In this document: in pieces, positions 1 to 64,000 of the stretch
Numbering within the stretch: the stretch's first letter is position 1
Layout: every line of letters begins with the position of its first letter
Source: a virus
Taxonomy: Duplodnaviria; Heunggongvirae; Uroviricota; Caudoviricetes
DNA: 64,000 nt
IMG/VR virus record: IMGVR_UViG_3300014489_000001
Location: 1-64,000 of that record
Strand: one strand, 5' to 3'
Notes under the pieces: generated by a model
Database searches by the model: none
What the model was told of the DNA's origin: nothing
The model's input: the letters and a program-made list of their open reading frames with translations, nothing else
Made by a program: the position numbers and the translations under genes

Positions 1-41
1 ATCAACAGAGCAGCAACACCACACAAGAAGAATCGCCACAT
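1..41 (-). CDS. N-terminal fragment of a hypothetical protein (hydrophobic N-terminus MWRFFLCGVAALL), gene continues beyond window start
   Basis: ATG at 41..39 (rc) preceded by GAGGAAAG Shine-Dalgarno; reading frame runs off the window. Confidence 0.3.
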   Translation of the reverse strand, partial: MWRFFLCGVAALL

Positions 42-340
42 ACTTTCCTCGCTTCCTGCACCGTAAGGTGCATTAGTGTAAACCCGGCAGTAAGAAATTA
101 CTACCAGATGTTCCTCGCTTTGACGTGTACTCAGGAAACCAACGAAAACTGAAAATCAACCAGATCACTCGATGAGTCCTCTCGATATTGCGTAGTCAAT
201 CAGGGGACCGAAACCGATTCCAAGGAAGTCTTCCTTGTTGCCGATATCGAAACGTTTTTCACGATTGTAGAGCAGGTATTTTTTGCCGTCAAAAGAAACG
301 ACATACAAACCCAACTCAAAACTGCCCCAATCGAGACCGG

Positions 341-460
341 TTAAATCGACTTTTTTTTCAAGGAAGCACCGACACCGATTTGTTTGGTTCTTATGCCGAC
401 TTTGGCAAGTCTTTCTTCCATCAAGTTGCTGTTGTAATCGTCACCAGTTGCGATCAACAT
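341..460 (-). CDS. small hypothetical protein (39 aa)
   Basis: ATG with GGGAGGAA SD 8 nt upstream; below the ORF-track size cutoff; translation MLIATGDDYNSNLMEERLAKVGIRTKQIGVGASLKKKSI. Confidence 0.3.
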   Translation of the reverse strand: MLIATGDDYNSNLMEERLAKVGIRTKQIGVGASLKKKSI

Positions 461-475
461 CACAATTCCTCCCAA

Positions 476-1228
476 TTACCAGTATTTCTCTCTCAGGTCC
501 AAGAGCCAATTGTTCAGTAACTGCTTGTTGCCGTGTTCAGGAATCAATGACATATCCAAACAGAAACCAACTGCTTGAATTTTCTCTTCCATGATTTTCT
601 GGATGTCGCAGGCGGCGAACTCTTCGCACCTAATCTTCATCAGGAAGTCTCGCTCTTCGCCCTCTTTCCAAACGACAGGCTCACCACCCATTGCAATCCG
701 TTTAGCGTCTTCACTCAGACGCACGATATGGTAAGCCCATTTCTCGTTGTACTTACCGGTCGCTGTGTTGAGACGTTGACCGTTGATCAGTCGTTTCATT
801 TGGCCAGTCATGAAGCCGAGGTATTGCTTCACAACATCCCGGCTCAGAAACTCACGACGCACGAGTCTCAACGTATACCATTCAGGCATCGAGCGGCACA
901 ATCGATCCGTGAACAGCATCTCGATAATACCAGGATTACCCTTCAACAGCAGGTCGCAGAACTTGCCGACTTCATGGAAGCTGTGATCGGGACGTTCTAC
1001 CTTGTCCTTCGAGTCTTCGGAATCGTGTTTCCACGTTTCCGGTGGACCAGGCTCTTGAGGTAATCTACACGCAAGTAGGCCACGAGTCGGAATGATGTAG
1101 ACGCCGGAGAAATCGGTGTCGCTGGTTATCTTCTCACAATTATGCGAGCGGCTGCCCCAGACCTTGGAGAACAAGACCTTACCGGGCGGCTTGAATCGAG
1201 CAAGGAAATCAGCAAGAACGTCCATCAC
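476..1228 (-). CDS. polymerase-beta superfamily nucleotidyltransferase (predicted NTase, PF10127-like)
   Basis: GSRSHNCEKITSDTDFSGVYI matches the GS-x(9-13)-DxD NTase signature; 250 aa. Confidence 0.5.
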   Translation of the reverse strand: MMDVLADFLARFKPPGKVLFSKVWGSRSHNCEKITSDTDFSGVYIIPTRGLLACRLPQEPGPPETWKHDSEDSKDKVERPDHSFHEVGKFCDLLLKGNPGIIEMLFTDRLCRSMPEWYTLRLVRREFLSRDVVKQYLGFMTGQMKRLINGQRLNTATGKYNEKWAYHIVRLSEDAKRIAMGGEPVVWKEGEERDFLMKIRCEEFAACDIQKIMEEKIQAVGFCLDMSLIPEHGNKQLLNNWLLDLREKYW

Positions 1229-1455
1229 ATTTCCTCCGATAGTGAATCGCGAAGACGTGCAGCTTTCATGTCTTCTTCAAGATTCCCGGTGAATTGGTCC
1301 ACATTCAGGCCAGCTTCGCCGCGAAGGTGAGCCATGACGCGTGACGCGATGTGATCGGCGTAATCGTCGAGAGCCTTGGTTATGGCTTTCCGCTTGTCCG
1401 AGTGGTAGGGTTGCGGATTCAACAAGTTAGCCAGTTCCTCAGATACTTTGCTCAT
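1225..1455 (-). CDS. hypothetical protein, first gene of an operon driven by a consensus sigma-70 promoter
   Basis: probable start MSKVSEEL at 1455 (GAGGAA SD); the upstream part of the track ORF overlaps the promoter. Confidence 0.45.
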   Translation of the reverse strand: MSKVSEELANLLNPQPYHSDKRKAITKALDDYADHIASRVMAHLRGEAGLNVDQFTGNLEEDMKAARLRDSLSEEM

Positions 1456-1488
1456 GATTCGATTCCTCGTGAGGGTTCCCTCTACTCC

Positions 1489-1517
1489 ATTATACCATAA
1501 TTCTTGCATTTTGTCAA
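1489..1517 (-). promoter_or_regulatory. consensus sigma-70 promoter (TTGACA-17 bp-TGgTATAAT, extended -10)
   Basis: rc reads TTGACAaaatgcaagaattatgGTATAATgg; -35 = 1512-1517, -10 = 1489-1494; perfect hexamers, 17-bp spacer, TG at -15/-14. Confidence 0.6.
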
Positions 1518-1540
1518 TGCCAAAATGCAAGAATTATGCT
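1497..1540. promoter_or_regulatory. 17-bp perfect inverted repeat overlapping the promoter spacer and -35 (candidate operator)
   Basis: ATAATTCTTGCATTTTG-tcaatgc-CAAAATGCAAGAATTAT. Confidence 0.45.
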
Positions 1541-1668
1541 AGTTTGATTCGATTTCCATGATTCCCAGGATCAGGATTTGCAATCCGATGATAACCAGCA
1601 ACCCTGTACGGCTAGGAAAGAGTATTTCCACAGCCGCCAGGAGAATGCTGATTAGGCAGCAGAACGGT

Positions 1669-2451
1669 TTAAGCGCGCTGACGAACTTTCGCACGACGTA
1701 CTTCCCTCAGTTCTTTGATTCGTCTAAAGACCACAGATGAAAAATTGGCACCATCCATGGTCATTGCCTTATTGATGAACCGACCTTGTTCTTGGACCGG
1801 CAATCTTGCCAGAACATAGGCATTGCAGACGTTGATTTTGTCTAAGGTCACGTATCGTTGCGCGGGAGGCGATAGGTTTTCCAGGCCGAGACGTTCATTA
1901 ACCCATTCTTCATCGACATGCAGCGTGCTGCACAGATGCGACATAGACATCAAGTCATCGTATTGCAGAATCCGTTGCAAACCTTTGCTGAATTGTACCG
2001 GTCGAATATCCTTGACCGTTTTGCCCAGCATGATTTGAAAGTTCTGGACCTGGACATCAGACAGTTCGATCACGTTTGCCGGAATCGCCTGCATTCCGAT
2101 GTCGCTGGCGGCGGTATACCGTTGAAGACCTTTGATCAGGCCGTAGAGCAGATTACCAGTCGTGCGGTCTTTGACAGGACGCACGACAATCGGTACGATG
2201 ACACCGTATTCCTTGATGCTCTGAACAAGCGACAGATACTCTTTCTAGCTTCGGTCAACATCGCGAAGAGCAACAGGATTCTCTCTGATCTCTCTGAGAC
2301 TAATTGCTTTGAGTGAGTAGTTCATTTGGTTCCTTGGGTGGTTGTAGAAGATTAAGAATCTTCTTAGCAATTGCTTCCTCGTAACAGACGCAGACGATCT
2401 TGCCACCCACATTACGAACAACGTGGGTAGCGCCGAGTTGCTTGTACTCAA
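1669..2451 (-). pseudogene. ParB-like nuclease/partition-domain protein interrupted by an in-frame TAG (2245-2247); pseudogene or stop-codon read-through
   Basis: ORFs 2245..2451 and 1669..2184 are in the same frame separated by one TAG. Joined translation ...ALRDVDRS*KEYLSLVQSIKEYGVIVPIVVRPVKDRTTGNLLYGLIKGLQRYTAA aligns residue-for-residue with the paralog at 56389..57354 (...ALRGVNRQTEQYQGLLESVKSKGVINPIAVREVKDATTGEMFYGIIEGLHRYTAS). Confidence 0.6.
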
Positions 2452-2605
2452 GCATTTTCAAACCTCTTCAACAGTGCTGCAAGTATGATGTCTCTCCAGG
2501 CATCGTCCTTGCATAAACAGACCACTTCATCAGTGCCTACTTCTTTGATTGCCGGACGGGTGTGGTCTTTCCCCGGAACAGGCATTTCAAATTTAACAAA
2601 TTCCA

Positions 2606-3106
2606 TTACTTGTGCCTTTCTAAGAATTTTTGCATGGCCGGTGAAATTGGTTTTTCAATGCCAAACAGTCCGTAATCTCTACGAAACTGTGGCCAAAACC
2701 TGGCCAGCAATCCTTGGTTCCGCAGGAATGGATGAATCCAGACCCACGACAAGTTCAGCTGCGGAGTTGCTTCGTCTCTAAATCGAAAACAAACACAGCC
2801 GACAATCGCTCGTTCCTTGCCCCATGATCTGGAAATCAGAATCACATGATCACAGATATCCGTATCTTCATTGTAAGCATACTGTCGAAAATCATAACCC
2901 ATTTCCCGACGGAAATAACCAGCTAAGACATCGGCAGCCATACGAACCTTATGCGGTGATGCGTTTGTTACTTTGATTAATTCGTATACAATGCCGTGAA
3001 TTTCTGGCATATGAAACAAAGGCACACGAATCACCAGTTGTGATACTTCTTCTCCGCAAATCATTGTTTCCTCCAGAGCCATTTCCAAAGACGCACGAAC
3101 CACCAC
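2606..3106 (-). CDS. hypothetical protein (possible acetyltransferase-like fold, weak)
   Basis: 166-aa ORF; RNQGLLARF resembles a GNAT motif A but is not diagnostic. Confidence 0.35.
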   Translation of the reverse strand: MVVRASLEMALEETMICGEEVSQLVIRVPLFHMPEIHGIVYELIKVTNASPHKVRMAADVLAGYFRREMGYDFRQYAYNEDTDICDHVILISRSWGKERAIVGCVCFRFRDEATPQLNLSWVWIHPFLRNQGLLARFWPQFRRDYGLFGIEKPISPAMQKFLERHK

Positions 3107-3245
3107 TCACGACGCCCGAGCCAACACAACTCAGATTTGGTAAGTGGAATCTCGCCGCAAGGGTTAAGTAGGTCCGATACAATGAAATCAACGGTTTCTT
3201 CGTGGCTCATCGGACCTACGATTCTTTTATTGTCCACGGTGACTG

Positions 3246-3542
3246 TTATACATCGGCGAGTCGAAGAATCTTGCATACATCCTCCCATTGGACACCATCA
3301 TTCCACAGACAGATGAGTCTCTGTCCGGTTGGTAGTAGTGAATAAATGCAAGTTGCCACTTCTTGATATTCTTTCTGGTCAGGATAACATACCCGCATTG
3401 CGCCAAGTAAATCCCAGCCGGTTGCCTCATGGTCCAATACTCCGCATGGCTTACCGAATCGGTCCCTGGCCATGTGACCCTTGATCCAGTTACCGTTGTT
3501 CAAGAAGTCTTTGATTTTCATTGTGATCTCTTGGATTTCCAC
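3246..3542 (-). CDS. small conserved hypothetical protein, member of a 3-copy paralogous family (with 8987..9277 and 13131..13412)
   Basis: shared pattern W-x-KG-x-ARD-x-GKPC...EA-x-W-L-GA...CY...WNDG. Confidence 0.5.
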   Translation of the reverse strand: MEIQEITMKIKDFLNNGNWIKGHMARDRFGKPCGVLDHEATGWDLLGAMRVCYPDQKEYQEVATCIYSLLPTGQRLICLWNDGVQWEDVCKILRLADV

Positions 3543-3820
3543 TTGAAAGTTAGAACCGTGACACCTTGGTCAACCGCAAAAGTGACCAACAGGTCACCGT
3601 AATGGTCTCTGAGAAGCTTTTCAAGGTCTTCACGTTCTTCAAATCTCTCGCTGACGGTCACGACGTATCTGCCTCGATTCGCTGCTTCTCGCAATTGCTG
3701 ATTGCAAGCGGCTAAGAATGTATTGAATTCATCGAGACGCCTGCGGGCACGATCTTGTGCCATCAATTCTTCGGCCCTGCCTGAGATTTCAGACAGGAAT
3801 TCTTTCGTGAGTTTTTCCAT
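3518..3820 (-). CDS. hypothetical protein
   Basis: 100-aa ORF, charged/coiled-coil-like. Confidence 0.4.
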   Translation of the reverse strand: MEKLTKEFLSEISGRAEELMAQDRARRRLDEFNTFLAACNQQLREAANRGRYVVTVSERFEEREDLEKLLRDHYGDLLVTFAVDQGVTVLTFKWKSKRSQ

Positions 3821-4107
3821 TAAAAATGCACCTGGGTTACGAATGTTCGGAGCGGAAGGTCATTGTGATTTTTCTCATCATATATGTCCTTTCCGTATTG
3901 AACATATGTCTTGCGGTACGATTCGTGGTATCCTTCACCTGGGTGGTAAGGTTCAATCTTCGTCATGAGATAGCTGCCCTTCTTGAACCCACCGTGCCCA
4001 CTATCATCGCCGTCATAAGGAAAGCAGATGAAGTGGGCACCGATTGGCAAATCTTCAAGTCTTGACGGCCGTGAATAGCAGTGCTTGAGAAAGTCTTGAC
4101 CGTCCAT
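3820..4107 (-). CDS. hypothetical protein
   Basis: 95-aa ORF abutting the dut start. Confidence 0.4.
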   Translation of the reverse strand: MDGQDFLKHCYSRPSRLEDLPIGAHFICFPYDGDDSGHGGFKKGSYLMTKIEPYHPGEGYHESYRKTYVQYGKDIYDEKNHNDLPLRTFVTQVHF

Positions 4108-4784
4108 TATTGTGACCTCGGTGGTTCTGCTTCGTTGTTTTTGATGTTTAAGTGGTTTCCTACCGAAAGATTCTTGATTGCCTCGTGGCGGCGTTCCGCT
4201 TCCTTGTGGTCGTAGTATGCTTGCTTACCACGAGGATTTGCTGCTAACATGCCATCTTCGGCTCTGGCAATCAGTTCGTCGTTAACAGCTTGCAGCACGC
4301 GAGGCGAAGTCATTACAGAGTCTTGTTGCACTTCTTGTGCAGTCAAAGCCCTGTCGAATACCTTGACAACGTCAGTCGAACCAAGACATTTGTCGCCGCG
4401 GAAAGAATCGGACAAAGTTTCAGACCATTCCCAGGTCGGGTTCTCAACCTGGATAAATAGGACCTGGGCGACGGCTTTCTCCGGACTGTAGACGTAATCC
4501 GTGTCTGCAAAATTTCGGAGAATAACCATCCACTCACCACGATAATCAGAGTCTATGGTTCCGGCCATATGACTCAAGCCAGCGTTGCCGGTGCTGCTGC
4601 GGTCGTCGATCAGGGCAACATAACCGCTGGGAAATTCCGTTGCAAAGCCAAGAGGAATCTTGACTTGCTCCCCCGACTTCACTACACCAAGCATGGCCGG
4701 ATATAGATCGTATCCCGCCGAATGGTAAGCCTTTGTCGGCAGCTTAGCACCTTCACGCATCTTTTTGATTCGGACGTTGTTCAC
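4107..4784 (-). CDS. dut: dUTP diphosphatase (dUTPase) with C-terminal extension
   Basis: motifs AGYDL, RSS(T)G, GTIDSDYRGE typical of trimeric dUTPases. Confidence 0.85.
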   Translation of the reverse strand: MNNVRIKKMREGAKLPTKAYHSAGYDLYPAMLGVVKSGEQVKIPLGFATEFPSGYVALIDDRSSTGNAGLSHMAGTIDSDYRGEWMVILRNFADTDYVYSPEKAVAQVLFIQVENPTWEWSETLSDSFRGDKCLGSTDVVKVFDRALTAQEVQQDSVMTSPRVLQAVNDELIARAEDGMLAANPRGKQAYYDHKEAERRHEAIKNLSVGNHLNIKNNEAEPPRSQ

Positions 4785-4953
4785 GAATTATTTGAGCGGC
4801 TTCTTGAGCTAACTCAATTCCCATAGTTCTCGCGGCATTTAAAACGGCTGATTGTAACTGTGTCTCAGTAGGCGGTAACGATTTCAAATCTGCTTCCGAT
4901 CTTCCTACGTTACCGTAACGATGGAAGAAAATGATTGCTTGGTCGTATGTCAT
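4753..4953 (-). CDS. hypothetical protein
   Basis: 66-aa ORF, start overlaps upstream gene. Confidence 0.35.
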   Translation of the reverse strand: MTYDQAIIFFHRYGNVGRSEADLKSLPPTETQLQSAVLNAARTMGIELAQEAAQIIREQRPNQKDA

Positions 4954-5228
4954 TTGATCATCTCGATAAGTTTCTCACGACACGTTTGTTTTGGCTGAGT
5001 TTTAAGCAACCAATACTTGGCCGCTAGCAGCACTGCATCACGAAGTCTTGACTTTTCAGTAGCAAGGATTTGCAAATCGCCGTTTACAATGGCTACTCGG
5101 AAGCCGTCACAGTAAGAAGCAAATTGAACCTTGTAATCGGGATCATATTCCTTGACAGCTTGCACCAAAGTTTCAAGCACTCGGAAATCGTCATGTACAA
5201 GTGAAATTGTGCAGCTTGTAGGTTCCAT
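4950..5228 (-). CDS. hypothetical protein
   Basis: 92-aa ORF, ATGA-type overlap with neighbours. Confidence 0.4.
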   Translation of the reverse strand: MEPTSCTISLVHDDFRVLETLVQAVKEYDPDYKVQFASYCDGFRVAIVNGDLQILATEKSRLRDAVLLAAKYWLLKTQPKQTCREKLIEMIK

Positions 5229-5229
5229 G

Positions 5230-5478
5230 TTAAAGTCCCCCGTGAACAGCGTTATTCAGTGCATTCCATTTTGATTTGCAATCGGTGTATTTGAGCCACG
5301 ACTCTGCACACAATGACACAGCATCATCAAGTGCGATGCCGTGTGCCCCATGAACCACGTCGCCCGTATGTGCCCGAATGCCGCAGAAGAACATTTTGTC
5401 ATTCATGTGCATGACAACTTCTGCGTCATTCGGACACCGTTCGTGCATAGCTTCAACCAGAAGCTTTAGAATCTTCAT
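5230..5478 (-). CDS. hypothetical protein
   Basis: 82-aa ORF. Confidence 0.4.
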   Translation of the reverse strand: MKILKLLVEAMHERCPNDAEVVMHMNDKMFFCGIRAHTGDVVHGAHGIALDDAVSLCAESWLKYTDCKSKWNALNNAVHGGL

Positions 5479-5660
5479 GCACTTTTCCTCGTAGGTTTCT
5501 GCCCATCAACCAACAATTCCGTTCGAAAAATATCAAACGATTTTGGTGCATCATAGATGAGCTTAACCTTGCCCTTTCCGTAAGCCACAATCATTGTGAA
5601 TTCTTCTCCCATATGAAACACCTTTACCTTCTCCTGGTCCTTGCGGTCAATCACGAGCAT
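5475..5660 (-). CDS. hypothetical protein
   Basis: 61-aa ORF in operon context. Confidence 0.35.
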   Translation of the reverse strand: MLVIDRKDQEKVKVFHMGEEFTMIVAYGKGKVKLIYDAPKSFDIFRTELLVDGQKPTRKSA

Positions 5661-6132
5661 CGTGCACGTATCCTTTGTATTGGAAGCCAGCTAAACGAGG
5701 AATCGCTCCACCCCACAACTTGAGAAATTCCGAGTATAAGACCCATCCACCTTTGTAATTGGTCAGATACACGTAGTCGTTTTCCTTCTCGCGAATTACG
5801 GTCCAGTGGCCACCTAGTTCCCCGTCCTGGATTAACACAATCGCAGGTAGGTGAGCCATAATCTCCATCTCGCCGTGCATTTCCTCAATTTGTTTGTCAC
5901 CCCAACGCTTGCAGATTTCATGCACTTGTTCGGGGCTTGTTCCCAACCAGCCGAAAAGAATGTCTGGCGGGAATTCTTTCTCCACCGTCTTCATCAGAAT
6001 TTGATTAGACGGGATCAGGTCGTAATGAGCCAAAAACGTACACGCTGCGGCTTGGCCGCAATCGTAGTCGTTGTCATTGACAAATTCAAACATCACCCAA
6101 ATCCCTCTCGATCTTGTTGAGGTAAATTTCAA
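5647..6132 (-). CDS. papain-like cysteine peptidase, C39-like domain
   Basis: NDYDCGQAAACTFLAHY (catalytic Cys region) and GGHWTVI (His region) resemble peptidase C39; no cognate ABC transporter nearby. Confidence 0.45.
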   Translation of the reverse strand: MKFTSTRSRGIWVMFEFVNDNDYDCGQAAACTFLAHYDLIPSNQILMKTVEKEFPPDILFGWLGTSPEQVHEICKRWGDKQIEEMHGEMEIMAHLPAIVLIQDGELGGHWTVIREKENDYVYLTNYKGGWVLYSEFLKLWGGAIPRLAGFQYKGYVHDARD

Positions 6133-6298
6133 TGATTACAATGCCGATAACGCGACGTAGAAGACCGTCACTAATCTTAGGAATTAGAGTTTCCAGTTGT
6201 TCTACGTTCTCTTCAAAATACGCCCACTCACGATCATTCCTTGCCTGAACAGCCGAGGCTTTTTTGGAGAGTTCCATGGCCTTTTTATCCAATTTCAT
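6086..6298 (-). CDS. hypothetical protein
   Basis: 70-aa ORF. Confidence 0.35.
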   Translation of the reverse strand: MKLDKKAMELSKKASAVQARNDREWAYFEENVEQLETLIPKISDGLLRRVIGIVIIEIYLNKIERDLGDV

Positions 6299-6515
6299 CT
6301 AGTTGCCTCCCGAGCATATTGATGCTCAACTGTAAGACAACCAGCATTAACGCACAACGTAGTACCGAGCCATCCTTTGGCATCAATTCGATTAGTGCCT
6401 CTAAAGCATCCTTATGTTGTTCCATCTCACGCCACCACTGGTCAATGTGGGATTGGTGAACCGTCTCGTTACGTTTGAGAGATTGCCAATCTGACCTTTG
6501 CTCCGGTGTCATCAT
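6285..6515 (-). CDS. hypothetical protein
   Basis: 76-aa ORF. Confidence 0.4.
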   Translation of the reverse strand: MMTPEQRSDWQSLKRNETVHQSHIDQWWREMEQHKDALEALIELMPKDGSVLRCALMLVVLQLSINMLGRQLDEIG

Positions 6516-6775
6516 TCTATTTCGTCTATGGTCTTTCGTAGACGATTCAGCTTGACCTGAGCATATAAAATGGTCAGGTAGCTGTGCATGATCCCACTCG
6601 GAGCTATGCAGCCAAGGGTCTGCTCCAGACTTATGTAATTATCGTCCAGAATCTTCCACATCTGGTCCAGGTGTGCTTGTTGAACATTCGCAGACGCAAC
6701 CAATAATTCTTTCAATGCAATAACCTCCAAATACAAAACATGAAAATTGTAACCATGACGATTATGATTAACCAT
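6512..6775 (-). CDS. hypothetical protein
   Basis: 87-aa ORF. Confidence 0.4.
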   Translation of the reverse strand: MVNHNRHGYNFHVLYLEVIALKELLVASANVQQAHLDQMWKILDDNYISLEQTLGCIAPSGIMHSYLTILYAQVKLNRLRKTIDEIE

Positions 6776-6796
6776 TCCATAAAAAATGGTGGTATA

Positions 6797-7639
6797 TCAT
6801 TCGGGTTTCCCTTCATTGGGCCATACCTCTTTGCGAAACTGATTCCAGCCCCGAAAAGGACCAGAACGCACGCCCGTAACCGATGCTTGAGCCACATGTT
6901 CAAAAGGCGACCGATGACCAAGGTCGCCGGAACCTTTGATCATGTCTAGTGCCAATGCCAAATCCTTCTCAACTGATTTACGTTTCTCACCATGCTGCAC
7001 ATAACTGACTCGGGCACAACGAGCCACTGAGACCTTCTTTGCAATGTCCAATTGCAAAGCCTGGTCGTATGTTGCATAGATGTGTTCGTGGTCATCGTGT
7101 TCCATGTATGGCATATGCCAATCCTGGAACAGTACAGGCTTCGGTGTCGAATTAAGGATTGCTTCCTTCATCATGCCGGCGATCTGCTGGAAATGAATCT
7201 CAGCATCCGGGTGGCACCGCTGGGCAAAGAAGTTCTTCCAGTCTGTACTTGTCATGACGACCGTAATCCACATCCACGGTTCCGTCAACCGATTGCACAA
7301 CGACTTGTGAATTCCAAGTTCGTGAATCTCCTGGGCAATCTTGACCATATAGTCACGCCCTTTGAGCCACAAATGTTGAGCGCGGAGTATAGTGGCATTG
7401 TCCACTTCTTCTCCAGTTTGCATTCCCTTCTGGTTCTTACCCCATTTGATGGGAATGACCGGATCGTTCTCGATATTTGCACACATCGTCGGCCACGGGA
7501 TCGCACGGGAAGACCCTGCGTTTCGGGCACGGTCACGATGCGTCATAATCTCAGAATGGATGAACCTCGGGTATGTCGCCTCAAGTGTGATGAGTCGCGT
7601 TTCGCAAACCGAATCAGCGATTATTTTGCAACTGAACAT
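6797..7639 (-). CDS. divergent ThyX-like (flavin-dependent thymidylate synthase family) protein
   Basis: THRDRARNAGSSRA aligns with the ThyX RHRxxxxNExSxRY signature (H-R-x4-N-x2-S-x-R); otherwise divergent. Confidence 0.45.
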   Translation of the reverse strand: MFSCKIIADSVCETRLITLEATYPRFIHSEIMTHRDRARNAGSSRAIPWPTMCANIENDPVIPIKWGKNQKGMQTGEEVDNATILRAQHLWLKGRDYMVKIAQEIHELGIHKSLCNRLTEPWMWITVVMTSTDWKNFFAQRCHPDAEIHFQQIAGMMKEAILNSTPKPVLFQDWHMPYMEHDDHEHIYATYDQALQLDIAKKVSVARCARVSYVQHGEKRKSVEKDLALALDMIKGSGDLGHRSPFEHVAQASVTGVRSGPFRGWNQFRKEVWPNEGKPE

Positions 7640-8109
7640 TGTTCCTCCGGAAAGTTGAAAACAGCAAACTCACCAAAATTCCTTTTCGCAGAACGATCAT
7701 AGATTCGTGCTGCTTCCTCTTCGTTATCAAATACGCCAAGATGGACCTTTTCATCGTTACCAACTCTAATCTCGACTAACCATTTTTTCTTGATAGGGTG
7801 CCATCTGACTCCCTTATATTTTGATGTCTGGCCAGAACGCTTAGATCGGTTACAGTTCTGTTCTTGCTGCGTGGCAGGTCGAAGATTATCTCGTTGGTTG
7901 TTTTTCTTATTTTGATCTTTGTGGTCTATTGTCTGGTCGTCTTTTAAGACTAAGCCCATTCTTTTTGCAATTAACGAATGCATAGAGACATGCTGATTAC
8001 TAAGTTCAACGTAGCCATGATTAAGACACCAGAGAAATTGATCGAGGTAATCAAAATCCTCGTCACTGCAAAGAGCGTAACTGTAATCACTCAACTGAAT
8101 ACGCTTCAC
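7621..8109 (-). CDS. HNH homing endonuclease with AP2 DNA-binding domain
   Basis: HNH_3 N-terminal part plus YKGVRWHPIKKKWLVEIRVGNDEKVHLGVFDNEEEAARIYD (AP2-like). Confidence 0.7.
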   Translation of the reverse strand: MKRIQLSDYSYALCSDEDFDYLDQFLWCLNHGYVELSNQHVSMHSLIAKRMGLVLKDDQTIDHKDQNKKNNQRDNLRPATQQEQNCNRSKRSGQTSKYKGVRWHPIKKKWLVEIRVGNDEKVHLGVFDNEEEAARIYDRSAKRNFGEFAVFNFPEEQCSVAK

Positions 8110-8357
8110 GAATCCTCCCTTAAGGAATCATTAACAAGAGCCTTAGCTTCGTCATCGGTCCAGTCAGTATGAATCCAAATAGAGAATTCATCAACAAGAT
8201 AATTAACGCCATCCCCGGTTGGCGTCCACCGTTCTTCCGTGACTAACACGATCTCCCCATCTACGCGGTAGATGTGAAGATAGCTAAACATGAATTTCCC
8301 ATGAGAAGGTGATGGAGAACTTCCCATTCTTGTCGAGCGGCTCCGGGTTGACTTCAT
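8106..8357 (-). CDS. hypothetical protein
   Basis: 83-aa ORF. Confidence 0.35.
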   Translation of the reverse strand: MKSTRSRSTRMGSSPSPSHGKFMFSYLHIYRVDGEIVLVTEERWTPTGDGVNYLVDEFSIWIHTDWTDDEAKALVNDSLREDS

Positions 8358-8592
8358 AGAAAGCAGACACCAAAAATGAAATCATTTCATTGCTAGGCCG
8401 CGGATCGAAGAATCGCACCAACTCATTTTTGCCGCTCTTGGCGGTCTTGACGAGTTCATCTTCGATTGAACGTGCCCATCTCTCGCACTGTTCATCAAAT
8501 TCTCGTTGCACTTCGTCGATTTTGAGCTGAATTGCTTGCTCGGTGTAGTAGCCGAGTCTGGCGACAAGACTTACGGTGTTTTCTTCTTTCAT
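8284..8592 (-). CDS. hypothetical protein
   Basis: 102-aa ORF. Confidence 0.4.
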   Translation of the reverse strand: MKEENTVSLVARLGYYTEQAIQLKIDEVQREFDEQCERWARSIEDELVKTAKSGKNELVRFFDPRPSNEMISFLVSAFYEVNPEPLDKNGKFSITFSWEIHV

Positions 8593-8987
8593 AGTCCTAA
8601 CGCTATCCTTTCTTCGTGGGTGAGTTTCTTCATGGCGCCGCTGACGATTTCATCGCGAGCCTTGTCGCGTATCTCTTTCTCAAGACGTTTATTGTCACGC
8701 TCCTGGTGTTCTTCCCACCAAGTTGCGAGATTCCTTGCATCTTTGTTATGACCATCCCACAAGAGACGCGATTGTTGGTCTTCTGTGAGCGTCAGAACCA
8801 TGTCACACAACGTCCGCGTGTAACCATCAACACGGTCAGCATTACCGTAGTAGTTCTTGGAATCCGCGATGAGATCTTCCCTGACGTTGAGTTTGAGGGC
8901 TGTACGCAGATATACGAGAAGGCCAGCTACACGCCGACTTTCAACCTCTCGTGGACCTGCTTCCATCCCATGGCATTCACATGGCAT
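8589..8987 (-). CDS. hypothetical protein
   Basis: 132-aa ORF. Confidence 0.4.
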   Translation of the reverse strand: MPCECHGMEAGPREVESRRVAGLLVYLRTALKLNVREDLIADSKNYYGNADRVDGYTRTLCDMVLTLTEDQQSRLLWDGHNKDARNLATWWEEHQERDNKRLEKEIRDKARDEIVSGAMKKLTHEERIALGL

Positions 8988-9277
8988 TAGATATCAAGCT
9001 CCGTTACGATTTCCATGATTTCCTCGTAGGTTCGGTGCTTTTGGTCATTGAACCACGACACAAAGCCCTTAACCTTCGGATGACGCGCCACACGTTGATA
9101 TGCTTCATTGCTATTGGTCTCAACGTATCTGTTGTCATAACACCTAGCAATCGCACCATCAAGACTCCAACTGACAGCCTCATCAGCATTCGGGTCACAG
9201 GGCTTTCCTTTGGAATCACGAGCCTCAGCTTTCGTTGTCCACCTGTTTGGATGGCACAGTAGTTCCTTTACTGTCAT
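8987..9277 (-). CDS. small conserved hypothetical protein, paralog of 3246..3542 and 13131..13412
   Basis: W-TTKAEARDSKGKPC...DEAVSWSLDGAIARCY shared motif. Confidence 0.5.
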   Translation of the reverse strand: MTVKELLCHPNRWTTKAEARDSKGKPCDPNADEAVSWSLDGAIARCYDNRYVETNSNEAYQRVARHPKVKGFVSWFNDQKHRTYEEIMEIVTELDI

Positions 9278-9524
9278 ACTTACTCCTAATCAGGCTACAC
9301 ACGACATCCCTGATTTCAAGTATAGCGCACTTTGGTATTGACAAGATGAAACGTAGACCATTTGATTCTGGATTCTGGTCCATACAGATGGTTATGAATT
9401 CTGGATTGTCAATTACAACCCATCCAACGGCTTCGAGCGTCGCTGGACCGCCGATGTCCTCTAGCCAATGTGTGCCTAAAGGCATCATCGACGAATCCAG
9501 ATACTTGATCCAAATCTTATCCAA
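9225..9524 (-). CDS. hypothetical protein
   Basis: 99-aa ORF. Confidence 0.35.
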   Translation of the reverse strand: MDKIWIKYLDSSMMPLGTHWLEDIGGPATLEAVGWVVIDNPEFITICMDQNPESNGLRFILSIPKCAILEIRDVVCSLIRSKYDSKGTTVPSKQVDNES

Positions 9525-9849
9525 GCTTTATCTTCTTCTTTTGTGCCTCGACTTGCTTGCCCAAAGCTTCGGCTTCCTCAGGAGTTGAGGGTTGGACTAC
9601 CTTGCCGTTCTGACGGTCGTATTCGCTCTTGATATACCCGGTCACGGACGCGATGAAAGCGATTCCTTCTTGCTGAGTCTTGACCGGTGCCATGAGGATT
9701 TTGCAACCACGCATCATGGCTACGACGGCCAGCTGCATGATCGGCTGCTTCTCAGCATCCTCACCGACTTTGAAATCCTCGAACGTGAACGCGTCGATAC
9801 CTTCTGCATTAATCGCACTGCCATCTGCTGCCTTCAACCAAAGAAGCAT
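9517..9849 (-). CDS. hypothetical protein
   Basis: 110-aa ORF. Confidence 0.4.
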   Translation of the reverse strand: MLLWLKAADGSAINAEGIDAFTFEDFKVGEDAEKQPIMQLAVVAMMRGCKILMAPVKTQQEGIAFIASVTGYIKSEYDRQNGKVVQPSTPEEAEALGKQVEAQKKKIKLG

Positions 9850-10060
9850 GAATCAATTCTCCTAAGTAACTTTAAAGGGTCGTGTACCTTGAGCAGTTTT
9901 AATTAAGACAATATGCTCGTGACTCTTTCCCTCAATGAGAAATTTGTACACAGCAAGTGCCTTAGCAATAACATGAACATCATCTTTCGATTTAGAGCGT
10001 TTCTTCAAATCGTCGAAACGCTTTTCGTGCTCATCATCCAAGTTGATTACGATTGCTCGA

Positions 10061-10264
10061 CTAATCTGTTTCTCCTAAAATCTCGGCCAGTCGACTGAGC
10101 TTCAACTTCGCTGCTTCCCCCTTGTCGAAAGTTTCCACATCGACACACTCCCCATCGACCAACTGTGCAAAGACAGTATGGGCTTTGTAGGTATTTTTGA
10201 TTCCAAACTTCACGATGTGAAGTTCATTAACCAAAGTATTGCCATCAGAGTTCATTACCCACAT
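10061..10264 (-). CDS. hypothetical protein
   Basis: 67-aa ORF. Confidence 0.3.
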   Translation of the reverse strand: MWVMNSDGNTLVNELHIVKFGIKNTYKAHTVFAQLVDGECVDVETFDKGEAAKLKLSRLAEILGETD

Positions 10265-10530
10265 ACTCGTCTCCCTGGTAATTCTCGATCAAAATCGCCT
10301 AGCGAACGAAAGAACTCAGCGGTGAACCGGCCACCCGTAGCAGCCGATAAAACTTGATTGGTCGCATGAAGCTCGACGCAATGCTTATGCAGCATTTGTC
10401 TAGGGATATACTGCTTGCCAATTGTATACAACCGAAGATTCTCGAATTTGGGATCAAGCAATGGAGCCATGACGTAACCTCTTTTGAAGATTGCGACGCT
10501 GACGCACGACACGTTGAAGGTTTTCAGCAC
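10255..10530 (-). CDS. hypothetical protein
   Basis: 91-aa ORF. Confidence 0.35.
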   Translation of the reverse strand: MLKTFNVSCVSVAIFKRGYVMAPLLDPKFENLRLYTIGKQYIPRQMLHKHCVELHATNQVLSAATGGRFTAEFFRSLGDFDRELPGRRVCG

Positions 10531-10644
10531 GTTCCGCTTCTATGAGTCGAAACGTACCATCCATGATTTCATAACAATGTAGACCCATCTTACAGATATG
10601 GTGGCTTGTTTGGTACGGCGATCGTAGTCGTAGACCAGGTACGT

Positions 10645-11064
10645 TCATTTGAGTTTGTCCTTTAACCACCTAACACCTTTGTTGAGCTTGCCGGCTATTT
10701 CCTCCAAGGTTAGCTCTGGGTGTTCCTTGATTAGCCGAAGCAAGCACTGTTTGTATTCCGTCTTGCTCGTCTCAATGTGATGATGCGGAGCGAGAAGTTG
10801 AGATTCTACAATCTCTCGCTCAGTCATCGTATGAATCGTCGCTGGTATTTCAAGAATTCCTAATTCACGACACGCACGAACCCTGTGCCGCCCATTCAGC
10901 AACTTGTAATCGTTGCCGACCAGGGCGACATCTATTGGCATCAAGACGCCAAGTCGCTTGATGCTATCGCGAATAGCGAAGTAAGTAGCATCGTGCATAT
11001 CTTTCATGGATGTCGAAAGAATCTTGTTAACTGGTATTATGGTAATCGTTTCCTCCCTTGCCAA
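10645..11064 (-). CDS. ParB-like nuclease domain (ParBc/sulfiredoxin-like) protein
   Basis: GRHRVRACRELG matches the ParB N-terminal GxHR box; 139 aa, no HTH partition domain. Confidence 0.6.
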   Translation of the reverse strand: MAREETITIIPVNKILSTSMKDMHDATYFAIRDSIKRLGVLMPIDVALVGNDYKLLNGRHRVRACRELGILEIPATIHTMTEREIVESQLLAPHHHIETSKTEYKQCLLRLIKEHPELTLEEIAGKLNKGVRWLKDKLK

Positions 11065-11099
11065 AAATCCTCAGGTTCTGGTATGACCTTCACTGACCT

Positions 11100-11921
11100 T
11101 CACTCGATACGTATTTTATACGTACCAGACGAAACATTGTTCCACGGTGAACCAATGATTCTAAGTTCAAGCTTACCACGTGGTAAATTTGTAGCAGTAA
11201 AGAAGTCCCCAACTACAAACTCTTTGTTATCAGAACCACGACCCATGAGAGCGCCAGCCGGATATATGCCACCTTTACCGGCCGTAGTGTAGCCTTTAGG
11301 GCCGCAGACATATTGCCCTGGACCTTGCGGCCAAATATCTACTTGCCCTGTCGCATTAATCGTTACGTGACCGTCAAAGACCTGGCCGACTTCTTGCCAT
11401 TCACTATTGGCAGCATCAAGTTCGACATCACGTTCTGGTTGTTTGCATACGATTAACTTCACCTGACTCATCTTGATCTTGAGCGGGCCGAGCGACTCAC
11501 TGACACCTTCGATCTCAGTCTGCTTGATTTCACCGGACATATAGCCGCTTGATATGGCTATGCTATCGAGAATCGGTGGCCGGTTACCCATGCCATCAAT
11601 CAGTTGTTGGACACGTTTATTTATTTCCTGGTCAGGGTCTTTCTGCAATGGCTGGATGTATTTCCACGCACCACGAGGATTGTCCTTGAGAAATTTGGTC
11701 GAAGACACGCGATCGCCGTACTTCTCATTGCCGAGACTTTTGACGGCATTGATGAACTGTTCCGGATTATCGACGTGGATACCAAAGGTAATATCTCGCG
11801 CCTCTTTGAGCGGAATCTTCAACGCTCCATACTTGGTCTGAACGTCGAACGCAGTGTCATTGTTTACTTTCAGGTTGACACTGCTCCCGTCCAGTAGCGT
11901 GATCACTAGAAGCAGGTACAT
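11100..11921 (-). CDS. secreted hypothetical protein (signal peptide)
   Basis: N-terminal hydrophobic MYLLLVITLL; 273 aa, Gly-rich C-terminal half. Confidence 0.45.
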   Translation of the reverse strand: MYLLLVITLLDGSSVNLKVNNDTAFDVQTKYGALKIPLKEARDITFGIHVDNPEQFINAVKSLGNEKYGDRVSSTKFLKDNPRGAWKYIQPLQKDPDQEINKRVQQLIDGMGNRPPILDSIAISSGYMSGEIKQTEIEGVSESLGPLKIKMSQVKLIVCKQPERDVELDAANSEWQEVGQVFDGHVTINATGQVDIWPQGPGQYVCGPKGYTTAGKGGIYPAGALMGRGSDNKEFVVGDFFTATNLPRGKLELRIIGSPWNNVSSGTYKIRIE

Positions 11922-12323
11922 TGGTGCATTCCTTTTTGTAAAAGTTAATCAGGTCATAGACGCCACGCATGACGCCTGACACATGAACTTTGTTGAGAAG
12001 ATATCCTTCACTGGTTTTATCTTGCTCACCCGCCAATCTCCGAAGTTTTGCCTGGAGATCGTTCGCTATCGTCTCTGCTATCGAACAGAGAAGCAAGGTC
12101 GATGGTTGCGAAGACGCCGTTATGTTCATAATCTGCCGGGTCAAGTAGAGTAATGTTTAAGATACAACGACCGTCAGGAAGTTCCTCTGGCACAATTTCG
12201 TATTGCCCTAGGCTAATCATCAGATTCAAGAGTTACCTCCTGGTCCGGGTGGAACTTGAAGATTCGGTCCGAAGGGTAATCCTTTGACGGTGAAACATTG
12301 TCCATGATTCAGTTTGTCAAGTT

Positions 12324-12974
12324 TCATAGGACTGCATCCTCCGCATGAAGCATTGCTTTACCTTTGTCCACCGTGACATACGTTCCTGGTTTCTCTACCC
12401 AACAACCAGTGTTGAAGTAGCTATGATTATGGAACTTGATGTGCGTTGGATAGTGAGTATGTCCGCAGATTACTGTGTTATACTCAAGACTCAATGCACC
12501 CTTGGCTACCTTGTCGATACACTTGATGAACTTCTTTATGATTCGCTTGGCTTTCTTTGCCAGCTTGTGGTCTGGATCAAGCCGTTGCAAACCGCCGTAG
12601 ATGAAGTCACCAACGTACTCGATAAGTGGAAACTTGCCAAGGAAATCGTCCCACTTATGGCCGTGAGTAATATGGAAAGTATTGCCATCGTCTATGAACG
12701 TCATGTTCTCTACAAACGGTACACCAAGTACCATGCTGGCTTTCTCGGCTGATTCTTCATGGTTGCCGGCAATCAGAGTCTTATTTGACCAATCGCGAAT
12801 TGCATTCAACACACGCCAGTGACTCTTCTTGAACCTCTTGAAATTGTAGTCATCAATGAGGTCACCAGCCACGATTAACTCAGTTGCCGGGTCAATAGAC
12901 TCAAGGAATCGGAGGAACAGTTTCGCTTCGCAGGCTTCCGACCCCAGGTGTAAATCCGATACGATGAGTTTCAT
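12324..12974 (-). CDS. calcineurin-like metallophosphoesterase (LpxH/YfcE-like)
   Basis: MKLIVSDLHLG, GDLID, GNHE, GHTH motifs. Confidence 0.7.
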   Translation of the reverse strand: MKLIVSDLHLGSEACEAKLFLRFLESIDPATELIVAGDLIDDYNFKRFKKSHWRVLNAIRDWSNKTLIAGNHEESAEKASMVLGVPFVENMTFIDDGNTFHITHGHKWDDFLGKFPLIEYVGDFIYGGLQRLDPDHKLAKKAKRIIKKFIKCIDKVAKGALSLEYNTVICGHTHYPTHIKFHNHSYFNTGCWVEKPGTYVTVDKGKAMLHAEDAVL

Positions 12975-13130
12975 AAGGAATCTCCAGAGTCATTTCTGCC
13001 ACGTCAGAACCATCGTTTTGGCTGAGGACCTCGACAACGATTTCCTTGTCACTTACGCTGAGTCTAACGAGATAGTTATCCGAGACAGCAAACACATCAC
13101 CTTCACAGATTACTGCTCTGAGTTTGGGAT

Positions 13131-13412
13131 TCATATTTCCAGCTTTTCCACAAGGGCCACCACGTCATCGAATCCGTGAGTGTCATTCCACCCACCAATA
13201 CATTCCTGACCAATTTCTTCCCTGATGGCTTTGAAAATTCTTTCTCGGTCGTCATATTGAGGGTAGAACATGTACACGGCACCGTAGAGGCATAGACCGC
13301 AAATCTTAGATAGATTGCTAGGACTGCAACCTGTTTCTTCGCCATTTGCATCTACGGCGGCATGTCTCTGGCACCAACACTCAGGACTTTTGAACCAATT
13401 CTTGATTAGCAT
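13131..13412 (-). CDS. small conserved hypothetical protein, third paralog (with 3246..3542, 8987..9277)
   Basis: W-x-Q-x-AAVDANGEETGC...GAVYM...WNDTHGF pattern. Confidence 0.45.
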   Translation of the reverse strand: MLIKNWFKSPECWCQRHAAVDANGEETGCSPSNLSKICGLCLYGAVYMFYPQYDDRERIFKAIREEIGQECIGGWNDTHGFDDVVALVEKLEI

Positions 13413-13953
13413 TGAAGTACCTGTGAAGTTCGTTTGTGACGTAATTCAACGTCGGCAACGCATGTAAACGATTCCAAGGTCGCGGGACTTGAATCGCCGG
13501 ACCACCAGCCTCGATCCACGCATCCACGTTCTTGTCGTAATCGTCAATCAGCAATTTGCCAGGAGCAGCAATTGCTTCCTTGCCTGAACCTACCAATATA
13601 CGACGCGTGAATCGTGGCATATTCTTACGAACCCAATACAACTTACCATCGACACACCCAGGCGTTGCAACGGGACTCGTCAGCAACGTAATTTGTTTCT
13701 CAGGCACGTAGCGAACCAATCGACCAAGGATTGCACTGGCACCAGTCATCCAATCCAACTTCGCCCAGAAATCGTAGCCGAGTGGACTCCAGAATTCATT
13801 CGGAGTCATATTGAAAATCTTATCCAGGTGATAATTACCCAAATTCACTTCATTGCTATAAGGATCGTCACAATTGAAGTGCTTGCAAATACCAGCAACC
13901 AAATCTACCAGCACGCCGTCCAAATCCAAGAAGATCTCAATCTTCATACCCAT
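13381..13953 (-). CDS. HAD-family 5'(3')-deoxyribonucleotidase (NT5C-like)
   Basis: IFLDLDGVLVD HAD motif I; size and motifs fit NT5C. Confidence 0.65.
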   Translation of the reverse strand: MGMKIEIFLDLDGVLVDLVAGICKHFNCDDPYSNEVNLGNYHLDKIFNMTPNEFWSPLGYDFWAKLDWMTGASAILGRLVRYVPEKQITLLTSPVATPGCVDGKLYWVRKNMPRFTRRILVGSGKEAIAAPGKLLIDDYDKNVDAWIEAGGPAIQVPRPWNRLHALPTLNYVTNELHRYFNANQELVQKS

Positions 13954-14054
13954 GCTCCAACAAATCGTTGAGTTCCTTCGAGTCGCAAGTAAAATCGATA
14001 GGATTGCCGCCCATCAATTTGATGGTACAATACCCGTCGTGAACTCCGATTTCC

Positions 14055-14885
14055 TCAATCCGAGAAACATTGATCCACCTGTTCCCTAGCACTAAGAAGG
14101 TACTTTTTCCTAAGCCCCTTAGCACTACCACATGACCGCCGTGTCCAATGGAATAATCTGGTTCGCTCCGCTTCACTTCCGCTGTTTCTTTCGGCATATC
14201 TGACCCTAGTGAAAATTCTTGCTTGTATCTGCCGGATACGTTCACGGGATACACCAACACGTTCGCCAGTTGTCTGGAGTGTCATTTTCAAAAAGAAACG
14301 ACACTCGATAATTAGTCGCTCTCTAGCGGTAAGCAACTCCATGAACCACAAAGAATCTTTTTCTACCTCTTTGTGTTGATCTCGACCGATTTCCGGTACA
14401 TCAGTCTTAAGTCGACTAAGTTCGACCATTATCTTCGGTGGTGGTAAAATTTCAGTCTCTTGAACTTCCGGTATGTCCCACTCAACGCCACCAAACCCAG
14501 TTTCACCCCTCAATCGTTGTTGCAATGCAGCTCTACGTCTTTTGCTGGTGCTTGATGGAATACGAATCAAGTCGCCAGTTATCTGAGCTTGAGACATGGC
14601 TTGACGCACGCACCAGTGCATGTGTGTAACCAATCGTGTACCGAGCTTCATGTCGAACGATTCAATGGACCTAAGGATTCCAACCATTGCCCATTGAGCA
14701 TAATCCTCATCATCCATGCCTTTGCCGTTATACTTCTGGGAGAGTTTTACCCCATAACGCATCAGCGACATGACAAGCTGGTCTCTTGCTTCCTGGTTCC
14801 CCCGTCTCGCTTGGCGAACCAGTTGGCGTTCCTCTTTCACTGTCAGTTGAGCGATAGAGTGTATTAGGAGATTCTGCATAGTCAT
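14055..14885 (-). CDS. RNA polymerase sigma-70 family factor (regions 2 and 4); C-terminal extent uncertain (ORF 13937..14260 overlaps its 3' end in another frame)
   Basis: LTARERLIIECRF...TLQTTGERVGVSRERIRQIQARI (region 4.2 HTH); region-2-like N-terminal part. Confidence 0.65.
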   Translation of the reverse strand: MTMQNLLIHSIAQLTVKEERQLVRQARRGNQEARDQLVMSLMRYGVKLSQKYNGKGMDDEDYAQWAMVGILRSIESFDMKLGTRLVTHMHWCVRQAMSQAQITGDLIRIPSSTSKRRRAALQQRLRGETGFGGVEWDIPEVQETEILPPPKIMVELSRLKTDVPEIGRDQHKEVEKDSLWFMELLTARERLIIECRFFLKMTLQTTGERVGVSRERIRQIQARIFTRVRYAERNSGSEAERTRLFHWTRRSCGSAKGLRKKYLLSAREQVDQCFSD

Positions 14886-14903
14886 CGTGGTTTTCCTGTA
14901 AGA

Positions 14904-15341
14904 TTACGTCTGGCTCTGCATCCCATTCGAATCGATAAAGCGTTCTGGGGCAACTGGCAAGTTCGGTCGCGAAGCAAGCGTCTGGGAAGAATCCATCTGG
15001 ACGCATGAGGACGTATTCTCGTCCATCGAGTTTGAACATGGTTCCGAAGTGGCAGTCTCTAAGGTACATCGTTTCTCCCGTAAGCCGTTAAAAAGGCTAT
15101 CCACGTAATCAATGGCATGTTCGACGGTCTCAAACTCAGCCAAGAGAGTACAATGAATGCAATCGTAAAACCCCTTCACTTCATACTTCTTGCTGTCGTC
15201 ACTATAATCCGTCATAACAGACATGATGCGATCCAGGTTCACTATCGAACCTTTGGTACCTTTGATCCAGTTCATATGATGCATACCTCCACGCCAGCCT
15301 CTCCGAACAATTCCATCGACAAGTCCATGTCTTCTTTCCAT
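14904..15341 (-). CDS. hypothetical protein
   Basis: 145-aa ORF. Confidence 0.4.
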   Translation of the reverse strand: MERRHGLVDGIVRRGWRGGMHHMNWIKGTKGSIVNLDRIMSVMTDYSDDSKKYEVKGFYDCIHCTLLAEFETVEHAIDYVDSLFNGLREKRCTLETATSEPCSNSMDENTSSCVQMDSSQTLASRPNLPVAPERFIDSNGMQSQT

Positions 15342-15703
15342 CGCTCCAGCTTATCGGCAGGAATCGCTGGTGCCACATGACGCTTGATTCCGGCTGTAAT
15401 AACCATGGATGCGCAAGTTGAGCATGACATGAAAGGCCACGTATATAACGTCGCCCCATGCAGCGATTCCCTTGCGTATAGCATTGCATTCCGTTCGCAG
15501 TGCATGATAATCTTGTACTTCAATTCTCGATTGTGAAGACGTTCATGCGTGTCTTCAATGCCGGGCGGGAGTCCATTGAACCCTATAGACACGACACGTT
15601 TCCCGTGCGTAATGACAGCACCAGTCTGGGTGCTGGGGTCTTTGGACCATTTGGCGATGAATTGTGCTAGACTAACGAATCGGTGGTCCCACTTATTGGT
15701 CAT
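15272..15703 (-). CDS. dCMP deaminase (cytidine/deoxycytidylate deaminase family)
   Basis: HCERNA (H-x-E zinc motif) and SCSTCA (PCxxC). Confidence 0.75.
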   Translation of the reverse strand: MTNKWDHRFVSLAQFIAKWSKDPSTQTGAVITHGKRVVSIGFNGLPPGIEDTHERLHNRELKYKIIMHCERNAMLYARESLHGATLYTWPFMSCSTCASMVITAGIKRHVAPAIPADKLERWKEDMDLSMELFGEAGVEVCII

Positions 15704-15975
15704 AGTTCCCTGTAGAAAAGATGGAAAACGGTATTACGCATTTGGAAAGTTCCTAGGAATTTGTAAGCATCCAAGTTGGCAAAATTAAAGCCAGTCTCAA
15801 CCTGAAATACTTCAATTGAGACTTGTTTTTCGGTAGCATGGACAGCAACCCACATGACCAATTGGTCGTGCTGCCATTGCACGCTAAGGATTTTATATCC
15901 TTCCGGCAATTGCATGAAGTTATTAACTTCATATTTCCAGATCGTTGTATTCTGCATCGATTTCCTCCGGATCAT
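15700..15975 (-). CDS. hypothetical protein
   Basis: 91-aa ORF. Confidence 0.35.
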   Translation of the reverse strand: MIRRKSMQNTTIWKYEVNNFMQLPEGYKILSVQWQHDQLVMWVAVHATEKQVSIEVFQVETGFNFANLDAYKFLGTFQMRNTVFHLFYREL

Positions 15976-15987
15976 CTGGAACAGTAA

Positions 15988-16245
15988 TTAGTAAGGTGTT
16001 TCCCATGGTTCAAGCACCAATACTGAACAATCAGGGTGCAACACTTGTTCCATCTCGGTGTCAACAGAATCGCGATCCTTAGCGAAACAACAAGAAATTT
16101 CACGCCAACCCGTCTTCTCAAAACGCATCCAAATGTGGAATGTCTTGAGTCGCGGTGACTCTATGACTCCGCGAATCAAGAATACAATGACAGTAATGGT
16201 GGCTATGATAGCCGACATTACCAACCACACGATTATGAGGATCAT
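15988..16245 (-). CDS. small membrane protein
   Basis: N-terminal TM segment MILIIVWLVMSAIIATITVIVFLI. Confidence 0.4.
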   Translation of the reverse strand: MILIIVWLVMSAIIATITVIVFLIRGVIESPRLKTFHIWMRFEKTGWREISCCFAKDRDSVDTEMEQVLHPDCSVLVLEPWETPY

Positions 16246-17435
16246 GCTTTCCTCCAGTACCGGGCTTCTTTCGGAATCCCGGCATCAGTCAGTTCTCGGT
16301 AGCGGAACGTCACTTGACTACCGCGAGGGAACTTTTCGTTTGTGATCCATGATGGAACTTCTTTTTCAGGGTTCGCTGTTGCCCAATCCTTGGCCGCAAA
16401 AGCCGTCTGGTCAACTTGATAATTGCCAAATAACTCACGTTCTTCTTCCTTGAATCCGCTAAGCTCAAGACGATGGCCGTTGTACGTCGTAATCAAGGCA
16501 CCCATCATGCCAAGTAACTTGCTGCCCTTGTCAGTCTCACGGCCAGTCGTGTAGCCAATCACCGTGGCTTCGGCGTCTTGGAACTTCTTGACCTTGAGCA
16601 GATTATAGGATCGCTTAGGTTCCCACATCGACGTTGGCTTCCGAAGGATTAACCCTTCGCCGCCATCGTTGGTGACATTGGTCAGATACGTGTTCAAGTC
16701 GTCCAACGCAGTTTGCGTTGCAAACGGCAACCGAATCTGGCCTAGCAGTTTCAGATTCTTGGTCTCGACAAGATACTTCTTGAGAAAGTTATTCGTGCTC
16801 TCGAAGCAATCCATGAAGACTTCGCGGACCTTTGTTTCTTTCTTCCACCACGGATAACAACCACGGAGGTAGACTTTGTAGGTCTGGACCCGAACATCGC
16901 CATCCATGAACAACAAACACGGTGGCGGCGAATCGAAGACCTGGTAGATTACACCATCCCACTCATGGCTGGGATTCAAGTGTTTAACGATGCCTGTCAT
17001 TGTCTGAAACGAGTTGCGGCCGCACCAAAGCTCGCCGTCCAAACAAAAGTCTGGCAGAGCATCCAAGAACCAGTCGGGGGCATGGAGGATGTTACCATAC
17101 CTCGTCCACAGACCGGTCGCAATCGGTGTCTCAACATACCGGGCATCCTTCTCGGTATTAGCATACGGGACTTCTGACGCAGGAACCCCGCGACTTCGAC
17201 CACCATCCCACCACGCACGCATCCCGTCGAGCTTTTCACTGACAAACCAACCCGCAATGGTTTGACGTTGCTGCTCATACACATGAGCAAGTTGGACATA
17301 ATCACGTTTCAAGCTGTCACGGCTCGCCATATTAGATTCCCCTAACCAAGGCAAAGGAACGGATGTTCGATTTGTGAATCCAGCCATGCAGGAAAAGCAT
17401 GACATAGCTTTTATTGCGGTCTTTGAACTTGTCAA
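16242..17435 (-). CDS. ATP-dependent DNA ligase
   Basis: adenylation motif SEKLDGMR (KxDG), EGLILRKP (motif IV), LLKVKK (motif V). Confidence 0.75.
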   Translation of the reverse strand: MTSSKTAIKAMSCFSCMAGFTNRTSVPLPWLGESNMASRDSLKRDYVQLAHVYEQQRQTIAGWFVSEKLDGMRAWWDGGRSRGVPASEVPYANTEKDARYVETPIATGLWTRYGNILHAPDWFLDALPDFCLDGELWCGRNSFQTMTGIVKHLNPSHEWDGVIYQVFDSPPPCLLFMDGDVRVQTYKVYLRGCYPWWKKETKVREVFMDCFESTNNFLKKYLVETKNLKLLGQIRLPFATQTALDDLNTYLTNVTNDGGEGLILRKPTSMWEPKRSYNLLKVKKFQDAEATVIGYTTGRETDKGSKLLGMMGALITTYNGHRLELSGFKEEERELFGNYQVDQTAFAAKDWATANPEKEVPSWITNEKFPRGSQVTFRYRELTDAGIPKEARYWRKA

Positions 17436-17842
17436 GAACCACTTGACCGTTCTTCGAGATTATCCTAACCTTCTTTCCTCGTGGAGCGGCAGTATGAAGG
17501 CTCATTTGACATGTCCTATGTAAAGGGCAAAAAGTTCGTCCAAAATCGCTTGGACTGCCAGGAAATCAGATTCATTGTGCGTGGGTGTGTATCCAGCAAG
17601 AGTGCATCGTTGATTCTCAGCTTGAAATCCAGCCACAGATATTTGTGCATCCGTTATGGCTTTCAAGCAAAGCAAGAATTCTTGATTCATGAGAAATACA
17701 CCACGATGAAAAAGAGATACAAAACAGCCACAAGGACTGCGACTACTCCGTATAACCAAATTGACTTATTCATAGATTCTCAAAAGCCAGAGAAGACACT
17801 GGAGGAACGCTGCGATTCCCCACAGTGTCAAATAGAGACGCC

Positions 17843-18106
17843 TCAAGGCATTTCCCTCGGTCCATTGATGGACAGAATCTCGTTGTGTTTGAGATATCGC
17901 TTGTGGCCGTTTGGATACACGATCCAGGCGTCTCCCTTGCTAATCGCAGGCTTCTCGTAAAAGTTGGGGATTTCAAGACGAGGTTGACTCTGGGCATCCG
18001 CTTTGAACAAGAAGACGCCAATGGCAAACAGGGCAACGGTAAAGATAATCGTTTTCATTGTCTGGTTCCTTTCAAAAGTGGGGAGGGTGACAATGGCGTT
18101 AGCCAC
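17843..18106 (-). CDS. small secreted protein
   Basis: signal-peptide-like MKTIIFTVALFAIGVFLFKADA. Confidence 0.4.
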   Translation of the reverse strand: MANAIVTLPTFERNQTMKTIIFTVALFAIGVFLFKADAQSQPRLEIPNFYEKPAISKGDAWIVYPNGHKRYLKHNEILSINGPREMP

Positions 18107-18139
18107 CCTCCCCGTCGGGTGCGGTCCGGGACCGCAGTA

Positions 18140-18673
18140 TTACCCTTCGCCTCCAAGCTCATTCCACCAGCCATAGCCGGTGAGATCGTAGCCGTCAAGA
18201 GGGTCGGGATAGCCGTCAAGATTACACGGCAACTGTTGTTGTTCTTGTAGCGGTTTCAAAGCCGCCTGGAGCGGAAGTCGTTGGTGTTCCATCGTGAGCC
18301 GTTGTTGCTCACGAACAGCCTGAAACGGCAACAGTTTCGGGGTGGCGTCTTCCAGAGCCGAATCAGAGAAGAAAGGTCCATCATGAGCGAGCCGCAAAAT
18401 CTCGCGGCAGGTCTCGATTCTCAATTCCACTGGTACGGTGGCACCGGTGCTGAACGATCCCTGAACATCCAGTGCCGTCTGGTGGATCGCGTCTGCGATT
18501 GGCTTAATCGCTTCGTGCAATTCCAGTCGCTCGTCATAGTTGAGTCCACGTCCTACGCCAAGCGCCACTGACACTTGACGCATGTGCTCTTTCCTCGTCA
18601 TTCTTACACTTCCTCGATTTTTAGAGAATGCGCTGGATTCAGACTGGGCGCGTGTACCTAACGTACACACCAC
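18140..18673 (-). CDS. hypothetical protein
   Basis: 177-aa ORF. Confidence 0.4.
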   Translation of the reverse strand: MVCTLGTRAQSESSAFSKNRGSVRMTRKEHMRQVSVALGVGRGLNYDERLELHEAIKPIADAIHQTALDVQGSFSTGATVPVELRIETCREILRLAHDGPFFSDSALEDATPKLLPFQAVREQQRLTMEHQRLPLQAALKPLQEQQQLPCNLDGYPDPLDGYDLTGYGWWNELGGEG

Positions 18674-18714
18674 TCACATGTTACATATCACACTCTCCCT
18701 TCTCTGAATAAGAG

Positions 18715-19932
18715 TTACTTTTTGTGTATCTCAAACGGGAAGATCGGAACCGTCGTTCCACCTTGCATAATCGTTTGAGGCACAACACCCGTCCAGCGGG
18801 ACCGCCAAACGGTTTCCATCTCAAGACCCTTCAACGCCAAGATCAAGTCCTTGGTCTTCTCAAGCTGTGCATAGCGATACGCTTCGGCATCAGCTTCGGT
18901 CCGAATTGCCAGTGACTTGGCTTTCGCAACCTCGATCTCGACGTTTACCGCGGCGAGTCTTGCTTTGGCTTCACCTTCGGCTCGTGCAATCGAAGCACGA
19001 GCTTACCCCTCAGCTGCCATGATGAGGGTTTTGTTGTCAATCTCTTGGTTCTGCAACTTCGTTTGTTGCTCGACTTTTTCCTTCTCTTGCATTGCCAATG
19101 CCGCAATCTTCAACTGTTGAGCTTGGACGGCATCGTCAATACTCTTCTGAATCGCAGGATTCCGAGGATGGAACCCGCCGATCATACCGAGTTTGGTGAT
19201 CGCGATTCCACGTCGTTTGAAGAATGGGACGACATCTTCTCGAACTGCTTCCACCAGTTCGTGCTGTGTTCCACGTAGCTTCTCGAATGTGTATTTCGAT
19301 GCAAAATCCGAAGTAACAGCCTGGACACGAATCCTAACTTCACTGTCCATGATATGTCCGAGTGTATCACCTTTGTAATAATACAAAAAGTGCTCAGCAC
19401 CTTCGGGACTCTTGTCGTCGGATTCGGGGATGTAGGCGGTACAGTTGAAATTGCAACCGAAGGCCATTCCATCTTTGCTCTGGGCAGAGATGGATTCGTC
19501 GGTGGTGTTGGTTCCTGTATGATGCTCACTTGTCCATTCCTTTCCGATAGTGGAGCGATCAACCTTGACGACACGTTTCTCGTCCAGGTAGTTGCCCCAC
19601 ACGTAGAGCCAGCCAGTCTGGTTCCACTTTTTGGGAATCTGAATTCGTTTGACGCCAATCTTGCCCTCGCCCAACATCTTGATTGAATCGACGTGCTTGA
19701 TGCCGCCGGTGCCATCGTCGAGCGGAAGAAGGAAGCCGGTTTCGTTGTTCTCGATTACCTCGAACTTAGGTGTGTTGTAAGGTGGTACGAAAAAGAACCA
19801 CACAATCAGAGCAACGAACACGATGATTCCAGCAGATACTGCCACCTTCAATTGAAGTTTTTGAGTCTTTGTCATCAGTTTCCTCAAGAGTAAAGAATCC
19901 AACATCGGGGAGGGACCGAAGTCCCTCCCCAC
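18715..19932 (-). pseudogene. SPFH/band-7 (prohibitin/HflK-like) membrane protein interrupted by an in-frame TAA at 19003-19005; pseudogene or read-through
   Basis: N-terminal TM plus SPFH core (…AITKLGMIGGF…IQKSIDDAVQAQQ). After TAA the same frame continues ARASIARAEGEAKARLAAVNVEIEVAKAKSLAIRTEADAEAYRYAQLEKTKDLILALKGLEMETVWRSRWTGVVPQTIMQGGTTVPIFPFEIHKK*, the typical SPFH coiled-coil C-terminus, ending at TAA 18715-18717. Confidence 0.6.
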
Positions 19933-19933
19933 G
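19908..19933. terminator. GC-rich perfect hairpin (GGGGAGGGAC-cgaa-GTCCCTCCCC), first of three hairpins in the 19.9-20.07 kb intergenic region
   Basis: 10-bp perfect stem with 4-nt loop; followed by CTTAGGGAG...CTCCCTAAG (19934-19965) and GCCGGGGC-catt-GCCCCGGC (20049-20068). Confidence 0.4.
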
Positions 19934-20273
19934 ACCTTAGGGAGCCGATTGCACTCCCTCCCTAAGACTCCATTACAGAGTCGAAATCATAAAGCACCCC
20001 TTTGTACGCGAGTACATAAGAAGCCAATCAACCTACTCACCACAACAAGCCGGGGCCATTGCCCCGGCTAAAAGTATATGCGGAAGACTGCGGTTAGACT
20101 CGCTTCATGATTATATCCTCCATACATTGTTTTGGTTTTGCGGACACATGACACACGTCACATGAATCCGAGGCGCGCCCGGCGGAGGTCAAGAAAGAAG
20201 GTTATACGTAGCAACAATTGATGCAATTGTCATTTGATTGTCCTTTCTGAAAATAGGGTGTAACTGGAACACG

Positions 20274-20510
20274 CTAAAGCGGCATCGCGAAGTGCTTTAC
20301 GGGTCCTTCGCGGAAGGACTCAATCCGAAAAGAATCATCGTCGCGAGGCTCAGCGTTGCCTGGTAGTCCCCCACGTTTGGAGACTTGGGCGTTTTCTCTA
20401 CTGCACGTTGGGCAAATCCGATTAAACGGACTTGTCGGTTGAAATGACTTCCCGCATTTGTTGCAAGGCTTCTTCATCAATTCCTCCGGAAGTAACGTGA
20501 TTGGCGACAA
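20274..20510 (-). CDS. small Cys-rich (zinc-ribbon-like) protein
   Basis: CNKCGK...CPTC pairs. Confidence 0.4.
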   Translation of the reverse strand: MSPITLLPEELMKKPCNKCGKSFQPTSPFNRICPTCSRENAQVSKRGGLPGNAEPRDDDSFRIESFREGPVKHFAMPL

Positions 20511-20817
20511 ATCGAAGAATCAACGGATGAGTCTTCAACCATTCGCCGGCATTGGAAATCTTTGTCAAGCTAATCTGACGAGCGTTGTTCAAATCAGCCT
20601 GAAATTCAGCGTAACCATCCTCCAGGTCCTTGACTTGAATATCGTTGTCAAGAGAGTGAGCAAATTGAAAGAATGGTTCAAGCTGCTGAGCCGTGTACTT
20701 GTTTACGATGCCAGTGACGAAATTGACAAACGACCCGTGAAGAAACTGGTCAATTTTCGTCAGAGTGTCTTGACCCGTCGTAATTGCATTATAGAGTTCT
20801 GATGGATTCATGACCAT
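20422..20817 (-). CDS. hypothetical protein
   Basis: 131-aa ORF. Confidence 0.4.
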   Translation of the reverse strand: MVMNPSELYNAITTGQDTLTKIDQFLHGSFVNFVTGIVNKYTAQQLEPFFQFAHSLDNDIQVKDLEDGYAEFQADLNNARQISLTKISNAGEWLKTHPLILRFVANHVTSGGIDEEALQQMREVISTDKSV

Positions 20818-20988
20818 CCTTTACAACGACATCGATCGCGATTCCTGGCGTACCGATATCTTTTTGAATAAGTTCCTCTTTCCGTTGAAGAACCAAGTCT
20901 AATCCAGGACGTTGGTCGTACACATGAACCACGCAATCGTGGACTGAATGTTCCATTGTAATTCCGCCATCTTCCAAAATTGTCACTA

Positions 20989-21357
20989 TCATGCGATGCC
21001 CGCCCACAAGAGATAGGGATTGTGTTCCCAGGTGTACATTTTACCACAATCTTCCGTGAGAGTTGTTCCGTCCCAACGGACCAATTTGTAATCCCAAGGT
21101 GTCCTGGCTTTGTTAGGATCAGGTTTCACTACCAAGAGATTATTACTGGTCGGTATGCAAAACGGATACCAGTAAATCTTTTGTTTGGGTGTCGCAGATA
21201 GTTCCAATATGTCAGCTTCGCAAAGCACACTCTTGAGCCGATCATATTCCTCCTGGTAGACCGGATTCCCCTTGAGTTGTTGCAGGTACTGGACAGTGTT
21301 CATTGTATCCCTCAGGCAGCCATTGGAAAATCTCAGGCAGCACGCCAGGGTGCCCAT
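20989..21357 (-). CDS. hypothetical protein
   Basis: 122-aa ORF. Confidence 0.35.
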   Translation of the reverse strand: MGTLACCLRFSNGCLRDTMNTVQYLQQLKGNPVYQEEYDRLKSVLCEADILELSATPKQKIYWYPFCIPTSNNLLVVKPDPNKARTPWDYKLVRWDGTTLTEDCGKMYTWEHNPYLLWAGIA

Positions 21358-21628
21358 CCCTGTGTAGACGAATCAGTTTCCTGATTCTTGCCAACAAGAT
21401 CATCATCTTGTCTGGGTTGTACTTCATGGTGATAAGGTCTTCATCGACCTCGACTATGTTGCCGGAAGCAATCCTCTCACCACCTTTGACCACGTAATAT
21501 TTTGGGCCTACGAATTCCATGGTTGCACCTTCCTGCAACAATGGCATAGGATCGAAGACACGATACATAGTCAGTCTCCCGTCTTTGAAGTGCCCAGAAT
21601 CGTCGCCAGCGAAGATGCCGTGAATCAT
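21242..21628 (-). CDS. hypothetical protein (start trimmed to MIHGIFAGDD with GGAGGAAAA SD)
   Basis: track ORF 21242..21832 overlaps the DHH gene; internal ATG at 21628 gives a 4-nt overlap. Confidence 0.4.
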   Translation of the reverse strand: MIHGIFAGDDSGHFKDGRLTMYRVFDPMPLLQEGATMEFVGPKYYVVKGGERIASGNIVEVDEDLITMKYNPDKMMILLARIRKLIRLHRDGHPGVLPEIFQWLPEGYNEHCPVPATTQGESGLPGGI

Positions 21629-22488
21629 TTTTCCTCCACGTTTGGAGAATCTCCATGTCGTGGTCCAGTTATTGCGTCCAAGAATTCTTGGTGCCACGGA
21701 ACAGAGAACGAAGCAGCATGTGCATGCCCTCCTCCTCCATATAATTGTGCAATTGCAGAGACATCGATTCCCGTATCGTTGCTTGAACGAAGAGAATACA
21801 CGAATCGTTTTATACGATCTTGGTTGAACCATACTATGGCAAATGGACGACCAAGCCCTAACTCATGACCGATTTCACTTGCGAGAACTGTTGAGTTGAC
21901 ACTCATCACCTTGTGCCCATGGAATTCGATTTCGCGGGCCTGGGACACAGCCTGGCGAATGATCTTTTCTTGGTAGCGGATAATCGGTCGGCCTTCCTTG
22001 ACACACGCATCACGACCCATCAGCACAAACTTCTCGCAGTTGGCCAGTGAGAAAGCGTAGCTTTGGATGCAGGCGTCAACTTCTTTGGATTCGGGGAGTT
22101 CCCATTTCCAAAGATCACGATCTCGGATGTAGGGGAGAATCCACAACATCTCGCGATCAGGTTTGAGATACTTCCAAGCGAGTGTCGCGCCAGATTCATC
22201 GTTATCGTCGATATACGAAAACGGATAATCAGGCACGAAGCCTTCAAGTTGTTCGCGAGTGGATTTGTGGTGGTCGATGACCAGAAGGGATTTCGGATGT
22301 ACGCTTTTGAGGATCGCAATGTCTGGACAGTAGTCCACACAAACGATTGAGTCCTCATCCGAAATTTGAGGGAGTTGTTCCTGATACCGGACAGGTATCA
22401 GGTCGGCACCTTTGAAATATGATTCTGCGATGTACGCTGCGAAGATTCCGTCGGCGCAATTTGCGTGGAAGAGCAACTTAGTTGACAT
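21625..22488 (-). CDS. DHH-family phosphoesterase (NrnA/RecJ-like) with DHHA1 domain
   Basis: HANCADG (motif I), VIDHH (motif III), GGGGHAHA (DHHA1 GGGH). Confidence 0.7.
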   Translation of the reverse strand: MSTKLLFHANCADGIFAAYIAESYFKGADLIPVRYQEQLPQISDEDSIVCVDYCPDIAILKSVHPKSLLVIDHHKSTREQLEGFVPDYPFSYIDDNDESGATLAWKYLKPDREMLWILPYIRDRDLWKWELPESKEVDACIQSYAFSLANCEKFVLMGRDACVKEGRPIIRYQEKIIRQAVSQAREIEFHGHKVMSVNSTVLASEIGHELGLGRPFAIVWFNQDRIKRFVYSLRSSNDTGIDVSAIAQLYGGGGHAHAASFSVPWHQEFLDAITGPRHGDSPNVEEK

Positions 22489-23044
22489 GATTAAGTTCCT
22501 TCAAGTCGTTAAGGACTGCAAATTCACCAAAAAGTTCAGTCACAGCATTGTTGTATGCAATTGCTGCTTCTAACTCAGTGTTGAAAGTTCCAATCGTAAT
22601 CTGAACGCCATTTTCGTAGGTGTAGGCTTGATAACCTTTACCCATTGGTCGAATGCCACGAAATCGTGACTGGTTGTTTCTTTGTAATCGATTCCTTCGA
22701 TTTTGAGAAACTGTAGCCATACGTAGATTATCTTTTTGACAATCTGTTCTATCTCGATTCTTATGGTCTACTTGTTTACCATCTTCATAACGACCATCAC
22801 GTTTCATTATCTCTATGTGTAAATAGAGATCAACTCCATTTTCTTTTCGACGTGCATAATGCCCTGGAGTATACGTCCAAATCCAATGATTAAAGAAATC
22901 GAAATCATTGTCATCAATTTTGATTTCGACAAAATAATCCGTTATCAACGTCTTCATATTTCGTCGAACGGTTCTTCTGTATAACCCAAAGTGAGTAGAT
23001 GGTCGCAAAATTCGTACATCAGAGCAGTAGTTTTCTTGAACCAC
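22478..23044 (-). CDS. HNH homing endonuclease with AP2 domain (second copy)
   Basis: DHKNRDRTDCQKDNLR (HNH) plus C-terminal AP2-like GVQITIGTFNTELEAAIAYNNAV. Confidence 0.65.
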   Translation of the reverse strand: MVQENYCSDVRILRPSTHFGLYRRTVRRNMKTLITDYFVEIKIDDNDFDFFNHWIWTYTPGHYARRKENGVDLYLHIEIMKRDGRYEDGKQVDHKNRDRTDCQKDNLRMATVSQNRRNRLQRNNQSRFRGIRPMGKGYQAYTYENGVQITIGTFNTELEAAIAYNNAVTELFGEFAVLNDLKELNHVN

Positions 23045-23367
23045 TCTGACCTACGGTAGTGAAACGATTCCACTTGAGCATTGTTGAAATTTGGCCACGG
23101 AGCATTCCATCCTTCTGGTTTGCCAGGCCATACTTCTAGTGGACCGATTTTGGATTCCATCCAGGTTTCCATTGCAGCGTGCATATCGACGACCGGGCCA
23201 ATAAAGGCCCGGTCGTTAATGAGATAGATCATATCTCTCCCTTAAACGTGGTCGGGGGACGTTTCAATCCCCCGCAAAGGCTAATCAGCTTTGCTACCAG
23301 CAAACATCGTTGGGTGAATTACTTCCAATTAGATTGCCAAGCTCTAAGCCACCCGGACACCTGAAAA

Positions 23368-24792
23368 TCATTGGGACTCGCTGGTGCGAATGAAGTCGAT
23401 GATCGCTTCGGACCACCCGCTGATATGGGTGAAGTTGCCGTAGCCGATTCCATTCTTGTCAGCACTGATGTTGATCAGGTAGTTCTCGTCACCGAATGCT
23501 TCCGCGGCGTTGGGATCGCACTTTGCATTCATGCCGGTTGCACAATCCTGCTCATCCGTAATGACGATGACGCGAGCCGCTTCGCCGTGTTCCTGTTCGC
23601 TGACGTAATCCATGCACTGAGTCAAGAAGATGCCACCGTGGCCGATTTCAGATTCCATCTTCATCTGGGCGAAAATCTCACCCAGAGCGAAACCACGACG
23701 CGCCGGAACCTGCTTCGTGGCATGTTTTCGGCGTTCATCAGACCCAGCAGTCGCATAGATGACCGGGTCTTCGGCAATCTCACGAATGAGAATCGCCAAA
23801 GCACCAGCAGCGTCCAATCTGGTCAGGTCACTCTTCTGCGAAATCTGCTTGCCGTGCATGGAACCAGACACGTCTATGATTAGGACGGTCTTACCAGGCA
23901 GTTTTTCGACCTTGGCAACGCATCGAAGCATCATATCTTCGATCATCGGTTCCCATCGCGGGCAAGCACGAGCCGCCGAGATGAATCGAAAAGGCAGAAC
24001 GCGGTCGAGAGGAACGTGCTTCGCGTACTCACGAACCAGGCCGGCGTCCACGCCAGACTGTTCCATGTTGCGAAGATTCCGAATGAAGGCTAAAGCGTAG
24101 AGCTTCTCTTCACGCATCAACCGCTCGAACGTCTCTTTCTTGTCAGCACCCGCGGAAAGTTCCGTTTCCCAAGTGTCGGGCGTCTGGAGCGTGCCGGCGA
24201 CCAATTTGCCGTACAACGATTCCGGATGGCGAAGAAGAATTTTCTCGTGGCCGTCCTTGTATTTCCGAGTGTATTTCTTGGAACGGCCGTTGCCCTTCGG
24301 TCCCGGATTCGCGTGACACAGGAACAACACGTCTTTGAGCTTGATCGCGTTGTTCTGGTTGTCGTACTTCGCGAGACTGTACTCGTTGAAGTTTCCGAAA
24401 GCCGCAGCGAGACCCTTCTTGACCTGGGCCGCAATCGGACACTTGCCGTCTTTCCAGTAGATCGAGAGGAACTAGGCCAACTCGTCGGGCCGCTGAATGA
24501 TTTCAGGTAGGAGTTTGCTCAGTTGTCCCTTGTGAACCGGCAGGCGAGCCATCTCGCGTGCAATCAGAAGCGGAACGTGCCGGAGTTTCTGGACAGTACG
24601 AGCTTGAATTGCGATTGCCGAGACCCGATCTGCTGGGACTTTGGCAATCAGAGAGCCGATGCGGGCGGCGATCTCTTCACCGGATTCGTAGAAATTGTCT
24701 TCCCAAAGCATACACGCCATTACGGAACGCCGAAGCTGTTCCTCAGTGTTGACGCTCACCGCACGAGCGCCGCCATGTGTTTTCACCGGCAT
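23368..24792 (-). pseudogene. rsr: Ro60/TROVE-domain protein with C-terminal vWA domain (Rsr-like), interrupted by an in-frame TAG at 24469-24471; pseudogene or read-through
   Basis: N-terminal segment contains the TROVE hallmark MLWEDNFYE. After TAG the frame continues FLSIYWKDGKCPIAAQVKKGLAAAFGNFNEYSLAKYDNQNNAIKLKDVLFLCHANPGP into ORF 23368..24330, whose C-terminal half has a vWA-type MIDAS (LIIDVSGSM). Confidence 0.7.
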
Positions 24793-25051
24793 TTTCGGTT
24801 CCTCCAGATTAAGGGATATACCACAAAAGTTGCAGGGATTAAACGATTCAGGGAGACATCATCAAAAGAAGTACCTGAATCTTACGCCACTGCAAGACAG
24901 ATTCGGGGAATAATTGACTACGGTTATCCCAGGTGTCAGGGTTTACAGCCCTGATCCTTGGGACTTCACTAATCAGAGAAGTATCCGTTGTCTACGCCAC
25001 CGAAAGACAGATGACGGGAATTGACGATTTCAGTTTTGGCCCTCTCGGGCG

Positions 25052-25122
25052 GTCTTTTGCTCTACCTTGGTGAGCTACAGCCAACTTGCGTTGCTGTTGG
25101 GAGTCGAACCCAATACCTAAAG
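25052..25122 (-). ncRNA. circularly permuted tRNA-like module (3' half - linker - 5' half)
   Basis: minus strand: TCTTT-AGGTA-TTGGG-TTCGACT-CCCAA-CAGCAAC-gcaag-TTGGCTG-TA-GCTC-ACCAAGGTA-GAGC-A-AAAGA; anticodon-stem strands AAAGA/TCTTT pair across the permutation. Confidence 0.5.
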
Positions 25123-25317
25123 AAGTAACTGTAATCTTCGCCACGTCAAGACTAACGACTCCAAAGGATTTACGACCTGTTTTATAGCGTCGTGAAAAAA
25201 GCACCGGGGATTAATCGGCACAGTTATGTCCATTTAAGGACACTCTAAGCAAGAAGTAACTGTGATCCTATCGCCACCGGATTGCAGATGCAGGGATTTG
25301 TCGCTACAGGCTTTCTG

Positions 25318-25388
25318 ACCGCTGCTCTTACACTGAGCTATGATGTCCGATCAGGACACCAGTTGGAATCAAACCAACGACCCGCGGT
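25318..25388 (-). ncRNA. circularly permuted tRNA-like module
   Basis: minus strand: ACCGC-GGGTC-GTTGG-TTTGATT-CCAAC-TGGTGTC-ctgatcg-GACATCA-TA-GCTC-AGTGTAA-GAGC-A-GCGGT; acceptor 7 bp (one G.U), anticodon stem GCGGT/ACCGC. Confidence 0.55.
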
Positions 25389-26180
25389 TTTCTTTGAAGT
25401 AACTGTAACTACGCCACTGCAAGAATCAGACCAACAACTACGCCAGCAGCAAAAGCTGCTATGATTACCAGTAGTTCAAACAGCAGAAAACAACCACAAC
25501 TTTTGTTGATCTCTTTTTCAGTCGGAATCAGATGACCAAACATTGAGCTATCCATCGTGTCTCCTGGATGTGGGGATTATTCACTACGGGGTAGCAGTGT
25601 TGAAACTGCAACAGCTTTCGCTGTTCTAACCGAAGTAACCGTAAGTAACGCCACCACAAGATTAAAAGGCTCATGTTATCTGTTATTCACCTTCGACCTT
25701 CGCATCATGCTACTTCCGTGGCAGACCACGCCATGAGCCTGCACCGTTGCCCATCCTCGGTGTACGGTATCGGGGATTATGCGATTCAGTGCTTTTTAGA
25801 AGGAAGTAACTGAATCTAACGCCACCGATGATTTAAGAGGGTTTTGTTTACGCAGCTTATCCCTTCAAGTGAGGGTTGCCATAGATGGGTCCCCGCTGCG
25901 TGGGCTAGGCAGTTCATGTGGCCGGGTTTCCCCGGCCCCGCGAACAATCTAAGACCCTAACCATCATTAGAAAGATTCAAAAGTCCGGGAATAATTTAGC
26001 TTCGGTTTTTCGTGTTGATGGTAGAAGTAACCGAAACAATCGCCACGGAACTAGCGTAGGTGGTGAGTTGCTTTAGGCCAGGTTGTTACTCACAATCGCT
26101 GTCTGGCCACCTTTGGATTCGTGAGGGCGGCTACACGCCGCCCTCGGCTTAATCAACAACCTCGTGCCTCATGCTTCAGC

Positions 26181-26254
26181 GCGAGTGTCCTGGACCGGTC
26201 TAGACGATACAATCCTTGTGGGATTGCAATGGGATTTGAACCCATGTTTCTCGC
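26181..26254 (-). ncRNA. circularly permuted tRNA-like module
   Basis: minus strand: GCGAG-AAAC-ATGGG-TTCAAAT-CCCAT-TGCAATC-ccacaag-GATTGTA-TC-GTC-tagaccggtccag-GAC-A-CTCGC; acceptor 7 bp (one G.U), anticodon stem CTCGC/GCGAG; flanks form an imperfect bulged helix. Confidence 0.5.
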
Positions 26255-26364
26255 AGCTTTGAGCCAGGGATTTTGCGATCACGGCGGGCACTTTTAACAG
26301 AAGTAGCCGTAATCTGTCGCCACTGGTTTGCGATTCGATTCTTGCAAGTCTCTCTGCCTAGTCC

Positions 26365-26393
26365 ATTATACCATAAAAAAGGTATCCTGTCAA
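26365..26393 (-). promoter_or_regulatory. consensus sigma-70 promoter with extended -10 (TTGACA-17-TGgTATAAT) reading into the ncRNA array and rsr
   Basis: rc reads TTGACAggataccttttttatgGTATAATgg; shares the 16-nt block tccattataccataa with the promoter at 1489-1517. Confidence 0.6.
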
Positions 26394-26429
26394 GAGCAAA
26401 AGCAAGAATTATCGGAGGAAGATTCGATT

Positions 26430-26642
26430 TCAGATCGTAACTTCATAGTTAGTATCAGTAATCGCAGCAGGCACACCCTTGATGCACTTGTTGGGATCAA
26501 GGTCATTAGCGATACATTGCTGAATCGCCATGTCCAAATCCCCACACAAGCCGAAGGGTGTAATCCACCACACCTTGAAATCGATAATCTTTTCGACCTT
26601 CCCAGGTTCGATCTCGATTGTTCTATTGACTAGGTTGATCAT
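26430..26642 (-). CDS. hypothetical protein
   Basis: 70-aa ORF. Confidence 0.35.
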   Translation of the reverse strand: MINLVNRTIEIEPGKVEKIIDFKVWWITPFGLCGDLDMAIQQCIANDLDPNKCIKGVPAAITDTNYEVTI

Positions 26643-28408
26643 GATTTCGATTCCTCAAGAGCTTTTGCCAAAGCTAAGCCACTGGTGCCGAACATCAACA
26701 AATGAGCACACACAGAGACGATTAACTTTTTGCGTTTCACGTCCGATTCGTCACGCATCTTGTCAGCGTCGTCACGTTTCCGGAGAAGCACTTCACGTTC
26801 TTTTGACGCACGACTCAAGCATTCGTCGCGATTCTTCACGATAGCAGAGCGATCCGCGATGATTTCTGACACACGACTCTCTGCCGCCCTCTTCTCTCCA
26901 AGAAGACTTGAAATACGGCACTTGGATTGCTCAACCGATTCGCGAAGAGCATTTCGACTTTCGATCATCTTCGCCAATTCGGCTTTCTGGCGTTCAGTCT
27001 TAGCCGTAAGCTCGTTATTTATGGCATCGGTCTTTTCTGCGGTCTTCTTGAGTCGGTTTAATTCGACTTCAAGATTGTGACGTTCGCCGTCGATGTTGGC
27101 CGCAAGCCTCTTGCCGTCCAAGATTTCCGCTTCCAGATTGGAAATCTTATATGCCTCAGAAGATACTGCATCGCGGCTTTCAACAAGCCGCTTGTTTGCC
27201 CGTTCGGCACACTGCACAGCTTCCTCAAGGAAGTGAATCTTTCGATTCAAATCAGCAATCAGAGGGTCGTCCTCGATCTGGTTTTGCAGTTGGAGAATCC
27301 TGGTATTCTGTTGCTGCAATTCCGTTCGTTGGTTTTCAAATGAAGAACGAATGTTATTGGATTCTTTACGAATCCTGTTCAACTCTTGCTCAAGATCACG
27401 ATTCTGCTTATCAAAATCGTTGAGCTTATCGTTGGTGACCTTGTACCGCCCTTGCAGACTTTCGAGATTCTTTTCAAGACTTGTAATCTTCATCTTGGAA
27501 AATTCCAAGTCTTGAGCCAGACATTTCGAGAGTCGGAGTTGTTCATTCTCCGACTTGAGCGCCCTGAAATCGATATCTCGACGCTCCAACAAGGTAGCAC
27601 TATACAACGCTGCTGCCTTGTTCTCATGACAATCGATTTGAAGAGTAGCAATCGATTTAGCCTGATCAGCCAGACGATCACCCTGACTCTTGGTTCCTTC
27701 CACGAGGCGGTCGATCTCGATGGTCTTGCCGCGGATGACTTCCTCAAGACAACAAATCTGTTGGCGGTCTGAATTGTCGAGAAGATTCCCGATACGTGTA
27801 CTCGCAGAAAGAAGCTGATCGTCTTTCCTCTTCAACTCTGCCCGTAATAGCTCAATCTCTTTGATCTTGTCGTCAACACGAGTCTTCTCTTGCAAATGCT
27901 GTAGCGTTCGTTCCTTCAACTCAGCTTCTCGTTCGTGAACCAAATCAAGACGACACCGAGAAATCTTTTTCTCGTGATCAAGATTGGCTCTATTCGTCTC
28001 GAAAGAATCGAGCATAGCGTCTGATCGTTCAGCATCACGCTGATCCCATTCGTCGATCTCAGCCTGCAACTTCTTGACCAGGTTCTTGAGTTCCTCGTTC
28101 TCTGTTCTCAAGTTCAGAAACTGCGGGTACAGAATCTCCCGCGACGGCATAAGGTGGTACCGTAAGGTGAGGTCCGATAGTTGCTGCTGTAAATCCTTGT
28201 TGGTCTTTTTCTGCTCGTGCAACTCGTGGCTGCGTTCCGTCAGCTTTCGCATATGGGATTTGAGTCGCTCCCTCATGCCCAGGACAGCTTTCTCCAGGTT
28301 GATGATTATGAGTGATTTGCTCATCGGGAATGTACCTTCCAAAGTTAGAATGTGATTTCCTTGCCATGTGCTTGAAACAGCCAAGACACACATAATACTT
28401 GTAGCCAT
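26639..28408 (-). CDS. long coiled-coil protein (SMC/tape-measure-like heptad-rich), start probably near MSKSLII (~28325)
   Basis: 589-aa ORF dominated by E/K/L/Q/R heptads; no enzymatic motifs. Confidence 0.45.
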   Translation of the reverse strand: MATSIMCVLAVSSTWQGNHILTLEGTFPMSKSLIIINLEKAVLGMRERLKSHMRKLTERSHELHEQKKTNKDLQQQLSDLTLRYHLMPSREILYPQFLNLRTENEELKNLVKKLQAEIDEWDQRDAERSDAMLDSFETNRANLDHEKKISRCRLDLVHEREAELKERTLQHLQEKTRVDDKIKEIELLRAELKRKDDQLLSASTRIGNLLDNSDRQQICCLEEVIRGKTIEIDRLVEGTKSQGDRLADQAKSIATLQIDCHENKAAALYSATLLERRDIDFRALKSENEQLRLSKCLAQDLEFSKMKITSLEKNLESLQGRYKVTNDKLNDFDKQNRDLEQELNRIRKESNNIRSSFENQRTELQQQNTRILQLQNQIEDDPLIADLNRKIHFLEEAVQCAERANKRLVESRDAVSSEAYKISNLEAEILDGKRLAANIDGERHNLEVELNRLKKTAEKTDAINNELTAKTERQKAELAKMIESRNALRESVEQSKCRISSLLGEKRAAESRVSEIIADRSAIVKNRDECLSRASKEREVLLRKRDDADKMRDESDVKRKKLIVSVCAHLLMFGTSGLALAKALEESKS

Positions 28409-28491
28409 CCCTGCCGCGCTGAAAGACCTTGAAAGCCCCTTTGAGCTTATCTCCGCAGAATTTGTTTTCGCACCAGCCCTTCATAGGGCGT

Positions 28492-28914
28492 TTAATCAAC
28501 TTGATCAGCATTAGGTTCTGCTCCTGGGTCTTCGGGCGGTTTGGCGTAACAACGAGAGTCGGCCAGAATCGGTTTGACACGTGCCAGACGTTCTGCCTCA
28601 GAGAGGTCACGACGAGCTTCTTCTGCCGCACGTTCCTTGGCTCCGAAATCCAGAACTGGCAGAGGTTGATTTTTGAGACGGAGCGTCCTCTTTTGTGTGC
28701 CAGCCATCAATGCGTAGAATGCATAAATCCATACTTTCTTCTCTTCCTTCCTGTACCGACTCGGCTTTACCGATTCCATCGGTACAAAAAGAGGCTTCTT
28801 CCTTGTGTCGGCGAAACGAACCATTGGATTTCTCCTAAAAGTTACAATCAAACCTTCCGTGACAAGCTTAGGTATGTAAGTCATAAAAGTCTCGGGGGTG
28901 GGTTTCGACCCCAC
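28492..28914 (-). CDS. hypothetical basic protein; a small CxxC zinc-ribbon ORF (~28330..28511) may follow it
   Basis: track ORFs 28492..28914 and 28059..28631 overlap in different frames; the latter contains CENKFCGDK...CLGCFKHM. Confidence 0.3.
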   Translation of the reverse strand: MGSKPTPETFMTYIPKLVTEGLIVTFRRNPMVRFADTRKKPLFVPMESVKPSRYRKEEKKVWIYAFYALMAGTQKRTLRLKNQPLPVLDFGAKERAAEEARRDLSEAERLARVKPILADSRCYAKPPEDPGAEPNADQVD

Positions 28915-28957
28915 AATACACCTTGGCCAAGGCCGCTATACATTTGCGTACCCCGAT
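28884..28957 (-). ncRNA. degenerate tRNA-like element (T-arm and acceptor present, anticodon arm collapsed to CCTTGGCCAAGG)
   Basis: rc ATCGGGG-TA-CGC..GCG-CCTTGGCCAAGG-TGTAT-GTGGG-GTCGAAA-CCCAC-CCCCGAG; no 7-nt anticodon loop. Confidence 0.3.
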
Positions 28958-29029
28958 TCGGCCTGAAAGGACTTGAACCTTCAACCTCCTGAGTATCAGT
29001 CAGGCGCTCTGCCATTGAGCTACAGGCCA
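28958..29029 (-). tRNA. tRNA-Ile (anticodon GAT)
   Basis: rc TGGCCTG-TA-GCTCAATGGCAGAGC-G-CCTGA-CTGATAC-TCAGG-AGGTT-GAAGG-TTCAAGT-CCTTT-CAGGCCG-A. Confidence 0.8.
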
Positions 29030-29043
29030 GTTGAGTCGAACAT

Positions 29044-29115
29044 TCGCTCTGCCGGGATTCGAACCCGGAACCGTCGAGATATAAGCCCGACACTCTGCCA
29101 TTGAGCTACAGAGCA
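29044..29115 (-). tRNA. tRNA with anticodon TAT (Ile, AUA decoder)
   Basis: rc TGCTCTG-TA-GCTC-AATGGCA-GAGT-G-TCGGG-CTTATAT-CTCGA-CGGTT-CCGGG-TTCGAAT-CCCGG-CAGAGCG-A. Confidence 0.7.
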
Positions 29116-29116
29116 G

Positions 29117-29189
29117 TGAACCCGGCGGGAATCGAACCCGCAACATTCTGATTAAGAGTCAGACGCTCTACCAATTGAGCTACGGATTC
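29117..29189 (-). tRNA. tRNA-Lys (anticodon CTT)
   Basis: rc GAATCCG-TA-GCTCAATTGGTAGAGC-G-TCTGA-CTCTTAA-TCAGA-ATGTT-GCGGG-TTCGATT-CCCGC-CGGGTTC-A. Confidence 0.8.
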
Positions 29190-29308
29190 AAATTTTGGTT
29201 TGAAGATTGGTTCGATACCTTCCGCACAGCCACGTAGTATATAGACTGGTGGCCAATCCGGTTTAATTGTTGTCAGTCTAACAGAAGTCGGAAACATGAA
29301 TCACCAAA

Positions 29309-29380
29309 TGGGACCGGAGGGAATCGAACCCTCATACACCGGATTAAAAGTCCGAGACTCTACCATTGAGTTACAGTCCC
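29309..29380 (-). tRNA. tRNA-Lys (anticodon TTT)
   Basis: rc GGGACTG-TA-ACTC-AATGGTA-GAGT-C-TCGGA-CTTTTAA-TCCGG-TGTAT-GAGGG-TTCGATT-CCCTC-CGGTCCC-A. Confidence 0.8.
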
Positions 29381-29446
29381 GGAAGGATTCGAACCTTCAA
29401 CCCTCGGATTCAGAATCCGATGCTCTACCGTTGAGCTACAGGACAT
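29381..29446 (-). tRNA. tRNA-Gln (anticodon CTG)
   Basis: rc ..TGTCCTG-TA-GCTCAACGGTAGAGC-A-TCGGA-TTCTGAA-TCCGA-GGGTT-GAAGG-TTCGAAT-CCTTC-CGGGAC..; 3' acceptor abuts or overlaps the next tRNA. Confidence 0.7.
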
Positions 29447-29519
29447 CAGCGCCGGTTGGATTCGAACCAACGACCAGCGGATTCAAAGTCCGCCGCTCTT
29501 CCATCTGAGCTACAGCGCA
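29447..29519 (-). tRNA. tRNA-Gln (anticodon TTG)
   Basis: rc TGCGCTG-TA-GCTCAGATGGAAGAGC-G-GCGGA-CTTTGAA-TCCGC-TGGTC-GTTGG-TTCGAAT-CCAAC-CGGCGCT-G. Confidence 0.75.
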
Positions 29520-29631
29520 ATAAAAGAGTTGTGATTAGTGGTGGTAGCCGCAGTTGCCTGGTGCGTCCTGACTAATCACATACAGCCGTTCTCAAACGTA
29601 TTGTCTCATCGTTATTTACCGGCTTACTCAG

Positions 29632-29705
29632 CAGTACCAACGGGACTTGAACCCGTAACCTTCCGGTTGACAACCGGATGCTCTAACCAATTGAGCTATG
29701 GTACT
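29632..29705 (-). tRNA. tRNA-Asp (anticodon GTC)
   Basis: rc AGTACCA-TA-GCTCAATTGGTTAGAGC-A-TCCGG-TTGTCAA-CCGGA-AGGTT-ACGGG-TTCAAGT-CCCGT-TGGTACT-G. Confidence 0.8.
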
Positions 29706-29711
29706 AAAAGC

Positions 29712-29738
29712 CGGTAGGACTAGGAATCCTACCGGCAT
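29712..29738 (-). terminator. hairpin (CCGGTAGGA-ctaggaa-TCCTACCGG) followed on the minus strand by a T-run; likely terminator/attenuator between the vWA gene and the tRNA array
   Basis: 9-bp perfect stem; rc continues CTTTTAGTACC into tRNA-Asp. Confidence 0.4.
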
Positions 29739-29891
29739 GACCTCAATTATATGCCGTCTTAAGTAAAGCCACTGTGGTAGCCTAGCGGCGAAGTAGTCCG
29801 CTGGCGTACCTGTAAGTGGTAAACGTATTCTACGGGATGGTTAATCTCCACCTGTCGAGGTCGCAACAGGTATAGGAGAACACGAAGCAGA

Positions 29892-30914
29892 TTAAACACG
29901 AACGAGTACCTTGGTGCCGCGGGGAAGAATCCGATTCACAGATCGCGACTGCACGAACACGTCGTAATTGCCGTGGTTGCCCGGATCGACCTGGGCGTAT
30001 TGGCCTGCCGGAAGACCAATCAATCCACGAGCTTCCGGACCACCGTAGACGGACTTCTTGCCCTTTTCCTTGACGAGGACTTCCTTGGTGGGTTGCACCT
30101 TCTCCGGCTTCATCAGCTGGTAGAAAGCATTGCCGCGCACATACTCTTCGCCAGTCTTGGTTTCAACGAAAGGCCGAATGATGTCCTCGGTGATGACCTT
30201 GAACTCCCGGAAGGACTTGCTCAAGTCCGTAAGCAATCGCTTAGCGTTGCTCGGAACCTTGCTCGTGACCTTCTGGAAGAAGTTCTTCGTCGCTCGCTGA
30301 CCAGACGTGCGGCCAGCGTAGAAGTTGCCCATGGCGTCTTGAGTATCAGAGAACGTCTCGCGGGTGCCCTCGTCGGTTTGTTCCCATTCCTGGACGTTAT
30401 CCTCAGGAATCCCGAACTTACAGCAGAAGGGAGTTTTCTGACCCTTCGGCACCTGGAAGGTAAAGGTCCAGTTACCGCGTTGCTGATGCTGACGGAACAG
30501 CGATTGCAGTTGCTGCTGGTTGTACCGTACCGAATGGTTCTCCTGGCCGTCAGTGATGACGAGCAGGACAAAACTGTCGTCGAAAGTGACGCCAGTTTTA
30601 ACTTCATCAAGTTGTTCCGTGGCGAAGCCGACGGCGTCTAACAGAGCCGTGTAGCCCTCGGTGCGATAATCGTAATCATTCAGCGGCTCGAGGAATTCCG
30701 GTCGAGCGTTGATGAATCGCGGAGCGTGGACGTGGGTGCTGAAAGTCAAGAAAGAAACGTAGTTTTGTTGACCATCCGGCGGATTCCGGAACTTCTCGGT
30801 CAGGGCGTTGTATGCCTGAACCGTTGCCCGTTTGATCTGGGTCATGGAATCCGATGCATCAAGGACGACGCAAATGAAGTTGCGAAGAATCTTCTTTTTG
30901 TTAAGCCGAGCCAT
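29892..30914 (-). CDS. von Willebrand factor A (vWA) domain protein
   Basis: MIDAS motif VVLDASDSM near the N-terminus; 340 aa. Confidence 0.6.
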   Translation of the reverse strand: MARLNKKKILRNFICVVLDASDSMTQIKRATVQAYNALTEKFRNPPDGQQNYVSFLTFSTHVHAPRFINARPEFLEPLNDYDYRTEGYTALLDAVGFATEQLDEVKTGVTFDDSFVLLVITDGQENHSVRYNQQQLQSLFRQHQQRGNWTFTFQVPKGQKTPFCCKFGIPEDNVQEWEQTDEGTRETFSDTQDAMGNFYAGRTSGQRATKNFFQKVTSKVPSNAKRLLTDLSKSFREFKVITEDIIRPFVETKTGEEYVRGNAFYQLMKPEKVQPTKEVLVKEKGKKSVYGGPEARGLIGLPAGQYAQVDPGNHGNYDVFVQSRSVNRILPRGTKVLVRV

Positions 30915-31105
30915 TTGAATTTTTCCTCAGAGTGAACCATAAACGTAGGCAAAGAAACGCTCTTTAGCCTGCGGTTTTGAGCATCCAGTAGCGAGAGCAA
31001 GGATGCCGTAATAATCTAGAAAGAGACTGCCAATATAATGCTTTTCAAAAAGGATTATACTGACAGTCTCACGCGTAAACGGGTTGACGAACTTGTCAAC
31101 TATGA

Positions 31106-31483
31106 TCATGCCGGGACCCGGTCCTTGAAGAAGGACGACAAATCGACGCGGCTGACCGTCTGAACCACGAACCGCCACTCACCGTCGATGAGAATCTTAC
31201 GGATGCCTTCGACGGGAATCGTCCTGTAGCCGCTCTTATCCATGTCGTAGACGCAGAGCGAGTAGTTAGCTTGGAAGTCCACGCCCTCTTTCGAGGGATT
31301 TTCGACGAGGAACTTCTTGACGCCGGTGCGACATCGCATCAGACGCAGGACGCCTGGGTCCGTTCGTTTTTCAAATTCGATGGAGAAGATTTGGCCGTTG
31401 GTTTTCTGAATGAACTTCAACGCCGATCTCAATGACACACGCTTCATGACACTTTCCTTTCTGAGTAACAGTTCGCTACTCAA
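31106..31483 (-). CDS. hypothetical protein
   Basis: 125-aa ORF. Confidence 0.4.
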   Translation of the reverse strand: MSSELLLRKESVMKRVSLRSALKFIQKTNGQIFSIEFEKRTDPGVLRLMRCRTGVKKFLVENPSKEGVDFQANYSLCVYDMDKSGYRTIPVEGIRKILIDGEWRFVVQTVSRVDLSSFFKDRVPA

Positions 31484-31928
31484 CCAGTTCGATTGAATTT
31501 TCGAATATCCGTTTCAATTGATCAGTTATCCTGTAATCAATGGCATTCTTCGCAATCGAGAAACGAAGATTACCATTGTCGTGCCGCATCGTTGCAGCCT
31601 TCCAGTCACAAAACATCTCGACAAGATCGAGAATGTTCATATCGTTGATGCCATCCTTGAAGTGTTGCGGATGATGCCGGTTGACAGCATAATGGTGGTC
31701 AAGAGCGGGTTTCAATGCCAGCTTCGCAGCATCATATTCAGGCGATCCAAAAGTTAATCCGTGAAGCTTTTCGGTCTGCTCCGCGAAATATGCAACCTCG
31801 GGCGGGTGCATTTTGGATTGATCGTGATCGTTGCCGCGATGCAGCAAACCGATCACAATTCTATTAAGTAAGTTTCGGACGTTCTGGATATGCTCCAGCG
31901 TCTCGCAGTTCGTTTCCCGGATGTTCAT
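31476..31928 (-). CDS. HD-domain phosphohydrolase
   Basis: H...HRGNDHDQSK (H-x(n)-HD) metal-binding motif. Confidence 0.55.
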   Translation of the reverse strand: MNIRETNCETLEHIQNVRNLLNRIVIGLLHRGNDHDQSKMHPPEVAYFAEQTEKLHGLTFGSPEYDAAKLALKPALDHHYAVNRHHPQHFKDGINDMNILDLVEMFCDWKAATMRHDNGNLRFSIAKNAIDYRITDQLKRIFENSIELVE

Positions 31929-32045
31929 TAAGCCCTCGACACACAGTAACCAACCGGCAATCGCTTTCTTGTGCCGGTGCAGTTTGCGGGACGTTCCCCA
32001 AACAGCTTCTTGAATTGATGACGTGCTTCGCCTTTCGTGGCAGTG

Positions 32046-32264
32046 TCAAGCAACAGGTCCTTCCCGTCCTTCTTCTGAGTTGTCTTGTTTTTCCGATTCC
32101 AACACTTGAACAGCATCAGGTGCCTCACAGATTTCCTTGAACCGATCCAACCATTCCGTGAGATACGATTCATGATGTTTGAAGACCTTAGCCATAAGGT
32201 CTACTGCGCCTTGAATCCTTTCGCCGACTGCTTCCATGCGTTCAACAGCTTCGCTGCTTTTCAT
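32046..32264 (-). CDS. hypothetical protein
   Basis: 72-aa ORF. Confidence 0.35.
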   Translation of the reverse strand: MKSSEAVERMEAVGERIQGAVDLMAKVFKHHESYLTEWLDRFKEICEAPDAVQVLESEKQDNSEEGREGPVA

Positions 32265-32375
32265 TAGCCCTCCCCGCCGTGTTCATGTGGCCATGACCAG
32301 TCTTGGTTAAGAATTGCAATCAATTCATCCCCGGTGATTACAATATCTTCCTCATCCAAGATACACAAAATTTCT

Positions 32376-32645
32376 TCATCCATCTCTCATCCTCGGCTTA
32401 AAAAGCTGCTTCCAACACCCTGGACAAAATCCAGATATCAGCATCTCACGATAATGCCGATCCATATGAGGAAAGCATTCTTGAACAGATTTCTGACTCC
32501 CGAGGAACGTCTTTAGTTCCTCAGGAGTCACTTCTAACGGAATCCAGTCTCTACAACAGACGCACTTTGCCTTAATCACGGCATGTTCATCAGTTACGAT
32601 TTCAACGTCGATCTTCATCTTTACCTCGGCCTTGGGTCGCCACAA
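32376..32645 (-). CDS. small Cys-rich protein
   Basis: CVCC...CPGC motifs. Confidence 0.4.
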   Translation of the reverse strand: MWRPKAEVKMKIDVEIVTDEHAVIKAKCVCCRDWIPLEVTPEELKTFLGSQKSVQECFPHMDRHYREMLISGFCPGCWKQLFKPRMRDG

Positions 32646-33187
32646 TGCTCAAAAACTTTGACGTTTGTCGTAACTTCTTGTTCAACGTCGCCGACTTTGA
32701 GAATCTCTTTCTTGTGTTCAATGGTCAAGACTTCAAAGTAGAAGAAACTGAACTCATCACGCTCAATTCGCACGTTGTGGTCGTCACAGTAGCAACAAAG
32801 TTCGAGAAGATTTTTACCTTCCCAAACCGTGCGAAGAGCTGGTTTCGGATCAAGCCGAGAAACTGCCTCACGACCCGACCGATGTTGTAATCGGTAGGTA
32901 AGCATCAGACCAAGCAACTCTTCTGCTTGGTTCTTTGTCTCAGACTTGGCCCAATACGTGGCTCGTGGGCCTTTGTCTACCACCTGGATGGCGTAGACGA
33001 TTACTGAATCACCCTGCTTTGCCTCTTCCTTCCAGCCGCCATCATCATGAATTTCAGCATCCAATCCACAGTAAAATGAGCGCTGGCGACTGTTGTGGAA
33101 GAATACTGTGCGTTCGTGTCCAGGAATCTCAATGAACCCGAACTTCCCATTCACATCATAGTGAATGATCGTTCCTACCATAGACAA
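32621..33187 (-). CDS. protein with N-terminal cold-shock-like (CSD) nucleic-acid-binding domain
   Basis: GTIIHYDVNGKFGFIEI resembles the CspA GxVKWFNxxKGFGFI motif. Confidence 0.45.
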   Translation of the reverse strand: MSMVGTIIHYDVNGKFGFIEIPGHERTVFFHNSRQRSFYCGLDAEIHDDGGWKEEAKQGDSVIVYAIQVVDKGPRATYWAKSETKNQAEELLGLMLTYRLQHRSGREAVSRLDPKPALRTVWEGKNLLELCCYCDDHNVRIERDEFSFFYFEVLTIEHKKEILKVGDVEQEVTTNVKVFEHCGDPRPR

Positions 33188-33238
33188 ACTCCTCGATTAA
33201 GTGCAACCATCGCACATTGTTACATGATCAATCATTGA

Positions 33239-33751
33239 TCACTCGATAAAATTGAGTTCGTTCTCAGCAATCTGCTTGTTGATTTCATCCTGCTTCTCAA
33301 CAAGGTATGCTTTGAACTTACCCATAAACGCAGTGTAGCTCACCCCAATGAACTTGAACAGATGAAAAAGTTGCAATATTTGCGTTGTCTTCATGCGTTC
33401 ATAGAAATCGTGGAGCGGATTCTCTTTAGACAGAGAAGGTATCCACACCCCACAGCAATCTAGGACCTCCATATCCAAAGTTGCACAACCAGTGGATTCC
33501 ATGCGAAAACGTTTCATTGACGCATGGACGCCGCGGACGAACTCTTCATGTTTTTTCAAACATGATTCCTCAAAGAGGATCGTAGACCTACGCTTACCGC
33601 AAACACTACAATGTAAGTCTGATTTGTTCTTGCATTTCTTGCAGACTTTAAGGGTCTTGAACATGGCCATTTTCCTCAATGACTTCCTCAGTAGGCCAAT
33701 CTGGTCTAATGGCATACTGTTGCGTACCGTTATCACCACGAATCGCGTCAA
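33239..33751 (-). CDS. hypothetical Cys-rich protein
   Basis: 170-aa ORF, CKKCKNKSDLHCSVCGK. Confidence 0.4.
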   Translation of the reverse strand: MTRFVVITVRNSMPLDQIGLLRKSLRKMAMFKTLKVCKKCKNKSDLHCSVCGKRRSTILFEESCLKKHEEFVRGVHASMKRFRMESTGCATLDMEVLDCCGVWIPSLSKENPLHDFYERMKTTQILQLFHLFKFIGVSYTAFMGKFKAYLVEKQDEINKQIAENELNFIE

Positions 33752-33992
33752 TCTTCTTGAAGATTTGCGATCCAGGAATCGCTGCCTGCATGACGCTATT
33801 AACCAACTGGAATTTCTTCCCGATGGCCACCTGACTGAATGGAATCTGTAGTCGCTTTCGCGCTGGCGAGTTCATGTTCCTCCCAACATTGTTCACAAAA
33901 CGGACCAGTGCCGTTGTCGTCGTAAATAGAACCATCACCAGCACCCGCCTTACCTGTTGGTTCATCACACAGGTAACACAATTCAAGTTCCA

Positions 33993-34964
33993 TTACCAAC
34001 CTCGGCACATTTTAGCGAAATCGTCATCACCCATGGATGCCGATTGCAGATCAAGAACAGAACACCGATCCTTCGATTGCTCAACCGTCATGTCTCGGAA
34101 GACGTGATCACTTTGAACCACGTCCCAGATATGCTGAGCAATCGCGAACGTGTTCCACTGGAATGCTTCACTGATCCTCAACCGATGCTCCGCAATTCGG
34201 ATAACCGGATAAGGTTGACGCGGCTTGCAGGCCAGTTGGTCGATGGCAACGATGAAATCGCTACCGATTTCATTACCGCACAACCAACCGTAGATTGCCA
34301 ACTGTGTTGCCCAATCTTCCTTGAGTTGCTCAAGGAATTGGTCACGATTGATAATCATACCATTGTGCATATACGGTATGCAGTCTTTATGAGGACCACA
34401 ATAGTCCTGACCACGAATCCGCATATAACCAGGCATAGGAGAAACAGGACTTCGACTACAGTATCCATTAACCTTCCAGTCGAGCGTGACATTGTTTCCA
34501 CCTGCATTGTTGAACGAGCAATCTGGCTTACCAAGGAAGGTAACACCAGAGAATGATTTAGTCACACCTTCGCGATGACCATTGACCACGCCTCTGACTT
34601 CAATTTCAAATCGTGGAGTTCCGACAGCCTGGTTGAGTTCGATCATCAAGTCAGCAAGAACACCAGAATCCCTATAGACTTGAAAAGCATACTTGCCGTT
34701 GATCAAAGCCCAATCCCGATGATGCTTCTCAACTTGAGCTTCGAACAATGTTGGGAAGTCAAAACGAGGATCGTTACCTTTGCCAAACAAACTTTCGTGA
34801 ATGTAACTTTTGGCGTAGGCATCAAAAGCAGACCCAATCGACATCGGTTGCGTCTGCGGTTCTCGGCTTGGACGATTCTCGGATAAATATCTCAAGTAAA
34901 AATCTTGAACACTTTTCTTGAAGACCGCAATCGAGGTCGGCGACAAATACTCAAGTTTTCGCAA
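33993..34964 (-). CDS. hypothetical protein, possible PD-(D/E)xK-type nuclease (weak)
   Basis: 323-aa ORF; YqaJ/Cas4-like N-terminal pattern but catalytic motifs not secure. Confidence 0.35.
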   Translation of the reverse strand: MRKLEYLSPTSIAVFKKSVQDFYLRYLSENRPSREPQTQPMSIGSAFDAYAKSYIHESLFGKGNDPRFDFPTLFEAQVEKHHRDWALINGKYAFQVYRDSGVLADLMIELNQAVGTPRFEIEVRGVVNGHREGVTKSFSGVTFLGKPDCSFNNAGGNNVTLDWKVNGYCSRSPVSPMPGYMRIRGQDYCGPHKDCIPYMHNGMIINRDQFLEQLKEDWATQLAIYGWLCGNEIGSDFIVAIDQLACKPRQPYPVIRIAEHRLRISEAFQWNTFAIAQHIWDVVQSDHVFRDMTVEQSKDRCSVLDLQSASMGDDDFAKMCRGW

Positions 34965-34966
34965 TT

Positions 34967-35389
34967 CTATCTCCCAGGCTTGTTGAGTTCTTTTATTTCA
35001 TCAAACAGGATTAGTCTTCTAATTCGCGTTTCATCAGATAAACGACGCCCATCAAATAAGATAGGTAATTTTGCGAATTCAAGAATAATCTCTGCTTGTC
35101 TCTTTTTAACAAAGAGATACGGTAAAAGCAATTGGCAAACAACGATTACTGAATCACCACACGCTACAAGTACCGATATATCTTTAGCTTTTGGATTGCT
35201 CGGAATAACTAAAAATACTGTTCCTACTTTTACAATATCTTTTAATCGGTGTACTGCCTTGTGGTATGTATTAGTCAGTTTGAATATTGGATAGACTACA
35301 CCGGAATCTTTCTCTCTTTCTTGAAGATTTATGCAACCTTCACCGTCAACGAATCCGGCAGCCCAGACAACATCAGTCACCTTTCTCAC
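34967..35389 (-). CDS. LAGLIDADG homing endonuclease (single-motif type)
   Basis: VVWAAGFVDGEGCINL matches the LAGLIDADG block. Confidence 0.65.
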   Translation of the reverse strand: MRKVTDVVWAAGFVDGEGCINLQEREKDSGVVYPIFKLTNTYHKAVHRLKDIVKVGTVFLVIPSNPKAKDISVLVACGDSVIVVCQLLLPYLFVKKRQAEIILEFAKLPILFDGRRLSDETRIRRLILFDEIKELNKPGR

Positions 35390-36023
35390 CTTTCAAGAAT
35401 CGTTCTTCAACCTTGCTTAGGTGAAGTTGAACCCATTGTTGAGACATGCCGAGAGTCACAGCGATCTCAGCTTGGGTGTAGCCACTTTTCCTCAAGTTGA
35501 CAATTTCCCGTTCGTGTTTCGTCCTGATAGCATTTTCGAGCGTTTCATTCAAAATCAATAGACTGAGCGTACAGGTCTCGACCTTCTGAGGCACTTCTTG
35601 TTCCTCTCCGATTTCTACGTCTTTGAGCCTATGCAAACAAAGGGTGCTAATTGGAATCCGTATTAACTTATCGTTGTACAGGAAGTTACCACAAGCACGA
35701 TTGATTCTGAACGATAGATAATTGGAGAATGGAACAGTGTCATACCAACTTGTTTGAGCATTGTTTACAGCTTCCACTAAAGCTAACAACGCTTCTGATA
35801 CCAAATCTCGCATCTTTCTACGAGCGAACCATGTGTACCGGCCAGCGATATACACAGCGAGATGTATGTGACCAGTAATCAGTTCATCAATTACCGATTT
35901 ATCACCTTGTTTTAATAGTGCCGCCAATTCAACACGTCTCTTGTGAGCAATAGGGGGCGGCGTCTTTGTGCCGAGCGGATCAGAAATCGAGCGTGGGCGC
36001 AATTTCTTGCCAATCAAATACAT
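35373..36023 (-). CDS. sigma-70/ECF-like sigma factor (region 2 and region 4 HTH)
   Basis: C-terminal TQAEIAVTLGMSQQWVQLHLSKVEERF is a sigma region-4 HTH. Confidence 0.55.
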   Translation of the reverse strand: MYLIGKKLRPRSISDPLGTKTPPPIAHKRRVELAALLKQGDKSVIDELITGHIHLAVYIAGRYTWFARRKMRDLVSEALLALVEAVNNAQTSWYDTVPFSNYLSFRINRACGNFLYNDKLIRIPISTLCLHRLKDVEIGEEQEVPQKVETCTLSLLILNETLENAIRTKHEREIVNLRKSGYTQAEIAVTLGMSQQWVQLHLSKVEERFLKGEKGD

Positions 36024-36066
36024 TCATGTTCCTGAGAGCCAATCCTTTTCCTAATCTCAATGTTCC

Positions 36067-36585
36067 TCAGCATTGTACGTTCTTTGGCATTTGGGCCAAT
36101 TTGTCCTTAACTTTGATCCATTTCTCTTCCTCATCCTTCAAGCCGAGCAGGCTCATGGTTTGTTCTTTTTCGCTCGCAACAATCCATAAGGCATCCATCA
36201 ATTCGCGCCACCCAAAGGATTTTATTGCAAAACGAATATTTGGTAGCGCTGGTGAATACGGTGGAGGCAACTTGTCGAATACCTCGTAATCGTGCATAAG
36301 TTTGGGCGATTCTTTAATCTTGCCCCAAACTTGCTCTATCGTTTGGTCTTTGAATCTTTTTTTGGTCCACTGGATGAATCGCTTGACACGATTACAATCG
36401 AACATAGTTTCCTCTGGAATCGAATCTAATTCATCGCGTTGTCCATACAACGGGTATCCCTTATTATACAATAGAATTCTCGTCGTGTCAATGTATTTTG
36501 ACCATTTTATTTGTGTACAATTGTCTACTGACAAAATGACACAATTCCCGCGGCGCGCCCGCCTTATATCAATTGCTTTCGACAA
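36067..36585 (-). CDS. hypothetical protein
   Basis: 172-aa ORF. Confidence 0.4.
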   Translation of the reverse strand: MSKAIDIRRARRGNCVILSVDNCTQIKWSKYIDTTRILLYNKGYPLYGQRDELDSIPEETMFDCNRVKRFIQWTKKRFKDQTIEQVWGKIKESPKLMHDYEVFDKLPPPYSPALPNIRFAIKSFGWRELMDALWIVASEKEQTMSLLGLKDEEEKWIKVKDKLAQMPKNVQC

Positions 36586-36591
36586 GTCTAA

Positions 36592-37080
36592 TTAGACAGC
36601 GCTAACGTCTGAATCAAATCGACTAGCCCACCATTTAGATTTGATTCGATGAAAAGCTTGGATTTGGAAATCATCTAGGTCTTCAACTCTAGTTGAACCT
36701 TGATTGCAATCGACAACCTCGCCATTGACCCACGCAATCGCATGTCGAGCGTGGTCTAGCCGTAGACCAGTAACTACACCATCACTATTGGTCATGATCT
36801 TTATGAACGAATCATGAAGCGATGTGATGACGCATGACTCTCGACCACTGATTAACACTGGTTGAGGCTCGAACGTGGTGCAAACGAAACCAAACCGATC
36901 CCCAAGATGAATCAATTCTTGGGGATGGAATGCACGGCGATTATACGGTTCAGGTTGGTCAGGCCAAACAATCTCTGAACCATCATGACCAATAGCTTTC
37001 ACGATTGCCCAATACGGCCACTGAATCACGTGCGCCCACGCCTGAACCAAGCAAGACCAAGGTGGTGGTTTGATAATCAT
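36592..37080 (-). CDS. hypothetical protein
   Basis: 162-aa ORF. Confidence 0.4.
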   Translation of the reverse strand: MIIKPPPWSCLVQAWAHVIQWPYWAIVKAIGHDGSEIVWPDQPEPYNRRAFHPQELIHLGDRFGFVCTTFEPQPVLISGRESCVITSLHDSFIKIMTNSDGVVTGLRLDHARHAIAWVNGEVVDCNQGSTRVEDLDDFQIQAFHRIKSKWWASRFDSDVSAV

Positions 37081-37164
37081 TTGCTTCTCCGCTTGTTTTT
37101 GCCTTTGTCAGACTTTGGACGACGGCTACGATTCTCTTTGTCGTGCGGCGGACAGATGGTACAT

Positions 37165-37701
37165 TTAAGATTTCCTTTTTTGTACCGTCCGTTTGCTTCT
37201 CGGTTGTCGGCGGTATTTTTCATCAATGCTCCTGATTACGTCGTCACCAATTGCGACACACTGATTTGTGGCTTCACACCAGGAAGTTTTGAAATCTAAC
37301 AATGGACAACAAATTGCCAGTTTCTGTATATCCATTTTGAATGCAAAGTACGTATTCTTATGCCATACTCCGTTGGCATAGACCCACAAGCCAGGTTGAT
37401 ATGGTACACGACAGAATGGCCAGCCAAATGCTAAAGCAACCGGTCGTTCGTCCTTGAATGACAACTCTTCACAAAGTTTGACTTCACGAGCATTCGGCGT
37501 AATACCTTTGACTTCAATCCAGATTTGTAATCTTGGCATGAAGAAGTCAGGAAGGTAGTTTGCTGTAGGTAGTTTGAAGAACCGTGACTCGTAGGTCCAC
37601 GGTTCGTCAAACATATTGAAAAGTGTGGTGTACTTTGCTTCTAATTGTGAGCGAAATCGTACACCACAGTATTTCGTCGGTTTAGCACGAATGCGTTTCA
37701 C
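37165..37701 (-). CDS. putative PD-(D/E)xK nuclease
   Basis: YLPDFFMPRLQIWIEVKG fits the PD...(D/E)xK core. Confidence 0.45.
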   Translation of the reverse strand: MKRIRAKPTKYCGVRFRSQLEAKYTTLFNMFDEPWTYESRFFKLPTANYLPDFFMPRLQIWIEVKGITPNAREVKLCEELSFKDERPVALAFGWPFCRVPYQPGLWVYANGVWHKNTYFAFKMDIQKLAICCPLLDFKTSWCEATNQCVAIGDDVIRSIDEKYRRQPRSKRTVQKRKS

Positions 37702-38055
37702 TTACATTGCCTTGAAATAAAGCTGAGTAACGTATTCCGTTTCAGTGAAGCCAGGGTATGTTTCCTTCATAACCTGTAGCAATCCTTCGTAAGTACGGCA
37801 AATTGGATCGTGTTCAAAGCACAGTAACTCTTTGTTCAAATCGATGAATCGAGTGTACTGCACTGTGAGAATTTTGTAATCCTTGTCAACAAGAGTGAAA
37901 GACATACTTTCACCAGATTCAAACCACGCCTTGATCCATTTGGACCCACGACGCACGGTAAGGTTCACATCATCCCTGAACACAGGATTGTTGAACAGTA
38001 AAGGAATCAACATCAGTCTTTCTCCAGATAAGTAGCTCCGACACACTTGAAACAC
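37702..38055 (-). CDS. hypothetical protein
   Basis: 117-aa ORF. Confidence 0.4.
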   Translation of the reverse strand: MFQVCRSYLSGERLMLIPLLFNNPVFRDDVNLTVRRGSKWIKAWFESGESMSFTLVDKDYKILTVQYTRFIDLNKELLCFEHDPICRTYEGLLQVMKETYPGFTETEYVTQLYFKAM

Positions 38056-39242
38056 ACACGACCTACGTGCATGTCTCGACGCTCAACCATCGGCTTGACA
38101 ACACAACCTTCTCGATAATGATTCGCACTTCGCCACTTGCTGGGTCCATCCGAGTGACCCACGACGCACGAAAACGAGTAGGGAACCGCTTTGTCGAGAA
38201 TCGGTACCCACGGTAGTTGATCAGCAAGATTCCTCGCAGCAATAGGGTCAGCAAATTCGCCATCAAGCATGATGTCGAATGCAGCGAACATTAACGGTTC
38301 ATTATCGGTCGCACCGTAGCGAAGATTCTGAACCTGACCAAACACTTCGCCGTATACTACGGCACCTGGATGGTTGATTAACCAAAACTCAAGACATGGT
38401 GTTGCACTGAGAGCATTCCACCAAAGATTACGTTGCTTCGGTTTGTTGTGCAACCTGTCGAAAATCTCTTGGACACGTGTCTCATCGACTTCCCTGAACT
38501 CAGGAGGTTGACTTGGAACAAGTCTTACAAATTGTGCTGGTGGCATTTCAGGCGTAGCTGTTGCGTCCTTCTTGAAGACGTGCTGGCGCAGGAACTCAAG
38601 AGTGATGTGATCGTAAGAAGGATATTCTTTCTTCCACTCATTACGCGACCCACAATGAATCTGCCCATCACTATAGACATAACGAGCCGAGCAACCATGA
38701 ATCTTTTCCGTAATCCACACCGGCTCACCCTCGGTGAACAAGTTATGATACTTACGGAATGCATCCACGTCGTACTTGACCGTGAATACAGTCGGGCCTT
38801 TGGCAGTTTCACCACCAGTAATCAGGTTGTCACTCTGGACACCTGGAAGCGGTGGCTCGTAATGCGTGACGCCTAGTTGCGTAGCAACGTCGTCACCGAG
38901 ATTACTGCCTTCCGGAGCAGGGACCATGAGGCCGTAGCTAACGACTTTGCGAAGCTTGATCGCTTTAACTCGGTGTGTTCCGTCGGCTTTTGGCTTAAGG
39001 AAGCTGAATTCTGGTCGACTGGTATCGACAACGGAATCCGGTGGGAGGTAAGCGCCCTGTGCCACGGCTTGCCAGTCTGCGGTTCGGACGACACAGGTGT
39101 AACCACCAAAGACGTTGACGATGGATAGTGAATCAGCATTAGGGTGTTTCTCCAACACGATTGATACGACTTCAACCTGATGCGTAGAATTACTCATTAC
39201 CACTCCCAAGCCATTAAAGGTGAAACGATTTCCGCTTTCCAC
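38013..39242 (-). CDS. Rnl2-type ATP-dependent RNA ligase fused to an N-terminal tRNA-binding (Myf/Trbp111-like OB) domain
   Basis: N-terminus VEVVSIVLEKHPNADSLSIVNVFGG (tRNA_bind HPNADxL); ligase motif I TEKIHGCSARY (KxHG) and motif IV EGCVVKP. Confidence 0.6.
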   Translation of the reverse strand: MESGNRFTFNGLGVVMSNSTHQVEVVSIVLEKHPNADSLSIVNVFGGYTCVVRTADWQAVAQGAYLPPDSVVDTSRPEFSFLKPKADGTHRVKAIKLRKVVSYGLMVPAPEGSNLGDDVATQLGVTHYEPPLPGVQSDNLITGGETAKGPTVFTVKYDVDAFRKYHNLFTEGEPVWITEKIHGCSARYVYSDGQIHCGSRNEWKKEYPSYDHITLEFLRQHVFKKDATATPEMPPAQFVRLVPSQPPEFREVDETRVQEIFDRLHNKPKQRNLWWNALSATPCLEFWLINHPGAVVYGEVFGQVQNLRYGATDNEPLMFAAFDIMLDGEFADPIAARNLADQLPWVPILDKAVPYSFSCVVGHSDGPSKWRSANHYREGCVVKPMVERRDMHVGRVCFKCVGATYLEKD

Positions 39243-39405
39243 TCTTCATCCATATTGTTGTCTAACCATTTTTGAGCCGTTAATACGGTTGACATAGCCA
39301 AATGATTTGGCATGATTACTGAAAATTTCATTAGAAATTTGTCAGATAATCTGAGCGCAGTTATTTCATACACGTTAGGTACTACGACGCTCACGTTGCT
39401 TTCCT

Positions 39406-39753
39406 TTACGACAAGCTCCACACTTGAGGCCAGGCATCACGCACCGGCCTAGAAGTAGCCCTAGAACAATATCTAGGGCTACGTAAACGATTCCAGCGAT
39501 TAAGAGGTACTTTTCCATTACAGTCTCGGCGAACAAGAAGGACACGAGCAACTAACCATATGAACACACTGCGTGCCATCTTTCCTGCGACCAGTGCCAC
39601 CACACTCTTGACACCTTTGATGTAGGCATTCGCTATTGTTGAATATGCCCAATGGTAGTAATCCTTGATACCCTTCCAGGATTTTACGATCAAGCCACAG
39701 CATATGTTTCTTACTGGCTTGCGTAATGTAATCATCCATGGCGTACCTCGCAT
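39406..39753 (-). CDS. small membrane protein
   Basis: hydrophobic segments; 115 aa. Confidence 0.35.
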   Translation of the reverse strand: MRGTPWMITLRKPVRNICCGLIVKSWKGIKDYYHWAYSTIANAYIKGVKSVVALVAGKMARSVFIWLVARVLLVRRDCNGKVPLNRWNRLRSPRYCSRATSRPVRDAWPQVWSLS

Positions 39754-42044
39754 GTAGGACCTTCACAGTAACGTTCGTCGATGCCATCAGAACCACGCAA
39801 CTGCGACCAGTCAATTGGTTTGATGTTCATCAAGCGTTCGTTGTATTCCGTTTCGCTGATTCCTTCTTCCGGCGTCTGGGCGTAAACACCCTTGGCCGTA
39901 TGCGGAAGCATTGCCACAGATTTTGTCATCGGAGCAATAGAACTGAGTACAGGCTCGATATCGTCTTCTTCGTGGTTAGGATCAAACTCAAAGAGTTTGA
40001 CCTCAACGGCAACCTGATTGAAATTGAACGTAGCTTTATACTCGTTGAAACTCGACACCAAAGTCCGCTTGTTCACGAGGATTTCAGATCGTTCTTTCTT
40101 GTTCAGGTATGTGTCCAACGGAGGACACGTCTCTGCCACGAACTTGTCGAAGTTAATCCACAAGTGGTATTTCATGATCCACTTCGGACGGAAGTTGAGC
40201 GTATTGCTCACGGCGTTATCCGACCACTCACGTTGAAGAAGAACCAACATAGCCGCTTGTTCCCACAAGCTAACTTTCTTGAAGTTCTTCTTGAACACTG
40301 GAAACTCGAAAACGTCCGTCTCATTCGGCTCATTGATGTCTACCTCATGCGGGACGTTGGCCCGAAGCAATAGAGGTCGGAGAGGCGATGATCGTGAAAC
40401 CCGTACGCGACGGAGCATAAATTCGAAATTCGGTCGATTAAAACCTGAATTCTCTCCTGGCAGATTCGGTGTAGTACCTCCGGGTTTAATGGTGGTAACT
40501 CGGATAGCCTCTGGAACTCCTGCCTCAGAGTTGCACCACTGATTGATGTATCGTACCCTTTCGTAACCATTACGCAGGTTCCTGATAAGTTTGTGGGTGC
40601 CGATTCCATCTTGCCAACCCGAAACGTTGATAATACCAACGCCGATCCGTCGATTTCGGAGCATGACGGCGTTCGTCTCAAGCCGATGTGTGGGGAGCAA
40701 AGTAACTGTTGAAGCGTATAAGGTTGCATATTCAACCGCTTTGAGCCACGTTGCATCATCACCGCACCGGCAAGGAATCGTTTCAACCAACGTGCAAAGC
40801 TCTTTATTCTCAAGAGGTTGTTCACCGCACGGGTTGAATGCGATTGCTTTATCGAGACGTAATCCCTCCATGGATTTACCAATCCGACCAAAAGGGAGAT
40901 TGACCTTGTTGATATAGCCAGGTTCGCCGTTTAGAATGACTCGCTTGGCAATCTCCCCTAGGCGCTCAAAGTCTTCCGGGTTTTCCAGGAAGACTGAGTT
41001 GTTACTCATGTAACCCCACGCCTCACGGTGTGGGTATTTGGCGTATTGTTTCAGGTCTATGATTTCGTCGATTTCTCCGGCACAAAGTTCTGCACTTCGA
41101 CGAACATTACCCGCAACGACGCAGCAACCAGTACAATTGGCAAGATCAGCTTTGAGAAGAACCGAATCATACCATTCCTCACAGGCATACATTTCAAAGA
41201 GTTCTTCAATCCGTTTGTGGAACTTGATGAGCGGACCAGCACCCGAACACACGCCGCCAAAACCACGAATCAATGCGCCTTCCGGGCGGATATTGTCGTA
41301 GATGAACTTTGGCTTTGGGAGACCAGGTTCACGGTACGCTTGCATCAACACGAGCGTAGAATCAATCCAACCCTCACGAGAATCATCAATGACGTACTCG
41401 TAGGTTCCATGCGGGTTGAAGATTTTGAGATCGTCCTGACGTTCAGGAAGGAATCCCACACCAACGCCGCACATGAGCGCATCCATCATCCAGTGGATGT
41501 CTTTTTCGAACTCTTCTCCGAGAACCGTGAAACCGCAATTCTGCAATGCCATGCTGCCGCGATTGTAGACAAACTCACTACCCATGGCCCATAGACCGCG
41601 ACCCGGAGGAAGCCATTCCATCTTGAACATGCTGACAGCAAAGTGACGAGCGTAATGCTGCCAGAAAGATTCATCCCACGGAATATGGTTCTTGACGTAG
41701 TGATCCTTACGAATCGAGAACGTCCCCTCAACGACACGAAGAATGGTGTCTGGCCACCATTCTTGACACGTTTCAGCTTCTCCCTTAGTGTCTTTGACAC
41801 AGTTCGCACAATACTCTTGTTTGTACGAATTTGACCATTTGATGTTTGGTTGACGACAACCCTTACAGATGTTGCGACTGTAAGTACGGAAGTAAAGAAA
41901 CTCACCGAATCCGTTAAATCCGAAGTTCGGGGTCATACCCCGGATTTCCTCCGTCGTGGATTCTGCCAGCTTGAACCGTTCCTTCACGAACATCATCTTC
42001 TCCCAATAGAGCGTGGGTGATACCTTGTATTTTGAGCAATTCAC
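39732..42044 (-). CDS. ribonucleotide reductase catalytic subunit (class II NrdJ-like; no beta subunit seen in window)
   Basis: active-site NPCGEQPL motif, 770 aa. Confidence 0.65.
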   Translation of the reverse strand: MNCSKYKVSPTLYWEKMMFVKERFKLAESTTEEIRGMTPNFGFNGFGEFLYFRTYSRNICKGCRQPNIKWSNSYKQEYCANCVKDTKGEAETCQEWWPDTILRVVEGTFSIRKDHYVKNHIPWDESFWQHYARHFAVSMFKMEWLPPGRGLWAMGSEFVYNRGSMALQNCGFTVLGEEFEKDIHWMMDALMCGVGVGFLPERQDDLKIFNPHGTYEYVIDDSREGWIDSTLVLMQAYREPGLPKPKFIYDNIRPEGALIRGFGGVCSGAGPLIKFHKRIEELFEMYACEEWYDSVLLKADLANCTGCCVVAGNVRRSAELCAGEIDEIIDLKQYAKYPHREAWGYMSNNSVFLENPEDFERLGEIAKRVILNGEPGYINKVNLPFGRIGKSMEGLRLDKAIAFNPCGEQPLENKELCTLVETIPCRCGDDATWLKAVEYATLYASTVTLLPTHRLETNAVMLRNRRIGVGIINVSGWQDGIGTHKLIRNLRNGYERVRYINQWCNSEAGVPEAIRVTTIKPGGTTPNLPGENSGFNRPNFEFMLRRVRVSRSSPLRPLLLRANVPHEVDINEPNETDVFEFPVFKKNFKKVSLWEQAAMLVLLQREWSDNAVSNTLNFRPKWIMKYHLWINFDKFVAETCPPLDTYLNKKERSEILVNKRTLVSSFNEYKATFNFNQVAVEVKLFEFDPNHEEDDIEPVLSSIAPMTKSVAMLPHTAKGVYAQTPEEGISETEYNERLMNIKPIDWSQLRGSDGIDERYCEGPTCEVRHG

Positions 42045-42246
42045 GACGCAGTTGTTCTTCGAGGACGACCATTCTGATGAGCGGATTCTGAATCGGTTCG
42101 ACCTCTACATCTTCACCACAGGAACAGAGAGTCCCATCCTGACGCAAACAAGCGGTGAATTCTTTACCACTTGTCTTAACGTAATACTTACCATCAGACT
42201 TGAACCATGTACCTACTTTCACAGCTTTGAAAGGAAGAAGATTCAT
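41914..42246 (-). CDS. hypothetical protein
   Basis: 110-aa ORF. Confidence 0.4.
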   Translation of the reverse strand: MNLLPFKAVKVGTWFKSDGKYYVKTSGKEFTACLRQDGTLCSCGEDVEVEPIQNPLIRMVVLEEQLRRELLKIQGITHALLGEDDVREGTVQAGRIHDGGNPGYDPELRI

Positions 42247-42629
42247 GACATCTCCGGAATTGGGCCAAATGATTGCACGATGTTTGTAACTGGTTCTAGT
42301 GGTATTTGTTGCAATGCTGTGTATGCGACGTTATCGATTACACGCACATACATTTCAGGTCCAAAAGTACGCACAAGAATCCACATTCCATCCTTGTCAG
42401 GCTTACCCACGACCCACCTTGGTGGTGGCACGTATTCGACACCAGCGGCTCGGCATCTCACAAATCTTGCACAATGTTCCAACAACACAAGTTCATCTTG
42501 CTTTGGCGGTGTGAATCCTTCCGGCAACAATTGAAACAGCTTGTGCCAATCTTCGTAACACTTGTCATCACCGAATGTGTCACGAATCTTTCTTATCTGG
42601 TCCATCAGAGTGTTGAGCGTACTGATCAC
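42243..42629 (-). CDS. hypothetical protein
   Basis: 128-aa ORF. Confidence 0.4.
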   Translation of the reverse strand: MISTLNTLMDQIRKIRDTFGDDKCYEDWHKLFQLLPEGFTPPKQDELVLLEHCARFVRCRAAGVEYVPPPRWVVGKPDKDGMWILVRTFGPEMYVRVIDNVAYTALQQIPLEPVTNIVQSFGPIPEMS

Positions 42630-43071
42630 GTTTTCTCCAGAATCAACTTGACAGTGTAATGTTCATCAAGACGGCGGATTTTAATCTCACCACCATCATA
42701 CTCAAGTATGGCGTAGGGCCGACCGCATTTGGTCTTGCCCACGCCATGACAAATACCTGTAGCATGATACTGGTCAGCCGATTCCACAAACGGACATGGG
42801 AAGAGGTTATCCATAGCGTTCCTTTTTGGATTGTTCCCACTTATGCAAATCAGCCTTGATAGTTGCATCTGGCGGTGGTAATCGATGTTCAGGCAAAAGC
42901 CGTTCCGGTGCCACACGACCCAAAGCTTCCGTAAGCATGTCAGCATTGCTGAATACTTTCGTAAGAATATCAAGCTCCTGAGTCTTCGATTGAATAAGAC
43001 CATACATAGTCTTATTCTCTTGCAGCAACTCTCCAACCATCTTCCTGAAATCCTCCCAACGTGCCTCAAAA

Positions 43072-43470
43072 CTATCGGGAGGGACAATGTTCAACATGTG
43101 AATACTTTCTGAAATGAATCCAGCCGCTTGGTGTAAAGAATCCCCAATCGCGATACTTGGTTGTGCAGAACACCAAGGTGTACGCACGCTTACCTTCTGG
43201 AATGATGACTTGATGTTGCCACGACGCACGACGAAATAAGACTGAACCAGGTCCATGCCATTTCTTCTTTTTGGTCTTGTCCACTTCCCAATAACCACCC
43301 CAAAGGATCAGGGAGACAAAATCCCAAGGATGATTATGTTGGCATTCATCGTCACTATCGACGAAGATGTGCAGATAGATTCTGAATAGCCAGCAGCGAA
43401 TCAGAATCAATCTCCACATATATGGAATTTCGTCGCCTCTTGTAATCAATTCCCATTGAAACATCTTCAT
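43072..43470 (-). CDS. hypothetical protein
   Basis: 132-aa ORF. Confidence 0.4.
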   Translation of the reverse strand: MKMFQWELITRGDEIPYMWRLILIRCWLFRIYLHIFVDSDDECQHNHPWDFVSLILWGGYWEVDKTKKKKWHGPGSVLFRRASWQHQVIIPEGKRAYTLVFCTTKYRDWGFFTPSGWIHFRKYSHVEHCPSR

Positions 43471-43943
43471 ATGTGTCTCCAGGTGTCACGGCATAATATG
43501 TGATTGACGTTTTGTTTACTCACGCCAAACATTCTTCTGATTTCAGCTTGAGTTTTTATGCCGTATAATGCCCTAATTTTAAGAACATCCGATTCTATTA
43601 AAATTGAATTAGGAGCAAAACTTCCTTGGTTATTGGCCCTACCCTCAAGGAATGCGTGTTTCATATTCTCTGATTTTGTGCCAAGAAATAAATGATCTGG
43701 CCTGACACAAGGTGGATTATTGCATTCATGACAAACTTCTAACTCTTTTGGGTCGACATGGTAGTGCATCCAATAAGAGATTCTTGTAGCTATGTACGTT
43801 GTACAATTTATATTTTGACAACCATAGCCTCCCTTATTCTTATAACCTGTCCAAAGCCAACAATAATCCGTTTTATTAACTTTGTCCCAGAATCTCATTA
43901 TATTATTCATAATGAGAATCGGCATAGGAAGATGACCAATCAT
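43467..43943 (-). CDS. HNH homing endonuclease (third copy)
   Basis: CWLWTGYKNKGGYG and CHECNNPPCVRPDHLFLGT (HNH_3). Confidence 0.7.
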   Translation of the reverse strand: MIGHLPMPILIMNNIMRFWDKVNKTDYCWLWTGYKNKGGYGCQNINCTTYIATRISYWMHYHVDPKELEVCHECNNPPCVRPDHLFLGTKSENMKHAFLEGRANNQGSFAPNSILIESDVLKIRALYGIKTQAEIRRMFGVSKQNVNHILCRDTWRHI

Positions 43944-44467
43944 AACAACCCTTCTACATCATCTGCTTTTCTATGCGTGTTAAAGATGTAATCCACGAAA
44001 GGTGGAAGAACTATGCAGTAATTAGATGTAGGATGCAGGTGATGAATGTAATGGTTGTTGCGAAGATACTTGAATAATCGAGTCTTACAATACCATGCAC
44101 CTATAGGACAGTGCATCTCACGATGTATTGTAGTCCAGATTATTCCATGAATCGTGATCACCGCCACCAGGATAATCCCTCCCAAAGGATTGAAGTACAT
44201 AATCGTTCCCCATACTGGAGAAAACTCGACTAATGTCTTACCTGGATGAAGCTCAATATCTATGTGATGGGATGCCGGATCAGTATCATGGTCGAAGATT
44301 TTGAAGTATCGGCCATGGTGGAGGATAGCATGTGCCTCCATCGTCAGGGCGAAGAAGGAAAACTTCTTCCCAAGAATCGCATTGTGCATTAACCAACGAT
44401 GCACGATGTATTCAAAGAACGCCATCGCAATGACGCTGCCCGTAATCCATAGCAAGATTTCCATCAC
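43940..44467 (-). CDS. membrane di-iron His-box enzyme (fatty-acid hydroxylase/sterol desaturase superfamily)
   Basis: TM helices plus His boxes HRWLMH, HHGRY, HYIHHLH. Confidence 0.5.
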   Translation of the reverse strand: MMEILLWITGSVIAMAFFEYIVHRWLMHNAILGKKFSFFALTMEAHAILHHGRYFKIFDHDTDPASHHIDIELHPGKTLVEFSPVWGTIMYFNPLGGIILVAVITIHGIIWTTIHREMHCPIGAWYCKTRLFKYLRNNHYIHHLHPTSNYCIVLPPFVDYIFNTHRKADDVEGLL

Positions 44468-44844
44468 GCCCTCGGTGGTCTTTGAGCCGAATTTGTCCGA
44501 CCAGCAGGAGGATAAGGTGCCGTCGTTGTACGAGGCGCCTTGGTACTGGCCTGATCGGGTTCAGGTTTCAATGTATCACAAAGAGGTTCAACTTTCTTGA
44601 ACTGACGAGCGATTTCAGCAAGCTGAGCCACAGCCGCATCTCTCTCTTGTGTGACCATAAAAAGAGAGGCACTTACGACCTGCAACTGGTCAGACAATTC
44701 ACGAACCTGATCAGTCCAACTCTGAGCAACGCGATTAAGCTCTGCTTCAAGCCGATTCGCATGGTCACACGCCGCTTGCAGCAATACGGTTTCCAGAGAC
44801 ATTGTCTCTCCTAGTTTTTGAAGATCGGAAGGTACATGTGCCAA
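44464..44844 (-). CDS. hypothetical coiled-coil protein
   Basis: 126-aa ORF. Confidence 0.4.
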   Translation of the reverse strand: MAHVPSDLQKLGETMSLETVLLQAACDHANRLEAELNRVAQSWTDQVRELSDQLQVVSASLFMVTQERDAAVAQLAEIARQFKKVEPLCDTLKPEPDQASTKAPRTTTAPYPPAGRTNSAQRPPRA

Positions 44845-45164
44845 TTGCTTGGCCCAAAGAGTTTCTTGATTTCATCGTCCGAGTCAGAGACCAAAACATA
44901 GATACCGACGCCTTTACCAGACATGATTGAGAAATCATGAATCTGTGCTTCGGTAAAATGGTAACTCAGAGGATTCTTGACTTCAATCCAACGTGTGCCG
45001 TATGAGCGATGGCACGCATAAAGATCAGGAAATCCCTGCTGGTACATATTACCATGTGTAGATTTCACAAACCAACCACCTAAGGTCAGTTTGTCAATGA
45101 TCTTTTGTTGAATCTTGTGTTCAGGTCCTTCATGCTTGTTGCCCCGAGGTTTGAACGCGTTCAT
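44811..45164 (-). CDS. VRR-NUC domain nuclease
   Basis: GFPDLYACH...WIEVKNP (PD-(D/E)xK of VRR-NUC). Confidence 0.6.
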   Translation of the reverse strand: MNAFKPRGNKHEGPEHKIQQKIIDKLTLGGWFVKSTHGNMYQQGFPDLYACHRSYGTRWIEVKNPLSYHFTEAQIHDFSIMSGKGVGIYVLVSDSDDEIKKLFGPSNWHMYLPIFKN

Positions 45165-45590
45165 CGAATCTCGCTTTCACTAGGCCAAGTAGAGCGATAG
45201 CCTGACCCAATTTCTCATCGGGTGCGCCAGTTAAAACTTCACGCAAAAGTTCATCAGCACGACGAACCAGATAGTCGTTATGGGCATCAGCGACGATTTT
45301 GAACCATCCTGGTTTGTTTGGATCAAGAGCGCAATCACTCAGCGTCTTCTTGATCCTCTTGATTCCTATTTCCTTTTTTCTTGCGGCCATGTTGAATGAT
45401 CTCCCTGTACTTGGTGCGAAGCCTTTTGAGTGCCTCTTTAAGCAACAACTGCTCACGGAGGTCTTCGATTTCCATCGCTTCATAGCGATCCCATTGATCC
45501 TCTGGCAGAAGCTGTCGAATCTCTACCACGTCCCTCAACTCGTGGACCATGATATCATCAACCATTGCTTCAATTGCAGCAATGAATTCT

Positions 45591-45989
45591 TCATTGCCCA
45601 ACTCCATCCTTTTGGTTTGGCGGTCCAGCTGCTTCTCTGTCACGCCGCTCATCCTCAAGAATCTTTCGAGCATGTTGCCTCAGTTTGATGTAGGTGATAA
45701 GCTGTTCCTTTGAAAGGATGTGATAATCTAACACACCAGCATGACGAGCAGTTCTTCGTAACGCCATGACACTCATTGTCTCGATTCCAGAATCACGAAT
45801 CTTGTCTAAAAGAGAACAGAACAACTCACGCTCGCCTTTCTCAAGGTGAGCGTAGAGTTGTTCTTGTTGTTCTGGTGTCGCTTTTTGGACTAAAGATTGC
45901 GCCTCATTCGTTTGGAGGTAGTAATCCAAACTCCGTGCTTGAAGGTACTTCTTCCTTGCTAATACCAGGAACTGTTGTAGGTTCTTCAT
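45591..45989 (-). CDS. hypothetical protein
   Basis: 132-aa ORF. Confidence 0.4.
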   Translation of the reverse strand: MKNLQQFLVLARKKYLQARSLDYYLQTNEAQSLVQKATPEQQEQLYAHLEKGERELFCSLLDKIRDSGIETMSVMALRRTARHAGVLDYHILSKEQLITYIKLRQHARKILEDERRDREAAGPPNQKDGVGQ

Positions 45990-46151
45990 TGGAAATCCTT
46001 AGATGCTCATCATTGATCGTGAAGTACCTGTTAAGGAATCGACACACAGTTATGTGAAGAATATTCTCTTCCTTGGTAAACGATCTCTCACACAAGATTC
46101 CGGATAACTGCCCACGAGTTTGATGAGCAGCCGTCATACCATCAAATGGTG

Positions 46152-48734
46152 TCATTTGTCTGCCCAACTATTTAACCCTATCTGCCAATCCATTTTAATC
46201 AAGGGCACCTTGGGTCGAATCGATTCCACCGATTCATTCACAACACGCTTCACTTCTTGTGAATACTCTGGACGAGTAACACACATTACCTCATCATGGA
46301 TATTCATGGCAATTACTCGCCACTCATTAACACCATGAGGTTGAATGCCCCAAATGTTGCGTTGCAACTTCTTTGTTGCCTGGGCACCCGACGACTGAAT
46401 CTGATGATTCGCTGCCGCACGCATTGAGCTAGACTGAATGTTAAATGCAGCAGCAAACAACGCAGACCGTGTGGCTCCCTCTGCCAACTGTAATCGATCT
46501 CGCCTTACGACCCGTATCCGAATGTCCTTCCAAGATCGCGGTGGTTTCTCTGCAAGATCGAATAAGGCTTTGCAGATACGATTCTCAAGAGTAAAGTATC
46601 GGGGAAATCCGAACAAGGACTCGATCTTGTCAGAAGGTTCATGCCATTCAACCTTACTTCCAATTCCTCCCGGTTGACGCATTGAGCAAAACTGATCGAC
46701 GATTCGCTGACGGGCAACTCCGACTTGCTTAAATTGTCGGCCAAATTCGATAAATGCTTTGTTAGCTGTCTCAAGATCGACGCCAAGACGAGATTGGAGG
46801 GTAGGTCCTTCTCCACCGTAAAACATTGCGAAAACAGCGGACTTTGCTCTGGTGTACTTGTCATCAGCCGTTCCCTTGGTTGCCTTCAAAGATTTATAAG
46901 TATGCTCGGGATACACATGAACCCCGAACAAAGCATGAATCGCTTTGCCATCCTTATCACAGCTTGGGCAATAGATTTCATTCGTCGGACTTATTGCTTT
47001 GATCTGCTTGCAGATTTTGCACGGCTTTTCATTCGATGCCGTTCTCTCACGCTTGACGCATTCTGGGCAGTAGATGTCCCCTTCTTCGATGACCATCTGC
47101 TGGTCGCAGTATTCGCAGGTGAGTAGAGCTTTTCGCAAATCCGGATCACCGTAGCAAGCCTCTGCAAGCGTGACTTCAAATCCTGCAAAGTCTCCACCAT
47201 CAAGGGAGAACCCAGGCCAGGCAAGAGGAAAGCAGGATCTAACTTCTTTAGTTTTGTTAATGCCTTGCGCATTAAGTCCATCTGTTCCTGACATTCTTGA
47301 ACTGAGAGCACCAATGACTTTAAAGCTGGCGTGGAATCTCCCGGCAAGCAAGAGCTTGTCGTAGAGTTCGATTTCCTTGCAAGCTTTGCGAGCATCGAGG
47401 ACCGCTTGCGCCCGGTAGGCAGCGGGATGCAGAATCTTTCCCGTGGAGTGGCAGTTTTCACAAGCAACCTTTGGTGTTGAGATTACACTCTTAACAATGA
47501 TTGGGTCTTGCCCGGTTAACTCTTCCGTAAGTTCCCGAACATCTTCACAACACTCTTCAATGACAATCTCAGTGATTGCATTCTTGTTACACACTGGACA
47601 TGGTATTTCCAGTTTTGCAACCGTCTCAAGTAAGACCTTTTTGGTACTCCCCTTGAGAACTACTTTGCAAGCGGGTTCTAAGAGTTCATTGACGTAGTGC
47701 TTGACTTCCCTCGCACCGGTGGGGATGGCTTTCTTTTTGGCGATTGCTGAAGTTCGCAAGGCTCGGAGTTTGTCGAGATCGAGCTTGAATCCACGCCACC
47801 GCACAGCAGCGACCATGCAAGCCAACTCAGAATCATCGTCACCAGGATCGGGACGCCCAAAATGATTGTATAACCCGCGAGTGTAAATAACGTCGTCACG
47901 AGCGTACTCCCTAGCAAGGTCGTTGAAAGTCCAGTGATTGATGTGGTGACGGATTACTTCCGGCCACGCCTCACGATCTTGATTCTTCTTGGATTTCTTG
48001 CCAATCTTCCTGGCAAAAGGTACGGCTTTCGCGAAAGGTGCGAATCCGTACTCAGCTGGCCACCATCGACGATCTACCTCGATATCGGTAAATCGTAATA
48101 CCTTCTCTGGCGGGATGTTGAGCGCATCGACAGCCAGAGCTTTTAATCCTGAACTGGCTTTGAACTTCAAGACAATGTCTTTGAAGTCAGGGTTAATTAT
48201 TTTCTCTTCGTCTACAATATCGTAGACTTGCCACTTTTTTGAAGAACGATCCTTCTTCCGTGCAAAGTAAATGTCCTTCAATTCGATTCGTTGTTCCAAC
48301 TCATGTGCCAACTGCCAGGCCAAAGCTGTAGGCACGCGTCGGACCCGAATATCTCCACGATCCATCGTGGATTGGTAAGGGCCTTTACGAGCGTGTAACA
48401 TAAGGTCACAAGCAGAAACAGGCTTAACGCAAGGGCCATCGCGACCCAAAGGCTCAAGCTCAGCAATCTCAGCAACAATATCTTCTGGAATCGCGTCATG
48501 ATCATAGTGAAGCGAGAAGATAGTGTAGAGCTTGCACAGATGGAACCAGTCGAACGCGAGGTTGAATCCACAAACCCCTCCAGGGTGGTTAGCGAACATT
48601 TCAATCAAAGCGAGAGTCTTGCTGATCGGTTCCGTCCAGACTGAATACAATTCAATAGGGCCGTCATCTTCGGCCCATTGAATCAACACAGCCATGCCGT
48701 GCAATCCGCATGTTTCAGTATCAACGAAGATCAT
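46152..48734 (-). CDS. family-A DNA polymerase (Pol I/T7-like) with N-terminal 3'-5' exonuclease
   Basis: exo I FVDTETCGL; polymerase motif C AMNIHDEVM; 860 aa. Confidence 0.8.
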   Translation of the reverse strand: MIFVDTETCGLHGMAVLIQWAEDDGPIELYSVWTEPISKTLALIEMFANHPGGVCGFNLAFDWFHLCKLYTIFSLHYDHDAIPEDIVAEIAELEPLGRDGPCVKPVSACDLMLHARKGPYQSTMDRGDIRVRRVPTALAWQLAHELEQRIELKDIYFARKKDRSSKKWQVYDIVDEEKIINPDFKDIVLKFKASSGLKALAVDALNIPPEKVLRFTDIEVDRRWWPAEYGFAPFAKAVPFARKIGKKSKKNQDREAWPEVIRHHINHWTFNDLAREYARDDVIYTRGLYNHFGRPDPGDDDSELACMVAAVRWRGFKLDLDKLRALRTSAIAKKKAIPTGAREVKHYVNELLEPACKVVLKGSTKKVLLETVAKLEIPCPVCNKNAITEIVIEECCEDVRELTEELTGQDPIIVKSVISTPKVACENCHSTGKILHPAAYRAQAVLDARKACKEIELYDKLLLAGRFHASFKVIGALSSRMSGTDGLNAQGINKTKEVRSCFPLAWPGFSLDGGDFAGFEVTLAEACYGDPDLRKALLTCEYCDQQMVIEEGDIYCPECVKRERTASNEKPCKICKQIKAISPTNEIYCPSCDKDGKAIHALFGVHVYPEHTYKSLKATKGTADDKYTRAKSAVFAMFYGGEGPTLQSRLGVDLETANKAFIEFGRQFKQVGVARQRIVDQFCSMRQPGGIGSKVEWHEPSDKIESLFGFPRYFTLENRICKALFDLAEKPPRSWKDIRIRVVRRDRLQLAEGATRSALFAAAFNIQSSSMRAAANHQIQSSGAQATKKLQRNIWGIQPHGVNEWRVIAMNIHDEVMCVTRPEYSQEVKRVVNESVESIRPKVPLIKMDWQIGLNSWADK

Positions 48735-49304
48735 TCTATTCTCGTTAAAATAAGTTGAAAAGCTTGAGCCTGCGTAATCTTGTTTGGGTTACTGCACTGT
48801 TTGTTGATATCTGCTCTTGTCAGATTCTTCTCACCGCATACCAGACATACGCCAACAAACTTTTCACTTTTATGATTAGTCCGTTTAAGAACGTGCTTAA
48901 AATTGACCACCAGAATCTCCAATCAATTGGTCGCACAGAGTGTGTCCGGAGTAAACACTTGATTGAGGACGGCGAGAGCCTTCACTTTAGTTGGCTCAAA
49001 AGCCTCAAGCAAAGCCTCATTATTCTGCAATGACGATGATCGAATGTACAATTCGATGAATGTCAATGCTGCTCGGATGGATTCAGGATCGTATCTCATT
49101 TCTTCTTTTCCAAAAGTTCTCGAAGTTCGGCCCAAGTAATATTGATTAACGGTTGTGCCACATCTGTATGGCACTTACAACTGATTATGCGAGGTAAATA
49201 CTGACGCATGGTAAATACCATTGGTGTCAGACAAATTGTACAAGTTCGAAAAGGTACGTCTTTCTCTGCCATTAACAGAGCTTTCACATAATCGAAGGTC
49301 ATGA

Positions 49305-49787
49305 CTAATCCTCAGGTAGGTCACCAAGATAGGTCAATGTCTCACGGCTAAGAATCCCATCATTAGTCCATCGGCCGTTGAGTGTCCTTCCAGTAATCCG
49401 GTATGTTGAAATACCGTGCAACTTACCATCAGTCCAGCTAACAGCAAAATTGTCACCAGTTTTGATTCCCACTCCCTGAGTGGTCACATTACCGGCTACA
49501 TTGACAAAATGATATGAATCTGCTTGCAACTGACGAATGACGCACACGCCATTGTATTTGATACTTTTCTGAGTACCAGTTACAGTGTAGATTCCTTCAA
49601 GCGGAAAGTTCTTCACCAGAACTTGGGGTTCCTTCGTTTGGACCGGGTTACACAGAACCAGAATCGAAAGCACGAGAGACGTTATCATTGGACGGGTCCT
49701 CTTCTTGTATGGTGTTAATTCTACGTGATGTCCCGGATTCTTGAGAACTGTTCTGAAAGATAGATTGCCGTCGGCGCGCAGGTCCAC
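49305..49787 (-). CDS. secreted hypothetical protein
   Basis: signal-peptide-like segment ITSLVLSILVLCNPVQT. Confidence 0.4.
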   Translation of the reverse strand: MDLRADGNLSFRTVLKNPGHHVELTPYKKRTRPMITSLVLSILVLCNPVQTKEPQVLVKNFPLEGIYTVTGTQKSIKYNGVCVIRQLQADSYHFVNVAGNVTTQGVGIKTGDNFAVSWTDGKLHGISTYRITGRTLNGRWTNDGILSRETLTYLGDLPED

Positions 49788-49841
49788 CGCATGTGGGGCA
49801 TGTGTCCGACGACAGGAATTTCTCGCAATCGACGCAGTATC

Positions 49842-50309
49842 TCACGATTCGAATATCCTTTTGACTAACTCATCAGCCAAGACGTTACAGTCAGCCAGAG
49901 TCGTCAGATTTGCTGGTGCCTCGCTCAACTGATCGGCGAGTATGATTTCGGCGATGCTCGCCACGTAACCTTTCCTCATTGAGAGATCATCCTTGAATGC
50001 TTCCTTGAAAGCATCACGTGCCTGTTTGATTGTCGGCACTTTCGAAAACAAGCTCGCTTTTGCAACCTCATCAATAAGAATGTCAGCAAAAGCATCACAA
50101 AGCGATGGGTCCATTACCTTACGCCTGTTATTCGGATGCGTACACCACGACTTTGCGGCAATGCCGCGTGCTACGTCACGGTTCACTTGTCTTTTCTCCA
50201 GTAAAGTTGGGGTATTCTTCCTTGATAGATTCAAAGAAGTCTTTTGTGCTAATCGCACCACCCGCCCAAGACAAGGTACGAGTAACAAGATTAGGGCCAA
50301 TTTTATCAT
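49842..50309 (-). CDS. hypothetical protein
   Basis: 155-aa ORF, N-terminal hydrophobic segment. Confidence 0.4.
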   Translation of the reverse strand: MIKLALILLLVPCLGRVVRLAQKTSLNLSRKNTPTLLEKRQVNRDVARGIAAKSWCTHPNNRRKVMDPSLCDAFADILIDEVAKASLFSKVPTIKQARDAFKEAFKDDLSMRKGYVASIAEIILADQLSEAPANLTTLADCNVLADELVKRIFES

Positions 50310-51072
50310 AGACCATATCCAAGACTTCGAAAATCTCTCGCATGTTGCGAGCAGTCTTGGTGGTCAAATCGTCCGTGACAGCTTTCTTTGGCTTGGCTGG
50401 GACAAACAATTGTTCATCTTCACCACGAGCCTTTGCATCCTTGATTCGCTTCACGGCGTCGATGCGACCTTGCCGAGAAGGAATCTCATGCAGCATCTTG
50501 ATCTGGTCTTGCTTGAGCAGACCTGCTGCAACCTCCAATTGAATATCAGGTTCCAAGTCCAGTATCAAGTATCGAATCGATACCCAACCAGTAGACTTGC
50601 CGACTTCCTTGGCAACCTCACGCAACTGCAAACCTGCTTTGCGAAACCATTCAATGGCTTTCGCTTCTTGAAGCATGTTCAAATCTTTGCGTTCAAGATT
50701 CTCGATGATGTTGAGTGCGCGGGCATCCAACTCACTCAACTTCTCATTGACGGTTCCAGGGATGTCTGTCCACTTCAAAAGTTTGCACGCGAAGTGCCGA
50801 CGATGACCCACCACGATCTTGTAACGGAAAGGTGGGAAATTGTACGGCCGCACGACAATCGGTTGCAAGAGTCCTTTATCCCTGATGGACCCAACCAGAC
50901 TCTCAACTTCATATGGCGCAATTGGACCACGACAATTGAAGTTGGAGTCTGAGTAAATGTCTTGCATCGGAATCTGCACAAGCTGCATGTCAGTTCCCCA
51001 TTGTAGAATCGCCTTCACGAAGACTAATATCGTCCTCATTCCGCGACTTAAAATAGTCTCTGAGGGCATCAC
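50176..51072 (-). CDS. ParB-like N-terminal domain protein with HTH
   Basis: LLQPIVVRP...YKIVVGHRRHFACK (ParB box GxRR). Confidence 0.6.
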   Translation of the reverse strand: MMPSETILSRGMRTILVFVKAILQWGTDMQLVQIPMQDIYSDSNFNCRGPIAPYEVESLVGSIRDKGLLQPIVVRPYNFPPFRYKIVVGHRRHFACKLLKWTDIPGTVNEKLSELDARALNIIENLERKDLNMLQEAKAIEWFRKAGLQLREVAKEVGKSTGWVSIRYLILDLEPDIQLEVAAGLLKQDQIKMLHEIPSRQGRIDAVKRIKDAKARGEDEQLFVPAKPKKAVTDDLTTKTARNMREIFEVLDMVYDKIGPNLVTRTLSWAGGAISTKDFFESIKEEYPNFTGEKTSEP

Positions 51073-52123
51073 GAAGTTTCGGTTTGCCAGACGTTAGTTG
51101 GTAAATGCCTTGTGAATCTTTGAATATGTCGGTGTACGGATCGAAGTCACAATCACGCAGAATTTTCCACCGATGTTCGTATTTACGCAATACCTTGCTA
51201 CCGTGGAAATGGTGAATCGCATGGCAGTCCACACATCCAACGTTCTTGTTGACGAATCTGGCAGCACGATTTTGCCAGATTTTGATAGAGTCGGTATAGC
51301 GTTGCCCAACACTGTTCATCTCCCTGACATTAGGATGAATATCAGGCTCACCAGCAAGGCCAAAAGCCATATGCCAATCACCTGAACCAAGGATGCAAGT
51401 GTCAAGAAGACCGCCACAAGCATTAAACGCTGGACGTTTCCACGCCCATGCCGCACCGGTCGTGCCGATTCCACCACGACTCTTTATAAGTTGGCTTCCG
51501 GTGGCTGCTCCATAATACAAACCCTCAGTCTCGGGGATACCCTTCTGTACTCTTGAGAGTACCTCTGGTGTCAACTCACCAGACACGAATCGTGAGCCAA
51601 AGCTCTTGAGAATCCGAAGAGGTTTGTGGTCGTGCGTCAAGTCGCAATACGTGGAGAACATCTGCACCCAATCGTGGTGCTGTAGCATATGGATGGTTTC
51701 CAATGCCACGTCATAACGCGTGAACGTAAAGTCGCCATCGACATACGCCCCATATCTCCACTCAGGATCAAACCGTGAGATTACAGCATTGAGAATATTC
51801 TCTTTGTGCCATAACTCATGGTCTGTTCTCAATTGCACATCGAAAGGATTGCTTGTTGATGTTACTTCAAACGGACGATCACCGTAAGCAAGTTCACCAA
51901 CATACAATCGTACATTTGGTAATGCGGTGATGTGCCGTCGAAAATCATTAAACAATCGGATACGAGTCCGCCACCGAAACGGATTGCTATAAGCAACCGC
52001 AACGTGCAGAGTTTGCTCTGGTGCCCAACTTGCATGAGCGGGCGTGCTGTTTGGATGAGGGTGTCCGTGATCCACAGTTTTCATACTGCGATGCACTTCT
52101 ACCCCATGGTTGCTGTAATCCAT
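50990..52123 (-). CDS. putative GT-A-fold glycosyltransferase (DxD)
   Basis: Rossmann-like LHVAVAYSNP and YVDGDFTF (DXD); weak assignment. Confidence 0.35.
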   Translation of the reverse strand: MDYSNHGVEVHRSMKTVDHGHPHPNSTPAHASWAPEQTLHVAVAYSNPFRWRTRIRLFNDFRRHITALPNVRLYVGELAYGDRPFEVTSTSNPFDVQLRTDHELWHKENILNAVISRFDPEWRYGAYVDGDFTFTRYDVALETIHMLQHHDWVQMFSTYCDLTHDHKPLRILKSFGSRFVSGELTPEVLSRVQKGIPETEGLYYGAATGSQLIKSRGGIGTTGAAWAWKRPAFNACGGLLDTCILGSGDWHMAFGLAGEPDIHPNVREMNSVGQRYTDSIKIWQNRAARFVNKNVGCVDCHAIHHFHGSKVLRKYEHRWKILRDCDFDPYTDIFKDSQGIYQLTSGKPKLRDALRDYFKSRNEDDISLREGDSTMGN

Positions 52124-52293
52124 TTTTTAACACTCGCAAGGTATCATTAAAGATACTTCTTTGTTATCAAACCAACACTTCCCACATACAAGAACATTAA
52201 GATCAGGGTGCAGGAAGGGTTGAGGATGTTCACACTCGTATGGACAATGCCCATGAGAACAATTCTTCGCGACACACCAGATTTGGTAATCGC

Positions 52294-54291
52294 TCATTGA
52301 GAACGTTCCACACCTTCAAGGGCCGCTAACTGTACATTCATCTCACCCAATGTTAGAGATTGAAGTTTTCTCTTGTTACGGAGATTATTCAACACCAACT
52401 CGTCGGATGACAAATGTACAATGTCGATAATCGTAGCACCACGGTTCACGTCCATGCCCATACGGTGGATACGATCTTCTGATTGTATACGAGATTCCGC
52501 ATTGAAGTCATTGGAGTAATAGACAATCGTGGGGCTGGCGGTAAGTGTAAGTCCCATGCCCGCAGCCGAAGGCTGTCCAATGAATACAAGACGCGGAATC
52601 TCGCTATTCTGAAACAGCAAAAGAAGTTCTTTTGCAGTACCAGGAATACTTGAGGTCCATCCTCGACCATCTACGCGAATCCATTCCCATTGAGCTTTCT
52701 TTGCTATTTCGACGCAACGATCAACGCTACCAGTAAAGCCGGCATACACGACAAGTCTTCCCACTTCATCATGTTCGTCGAGTAGGTCTGACAGTACAGC
52801 CTCTTTCGCGCATTCAACTTGCGTTGCCGTCCGAGTGTACGCCGTGCTTTCTCCAGTGCCATCGCAATGTGGACATGCCTTCTGAGTTTCCTGAAACGAT
52901 CCCTTCGGAATCTCAAGTCCTTCATATTGTCTCCGCATGATTTCATCATACTGGTCGTCGGGACCAATATACATGAAGTCAATTACAGTACGGTCGCCCT
53001 TGCACAACGGACACTTCTCAGTACCGATTGCAGTTTCGTCGTATTGAAATCCATCGGAGAGTTCACGGAGAAGGGTCAGCGTCTTAATCGCTGAACTACC
53101 TGTAGCCGTGATTAGCTTTGCTGCATTGATAATCGCTTGCGTTGGCTTGACACGGATCAACTTGTACTGCTTCTCTGGCAGGTCCAAGCAATCCTTCTTA
53201 AGCTTGACCAGAACCAAGCCGTTCATCCGTTTGTACAGATAACTGACTTCATTCTTGCTCGGAGCGTATGCGTGGTAATCCTCTTCACAAAGATTAACTT
53301 CGCTGTGAATATTATCGTCAGCGAATTTGCCGCACACCTTGCACTTGCGTTCGTCATCCAGCCAGGCTTCAAGTTTCGAGTAAACACCAGCCACGCCCTC
53401 AGCCTCTTTCATGATAGCTAATCGGCGGCGGAACTTCGCCGGATCGCCCTCTTTAAGAAAGCCGGGACAAGCAATGTTACAAAGACTCCACCAATCAACG
53501 GGAGACTTTGGGGCAGGGGAACCTGACATAAGAATGACATAGCCACGGTCTCCCCAATGGTCACGGATTGCATCAGCCAGAAACTTAGCTGCCTGAGTAC
53601 GCTGCGCAGTATGTGTCTTGCAACGACTGGCTTCATCTAGTACAAGCCCCTGCGGTGGCAGTTTGTCTTTCGGCCAATCTTTGAGCAGCTTTGTTAAGCC
53701 CTCATACGTGTAGAACATCGGCCGGATGATTGCTCCCCATTTGTCAAATTCAAGTTGCACCGAATACATCGCAGACTTCGGTGCAATCCAAAACCAATCT
53801 CGAGCTTGGGTGAGCAAGAGCGATGCTTCCATCGCTTCGATTGTAGCAAGTGTTTTACCGCAACCCATCTCGCCTGCGATTACACAATACTGGCGAGACA
53901 ATTCAAAGGCCGCAATATCAACCTGGTGAGCGTGACAAATCTCACGACGCGCATCGAACTTAATTATCGGCTTATCGAAATGCGCGTAAGGATTGCCACC
54001 AGTCAGATATTCGAGTTGAAACCGATTATGCTGAGAGTCCGGGAGAGACCACTGCTTAATCGGATTAGGTTCCTCGAAACCGTGCCAACGTGTCCCCTCA
54101 AGAGCTTTGAGTTCCTCAGTAATCTTCTTGTTGAAACCGTAGGATGCCCAAAGTTTTGCACCCTTCTTTGTAAAGGCAACCGGCACCTTCATCTTGCCGA
54201 TGATTCGACCTTTCAGATCGACCATATCGACACCGATTTTAAGTTCGGTTCGAATGCCTTCCTCAAATCGGAGTGTAGTGAACATTGACAA
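52294..54291 (-). CDS. SNF2/DEAD-like superfamily-2 helicase
   Basis: Walker A GEMGCGKT, motif II LVLDEASR, C-terminal helicase domain; Cys clusters (zinc finger). Confidence 0.75.
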   Translation of the reverse strand: MSMFTTLRFEEGIRTELKIGVDMVDLKGRIIGKMKVPVAFTKKGAKLWASYGFNKKITEELKALEGTRWHGFEEPNPIKQWSLPDSQHNRFQLEYLTGGNPYAHFDKPIIKFDARREICHAHQVDIAAFELSRQYCVIAGEMGCGKTLATIEAMEASLLLTQARDWFWIAPKSAMYSVQLEFDKWGAIIRPMFYTYEGLTKLLKDWPKDKLPPQGLVLDEASRCKTHTAQRTQAAKFLADAIRDHWGDRGYVILMSGSPAPKSPVDWWSLCNIACPGFLKEGDPAKFRRRLAIMKEAEGVAGVYSKLEAWLDDERKCKVCGKFADDNIHSEVNLCEEDYHAYAPSKNEVSYLYKRMNGLVLVKLKKDCLDLPEKQYKLIRVKPTQAIINAAKLITATGSSAIKTLTLLRELSDGFQYDETAIGTEKCPLCKGDRTVIDFMYIGPDDQYDEIMRRQYEGLEIPKGSFQETQKACPHCDGTGESTAYTRTATQVECAKEAVLSDLLDEHDEVGRLVVYAGFTGSVDRCVEIAKKAQWEWIRVDGRGWTSSIPGTAKELLLLFQNSEIPRLVFIGQPSAAGMGLTLTASPTIVYYSNDFNAESRIQSEDRIHRMGMDVNRGATIIDIVHLSSDELVLNNLRNKRKLQSLTLGEMNVQLAALEGVERSQ

Positions 54292-54637
54292 CGTCCCTTA
54301 AAAGTTCGTAATAGCTTTTGAATGTTGATTGTAGTAAATCACTCCAATCCGCAAGACACACTGTGCCTTCACGAGAACTTAGTGGAGTGTAACCTTCAAC
54401 TTGAGTCCTGAAACACAAGACGTAAAAATCATCCGCACCACTAGGTGCTTGGAAGATCAATTTCTGTCGAACAGCAACAAGGCCAGTCTCTTCACGAAGT
54501 TCACGAGCGGCAGTTCGCTTAAATGATTCGCCAGGTTCCATTTTACCTCCAGGTAGAATGAAACCACGACCCTTTGCACAATAGATGGAAACAATCTTAC
54601 CATCTATCTCAACAAAACTGACACAGCCGATCTTCAT
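54263..54637 (-). CDS. NUDIX hydrolase
   Basis: Nudix box GGKMEPGESFKRTAARELREETGL. Confidence 0.75.
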   Translation of the reverse strand: MKIGCVSFVEIDGKIVSIYCAKGRGFILPGGKMEPGESFKRTAARELREETGLVAVRQKLIFQAPSGADDFYVLCFRTQVEGYTPLSSREGTVCLADWSDLLQSTFKSYYELLRDVVNVHYTPI

Positions 54638-55129
54638 TCATTTCTCCAAAAGCTTGTAAGAGCCGTCTTTCAACACTGATTTACGATAATCAGAGAACAC
54701 CTGACTCAATCCTCGCGATTCCATATCCGTGAGGATTGCATTCGTAAATAGTCTGAATGAGTTGAGAGCAGAATCACTACAACCATCCAGAATGGCAGAA
54801 CGCCATTGTTGAAGATTCCCACTCACGACGCCTAATTCATTATCCTGGTCCGTTGTAATATTCAGTCCCGATTCCCAAACAATCTCAAACATTTCACGTT
54901 CTTTACAATGAACGAGATATGAATAAAATTCATGCCTGAGTATCGAACCAAGATTTGAAAAATTACAAGGAACACTTTTGAAATCAGTCAACGTCGCAAG
55001 TTGTGCCAATGGATGTTCTGGCGAGATTTTCAAATCGTCAATCTTCAAGGATTTATTGAGCTTGTGTTTTACCACACTCAACAAACCTTTCATGTCGATC
55101 TGAGTCTTACCTAAGAATACAACATTCAT
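54638..55129 (-). CDS. hypothetical protein
   Basis: 163-aa ORF. Confidence 0.4.
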   Translation of the reverse strand: MNVVFLGKTQIDMKGLLSVVKHKLNKSLKIDDLKISPEHPLAQLATLTDFKSVPCNFSNLGSILRHEFYSYLVHCKEREMFEIVWESGLNITTDQDNELGVVSGNLQQWRSAILDGCSDSALNSFRLFTNAILTDMESRGLSQVFSDYRKSVLKDGSYKLLEK

Positions 55130-55275
55130 TTTGTGCCCATTAGTCGATTAACGACCAATACGTTGTTGGTTCAACCTTCTTATCGGCAATGCGAATTGAG
55201 GCAGTATAGTTGGACCGGCCGGAAAGTTAAACACCTTGCCGCTCAACAAGTTGTAACACATCGACCGGTCCAGAT

Positions 55276-55326
55276 TTGATGAGTCAGGAATCGAACCTGA
55301 ACTAGGGTATGACCCTAGTCACCAAT
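55276..55326 (-). ncRNA. D-armless mini tRNA-like element with CAU anticodon loop
   Basis: rc TGGTGAC-TAGG-GTCATAC-CCTA-GT-TCAGG-TTCGATT-CCTGA-CTCATCA; 6/7 acceptor pairs, canonical T-arm, 7-nt loop with U33/A37. Confidence 0.3.
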
Positions 55327-55368
55327 GCTCACCAACGCCACCCGTAATAAGGATGGCTAGCTACGCAA

Positions 55369-56067
55369 TTAACGAGCGCGATCATTGTCGGTAGGCGCTG
55401 CTATTTCAACTTCAGAATCCTTCGGATTCGCAAACTTCGTTGCCTGGTCCATCATGTCTTCGACCGATGGAAGATTGGCAAACTGTGTCGAGCAGGGCGT
55501 CACGACAGGGCCGTGCCACATGTACTTCTCGGTCTTGATGAGCTGAGATTTCAGCGTCATCGGCTTGGGACCGTGACCCTCGGTGGTCTGAGTCGCGCCT
55601 GCAGGACAGAACGAACGGATGTTCGGGGCTTCGCGACGGCTCGTCTTGCTGTTGCAGTAGAACGTGGCAAAACACTGAGCCGGAAGATTCGGAACCCAAA
55701 ACATGAACTCGATGCCGTACATGCAGCCCGAATCCTTGACGCCGGCCTTTTCCTGAATCAGGATGAAAGATGCCGACTTCGGATTGTACTGGCTGACGAT
55801 GTTACCGTCGAGAATCTGCATGGCCTTGAAACGCCAGCCAAGAGGCAAACAGTCGAATTCCTTCGTGAGGTCTTCGATCTTGTCTTTCTGGCGGACGAGA
55901 CCGTAGTGACCGATTCCGATGAGACCTTGCTTGGCCGCATTGGAATTGCCGCCGTACAGTGAGATGTACGGAAGGTAGGACGCGGCGGTGACTACGCCAG
56001 CCCACGCTTTGTCATCTTGAGTGTGTTTGGAAACTGGAAAATTCATCGTAGCAAGTTCATTCGACAT
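55369..56067 (-). CDS. hypothetical protein
   Basis: 232-aa ORF. Confidence 0.45.
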   Translation of the reverse strand: MSNELATMNFPVSKHTQDDKAWAGVVTAASYLPYISLYGGNSNAAKQGLIGIGHYGLVRQKDKIEDLTKEFDCLPLGWRFKAMQILDGNIVSQYNPKSASFILIQEKAGVKDSGCMYGIEFMFWVPNLPAQCFATFYCNSKTSRREAPNIRSFCPAGATQTTEGHGPKPMTLKSQLIKTEKYMWHGPVVTPCSTQFANLPSVEDMMDQATKFANPKDSEVEIAAPTDNDRAR

Positions 56068-56090
56068 TGTCTTGTTCTCTGTTGGTGTTA

Positions 56091-56117
56091 TAGGGAGCCG
56101 ATCACAAGATCGGCTCC
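56091..56117 (-). terminator. perfect 11-bp hairpin (GGGAGCCGATC-acaa-GATCGGCTCCC)
   Basis: lies 3' of minus-strand ORF 56128..56274. Confidence 0.4.
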
Positions 56118-56127
56118 CCGCGATTTA

Positions 56128-56274
56128 CTTCGAGCAATTGTCAACCTTGCCACCCGGCTTGCTCACAGGACCAGACTTGGTCATGGGAGGGCCAGCTTGC
56201 TTGGTTGCGGACGGCATTCCGGGTGGCTTGATCGGGTTGCCAGCCGGAATCGTTGCGGTCGGTTTCGCCATGGC
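56128..56274 (-). CDS. small Pro/Lys-rich protein (48 aa)
   Basis: MAKPTATIPAGNPIKPPGMPSATKQAGPPMTKSGPVSKPGGKVDNCSK; GGAGTG SD; below track cutoff. Confidence 0.35.
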
Positions 56275-56388
56275 AAAACACTCCTGAAATGTGGGAGGGC
56301 GTCCCCTCCCAGGGTTGAAAAGACCGGCAATATGCCGGGGACAATAGAACCTGGAATCTACCAGGTAAAGAATCTCGCCTCCGCGAGA

Positions 56389-57354
56389 TTAGACGGTGGC
56401 CGGAACGCCCTGGAGCTTCGCGACTTCCGCTGCGGCTTCTTGGGCCTTGCGTGCGGCGCGCTCGGAAGCTGCGTTGGTCCGTTCGACTTCGGCGGCTTTC
56501 TTGCGAGCCGCGTCCTTCGCCTGTGCGGCTTCGATGGAACGCGAATCCAAGTGGACGCAGAATTGAAGGCCAAGCTTGAAGCCCTCTTCGGCAGTCTTGG
56601 CGCCGGTTTCGCGGACAAGCTGAGGACCGAACTGAGGGGATTCCAACTCGGTCTTGATCTCGGCGGTCTTGCGAGCGCGAGCCACGGCGACGAATCCTTC
56701 GGCCTGGGCCTGGCGACCTTGACGACGCGCGGTGTCGAGTTCCTTCTTGCGGGCCTGGACGGTGCCGCCGAATTCTTGAGGCGTCATTTGCATGGCGCGG
56801 TCAACGAACGCGGGTTGCTCGTCTTCGGGCAGCTTGGCGAGAACGTAGGCATTGGACAGGTTGATCTTGCCGGAATCGACCAGCTCGGCGATCTTGCCGT
56901 TGAGCTTGGTGAGGCCGAGCCGTTCCTTGAGCCACGTGTCGCTCTTGTGGAGCTTGCCCGCGAGTTCATGGAACGTCATGAGAGGATTCTGACCGAGCAG
57001 CCGTTGCAGCGCCTTGCTGTACTCGACAGGCTTCGTCTCGATCTTGTGGATGTTGCCGATGATCTGTGCTTCCTGGACCTCGGCGTCGTTCATGTTGAGG
57101 ACTTGAGCCGGAATCGTTTCCTTGCCAGCGTCAAGCGATGCAGTGTAACGGTGCAAACCTTCGATGATGCCGTAGAACATCTCGCCGGTCGTGGCGTCCT
57201 TCACTTCGCGCACAGCGATGGGATTGATGACGCCCTTGGACTTCACGGATTCCAGAAGACCCTGGTACTGCTCGGTCTGGCGGTTGACGCCACGCAGCGC
57301 AACAGGATTCTCGCGAATCTGTTTCAGCGGGATTTCTTTCAGATGCTTGGACAT
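56389..57354 (-). CDS. ParB-like partition/nuclease protein (full-length paralog of the interrupted 1669..2451 gene)
   Basis: IPLKQIRENPVALRGVNR ... GLHRYTAS ParB box; Ala/Lys-rich C-terminus. Confidence 0.7.
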   Translation of the reverse strand: MSKHLKEIPLKQIRENPVALRGVNRQTEQYQGLLESVKSKGVINPIAVREVKDATTGEMFYGIIEGLHRYTASLDAGKETIPAQVLNMNDAEVQEAQIIGNIHKIETKPVEYSKALQRLLGQNPLMTFHELAGKLHKSDTWLKERLGLTKLNGKIAELVDSGKINLSNAYVLAKLPEDEQPAFVDRAMQMTPQEFGGTVQARKKELDTARRQGRQAQAEGFVAVARARKTAEIKTELESPQFGPQLVRETGAKTAEEGFKLGLQFCVHLDSRSIEAAQAKDAARKKAAEVERTNAASERAARKAQEAAAEVAKLQGVPATV

Positions 57355-57394
57355 AACGGACTTCTCCAGAGAAGAAAACTAAGAATCGAAACAG

Positions 57395-57414
57395 GAATCA
57401 AATCGATTTGATTC
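57395..57414. promoter_or_regulatory. 20-bp perfect palindrome GAATCAAATCGATTTGATTC ~40 bp upstream of the ParB-like gene (candidate operator/parS-like site)
   Basis: 10+10 inverted repeat. Confidence 0.4.
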
Positions 57415-57419
57415 AACGC

Positions 57420-57700
57420 TAGAAAGCGCCTCCATAATAATATACTCCAGCGACCTAAAATTTACTAAAAGAATATTTCCGCCGGGTCCACGCGCACGGG
57501 AATAATAATGGCGCTATTTTCCTTATTATTATTGCTCTCTTTTCTATCTCTTTTATGTATTACCTTTTTTCTCTTTTTATACTTCCCGTATGAAGAATAA
57601 GGGCAGGTAATAATAATAAGCTAGAAAATTATGGTAAAATACGCTGTGTTAGAGTATATTATTATGAGGGCATTCTTTAGAGCCGCAATTGATTCGATTC
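57420..57700. promoter_or_regulatory. AT-rich divergent control region with iterated AATAATAAT/ATTATTATT inverted repeats; candidate divergent promoters and/or replication origin
   Basis: no ORFs; AATAATAATggcgctattttccTTATTATTATT inverted pair; TGgTAAAAT extended -10-like element ~60 bp upstream of the primase gene. Confidence 0.4.
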
Positions 57701-57719
57701 CTACGGAGATTCCGCTCAA

Positions 57720-60431
57720 ATGAAGCGTAGTGAGGCGATTAAGAATCTGTTGGTCAAGAAGACTCATGCAGACTTGGCTGCACTGTACAACAAAGGAATG
57801 GAGGTACAGTTCAACGTTGCCCAGGATGGTGGCGAAAGGACCGACAAGGATTACAAAGGTCGGATGTATCACAGCTACACAGATGGCGAGCACACCTGGA
57901 GTCATTTTCGGATTCCACGCAACGCGAAGACAGTACCAGAAGATAATGATTCCGATGTCCACACCGACCTATACACGCACGCAGAAGGTGTAGGTATGAC
58001 TGGTTGGGATTGGCAGAATCAAATGTCGCGTTGGGTGGCATACGATTTTGACGCCATGACTGGCCACTCAGACAAACACGCTAAAAAGATGACTGACGTT
58101 GAGCTTCAAAAACTCAAAGAAGTCGTATCTGAGATTCCGTGGGTCACGATCCGCTTGTCAACATCCGGTAAAGGTATTCACCTTTACGTATTCGTGACTC
58201 CAGTTGGAACCAAGAACCACGACGAACACGCGGCACTTGCACGTGCGATCCTTGGCATGATGGCCTCAATCACAGGTTTCGATTTTCAATCGAAAGTTGA
58301 TACATGTGGTGGCAACATGTGGGTCTGGCATCGTAAGATGGCTGGGACTCCAGGACTCAAGTTAGTTAAGCAAGGGCAAGAACTTACAGAGATTCCTCCT
58401 AATTGGAAGGATCATGTTCGTGTCGTTAGTGGAGCGGGTCGTAAAACTGTACCACAATTCATCGAAGACCCGAATGCTAATCCTGCATTGAAGGATATGT
58501 TCGAAGAAATCACTGGTCAGAAATCTAGGACTCCACTTGATGAAGAACATAGAAAGCTGATCGCTTTCTTGCATGAAAATAAAGCATGTGGTTGGTGGGA
58601 GCAAGACCATCACATGTTGATTACGCACACAATCCACTTACGCGAGGCTCATGAAAAACTCGGCTTGAAAGGGGTTTTCAAAACCAATGCGAAAGGTGAA
58701 AATTACGGTGCCGACCATAACTGCTTTGCGTACCCGCTTAGACGAGGCGTTTGGGTTGTGCGACGGTATACTCCGGGCGTTGCCGAAGAATCGACGTGGG
58801 ACCAAGATGGGCAAGGATGGACTCGATGTTATCTCAATCGAGAACTTGACCTCTCAACTGCGTGCCGCTCGTACTCTGGCGTTGAGCATCCAACGGGAGG
58901 TTATATCTTTCGAGAAGCGGAAGTTGCAAGTAAAGCAGCCCTTCTTCTCGGATTGAATATAAAGATTCCATCTTGGGCTAACAGTCGCCAGACTAAGATT
59001 AAGGATCACAAAGATGGTCGTTATATAGTCTCTTTCGAGAAGACTGTACAAGACCGTCCAGAAGAACTGACTGATTGGGTTGCTGAGAAGGGTTCTTGGG
59101 TGAAAATCTTTTCAGGTAATACTGCATCTTCAACTGAGCAAGATGTCGGTAACTATGATGAATCAGTTCGTCATATAATCTCATCTGGTGGTTCAGACTT
59201 AGGTTGGGTAATAAAATCTGAACGCTACTGGAGAGAAGAACCAAGAGTCAATATTCTTGATTTCCTCAAGGGTACCATAGGTTTGAAAGCTCAACAAGCT
59301 CAAGCTGTTATGGGCACAGCAATCGCACGACCTTGGCAAATTGTTTGTCGGCCTTTTGAAGAAGAATATCCGAAGACAATTGAGGGTCATGAATGGAATC
59401 GAAAAGCACCACAATTGAAGTATCGACCATCAAACTCAGATACTCTGACTTATCCAACATGGTTGAAAGTTCTTAATCATTGTGGAAAAAGTCTCAATGA
59501 TTCTATCTCTAAGAATCAATGGGCAAAGTCAGCAGGAATCTTAACGGGTGCCGATTATCTCAAGGTTTGGTTAGCATCACTCTTTCAAGAACCGATGCAA
59601 CCGTTACCGTATCTGTTTTTCTATGGGCCACAAGATAGTGGAAAATCTATCTTATACGAAGGAATCCGAGAATGCCTTGTAACATCTGGCGTCGTGCGTG
59701 CAGATAATGCACTAACGAACGCAGCAGGTTTCAATGGTGAATTGGAGTATGCAATTCTGTGTGCAATCGAAGAAACGGATATGCGACAAAGTAAAGTTGC
59801 GTATAACCGAATCAAAGATTGGGTCACGGCACGCGAACTTCCCATTCATGCGAAAAACCAGACACCTTACGATGTAGTCAATACTACGCATTGGATTCAA
59901 AATGCGAATGATTACATGGCGTGTCCGGTGATGGGTGGTGATACTCGTGTTGTCGTGTGTTATGTAGATGAACTACAGCCACAAGATAAGATTCCAAAGA
60001 AAGCGATTCTGCAATCTTTGGAGAAAGAAGCATCAGATTTCATCGCTGCCTTGTTGAACCTAGAGATTCCAGATTCGAATGATCGTTTGAATGTTCCAGT
60101 AATTTCAACTGACGAGAAACTGCGAGCAGTAGCTGCTACTCAGAGTCATTTGGAAATGTTTCTTGAAGATAAATGTTTCTACTGTCCAGGAGAAACTGTC
60201 CCATATGGAACATTCTTCAATGAATTTGTAACTTGGTTACCACCAGACACGGTACAAAGTTGGCCAAAAATTAAGGTTGGCCGCGAACTACCAAGACAGT
60301 ATCCAAAGGGTCGAGGGACCAATAACATCGTCATGGTTGGTAATCTTTCATTCACGAAGCCCGAAGAAGGTGCCCCTGCTAAATTTGCGTTGGTATGTAA
60401 AGATGATAAACTCGTACCTAACAACGGGTGA
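57720..60431 (+). CDS. bifunctional primase-polymerase (AEP-type) / SF3 helicase (D5/P4-alpha-like)
   Basis: N-terminal AEP-like STSGKGIHLYVF; C-terminal Walker A FFYGPQDSGKSIL; 903 aa. Confidence 0.75.
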   Translation: MKRSEAIKNLLVKKTHADLAALYNKGMEVQFNVAQDGGERTDKDYKGRMYHSYTDGEHTWSHFRIPRNAKTVPEDNDSDVHTDLYTHAEGVGMTGWDWQNQMSRWVAYDFDAMTGHSDKHAKKMTDVELQKLKEVVSEIPWVTIRLSTSGKGIHLYVFVTPVGTKNHDEHAALARAILGMMASITGFDFQSKVDTCGGNMWVWHRKMAGTPGLKLVKQGQELTEIPPNWKDHVRVVSGAGRKTVPQFIEDPNANPALKDMFEEITGQKSRTPLDEEHRKLIAFLHENKACGWWEQDHHMLITHTIHLREAHEKLGLKGVFKTNAKGENYGADHNCFAYPLRRGVWVVRRYTPGVAEESTWDQDGQGWTRCYLNRELDLSTACRSYSGVEHPTGGYIFREAEVASKAALLLGLNIKIPSWANSRQTKIKDHKDGRYIVSFEKTVQDRPEELTDWVAEKGSWVKIFSGNTASSTEQDVGNYDESVRHIISSGGSDLGWVIKSERYWREEPRVNILDFLKGTIGLKAQQAQAVMGTAIARPWQIVCRPFEEEYPKTIEGHEWNRKAPQLKYRPSNSDTLTYPTWLKVLNHCGKSLNDSISKNQWAKSAGILTGADYLKVWLASLFQEPMQPLPYLFFYGPQDSGKSILYEGIRECLVTSGVVRADNALTNAAGFNGELEYAILCAIEETDMRQSKVAYNRIKDWVTARELPIHAKNQTPYDVVNTTHWIQNANDYMACPVMGGDTRVVVCYVDELQPQDKIPKKAILQSLEKEASDFIAALLNLEIPDSNDRLNVPVISTDEKLRAVAATQSHLEMFLEDKCFYCPGETVPYGTFFNEFVTWLPPDTVQSWPKIKVGRELPRQYPKGRGTNNIVMVGNLSFTKPEEGAPAKFALVCKDDKLVPNNG

Positions 60432-60628
60432 TCACCATGAGTATCAACGACACCTTCAAGAGTCTCAACCAGGTAGATAAAGATTGTCTAATGTACGCAT
60501 TTGATAATCTAATTGCTCAATACGTCAAACTTCCAGATAATCGTTTCTTTGGTTGCCACTGCGGTGACGACCCTGGATTGATTGTGGAAGAGACAAACGG
60601 TTATTGGTTCTTAGGGACAATCAAATGA
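60428..60628 (+). CDS. hypothetical protein
   Basis: 66-aa ORF translationally coupled to neighbours. Confidence 0.35.
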   Translation: MITMSINDTFKSLNQVDKDCLMYAFDNLIAQYVKLPDNRFFGCHCGDDPGLIVEETNGYWFLGTIK

Positions 60629-61194
60629 AGATAATCGCGTTTGGTCATAGGAAGAACGTCGGCAAGGATACTGCGGTACGATTCCTCAGTCAGGAAATTC
60701 GGTTGAAGAGACCTGGCTGTAATATCATGGTGGTGGGCTTTGCTGACAAGGTGAAGGACATTGCTTATCAGTTGTTCGGTTGGGCTGGTCTTCAACCCAA
60801 GCATTACTACGATAAGCACTATGATGAGAAGGAAGTAATTCTTTCTAAGATCAATCGCACTCCTCGTGCTTTATGGATTCACATTGGGAATTCTATTCGC
60901 ACGAACGACCACGATTGGGTTTGGTCTGAATTCCTTTTCAACCAACCAAAGGTGGATTATCTCTTCATCAATGATTTACGATTCCCGACGGAAGCGGAAT
61001 ATATCGTGAATCGTGGTGGCTGGGTTTATCGTATTGACCGTCCAGACCAACCAAAGGTTACGGACGGTGCTGACGATCCACTCGAAGATTACAGTAAGTG
61101 GAAAGGAATCTTACTCAACGACAAAGGCATCAAGGAATATCACGCGACCGTGATGACTTTTCTGCCATTCATTTTGGACGAAAGAACCCAATGA
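60625..61194 (+). CDS. deoxynucleoside monophosphate kinase (T4 gp1-like P-loop kinase)
   Basis: MKIIAFGHRKNVGKDT parallels T4 gp1 MKLIFLSGVKRSGKDT. Confidence 0.6.
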   Translation: MKIIAFGHRKNVGKDTAVRFLSQEIRLKRPGCNIMVVGFADKVKDIAYQLFGWAGLQPKHYYDKHYDEKEVILSKINRTPRALWIHIGNSIRTNDHDWVWSEFLFNQPKVDYLFINDLRFPTEAEYIVNRGGWVYRIDRPDQPKVTDGADDPLEDYSKWKGILLNDKGIKEYHATVMTFLPFILDERTQ

Positions 61195-62069
61195 GTGAAG
61201 ACTTGATGCGGATATACGCTGATCTCGATGACACTCCAGTTACGAGAGAAGCGTATGTCCGCTCACCGTTCAACTACCCCGGAAACAAACGAGAATCTCT
61301 TGAACAAATTTTACCGCTCTTACCTTCTGGTGACGTATTTGTGGATGTGTTTGGTGGCACTGGTATTATCACACTTAATCGACGACCATCCAAGTTGGAT
61401 GTCTTCAATGATCGCTGGGCTGGTATCGTCGCTTTCTACCGCTGTATTCGCGATCCTATTCTTCTGGATCAACTTACAGAGAGAATCAAACTCTGCGTCC
61501 ATGCTCGTGAAGAGTTCATGTGGTGCAAAGCCACCTGGGAAAATTGCCAAGACGATGTAGAGCGTGCCGCTCGTTGGTACTACATGGTACAGACAAGTTT
61601 CGCTTGTCGTGGCAAATTCTTTGGCAGAATCCTAGGACCCTCGACACCCATTAGTCGAAAGATATTCGAGAATCTCGAATGCTTTGCTGAGGTTCATCAA
61701 AGATTCCAAGATGTGCAGGTGGAGAACCTGGACTTCCGCGAATGCTTTAAGGATTACGATTCTCCAACTACGGTGTTCTACTGTGATCCACCGTACTATG
61801 AAAACAATATCTATGCAGTAGGGTTCACAAAGCAAGATCACCTGGAACTGCTCGACAAGATTTTCAAGGCTAAAGGATTTGTAGCCTTGTCAGGCTACAT
61901 GAATGAAGCCTATTCCAAGATGCCATGGGATAACATACATTCTTGGGATCGCAAAGACAAGATGGCTACGATGGCCACGAAGACTGAAACAAGCGTCGTG
62001 GCTGGTCGCGAGGACATGGACACTCGTAGCGACAAGATTGAATATCTCTGGATTAAAGAGGCTTACTAA
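61191..62069 (+). CDS. dam: DNA adenine methyltransferase (Dam family, N6-adenine)
   Basis: motif I SPFNYPGNK and motif IV DPPY. Confidence 0.8.
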   Translation: MSEDLMRIYADLDDTPVTREAYVRSPFNYPGNKRESLEQILPLLPSGDVFVDVFGGTGIITLNRRPSKLDVFNDRWAGIVAFYRCIRDPILLDQLTERIKLCVHAREEFMWCKATWENCQDDVERAARWYYMVQTSFACRGKFFGRILGPSTPISRKIFENLECFAEVHQRFQDVQVENLDFRECFKDYDSPTTVFYCDPPYYENNIYAVGFTKQDHLELLDKIFKAKGFVALSGYMNEAYSKMPWDNIHSWDRKDKMATMATKTETSVVAGREDMDTRSDKIEYLWIKEAY

Positions 62070-62266
62070 TGGCATTAATCGGAGCTGGTGCAGTATTAGT
62101 GCTCGTCATCGTCCTCGGTTTTTTGTTCTTAGCGAAGCCACCGTGTCCTCGTTGCCACAAATTCAACACGCTCGAATTGAGTAAATACAGAACTCTAGGG
62201 CGTGTTGAATACGAGTATGAATGCTGCGATTGCCATTGCGTGTTCCCAATAATAATCGAGAACTAA
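62069..62266 (+). CDS. small membrane protein with Cys cluster
   Basis: TM segment plus CPRC...CCDCHC. Confidence 0.4.
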   Translation: MALIGAGAVLVLVIVLGFLFLAKPPCPRCHKFNTLELSKYRTLGRVEYEYECCDCHCVFPIIIEN

Positions 62267-62267
62267 C

Positions 62268-62876
62268 ATGCATCTCATGAAACATCTCAATGGCCACCTA
62301 TTGTGTGCCATTGACACTGAAACTACGGGAACTGATCCGCGTAAGCATGAAGTCATACAAGTTGCTGTAATTCCGCTTGACGGATTACTTCAACCGGATG
62401 CTGCGCGACTTCCGTTCTTGTTAGACATGGCGCCGAATCGGCCCGAGAATGCTGACCCTGCGGCAATGGATTGCAACAGACGCAGGTTGGCGGAACTTAT
62501 CTTGAGAGCGGTAGATCAGGACAAAGGCTGCGATTTGTTTGTTGAGTGGGTAGAGCGTCAGAAACTCGGCTTCAACAAACGCATCATGCCTCTTGGAGCG
62601 AACTGGCCGTTTGATCGAGAAATGATTAAGGAATGGTTGGGGCCGAAGACCTTCGAAATGTGTATCGACTCACAGTTTCGTGACGTTCAAAGCACCGCGG
62701 TCTTCTTGAACGATCTGGCGTCTATTCGCGGGTTGCCTTACCCATATCCGAAGGTGAACCTTGGTTACTTGTGTAATCAACTTCGTATTGAACGCACAAG
62801 TGCGCACGATGCGACAGATGATGCACGAGTCACGGCTGAGGTCTATCGTCGGATGTTACAGGAGTTTTACTCCTAG
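62268..62876 (+). CDS. DEDDh 3'-5' exonuclease (DnaQ/epsilon-like)
   Basis: Exo I AIDTETTG, Exo III HDATDDARVTAEVY. Confidence 0.75.
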   Translation: MHLMKHLNGHLLCAIDTETTGTDPRKHEVIQVAVIPLDGLLQPDAARLPFLLDMAPNRPENADPAAMDCNRRRLAELILRAVDQDKGCDLFVEWVERQKLGFNKRIMPLGANWPFDREMIKEWLGPKTFEMCIDSQFRDVQSTAVFLNDLASIRGLPYPYPKVNLGYLCNQLRIERTSAHDATDDARVTAEVYRRMLQEFYS

Positions 62877-62942
62877 AATCCTGGGCTTACTTGATTTGCT
62901 TGCTAACCAGGAAGCTTGCGTTACACCTTATCAGGTATAACA

Positions 62943-63308
62943 ATGGCTTACGAATCCCCCATCAAGATCACAGAGATTACCATCAGAAAGCCGCAATATC
63001 CGGACAGCCGGTTACTGGCATTCGTGACAGTGGTCTTCGAGAACAGTTTCGCAGTCACGGACTTGAGACTGCTGCAACTTAAAGATGGACCTTTCCTCGC
63101 GATGCCTTCTAAGAAGGCATCAACACCTTGCCCGAAGTGCAAACGAAAGAATACTTTCGATTGCCGCTATTGTGGCAAGTGTGGATTGCTTTTGGAATTC
63201 AAGGAAGAAGAGCACTTCGACGTGTCGTTCCCAATCAATAATGATTTCCGCAAATTCATGCTGGAATCGATTTTGAAAAAGTACAGAGAGGAAACGCCAA
63301 ATGCTTGA
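62943..63308 (+). CDS. SpoVG-like nucleic-acid-binding protein with an inserted CxxC...CxxC zinc ribbon
   Basis: KITEITIRK...LAFVTVVFENSFAVTDLRLL...GPFLAMPSKK ... FPINNDFR parallels SpoVG; CPKCKRK...CRYCGKC insertion. Confidence 0.45.
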   Translation: MAYESPIKITEITIRKPQYPDSRLLAFVTVVFENSFAVTDLRLLQLKDGPFLAMPSKKASTPCPKCKRKNTFDCRYCGKCGLLLEFKEEEHFDVSFPINNDFRKFMLESILKKYREETPNA

Positions 63309-63636
63309 GGACTTGTTCCTCGACGCTTACGCCGAAGCCAATGGTAGTGACAGAAAGGAAATTGCCATTACACTCGTACTCGCCTTAATCGGATTGGGTA
63401 TGGAAGCTGCTAGCTTCTATCTTGATCATTGCAAGCAACCCAAAAAGGAAGTCTTGCGACAAGCTAAATACCCAACCCTGCGTACCAGACTTCAATTCAG
63501 AAAGTTTCTGGCACACATAGATTACACAGGCGATCATCATCTTGCCGAGTCTGTAATCTTCGCCGTTATGAAGAAAGCAGATATCGACGACGTATTGAAG
63601 GAACTAGAAGAACCTAAGGCAACTTGGGTCTTCTAA
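63301..63636 (+). CDS. hypothetical protein
   Basis: 111-aa ORF. Confidence 0.4.
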   Translation: MLEDLFLDAYAEANGSDRKEIAITLVLALIGLGMEAASFYLDHCKQPKKEVLRQAKYPTLRTRLQFRKFLAHIDYTGDHHLAESVIFAVMKKADIDDVLKELEEPKATWVF

Positions 63637-63642
63637 TCCTGT

Positions 63643-63716
63643 GGTGACTGAACTCAAAAAGGTGCGAGACCAGATTGTGAATCTGGTATAAGCGGGTTCG
63701 ACTCCCGCCAGTCACA
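63643..63716 (+). tRNA. tRNA-His (anticodon GTG) with encoded G-1
   Basis: g-GTGACTG-AA-CTC..GAG-A-CCAGA-TTGTGAA-TCTGG-TATAA-GCGGG-TTCGACT-CCCGC-CAGTCAC-A; short 3-bp D stem. Confidence 0.7.
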
Positions 63717-63756
63717 CTGAAAGTCCCCAAAAGGTTCTTTCATCTCGGCTCCCTCC

Positions 63757-63779
63757 CCTAGACTCGGTGTCTAGGGGAT
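63757..63779. other. 9-bp perfect hairpin between tRNA-His and tRNA-Thr (CCCCTAGAC-tcggt-GTCTAGGGG)
   Basis: inverted repeat seen directly. Confidence 0.4.
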
Positions 63780-63781
63780 TT

Positions 63782-63854
63782 GCCGCGTTAGCTCAGTTGG
63801 AAGAGCAGGGGTTTTGTAAACCCCAGGTCCTCAGTTCGAGTCTGAGACGCGGCT
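63782..63854 (+). tRNA. tRNA-Thr (anticodon TGT)
   Basis: GCCGCGT-TA-GCTCAGTTGGAAGAGC-A-GGGGT-TTTGTAA-ACCCC-AGGTC-CTCAG-TTCGAGT-CTGAG-ACGCGGC-T. Confidence 0.85.
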
Positions 63855-64000
63855 CTCATGCCCTATCGTCTTACCTTTGACAAGGCAGCCGGTAGGGCCA
63901 GCGGTGGGTAAAAGCGTCGGCGGGTCTATACCACCACGTTGATTACGAATCGAGAGGACCTTGTCAGGGTCCATGTCGTATAGGACGGTGATCCTCCCAA

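What the first reader, a model, noticed from the sequence alone, without database searches (positions are those of the whole stretch)
25052..26254. Three clear circularly permuted tRNA-like modules whose acceptor stems are closed by 5-7-nt linkers and whose anticodon stems form across the permutation
In units 3, 5 and 9 (25052-25122, 25318-25388, 26181-26254; minus strand) the canonical T-arm is followed by a 7-nt 3' acceptor strand, a short linker, the complementary 5' acceptor strand, TA or TC, and a D-arm. T-arm sequences are GTTGG-TTTGATT-CCAAC, TTGGG-TTCGACT-CCCAA and ATGGG-TTCAAAT-CCCAT. The 5-nt segments flanking the module are perfectly complementary (GCGGT/ACCGC, AAAGA/TCTTT, CTCGC/GCGAG), giving an anticodon-stem equivalent that is open rather than loop-closed. 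Adjacent acceptor complementarity rules out an intron-split conventional tRNA. Such RNAs could be substrates for tRNA-modification enzymes or act as decoys; other units (2, 4, 6, 7, 8) are different multi-hairpin RNAs.
Basis: seen in the sequence. Interest (0 to 1): 0.8.

Follow-up and report, generated by a model that had tools for sequence, protein, structure and literature searches.

The report
Phage YrlA-type Y RNAs beside Ro60
The three "permuted tRNA-like" elements are real, but they are the already described tRNA-mimic domain of bacterial and phage Y RNAs (YrlA class), here part of an unusually long array of nine Y-RNA-like units transcribed just upstream of a phage Ro60 gene.

Summary
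A covariance model built only from related loci finds exactly these three in the 64-kb window (53.6, 50.1 and 29.8 bits).

They are not a new RNA class. The order T-arm, closed acceptor stem-loop, D-arm on a stem that replaces the anticodon arm is the published YrlA architecture. [quoted passage not shown]

The context fits:
- A TROVE/Ro60 gene lies 260–1460 nt downstream on the same strand.
- A perfect sigma-70 promoter precedes nine units that share one Y RNA scaffold.
- That scaffold and the tRNA-like module recur and covary in hundreds of TROVE loci from phages and bacteria.

Two modules (25123–25053 and 25388–25318) sit inside canonical scaffolds. The third (26254–26181) is an orphan without the Ro60-binding motif.

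Less ordinary features are the array size (9 units; typical is 1–5), the orphan module, and an in-frame TAG in the Ro60 gene that appears in five assemblies. Verdict: new members of a known kind, of modest interest.

The parts
26365..26393 (-). Sigma-70-type promoter: TTGACA, 17-nt spacer, TATAAT, with TG before the -10 hexamer. It would drive the whole array and probably the TROVE gene.
   Evidence: 12 of 12 consensus matches, the only perfect site in 23200-26700. No convincing intrinsic terminator lies between it and the TROVE gene.
26264..26326 (-). Unit U1 (63 nt), a minimal Y-RNA-like unit with apical hairpin UACUUCUGUUAAAAGUGCC.
   Evidence: Motif. Helix 2 GATTACGGC/GCCGTGATC. Terminal stem CCAG/CTGG. 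Homologues at L001:2581 and L001:4082 have covarying helices.
26181..26254 (-). T-arm ATGGG-TTCAAAT-CCCAT, a 7-bp acceptor stem closed by CCACAAG, UC linker, D-arm GTCT..GGAC, closing stem GCGAG/CTCGC. The closing stem extends to about 26264-26174. No GNCGAA or YUAY motif.
   Evidence: R1 29.8 bits, E 1e-6. The MFE fold reproduces the structure. Its flanks have no homologue in other loci. The same 'UC-GUCUA' D-arm type occurs in L001:950 and L167:5825.
26123..26145 (-). Strong 9-bp hairpin GAGGGCGGC-GTGTA-GCCGCCCTC with no U-tract after it. A possible degenerate tenth unit beginning GTGGCC at 26110 follows.
   Evidence: Read and folded. Low confidence; not analysed further.
25984..26049 (-). 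Unit U2 (66 nt), a minimal unit with a pyrimidine-rich apical loop (YrlB-like).
   Evidence: Homologue at L001:1929.
25769..25829 (-). Unit U3 (61 nt), a minimal unit.
25569..25658 (-). Unit U4 (90 nt). Its head has two hairpins: AACAGC-GAAA-GCTGTT and GCAGT-TTCAAC-ACTGC.
25289..25421 (-). Unit U5 (133 nt), a YrlA-type Y RNA. Terminal stem TGCAG/CTGCA, GUGGCGUAG loop, helix 2 TTACAG/CTGTAG, UUAC, and the tRNA-like module at 25388-25318.
   Evidence: R1 53.6 bits, E 1e-13. Rfam YrlA 27.7 bits. MFE fold. Scaffold.
25204..25280 (-). Unit U6 (77 nt). The head hairpin has a CCUUAAAUGG loop that is conserved in L001:2404.
25012..25148 (-). Unit U7 (137 nt), a YrlA-type Y RNA. Terminal stem TGACG/CGTCA, an exact GGCGAAG motif, helix 2 ATTACAGTT/AACTGAAAT, UUAC, the tRNA-like module at 25123-25053, and an extra GCCC-GAGA-GGGC hairpin.
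   Evidence: R1 50.1 bits, E 1e-12. Rfam YrlA 32.8 bits. Orthologues at L001:4381 and L131:810 have different but still pairing T and acceptor stems.
24902..25004 (-). Unit U8 (103 nt). The head has two hairpins, with a CUGUAAAC loop conserved in L001:2792.
24830..24895 (-). Unit U9 (66 nt), a minimal unit directly upstream of the TROVE ribosome-binding site.
   Evidence: Homologue at L001:1156.
23368..24792 (-). TROVE/Ro60-type gene (474 codons) with an in-frame TAG at 24474-24472.
   Evidence: Pfam TROVE E 4e-11. Thermus phage phiLo Ro60 structures 9KOP and 9L5Y, E 1e-14 over residues 3-470. 68-70% identical to intact genes in L001 and L131. PHROG 'RNA-binding protein'.

Best explanation
The three elements are tRNA-like effector domains of YrlA-class Y RNAs, the non-coding RNA partners of the ring-shaped Ro60 (Rsr/TROVE) protein.

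**Shown from sequence and comparison**
- A strong promoter at 26393-26365 precedes nine units, followed by the phage's Ro60 gene, all on one strand.
- Every unit has the same scaffold: a 4-6-bp terminal stem; G(U)GG paired to the CC of a 3' (A/U)UCCC tail; an internal loop carrying (C/U)G(A/U)(A/U)G, which is the GNCGAA-type Ro60-contact motif; a covarying second helix; then a UAC (YUAY-type) motif that opens a variable head.
- In units U5 and U7 the head is a tRNA core without an anticodon loop and without a free CCA end. It consists of variable loop, T-arm, a closed 7-bp acceptor stem-loop, U8-A9, and D-arm. It is closed by a 5-bp stem at the position of the anticodon stem, which continues into the scaffold.
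- The third module has the same core on its own extended stem but no Ro60 motif.

**Inferred from the characterised family**
- The array is made as one precursor and cut into RNAs of 61-137 nt. D. radiodurans makes Yrn2, tRNA-Asp and Yrn1 as one polycistronic precursor.
- The scaffold binds Ro60 through its 5' strand.
- The tRNA-like head folds into an L-shape, is modified by host TruB and DusA, and recruits a still unknown tRNA-elbow-binding factor.
- The other heads recruit other partners, for example PNPase, as shown for D. radiodurans Yrn1 and for phage phiLo Yrl1/Yrl2.

The likely net effect is to retarget host RNA decay or quality control during infection.
For: [quoted passage not shown]

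**Ro60 gene downstream on the same strand**.

**Motif GTGGCG-N-TACTTC.** Nine copies against 0.05 expected. In 169 TROVE loci (162 after removing duplicate contigs), 83 carry it on the TROVE strand and 3 on the other strand.

**Independent model R1.** It finds the three modules. In related loci, 127 of 133 hits and 102 of 102 hits lie on the TROVE strand.

**Covariation over 133 modules**:
- T stem 99% paired, acceptor stem 93%, D stem 94%, closing stem 72%.
- 524 double-change cells against 140 in shuffles.
- Slid controls give 33-50% paired.

**Scaffold.**
- Terminal stems are present in 9 of 9 units (mean 4.8 bp against 2.4 bp in cross-unit controls).
- RNAalifold on 49 minimal units recovers terminal stem, internal loop and helix 2, with many compensatory changes in helix 2. 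Helix 2 was not a selection criterion.

**Orthologous units in L001 and L131** keep the T and acceptor helices with different sequences, lengths and loops.

**Transcription and precedent.** Promoter. Polycistronic precedent in PMC4201824 section 9. Phage precedent in PMC12135203.
Against: - Rfam's YrlA model does not reach its gathering score: 32.8 and 27.7 bits against 69, and no hit to the third module. The same is true of every relative tested, so this reflects the model's reach.
- Only U7 matches GNCGAAN0-1G exactly. U5 has GGCGUAG, and the orphan has neither that motif nor YUAY.
- U5's T-loop has U instead of C56, and its D-loop lacks the GG pair. U7 lacks a canonical R15:Y48 pair.
- The Ro60 gene carries an in-frame TAG at an invariant Glu, just before the family's most conserved motif. 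The protein partner may therefore not be made without read-through.
- There are no expression, end-mapping, binding or modification data. All functional steps are inferred from homologues.
Confidence: 0.85

Rival explanations
1. The tRNA-like elements, especially the orphan at 26254-26181, serve mainly as processing signals. RNase P, RNase Z or CCA-adding enzyme would recognise the tRNA-like fold and cut the long precursor into individual Y RNAs, as tRNAs do in polycistronic transcripts and as happens for mascRNA.
For: - All three acceptor stems are 7 bp, the length that makes M. smegmatis YrlA an RNase P substrate.
- The related array in L001 contains genuine tRNA-Trp and tRNA-His between units.
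- D. radiodurans co-transcribes Yrn2, tRNA-Asp and Yrn1.
- The orphan has no Ro60-binding motif.
- The array has one promoter and no internal terminators.
Against: - U5 and U7 modules are enclosed within their own scaffolds, so cleavage in the acceptor loop would cut the Y RNA itself rather than separate units.
- Seven of the nine units have no tRNA-like element next to them.
- Adjacent units are separated by short conserved UCUGUC(U) spacers that could be the real cleavage sites.
- This idea is not exclusive of the main explanation.
Confidence: 0.15
2. They act independently of Ro60 as decoys or sponges for host proteins that recognise the tRNA elbow or acceptor arm, such as modification enzymes or tRNA-targeting defence factors.
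For: - The Ro60 gene is interrupted by a TAG in all five assemblies.
- The orphan module lacks the Ro60 motif.
- The phage invests in tRNA biology: a tRNA cluster at 28958-29705 and an RNA ligase at 38013-39242.
Against: - The modules have no anticodon loop and no CCA end, so they cannot mimic substrates of anticodon nucleases or synthetases.
- In 229 of 235 hits across related loci the module lies on the TROVE-gene strand, which argues for a Ro60-linked role.
- Of the upstream flanks inspected, most carry a GTGG(C/U)G-type scaffold motif.
Confidence: 0.08
3. They are artefacts of tRNA gene arrangement. One version is a junction between two tandem tRNA genes or decayed tRNA pseudogenes. The other is a permuted or split tRNA gene that yields a normal tRNA after processing.
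For: - Model R1 also scores tandem-tRNA junctions highly.
- Chen et al. warn of this false-positive class.
- The phage has a tRNA cluster 3.5 kb upstream.
Against: - ARAGORN and Rfam tRNA find no tRNA at 24830-26330.
- There is no D-arm or anticodon arm upstream of the T-arm, and no anticodon, T-arm or acceptor downstream of the D-arm.
- The acceptor strands are adjacent, complementary and closed by 4-7 nt loops. They covary across 133 homologues, whereas true junction hits show broken 'acceptor' pairs.
- The closing stem runs into the Y RNA scaffold with no anticodon loop, so circularisation could not yield a decoding tRNA.
Confidence: 0.02

Closest known systems
YrlA (Y RNA-like A; Rfam RF02553; S. 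Typhimurium YrlA, crystal structure PDB 6CU1; M. smegmatis and mycobacteriophage YrlAs)
   Same: - 5' Ro60-contact motif of the GNCGAA type.
- YUAY before the variable loop.
- T-arm, then a closed acceptor stem-loop, UA, then D-arm.
- A closing stem at the anticodon-stem position that continues into the Ro60-binding module.
- Location just upstream of Ro60 on the same strand.
- Most tertiary-contact nucleotides present: U8, A14, G18G19, the U54-U55-C56-R57-A58 T-loop, and G15:C48 in two of the three modules.
   Different: - Sequence is divergent enough that the Rfam model scores only 28-33 bits against a gathering score of 69.
- The motif is GUGG(C/U)G(A/U)AG, with a conserved 3' (A/U)UCCC tail pairing to GG.
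- Acceptor stems are 7 bp (Salmonella has 6).
- One module lacks the scaffold.
- Up to three tRNA-like modules occur among nine units in one transcript.
YrlB / Yrn2-type short Y RNAs (S. Typhimurium YrlB, M. smegmatis YrlB, D. radiodurans Yrn2)
   Same: Units U1, U2, U3 and U9 are 61-66-nt hairpins with the same Ro60-type scaffold and small pyrimidine-rich apical loops. PMC4201824 section 9 describes exactly this for the second Y RNA of each species.
   Different: - There are four or more such units here rather than one.
- The heads are conserved with L001 unit by unit, which suggests distinct functions.
Thermus phage phiLo Ro60 with Yrl1 and Yrl2 (PMC12135203; PDB 9KOP, 9L5Y)
   Same: - A phage-encoded Ro60, the best structural-sequence match to the window's protein (E 1e-14).
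- Y-RNA-like genes with a CGAA motif in an internal loop flanked by a 5'-3' stem, located upstream of the gene.
- Proposed hijacking of host PNPase.
   Different: - phiLo has two Yrl RNAs, and that paper does not mention YrlA.
- The window has nine units plus an orphan.
- The window's Ro60 gene has an in-frame TAG.
D. radiodurans rsr locus (Yrn1, Yrn2 and RNAs a, b, d; tRNA-Asp)
   Same: [quoted passage not shown] Some carry only a T-arm, which compares with U4.
   Different: - In Yrn1 the T and D elements have the opposite orientation relative to the 5' end.
- Both strands of the Ro60 helix are conserved there.
- There are five RNAs rather than nine to twelve.
Permuted tRNA genes (Cyanidioschyzon merolae) and two-piece permuted tmRNA
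   Same: The 3' half (T-arm and 3' acceptor strand) is encoded upstream of the 5' half (5' acceptor strand and D-arm).
   Different: Those genes are processed to open the acceptor end and produce a decoding or aminoacylatable RNA. Here the acceptor is closed, there is no anticodon loop or CCA, and the module is an internal domain of a larger RNA.

Membership tests
YrlA-class Y RNA (Chen et al. 2014 definition) | Encoded within 4 kb of a Ro60/TROVE gene on the same strand | tested here: met
   The modules end 260, 525 and 1390 nt upstream of the TROVE start at 24792, on the same strand.
YrlA-class Y RNA (Chen et al. 2014 definition) | GNCGAAN0-1G motif near the 5' end (Ro60 contact) | tested here: inconclusive
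   - U7 has GGCGAAG, an exact match.
- U5 has GGCGUAG, one mismatch.
- The orphan has none.
- Variants seen across the wider clade include GG(C/U)GAAG, GGCGUAG and GGCGCAG.
YrlA-class Y RNA (Chen et al. 2014 definition) | Conserved YUAY preceding or opening the variable loop | tested here: met
   U5 and U7 have UUAC, within GUUACUUC. All nine units have NUAC. The orphan module lacks it.
YrlA-class Y RNA (Chen et al. 2014 definition) | T stem-loop, closed acceptor (AS) stem-loop, UA dinucleotide and D stem-loop in that 5'-to-3' order | tested here: met
   - All three modules have this order.
- The linker is UA in U5 and U7 and UC in the orphan.
- Family covariation: T stem 99% paired, AS 93%, D 94%.
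YrlA-class Y RNA (Chen et al. 2014 definition) | tRNA tertiary-contact nucleotides: U8, A14, R15:Y48 Levitt pair, G18G19, T-loop UUCRA | tested here: inconclusive
   - Orphan: all present.
- U7: all present except 15:48, which is C15/A48.
- U5: G15:C48 present, but the T-loop is UUUGA (U56) and the D-loop AGUGUAA has no GG.

Read.
YrlA-class Y RNA (Chen et al. 2014 definition) | Closing stem at the anticodon-stem position that continues into the Ro60-binding stem; no anticodon loop, no free CCA | tested here: met
   - 5-bp closing stems are present in all three.
- U5 and U7 continue into helix 2 and the terminal stem.
- The family closing stem is 72% paired, with compensatory changes at all 5 pairs.
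Rfam RF02553 (YrlA) | Score at or above the curated gathering threshold (69 bits) | tested here: not met
   - Window modules score 32.8 and 27.7 bits, and the third has no hit.
- No relative reaches the threshold either. L001 scores 40.9 bits, and there are no hits in 10 viral and 20 bacterial loci.
- The curated model does not cover this TROVE clade.
Y RNA (functional definition) | Stable small RNA bound by Ro60; requires Ro60 for accumulation | not testable with these tools
   Needs RIP-seq, EMSA or Northern blots. Only the sequence scaffold and its linkage to the gene are shown here.
Y RNA (functional definition) | Stem formed by the 5' and 3' ends that encloses a conserved bulge or internal loop, with a variable effector module at the other end | tested here: met
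   Terminal stems are present in 9 of 9 units. The RNAalifold consensus of 49 minimal units gives stem, loop and stem, with covariation in helix 2.
YrlA-class Y RNA (experimental properties) | Pseudouridine-55 and dihydrouridine made by TruB and DusA; RNase P cleavage when the acceptor stem is 7 bp | not testable with these tools
   Known for S. Typhimurium and M. smegmatis YrlA (PMC4201824). Here only the substrate-like sequence is seen: U55 in all three modules and 7-bp acceptor stems.
Genuine, permuted or split tRNA gene | Anticodon stem-loop and an acceptor end that can be opened to carry CCA | tested here: not met
   There is no anticodon loop and the acceptor is closed by 4-7 nt. ARAGORN and Rfam tRNA call nothing at 24830-26330.

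The most novel reading that the evidence does not exclude
The array may be a promoter-driven 'adaptor library'. It would comprise at least nine different Y RNAs sharing one Ro60-binding scaffold but carrying distinct, individually conserved heads: two tRNA mimics, one head with a T-arm-like hairpin, and several hairpin heads. These would let a single phage Ro60 ring, or the host's Rsr if the phage gene's TAG is not read through, be tethered to many different host factors.

As far as the literature I could search shows, this would be the largest Y RNA repertoire described in one genome. The scaffold-less third module would then be a free-standing tRNA mimic with a separate role, either in processing or as an elbow-binding decoy.
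Probability: 0.3. Interest if true: 0.6.

Novelty: new member of a known kind. Interest (0 to 1): 0.32.

Why it matters
The partner of the YrlA tRNA-like domain is still unknown, and the role of Ro60 and Y RNAs in phage infection is barely explored. One structural study suggests that a phage Ro60 hijacks host PNPase.

A phage that places nine differently headed Y RNAs behind one strong promoter offers a compact natural test set. It could show which heads bind which host factors, and whether tRNA mimicry is needed.

The analysis also shows that the curated Rfam YrlA model misses a large clade of phage and Acidobacteriota Y RNAs. These have a clear scaffold signature, GUGG(C/U)G(A/U)AG ... UACUUC ... 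UUCCC, which could seed a better model.

As a discovery, however, the permuted tRNA-like module itself is not new.

Tried and rejected
- **Bare-pattern collection scans.** GGTGGCG-N-TTACTTC and GAATAACAGATAAC returned only single chance matches. They were uninformative and cost two viral scans.
- **BLASTN against deposited phages.** Only the TROVE gene matched, at about 66% identity in Xanthomonas phages. No array homologue turned up.
- **Rfam at gathering threshold.** Nothing was found in the array. The permissive scan was needed.
- **TAG recoding or a suppressor tRNA.** Rejected. Treating TAG as sense gains no more ORF length than treating TAA as sense. No CUA-anticodon tRNA exists, and the extra Rfam tRNA at 63644-63716 has anticodon GUG.
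- **TAG as a sequencing error.** Rejected. The same truncated ORF occurs in five assemblies.
- **Natural variation among those assemblies.** There is none; all are 100% identical.
- **Homologues of the orphan module's flanks and other spacers.** Only the U3-U4 spacer element is conserved, and only with L001.
- **A composite U1-plus-orphan Y RNA.** Rejected, because U1 closes on itself through helix 2 and a terminal stem.
- **Protein-coding explanation for short ORFs overlapping the modules.** Not supported. Covariation is of the RNA type. Gene callers on the source contigs call only a 48-aa ORF and one antisense 58-aa ORF.
- **Literature gaps.** Two review articles and the Chen et al. supplement are not held in the library. 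The maximum number of Y RNAs reported per genome could therefore not be checked beyond the main texts.
Full report
**1. What is in the sequence**

On the minus strand the region reads as one block. From upstream to downstream it holds:
- a perfect sigma-70 promoter (TTGACA, 17 nt, TATAAT, with an extended -10 TG) at 26393-26365;
- nine copies of GTGGCG-N(6-16)-TACTTC, against 0.05 expected;
- a 474-codon gene starting at 24792.

That gene is a TROVE/Ro60 protein. Pfam TROVE gives E 4e-11. The Thermus phage phiLo Ro60 structures 9KOP and 9L5Y match at E 1e-14 over residues 3-470. PHROGs calls it an 'RNA-binding protein'.

The window is a phage replication and nucleotide-metabolism region. It encodes DNA ligase, RNA ligase, ribonucleotide reductase, DNA polymerase, helicase and primase. 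A seven-tRNA cluster lies 3.5 kb upstream of the array on the same strand.

**2. The observation**

One interval is shifted by 1 nt, and the U7 acceptor stem is 7 bp with a bulged G and a GCAA loop.

I built covariance model R1 from 19 modules taken only from other loci (A2). Searched over all 64 kb, both strands, without filters, it gives:

| Interval | Bits | E-value |
|---|---|---|
| 25388-25318 | 53.6 | 1e-13 |
| 25123-25053 | 50.1 | 1e-12 |
| 26254-26181 | 29.8 | 1e-6 |

The only other strong hits are junctions between tandem tRNA genes at 28.9-29.7 kb. This is the false-positive class that Chen et al. describe, and in those hits the 'acceptor' pairs are broken. ARAGORN and Rfam tRNA find no tRNA in the array. 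Unconstrained folding reproduces the T/acceptor/D/closing-stem layout for U5 and for the third module.

**3. What they are**

The literature defines YrlA RNAs by four features (PMC4201824):
- a 5' GNCGAAN0-1G motif that contacts Ro60;
- a YUAY that opens the variable loop;
- T, AS (a closed acceptor stem-loop) and D stem-loops in that order;
- location within 4 kb of Ro60 on the same strand.

The crystal-structure paper states that YrlA lacks an anticodon loop and a free CCA end.

Rfam's YrlA model aligns its tRNA-like core (model positions 23-88) to two of the modules, at 32.8 and 27.7 bits. This is below its gathering score of 69.

**4. The scaffold shared by all nine units**

Each GTGGCG...TACTTC motif belongs to a self-contained RNA of 61-137 nt:
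- The 4-6 nt ending at the first G pair with the nucleotides that immediately follow a 3' (A/U)UCC tail. This holds in 9 of 9 units, with a mean of 4.8 bp against 2.4 bp when tails are swapped between units.
- The stretch between GTGGCG and TAC pairs with a return strand of 6-9 bp in the window units (6-12 bp across the window, L001 and L131), and its sequence differs from unit to unit.

RNAalifold on 49 minimal units from many loci was given no structure. It independently returns a terminal stem, G(U)GG paired to CC, an internal loop carrying (C/U)G(A/U)AG, and a second helix with abundant compensatory changes. The terminal stem was a selection criterion for those sequences, so only helix 2 counts as unbiased evidence.

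This is the stem, internal loop, stem design of Y RNAs, with the CGAA-type motif in the loop. The same design was used to find phiLo Yrl1 and Yrl2.

The unit heads differ:
- U5 and U7 have tRNA-like heads.
- U1, U2, U3 and U9 are short hairpins with pyrimidine-rich loops, which is YrlB-like (PMC4201824 section 9).
- U4, U6 and U8 carry one or two other hairpins.

**5. Comparative evidence**

TROVE relatives were collected from viral contigs, metagenomes and genomes.

*Motif counts.* The motif lies on the TROVE strand in 83 loci and on the other strand in 3.

*R1 hits.* R1 finds 133 modules in 90 loci, 127 of them on the TROVE strand. It finds 102 in 72 viral loci, all on the TROVE strand.

*Pairing over the 133 aligned modules*:

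| Stem | Paired |
|---|---|
| T | 99% |
| Acceptor | 93% |
| D | 94% |
| Closing | 72% |

There are 524 double-change cells against 140 ± 11 in shuffles. Partners slid by 1-3 columns give 33-50% pairing. This alignment was fitted to the model, which favours the structure. Even so, the acceptor stem has almost no sequence conservation and still pairs.

*Closest relatives.* L001 and L131 have TROVE proteins 68-70% identical to the window's. They carry unit-by-unit homologues. The U7 orthologues keep the T stem as TTGGG/CCCAA, ATGGG/CCCAT and GTGGG/CCCGC. Their acceptor stem-loops are completely different: 7 bp with GCAA, 5 bp with UUCG, and about 10 bp with UCG.

*Bacterial genomes.* In named bacterial genomes of this clade, mostly Acidobacteriota and including Granulicella rosea, the scaffold motif occurs 1-8 times on the TROVE strand. 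Rfam YrlA reaches threshold in none of 20 loci. Failure of the Rfam cut-off is therefore a limitation of that model for the whole clade.

**6. How the third module differs**

It lies between U1 and U2, after U1 has closed on itself. It has no GNCGAA-type or YUAY motif and sits on its own interrupted stem, about 26264-26174. It uses a UC linker and a GUCU...GGAC D-arm, a subtype also seen in L001:950 and L167:5825. Its flanks have no homologue elsewhere.

It is best described as an orphan YrlA-type tRNA mimic. It may be a decayed Y RNA, a processing element or a free-standing mimic.

**7. Mechanism**

*Shown:* one promoter, no convincing terminator before the gene, nine scaffolded units, and tight linkage of scaffold and module to TROVE genes.

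*Inferred from characterised homologues:*
- Transcription as one precursor. D. radiodurans Yrn2, tRNA-Asp and Yrn1 are co-transcribed.
- Processing at the short UCUGUC(U) spacers or the terminal stems.
- Ro60 binding through the 5' strand.
- L-shaped folding of the tRNA-like head, with TruB and DusA modification.
- Tethering of Ro60 to effectors such as PNPase.

The partner of the tRNA-like head is unknown even for Salmonella YrlA.

**8. Caveats**

- The Ro60 gene has an in-frame TAG at 24474-24472. It replaces a Glu that is invariant in 63 homologues and lies just before the FLxIYWKDGKCP motif.
- The TAG is not an error. The same truncated ORF occurs in five assemblies from different projects, all 100% identical across the region.
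- There is no sign of TAG recoding or of a suppressor tRNA. The phage Ro60 may need read-through, may be inactive, or the Y RNAs may use a host Rsr.
- U5 has a degenerate elbow: U56 and no GG in the D-loop. U7 lacks a canonical 15:48 pair.
- Nothing here shows expression or binding.

**9. Novelty**

The permuted tRNA-like module is already known, so these are new members of the YrlA class.

What goes beyond the literature I could read is quantitative:
- This phage has nine units plus an orphan, and L001 has twelve under the relaxed motif. Reported cases have two to five.
- In my own survey 1-5 units per locus is typical and 6-8 is occasional.
- The heads are individually conserved.
- The curated Rfam model misses a large clade.

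A specialist would find this useful but not surprising.

Noticed in passing
window 24472-24474 (minus strand), within the TROVE gene 23368-24792: An in-frame TAG replaces a Glu that is invariant in 63 homologues (GAA or GAG), just upstream of the family's most conserved motif. The same interrupted gene occurs in five independent assemblies, all 100% identical. There is no recoding signal and no suppressor tRNA. It could be read-through, a split gene or a recent pseudogene.
   Followed up: partly
window 25668-25739 (minus strand); L001:1843-1917: A 72-nt structured element lies in the spacer between units U3 and U4. It is 84% identical to L001, with compensatory changes in its 9-bp outer stem and a conserved interior (GGCGUGGUCUGCC...AAGUAG...GAUGC...GAAUAACAGAUAAC). 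It has no Rfam match and was not found elsewhere.
   Followed up: partly
window 25409-25555 (minus strand): A 48-aa ORF with a good AGGAG ribosome-binding site and a hydrophobic C-terminal half sits inside the array, between U4 and U5. Its last codons and stop (GCA GTG GCG TAG) overlap the terminal stem and GUGGCG motif of unit U5. Gene callers called it on the source contigs.
   Followed up: no
window 25005-25011, 24896-24901 and 25281-25288 (minus strand): Adjacent units U7|U8, U8|U9 and U5|U6 are separated by only 6-8 nt, with a recurring UCUGUC(U) or UCUGCAAU spacer. This is a candidate processing site for the precursor.
   Followed up: no
L001:750-4790 (IMGVR_UViG_3300022173_000112) and L131:90-1120: The closest relatives carry an even longer array, twelve scaffold motifs over 4 kb. 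It is interrupted by protein-coding ORFs and by genuine tRNA-Trp (L001:1076-1150) and tRNA-His (L001:4800-4874) genes. Their TROVE genes are intact.
   Followed up: partly
L006:3954-4395: A tmRNA gene (called by both Rfam and ARAGORN, the Rfam best hit being the permuted type) lies in a viral contig immediately upstream of the Y RNA units and TROVE gene. This is a second tRNA-mimic RNA in the same neighbourhood.
   Followed up: no
window 63644-63716 (plus strand): Rfam calls a tRNA here (54.3 bits) that ARAGORN does not report. By eye it has a GUG (His) anticodon and an atypical D-arm region.
   Followed up: partly
window 26047-26113 and 26123-26145 (minus strand): After the orphan module comes a strong 9-bp GC hairpin with no U-tract. 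It is followed by a segment beginning GGUGGCCAGAC that resembles the unit 5' motif, and GTGGCCAGAC also occurs in L001 near 2531. This may be a degenerate tenth unit with pseudoknot potential.
   Followed up: no
L419-L498 (genome contigs) and L001-L010: The curated Rfam YrlA model (RF02553) reaches its gathering score in none of 30 loci of this TROVE clade. These include phage contigs, Acidobacteriota MAGs and Granulicella rosea. My clade-specific model finds modules in most of the loci I searched with it.
   Followed up: yes
window 38013-39242 and 21625-22488 (minus strand): The phage also encodes an RNA ligase (PHROG 968). Just downstream of the TROVE gene it encodes an HNH endonuclease and a DHH/DHHA1 phosphoesterase. 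This fits an RNA repair or RNA turnover theme around the Ro60 locus.
   Followed up: no

What the first reader, a model, noticed from the sequence alone, without database searches (positions are those of the whole stretch)
38013..39242. RNA ligase fused to a tRNA-binding OB domain: candidate tRNA/Y-RNA repair enzyme
The N-terminus carries the tRNA_bind signature (LEKHPNADSLSIVNVFGG) known from Trbp111, Arc1p and the MetRS C-terminus. The C-terminal part has Rnl2-type nucleotidyltransferase motifs (EKIHGCSARY, EGCVVKP). A dedicated tRNA-targeting ligase near a tRNA cluster and Ro60/Y-RNA-like array suggests countering host anticodon nucleases (the T4 Rnl1/Pnkp paradigm) or processing and circularising the permuted RNAs. 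No polynucleotide kinase-phosphatase was identified in the window, although HD and DHH phosphoesterases are present.
Basis: partly seen in the sequence, partly recalled or inferred. Interest (0 to 1): 0.6.

Follow-up and report, generated by a model that had tools for sequence, protein, structure and literature searches.

The report
Phage Rnl5-type nick-sealing RNA ligase
This gene encodes an ordinary, apparently active member of the known Rnl5 (DraRnl/NgrRnl) RNA ligase family, whose built-in N-terminal OB domain is a distant cousin of tRNA-binding domains. It is not a newly invented tRNA-targeting fusion, and what it seals inside the phage-infected cell is still unknown.

Summary
The ORF is real, but its true start is Met16, giving 38013–39197 on the minus strand and 394 aa. 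It has a PF21189 OB domain followed by a PF09414 RNA-ligase nucleotidyltransferase domain. Full-length sequence and fold matches point to Naegleria gruberi RNA ligase, the structural prototype of the Rnl5 family. All catalytic motifs I, Ia, III, IV and V are intact, and Lys180 is the predicted AMP acceptor.

More than 1000 homologs share the architecture. The clade-specific novelty is a ~65-residue insertion after motif Ia. No kinase/phosphatase partner was found in the window. The "permuted RNAs" are YrlA-type Y RNAs, which need no ligation. Neighbouring genes mix DNA and nucleotide metabolism with RNA repair.

Verdict: new member of a known kind, modest interest.

The parts
38013..39197 (-). 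Revised gene: Rnl5-family ATP-dependent RNA ligase, 394 aa (the 409-aa ORF extends to 39242; residue numbers below use the 409-aa ORF numbering)
   Evidence: ORF. Met16 start from alignment A1 and the TAATG overlap plus GGAG. Pfam, PHROG and NCBIfam matches. PDB sequence and fold matches to NgrRnl.
38850..39188 (-). N-terminal OB domain (residues ~19-131), PF21189, tRNA_bind-class fold. Contains HPNADSL (res 33-39) and KLRKVVSYGL (res 96-105).
38016..38771 (-). C-terminal nucleotidyltransferase (adenylyltransferase) domain, residues ~158-409. There is no domain after motif V.
   Evidence: PF09414 E 9.5e-19. Foldseek gives NgrRnl E 1.8e-18, then T4 Rnl2 at 8.5e-6. Alignment A1.
38703..38705 (-). 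Lys180 codon: predicted AMP-accepting nucleophile in motif I, T178-E-K180-I-H182-G183
   Evidence: Invariant in A1. Aligns with NgrRnl Lys170. Same T-x-K-x-H-G pattern as DraRnl T163/K165/H167/G168.
38625..38651 (-). Motif Ia region GSRNEWKKE (res 198-206); G198, S199, E202, W203 and K204 are invariant
   Evidence: Position relative to motif I resembles DraRnl S185/K186; this mapping is an inference.
38427..38624 (-). Clade-specific insertion between motifs Ia and III (res ~207-272). It is absent from NgrRnl and from the ~320-aa bacterial-type homologs.
   Evidence: Alignment A1 columns ~256-320. Gap relative to NgrRnl. Helices 215-219 and 254-265 in the model.
38496..38564 (-). Pro-rich segment ATATPEMPPAQFVRLVPSQPPEF (res 227-249). 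About 20 of its residues have no counterpart even in the closest homolog. Predicted disordered.
   Evidence: Alignment A1. pLDDT below 50 for residues 227-247. Coordinates.
38337..38354 (-). Motif III YGEVFG (E299 invariant)
   Evidence: Aligns with NgrRnl QGEIIG, Glu227.
38091..38111 (-). Motif IV EGCVVKP (E378 and G379 invariant)
   Evidence: Aligns with NgrRnl REGLVFK, Glu312.
38037..38054 (-). Motif V CFKCVG (K399 invariant)
   Evidence: Aligns with NgrRnl FKAIS, Lys326.

Best explanation
The gene encodes a functional Rnl5-family (DraRnl/NgrRnl-type) ATP-dependent RNA ligase.

Mechanism, inferred from homology to the characterised enzymes:
1. Lys180 in motif I attacks ATP to form ligase-AMP. 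The N-terminal OB domain closes over the active site and orients the pyrophosphate leaving group.
2. AMP is passed to a 5'-phosphate end.
3. An RNA 3'-OH attacks to seal the break.

The preferred substrate should be a 3'-OH/5'-PO4 nick held in a base-paired context with ribonucleotides on the 3'-OH side. It should not be free single-stranded ends.

The OB domain is an integral catalytic module of the family that shares ancestry with tRNA_bind domains. It is not a recently added tRNA-targeting device.

Biological role (inferred, least certain step): the enzyme is part of the phage's early nucleic-acid-metabolism region. It most likely seals breaks in base-paired regions of tRNAs or other structured RNAs after end trimming or filling by enzymes such as the RlaP nucleotidyltransferase and phosphoesterases encoded in the same window. 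Sealing ribonucleotide-terminated nicks in replicating phage DNA is a close second possibility.
For: Identity and architecture:
- PF21189 plus PF09414; PHROG 968 over the full length; TIGR02306 aligned over 29-408.
- Best PDB sequence match is NgrRnl: E 3e-11 for the single sequence and 5.7e-24 for the profile.
- AF2 model with pLDDT 82 matches NgrRnl over both domains, E 1.8e-18, TM about 0.7.
- Lys180, Glu299, Glu378 and Lys399 are invariant, and motif I T-x-K-x-H-G is as in DraRnl.
- Asp69 is invariant at the position of NgrRnl Asp53, which contacts the second metal.
- More than 1000 homologs were found. All 120 listed carry PF09414, and all but three also carry PF21189.

Expression:
- Start and stop codons overlap with both neighbours. 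There is no minus-strand promoter or terminator match between the RNR gene and the ligase, and composition is native.

Family biochemistry:
- PMC1807946, PMC4408790 and PMC7261155.

RNA-repair lean:
- RlaP (PF10127, E 6e-14) and a calcineurin-type phosphoesterase are in the window.
- No other RNA ligase family was detected among the 51 scanned ORFs, which include all but two overlapping ORFs of 300 aa or more.
- RlaP distribution mirrors RNA ligases in jumbo phages (PMC7824862).
- Neighbours in independent phage lineages: a Thg1-like gene directly 3' of the ligase (L012, L019, L020), a CCA-adding-type enzyme (L016), an RF-1/ArfB-like gene (L010), Rnl1 plus AAA_33 plus TROVE (L004), and a tRNA directly 3' (L003, L006, L011).
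- The DRB0094 family is 140-fold enriched in phages with tRNA-associated theta ribozymes (PMC10879173).
Against: No biochemical data exist for this protein or for any phage Rnl5.

The TIGR02306 equivalog cut-off is not reached (112 against 151 bits), so functional equivalence to DraRnl is not guaranteed.

The ~65-residue insertion between motifs Ia and III, absent from both characterised enzymes, could alter substrate choice.

NgrRnl Lys121, a gamma-phosphate contact, is replaced by an invariant His127.

For the biological role:
- The only in vivo evidence for an Rnl5 enzyme points to DNA repair (PMC5397189).
- In the window's own lineage the conserved neighbours are RNR, PolA and PD-(D/E)XK nucleases.
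- No 5'-kinase was found.
- The neighbour census in distant phages is mixed, with no conserved partner.
- 14 of 24 related loci have no tRNA within 10 kb.
Confidence: 0.6

Rival explanations
1. DNA-side role. The ligase seals nicks in phage DNA whose 3'-OH side ends in ribonucleotides. Such nicks could come from unremoved primer remnants or from ribo-patches laid down when dNTPs are scarce. It would complement the phage's conventional ATP-dependent DNA ligase.
For: DraRnl deletion sensitises D. radiodurans to ionising radiation and delays genome reassembly. The authors propose sealing of 'ribo-patch' nicks (PMC5397189).

Rnl5 enzymes accept a DNA 5'-PO4 strand and a DNA template.

The gene lies directly downstream of the class II RNR and shares a minus-strand block with PolA, with no intervening promoter or terminator match. 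This order is conserved in L001, L003 and L006.

Neighbours in distant phages include UDG x3, ThyA x2, NT5C x2, RNR, UvsW, UvsY and RecA.
Against: The phage already encodes a DNA ligase at 16242-17435.

The same region also carries RNA-related genes (RlaP, TROVE, the Y-RNA array, tRNAs), so position does not discriminate.

The published enrichment with tRNA-ribozyme phages and the Thg1, CCA and Rnl1 adjacency are not explained by a DNA role.
Confidence: 0.28
2. First reader's model. This is a dedicated tRNA-targeting ligase whose OB domain docks onto tRNA or Y RNA. It reseals anticodon-loop breaks made by host anticodon nucleases (the T4 Rnl1/Pnkp paradigm), or it circularises permuted RNAs.
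For: The OB domain is of the tRNA_bind structural class. The window has 9 tRNA genes, including Lys, Gln, Asp and Ile, a TROVE protein and a Y-RNA-like array.
Against: The OB module is a family-wide feature with a demonstrated role in adenylylation, not in substrate targeting. Delta-N enzymes still seal pre-adenylylated nicks.

NgrRnl is feeble on single-stranded RNA whereas T4 Rnl1 is efficient.

There is no PF09511 (Rnl1) similarity and no Pnkp-type kinase in the window.

The ligase is 8.3 kb from the tRNA cluster and 13.7 kb from the TROVE gene.

The 'permuted' RNAs have YrlA topology and are linear by design.
Confidence: 0.1
3. The protein is a decayed or non-catalytic relative that binds nucleic acid but no longer ligates.
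For: The score is below the TIGR02306 cut-off. There is a disordered Pro-rich insert.
Against: All catalytic residues are invariant across 20 homologs spanning 50-77% identity. The fold is confident outside the insert. The gene is tightly packed with overlapping start and stop codons.
Confidence: 0.02

Closest known systems
Rnl5 family: Deinococcus radiodurans DraRnl (DRB0094, TIGR02306) and Naegleria gruberi NgrRnl (PDB 5COT)
   Same: N-terminal OB domain plus C-terminal NTase domain, with nothing after motif V. Motifs I, Ia, III, IV and V are conserved, and the T-x-K-x-H-G motif I matches DraRnl. The full-length fold matches NgrRnl. Phage members of the family have been known since 2007.
   Different: Only ~22% identity to NgrRnl. 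Below the TIGR02306 equivalog cut-off. A ~65-residue insertion sits between motifs Ia and III, ~20 residues of it unique to this protein. His127 replaces NgrRnl Lys121. The OB domain keeps the HPNAD(S/K)L-type motif, which NgrRnl itself lacks (AGAEAI at that position).
tRNA_bind OB domains (PF01588: Trbp111, CsaA, MetRS C-terminal domain, PheRS-beta B2, EMAP II, Arc1p)
   Different: Fails Pfam's tRNA_bind threshold. Pfam places it in a separate family, PF21189. In Rnl5 enzymes the domain is known to contact ATP and the second metal, not tRNA. tRNA binding is untested.
T4 RNA ligase 2 (Rnl2 family)
   Same: The NTase domain lies in the same Pfam family (PF09414). Foldseek E 8.5e-6. Motif I is of the EKIHG type. 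Nick-sealing specificity with an RNA 3'-OH strand is shared by Rnl2 and Rnl5.
   Different: It lacks the Rnl2 C-terminal helical domain and has an N-terminal OB domain instead.
T4 Rnl1 / Pnkp tRNA repair system
   Same: A phage-encoded ATP-dependent RNA ligase, in a genome that also carries tRNA genes and RNA-repair accessory genes such as RlaP.
   Different: No PF09511 similarity, a different accessory domain, and no Pnkp in the window. The expected substrate geometry is different: a duplex nick instead of a loop break.

Membership tests
Rnl5 (DraRnl/NgrRnl) RNA ligases | Domain order: N-terminal OB module, C-terminal NTase domain, no C-terminal accessory domain | tested here: met
Rnl5 (DraRnl/NgrRnl) RNA ligases | Covalent nucleotidyltransferase motifs with the motif I lysine and the motif III, IV and V acidic and basic residues | tested here: met
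   K180, E299, E378 and K399 are invariant in A1. They align with NgrRnl K170, E227, E312 and K326.
Rnl5 (DraRnl/NgrRnl) RNA ligases | Score at or above the curated TIGR02306 equivalog cut-off | tested here: not met
   112 bits against a cut-off of 151.15, although the alignment spans 29-408 of the protein and 10-341 of the model. The shortfall is consistent with the insertion and with divergence. The Pfam domain thresholds are met.
Rnl5 (DraRnl/NgrRnl) RNA ligases | OB-domain residues that engage the ATP gamma-phosphate and second metal (NgrRnl Arg4, Asp53, Lys121) | tested here: inconclusive
   Asp53 aligns with invariant Asp69. Lys121 aligns with invariant His127. Arg4 is not alignable.
Rnl5 (DraRnl/NgrRnl) RNA ligases | ATP- and Mn2+-dependent sealing of 3'-OH/5'-PO4 duplex nicks with an RNA 3'-OH strand | not testable with these tools
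   Needs a biochemical assay. Inferred from PMC4408790 and PMC1807946.
tRNA_bind domain (PF01588) | Pfam gathering score | tested here: not met
   12.9 bits, E 0.12, against a cut-off of 27, on the isolated N-domain.
tRNA_bind domain (PF01588) | Trbp111/EMAP II/PheRS-B2 type OB fold | tested here: met
tRNA_bind domain (PF01588) | Binding of tRNA | not testable with these tools
   No nucleic-acid complex of any Rnl5 enzyme appeared in the papers read here or among the NgrRnl PDB entries listed by the structure searches.
T4 Rnl2 family | C-terminal all-helical domain required for nick sensing | tested here: not met
   There is no sequence after motif V. The Foldseek match to 2HVR is restricted to the NTase part, TM 0.32-0.40.
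T4 Rnl1-type tRNA repair ligase | PF09511 NTase plus the tRNA-specific C-domain, with a Pnkp end-healing partner | tested here: not met
   No PF09511 hit. tblastn with the L004 Rnl1 and AAA_33 proteins finds nothing in the window, and Walker A motifs occur only in helicase/primase-size ORFs. No kinase was found in 51 scanned ORFs.
ATP-dependent DNA ligase / mRNA capping enzyme | PF01068 or capping-enzyme NTase with a C-terminal OB domain | tested here: not met
   No such Pfam hit at E up to 1. DNA ligases appear only at Foldseek E 3.5e-3 or worse, apart from one Aquifex chain labelled 'putative ATP-dependent DNA ligase' at 5.4e-4. A separate bona fide DNA ligase is at 16242-17435.

The most novel reading that the evidence does not exclude
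Phage Rnl5-type ligases bearing the clade-specific insertion might be dedicated ligases for L-shaped RNAs. In this reading the tRNA_bind-class OB domain, which here retains the HPNADxL motif that NgrRnl has lost, together with the insertion docks tRNAs or the tRNA-like module of YrlA-type Y RNAs. The enzyme would work with RlaP, a phosphoesterase and the phage Ro60(TROVE)/VWA/Y-RNA array as a phage-encoded RNA surveillance-and-repair machine. That machine would counter host tRNA-cleaving defences, or complete the maturation of ribozyme-processed phage tRNAs.
Probability: 0.12. Interest if true: 0.65.

Novelty: new member of a known kind. Interest (0 to 1): 0.3.

Why it matters
The physiological substrates of Rnl5 ligases, and of nick-sealing RNA ligases in phages generally, are still unknown. 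The literature calls them 'uncharted', and the only in vivo result points to DNA repair.

This phage lineage places an intact Rnl5 ligase in one genome region with RlaP, a Ro60-like protein, a multi-copy YrlA-like RNA array, tRNAs and a separate DNA ligase. That makes it a reasonable system for asking whether such ligases act on RNA or on ribo-terminated DNA nicks. By itself, though, the gene is an ordinary family member, and the 'tRNA-binding domain fusion' is a known family trait.

Tried and rejected
- Near-identical DNA search of 36-44 kb against phage records found no match, so the window is an undescribed phage.
- Rfam at gathering thresholds returned only tRNAs, with no Y RNA or ribozyme. 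A permissive search gave only sub-threshold YrlA hits and no HDV-like ribozyme in 23-30.2 kb.
- I looked for a conserved operon partner. tblastn of 24 window proteins, plus three proteins taken from L004 (Rnl1, AAA_33, NUDIX), against 25 related loci showed synteny only in the closest relatives.
- A Pfam census of 150 flanking ORFs from 18 distant viral loci gave a mixed bag with no dominant partner. Ten recurrent neighbour ORFs were mostly without Pfam matches.
- Bacterial and megaphage contexts were uninformative.
- A search for Pnkp-like kinases by Walker A motif and by similarity to the L004 AAA_33 protein found none. Further ORF scans found no HD, 2H or kinase domains.
- The Burroughs and Aravind RNA-repair survey could not be retrieved.
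- DNA ligase or capping enzyme, pseudo-enzyme, and 'ligase needed to circularise permuted RNAs' were each considered and rejected, for the reasons given under the rival explanations.
- I did not map motif IIIa firmly. F322/D323 align with NgrRnl, but the spacing differs from DraRnl F281.
Full report

A 409-codon ORF lies at 38013..39242 on the minus strand.

An alignment with 19 homologs of 50-77% identity shows that the first 15 residues have no counterpart. Met16 (MSNSTH...) coincides with the N-termini of the closest relatives. Its ATG (39195-39197) overlaps the TAA stop of the upstream small ORF as TAATG and is preceded by GGAG. The ligase TGA stop in turn overlaps the ATG of the downstream ORF. 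The gene is therefore 38013-39197, 394 aa, and is tightly packed with both neighbours.

No minus-strand promoter-like or terminator-like site lies between the class II ribonucleotide reductase gene (39732-42044) and the ligase. Composition is like the rest of the window.

**2. What is it?**

- Pfam gives PF09414 RNA_ligase (E 9.5e-19) and PF21189 'PHA02142 OB-fold domain' (E 1e-9).
- PHROG 968 'RNA ligase' matches end to end, E 4e-32.
- NCBIfam TIGR02306 'RNA_lig_DRB0094' aligns over residues 29-408. It scores 112 bits, below its equivalog cut-off of 151.
- The only significant PDB sequence relatives are the Naegleria gruberi RNA ligase entries: E 3e-11 with the single sequence and 5.7e-24 with a family profile.
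- An AlphaFold model has mean pLDDT 82. It is low only in the spurious N-terminal extension, the inter-domain linker and residues 227-247.
- That model matches NgrRnl over both domains (Foldseek E 1.8e-18, TM about 0.7 on the target). T4 Rnl2 follows at 8.5e-6, REL1 at 1.4e-4 and Rnl3-type ligases at about 1e-4 to 1e-3. DNA ligases score 3.5e-3 or worse, apart from one Aquifex chain labelled 'putative ATP-dependent DNA ligase' at 5.4e-4.

The protein therefore has the Rnl5 architecture: an N-terminal OB module, a C-terminal nucleotidyltransferase domain, and nothing after motif V.

The catalytic inventory is complete and invariant in the alignment:
- Motif I is T178-E-K180-I-H182-G183. DraRnl has the same pattern at T163, K165, H167 and G168.
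- Motif Ia is G198-S199-R200.
- Motif III is YGE299VFG.
- Motif IV is E378-G-C-V-V-K.
- Motif V is F-K399-C-V.
- These align with NgrRnl Lys170, Glu227, Glu312 and Lys326.

In the OB domain, invariant Asp69 sits at the position of NgrRnl Asp53. NgrRnl Lys121 is replaced by an invariant His127.

**3. The tRNA_bind question.**

Pfam tRNA_bind (PF01588) is not met. On the isolated N-domain it scores 12.9 bits (E 0.12, cut-off 27), over the same residues that match PF21189.

The resemblance is nevertheless not chance.
- A profile of the N-domain alone finds NgrRnl first (4.7e-12). It then finds the MetRS C-terminal domain (E 0.0021), the PheRS-beta B2 region (E 0.0029), another MetRS-C (E 0.0048), and more weakly MetRS and the EMAP II-like domain of TyrRS.

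It is not new, however. The 2007 DraRnl paper already calls the N module a putative homolog of the PheRS B2 OB-fold.

It is also not evidence for tRNA targeting. In both characterised enzymes, deleting the OB module impairs ligase adenylylation and overall nick sealing but leaves sealing of a pre-adenylylated nick intact. [quoted passage not shown]

**4. How common is it, and what is particular here?**

The word-indexed search returned 1008 proteins at E of 0.001 or better. All 120 listed carry PF09414, and all but three also carry PF21189. Many are named 'RNA ligase (TIGR02306 family)' by JGI. In the phage collection, 204 records hold a relative, mostly annotated as RNA ligase. They include Pseudomonas, Aeromonas and Caulobacter phages. 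Phage members of the family were noted in 2007 and 2015.

What distinguishes this clade is an insertion of about 65 residues (207-272) between motifs Ia and III. It is shared by most of the ~370-aa phage-type homologs and absent from NgrRnl and from the ~320-aa bacterial-type homologs. Within it, about 20 residues of a Pro-rich segment (227-249) are unique to this protein and are predicted disordered. The function of the insertion is unknown. It lies in a part of the NTase domain that faces nucleic acid in other ligases; that last point is my inference.

**5. Context in the window.**

All of these genes are on the minus strand unless stated, and together they form one long block:
- RlaP nucleotidyltransferase (476-1228)
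- dUTPase, ThyX, and a calcineurin-type phosphoesterase (12324-12974)
- NT5C, a sigma factor, dCMP deaminase, and an ATP-dependent DNA ligase (16242-17435)
- Band-7, DHH (21625-22488), and a TROVE/Ro60-like protein (23368-24330)
- an ORF-poor RNA array, a 589-aa unknown protein, seven tRNAs (28958-29705), and a VWA protein (29892-30914)
- DUF5662 and a PD-(D/E)XK nuclease, then the ligase itself, followed by the class II RNR, PolA, ParB and an SNF2 helicase

No Rnl1, RtcB or polynucleotide kinase was detected. I did not find an HD protein in the ORFs scanned.

The RNA array (about 24977-26392, minus strand) starts after a consensus TTGACA-17-TATAAT. It holds at least eight units that begin GTGGCG...GTTACTTC. 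One unit folds into a long terminal stem enclosing a T-arm, a GNRA-capped acceptor-like hairpin and a D-arm. Rfam YrlA matches are sub-threshold, at 32.8 and 27.7 bits against a gathering score of 69.

This is the YrlA topology described by Chen et al., including their GNCGAAN0-1G motif, which is GGCGAAG in the copy at 25121-25145. Such RNAs are linear transcripts, so the suggestion that the ligase circularises 'permuted RNAs' is unnecessary.

**6. Context elsewhere.**

The closest relatives (L001, L003, L006; 60-72% ligase identity) keep the order PolA...RNR-ligase-178-aa protein-162-aa protein-sigma-like-PD-(D/E)XK...VWA-tRNAs.

A 49%-identical homolog (L004) sits in a different neighbourhood. 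It has a T4 Rnl1-type ligase, a sigma factor, an AAA_33 kinase-like protein, NUDIX, VWA and TROVE.

In 18 more distant viral loci, the Pfam census of 150 flanking ORFs is heterogeneous:
- RNA-linked families: Thg1 x3, Metallophos x2, NUDIX x2, and one each of a CCA-adding-type PolyA_pol, cREC and RF-1.
- DNA and nucleotide-metabolism families: UDG x3, NT5C x2, ThyA x2, RNR, UvsW and UvsY.

The Thg1 cases are one lineage, in which a Thg1-like gene directly follows the ligase and a UDG follows that. A CCA-type enzyme lies 1 kb downstream in L016, and an RF-1/GGQ protein lies 0.5 kb downstream in L010. A tRNA directly follows the ligase in L003, L006 and L011, but 14 of 24 loci have no tRNA within 10 kb.

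A bacterial homolog is a stand-alone gene next to a HigB toxin. A megaphage homolog sits among RecA, methylase and PIF1 genes.

Published surveys add two points. RlaP distribution mirrors that of RNA ligases in jumbo phages. 'RNA ligase, DRB0094 family' is found in 54.5% of phage genomes carrying tRNA-associated HDV-like theta ribozymes, a 140-fold enrichment. That paper's suggestion that the enzyme aminoacylates tRNA has no support in the ligase biochemistry.

**7. Mechanism and role.**

The chemistry is the classic three-step ligase pathway through Lys180-AMP, with the OB domain assisting step 1. This is shown by homology, not by experiment.

The expected substrate is a 3'-OH/5'-PO4 nick in a base-paired context with RNA on the 3'-OH side.

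For the biological role I lean towards repair of breaks in base-paired parts of tRNAs or other structured RNAs, together with RlaP and phosphoesterases. The reasons are the RlaP co-occurrence, the recurrent tRNA-repair neighbours in independent lineages, and the published enrichment.

The rival is sealing of ribonucleotide-terminated nicks in phage DNA. It is supported by the only in vivo study of an Rnl5 enzyme and by the conserved RNR/PolA neighbourhood. I rate it only somewhat lower.

It is the least supported of the three.

**8. Verdict.**

However, the protein is a regular, probably active member of the known Rnl5 family, which has many phage representatives. Its only structural peculiarity is a clade-specific insertion. 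It is a new member of a known kind. Interest is modest and comes mainly from the unresolved physiological role of this ligase family and from the RNA-biology-rich genome around it.

Noticed in passing
window 24977-26392 (minus strand): The ORF-poor stretch next to the TROVE gene begins with a consensus TTGACA-17-TATAAT promoter-like site (~26392-26364). It contains at least 8 units that start GTGGCG...GTTACTTC, which matches the Y-RNA GNCGAAN0-1G motif. The unit at 25000-25150 folds into a terminal stem plus T-arm, GNRA-capped acceptor-like hairpin and D-arm, which is the YrlA topology. Rfam YrlA hits at 25052-25121 and 25320-25386 are sub-threshold. A multi-copy Y-RNA-like array of this size seems unusual.
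   Followed up: partly
window 23368-24330 (-) and 29892-30914 (-): The TROVE-domain protein (320 aa, matching only the C-terminal part of the TROVE model) and the VWA-domain protein (340 aa) are separate genes about 5.5 kb apart. In cellular Ro60 the two domains are in one polypeptide. VWA and TROVE also co-occur near the ligase in L004, and VWA occurs in L001, L003 and L006.
   Followed up: partly
window 476-1228 (-): RlaP-family (PF10127, E 6e-14) RNA-repair-associated Pol-beta nucleotidyltransferase, 37 kb from the ligase. A calcineurin-type phosphoesterase at 12324-12974 and a DHH/DHHA1 protein at 21625-22488 are possible end-processing enzymes.
   Followed up: partly
window 29521-29630 (-): The 110-nt spacer between tRNA-Asp and tRNA-Gln(UUG) folds unusually stably (-33.5 kcal/mol, z = -3.5; 1 of 200 shuffles folds as well). 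It has no Rfam match. The other spacer (29190-29308) is unremarkable. Neither was tested against the published theta-ribozyme descriptor.
   Followed up: no
window 29374-29445 and 63644-63716: ARAGORN calls tRNA-Gln(CUG) overlapping tRNA-Lys(UUU) by 7 nt, while Rfam matches only model positions 7-64 there (29381-29439), so the acceptor stem is odd or shared. Rfam finds a further tRNA at 63644-63716 (+) that ARAGORN does not call.
   Followed up: no
window 16242-17435 (-): A separate ATP-dependent DNA ligase (PF01068 plus PF14743), so the phage carries both a DNA ligase and the Rnl5 RNA ligase.
   Followed up: no
L012 11048-11860, L019 1955-2770, L020 11047-11865: In one phage lineage a Thg1-like (tRNA-His guanylyltransferase family) gene follows the Rnl5-type ligase within about 60-760 bp (58 bp in L012 and L020, about 760 bp in L019, where another ORF lies between), and a family-4 UDG follows that. 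In L003, L006 and L011 a tRNA gene directly follows the ligase.
   Followed up: partly
window 37165-37701 (-): The 178-aa protein downstream of the ligase is conserved at that position in L001, L002, L003 and L006. It has a PD-(D/E)XK-like pattern (...YLPDF...IWIEVKG) by eye but no Pfam hit. The 104-aa ORF whose start codon overlaps the ligase stop codon (37702-38016) is not conserved in relatives.
   Followed up: no
L026 5630-5926: The bacterial (Bryobacteraceae MAG) short-type homolog is a stand-alone gene divergently adjacent to a HigB-family RNase toxin gene. This may be coincidental.
   Followed up: no
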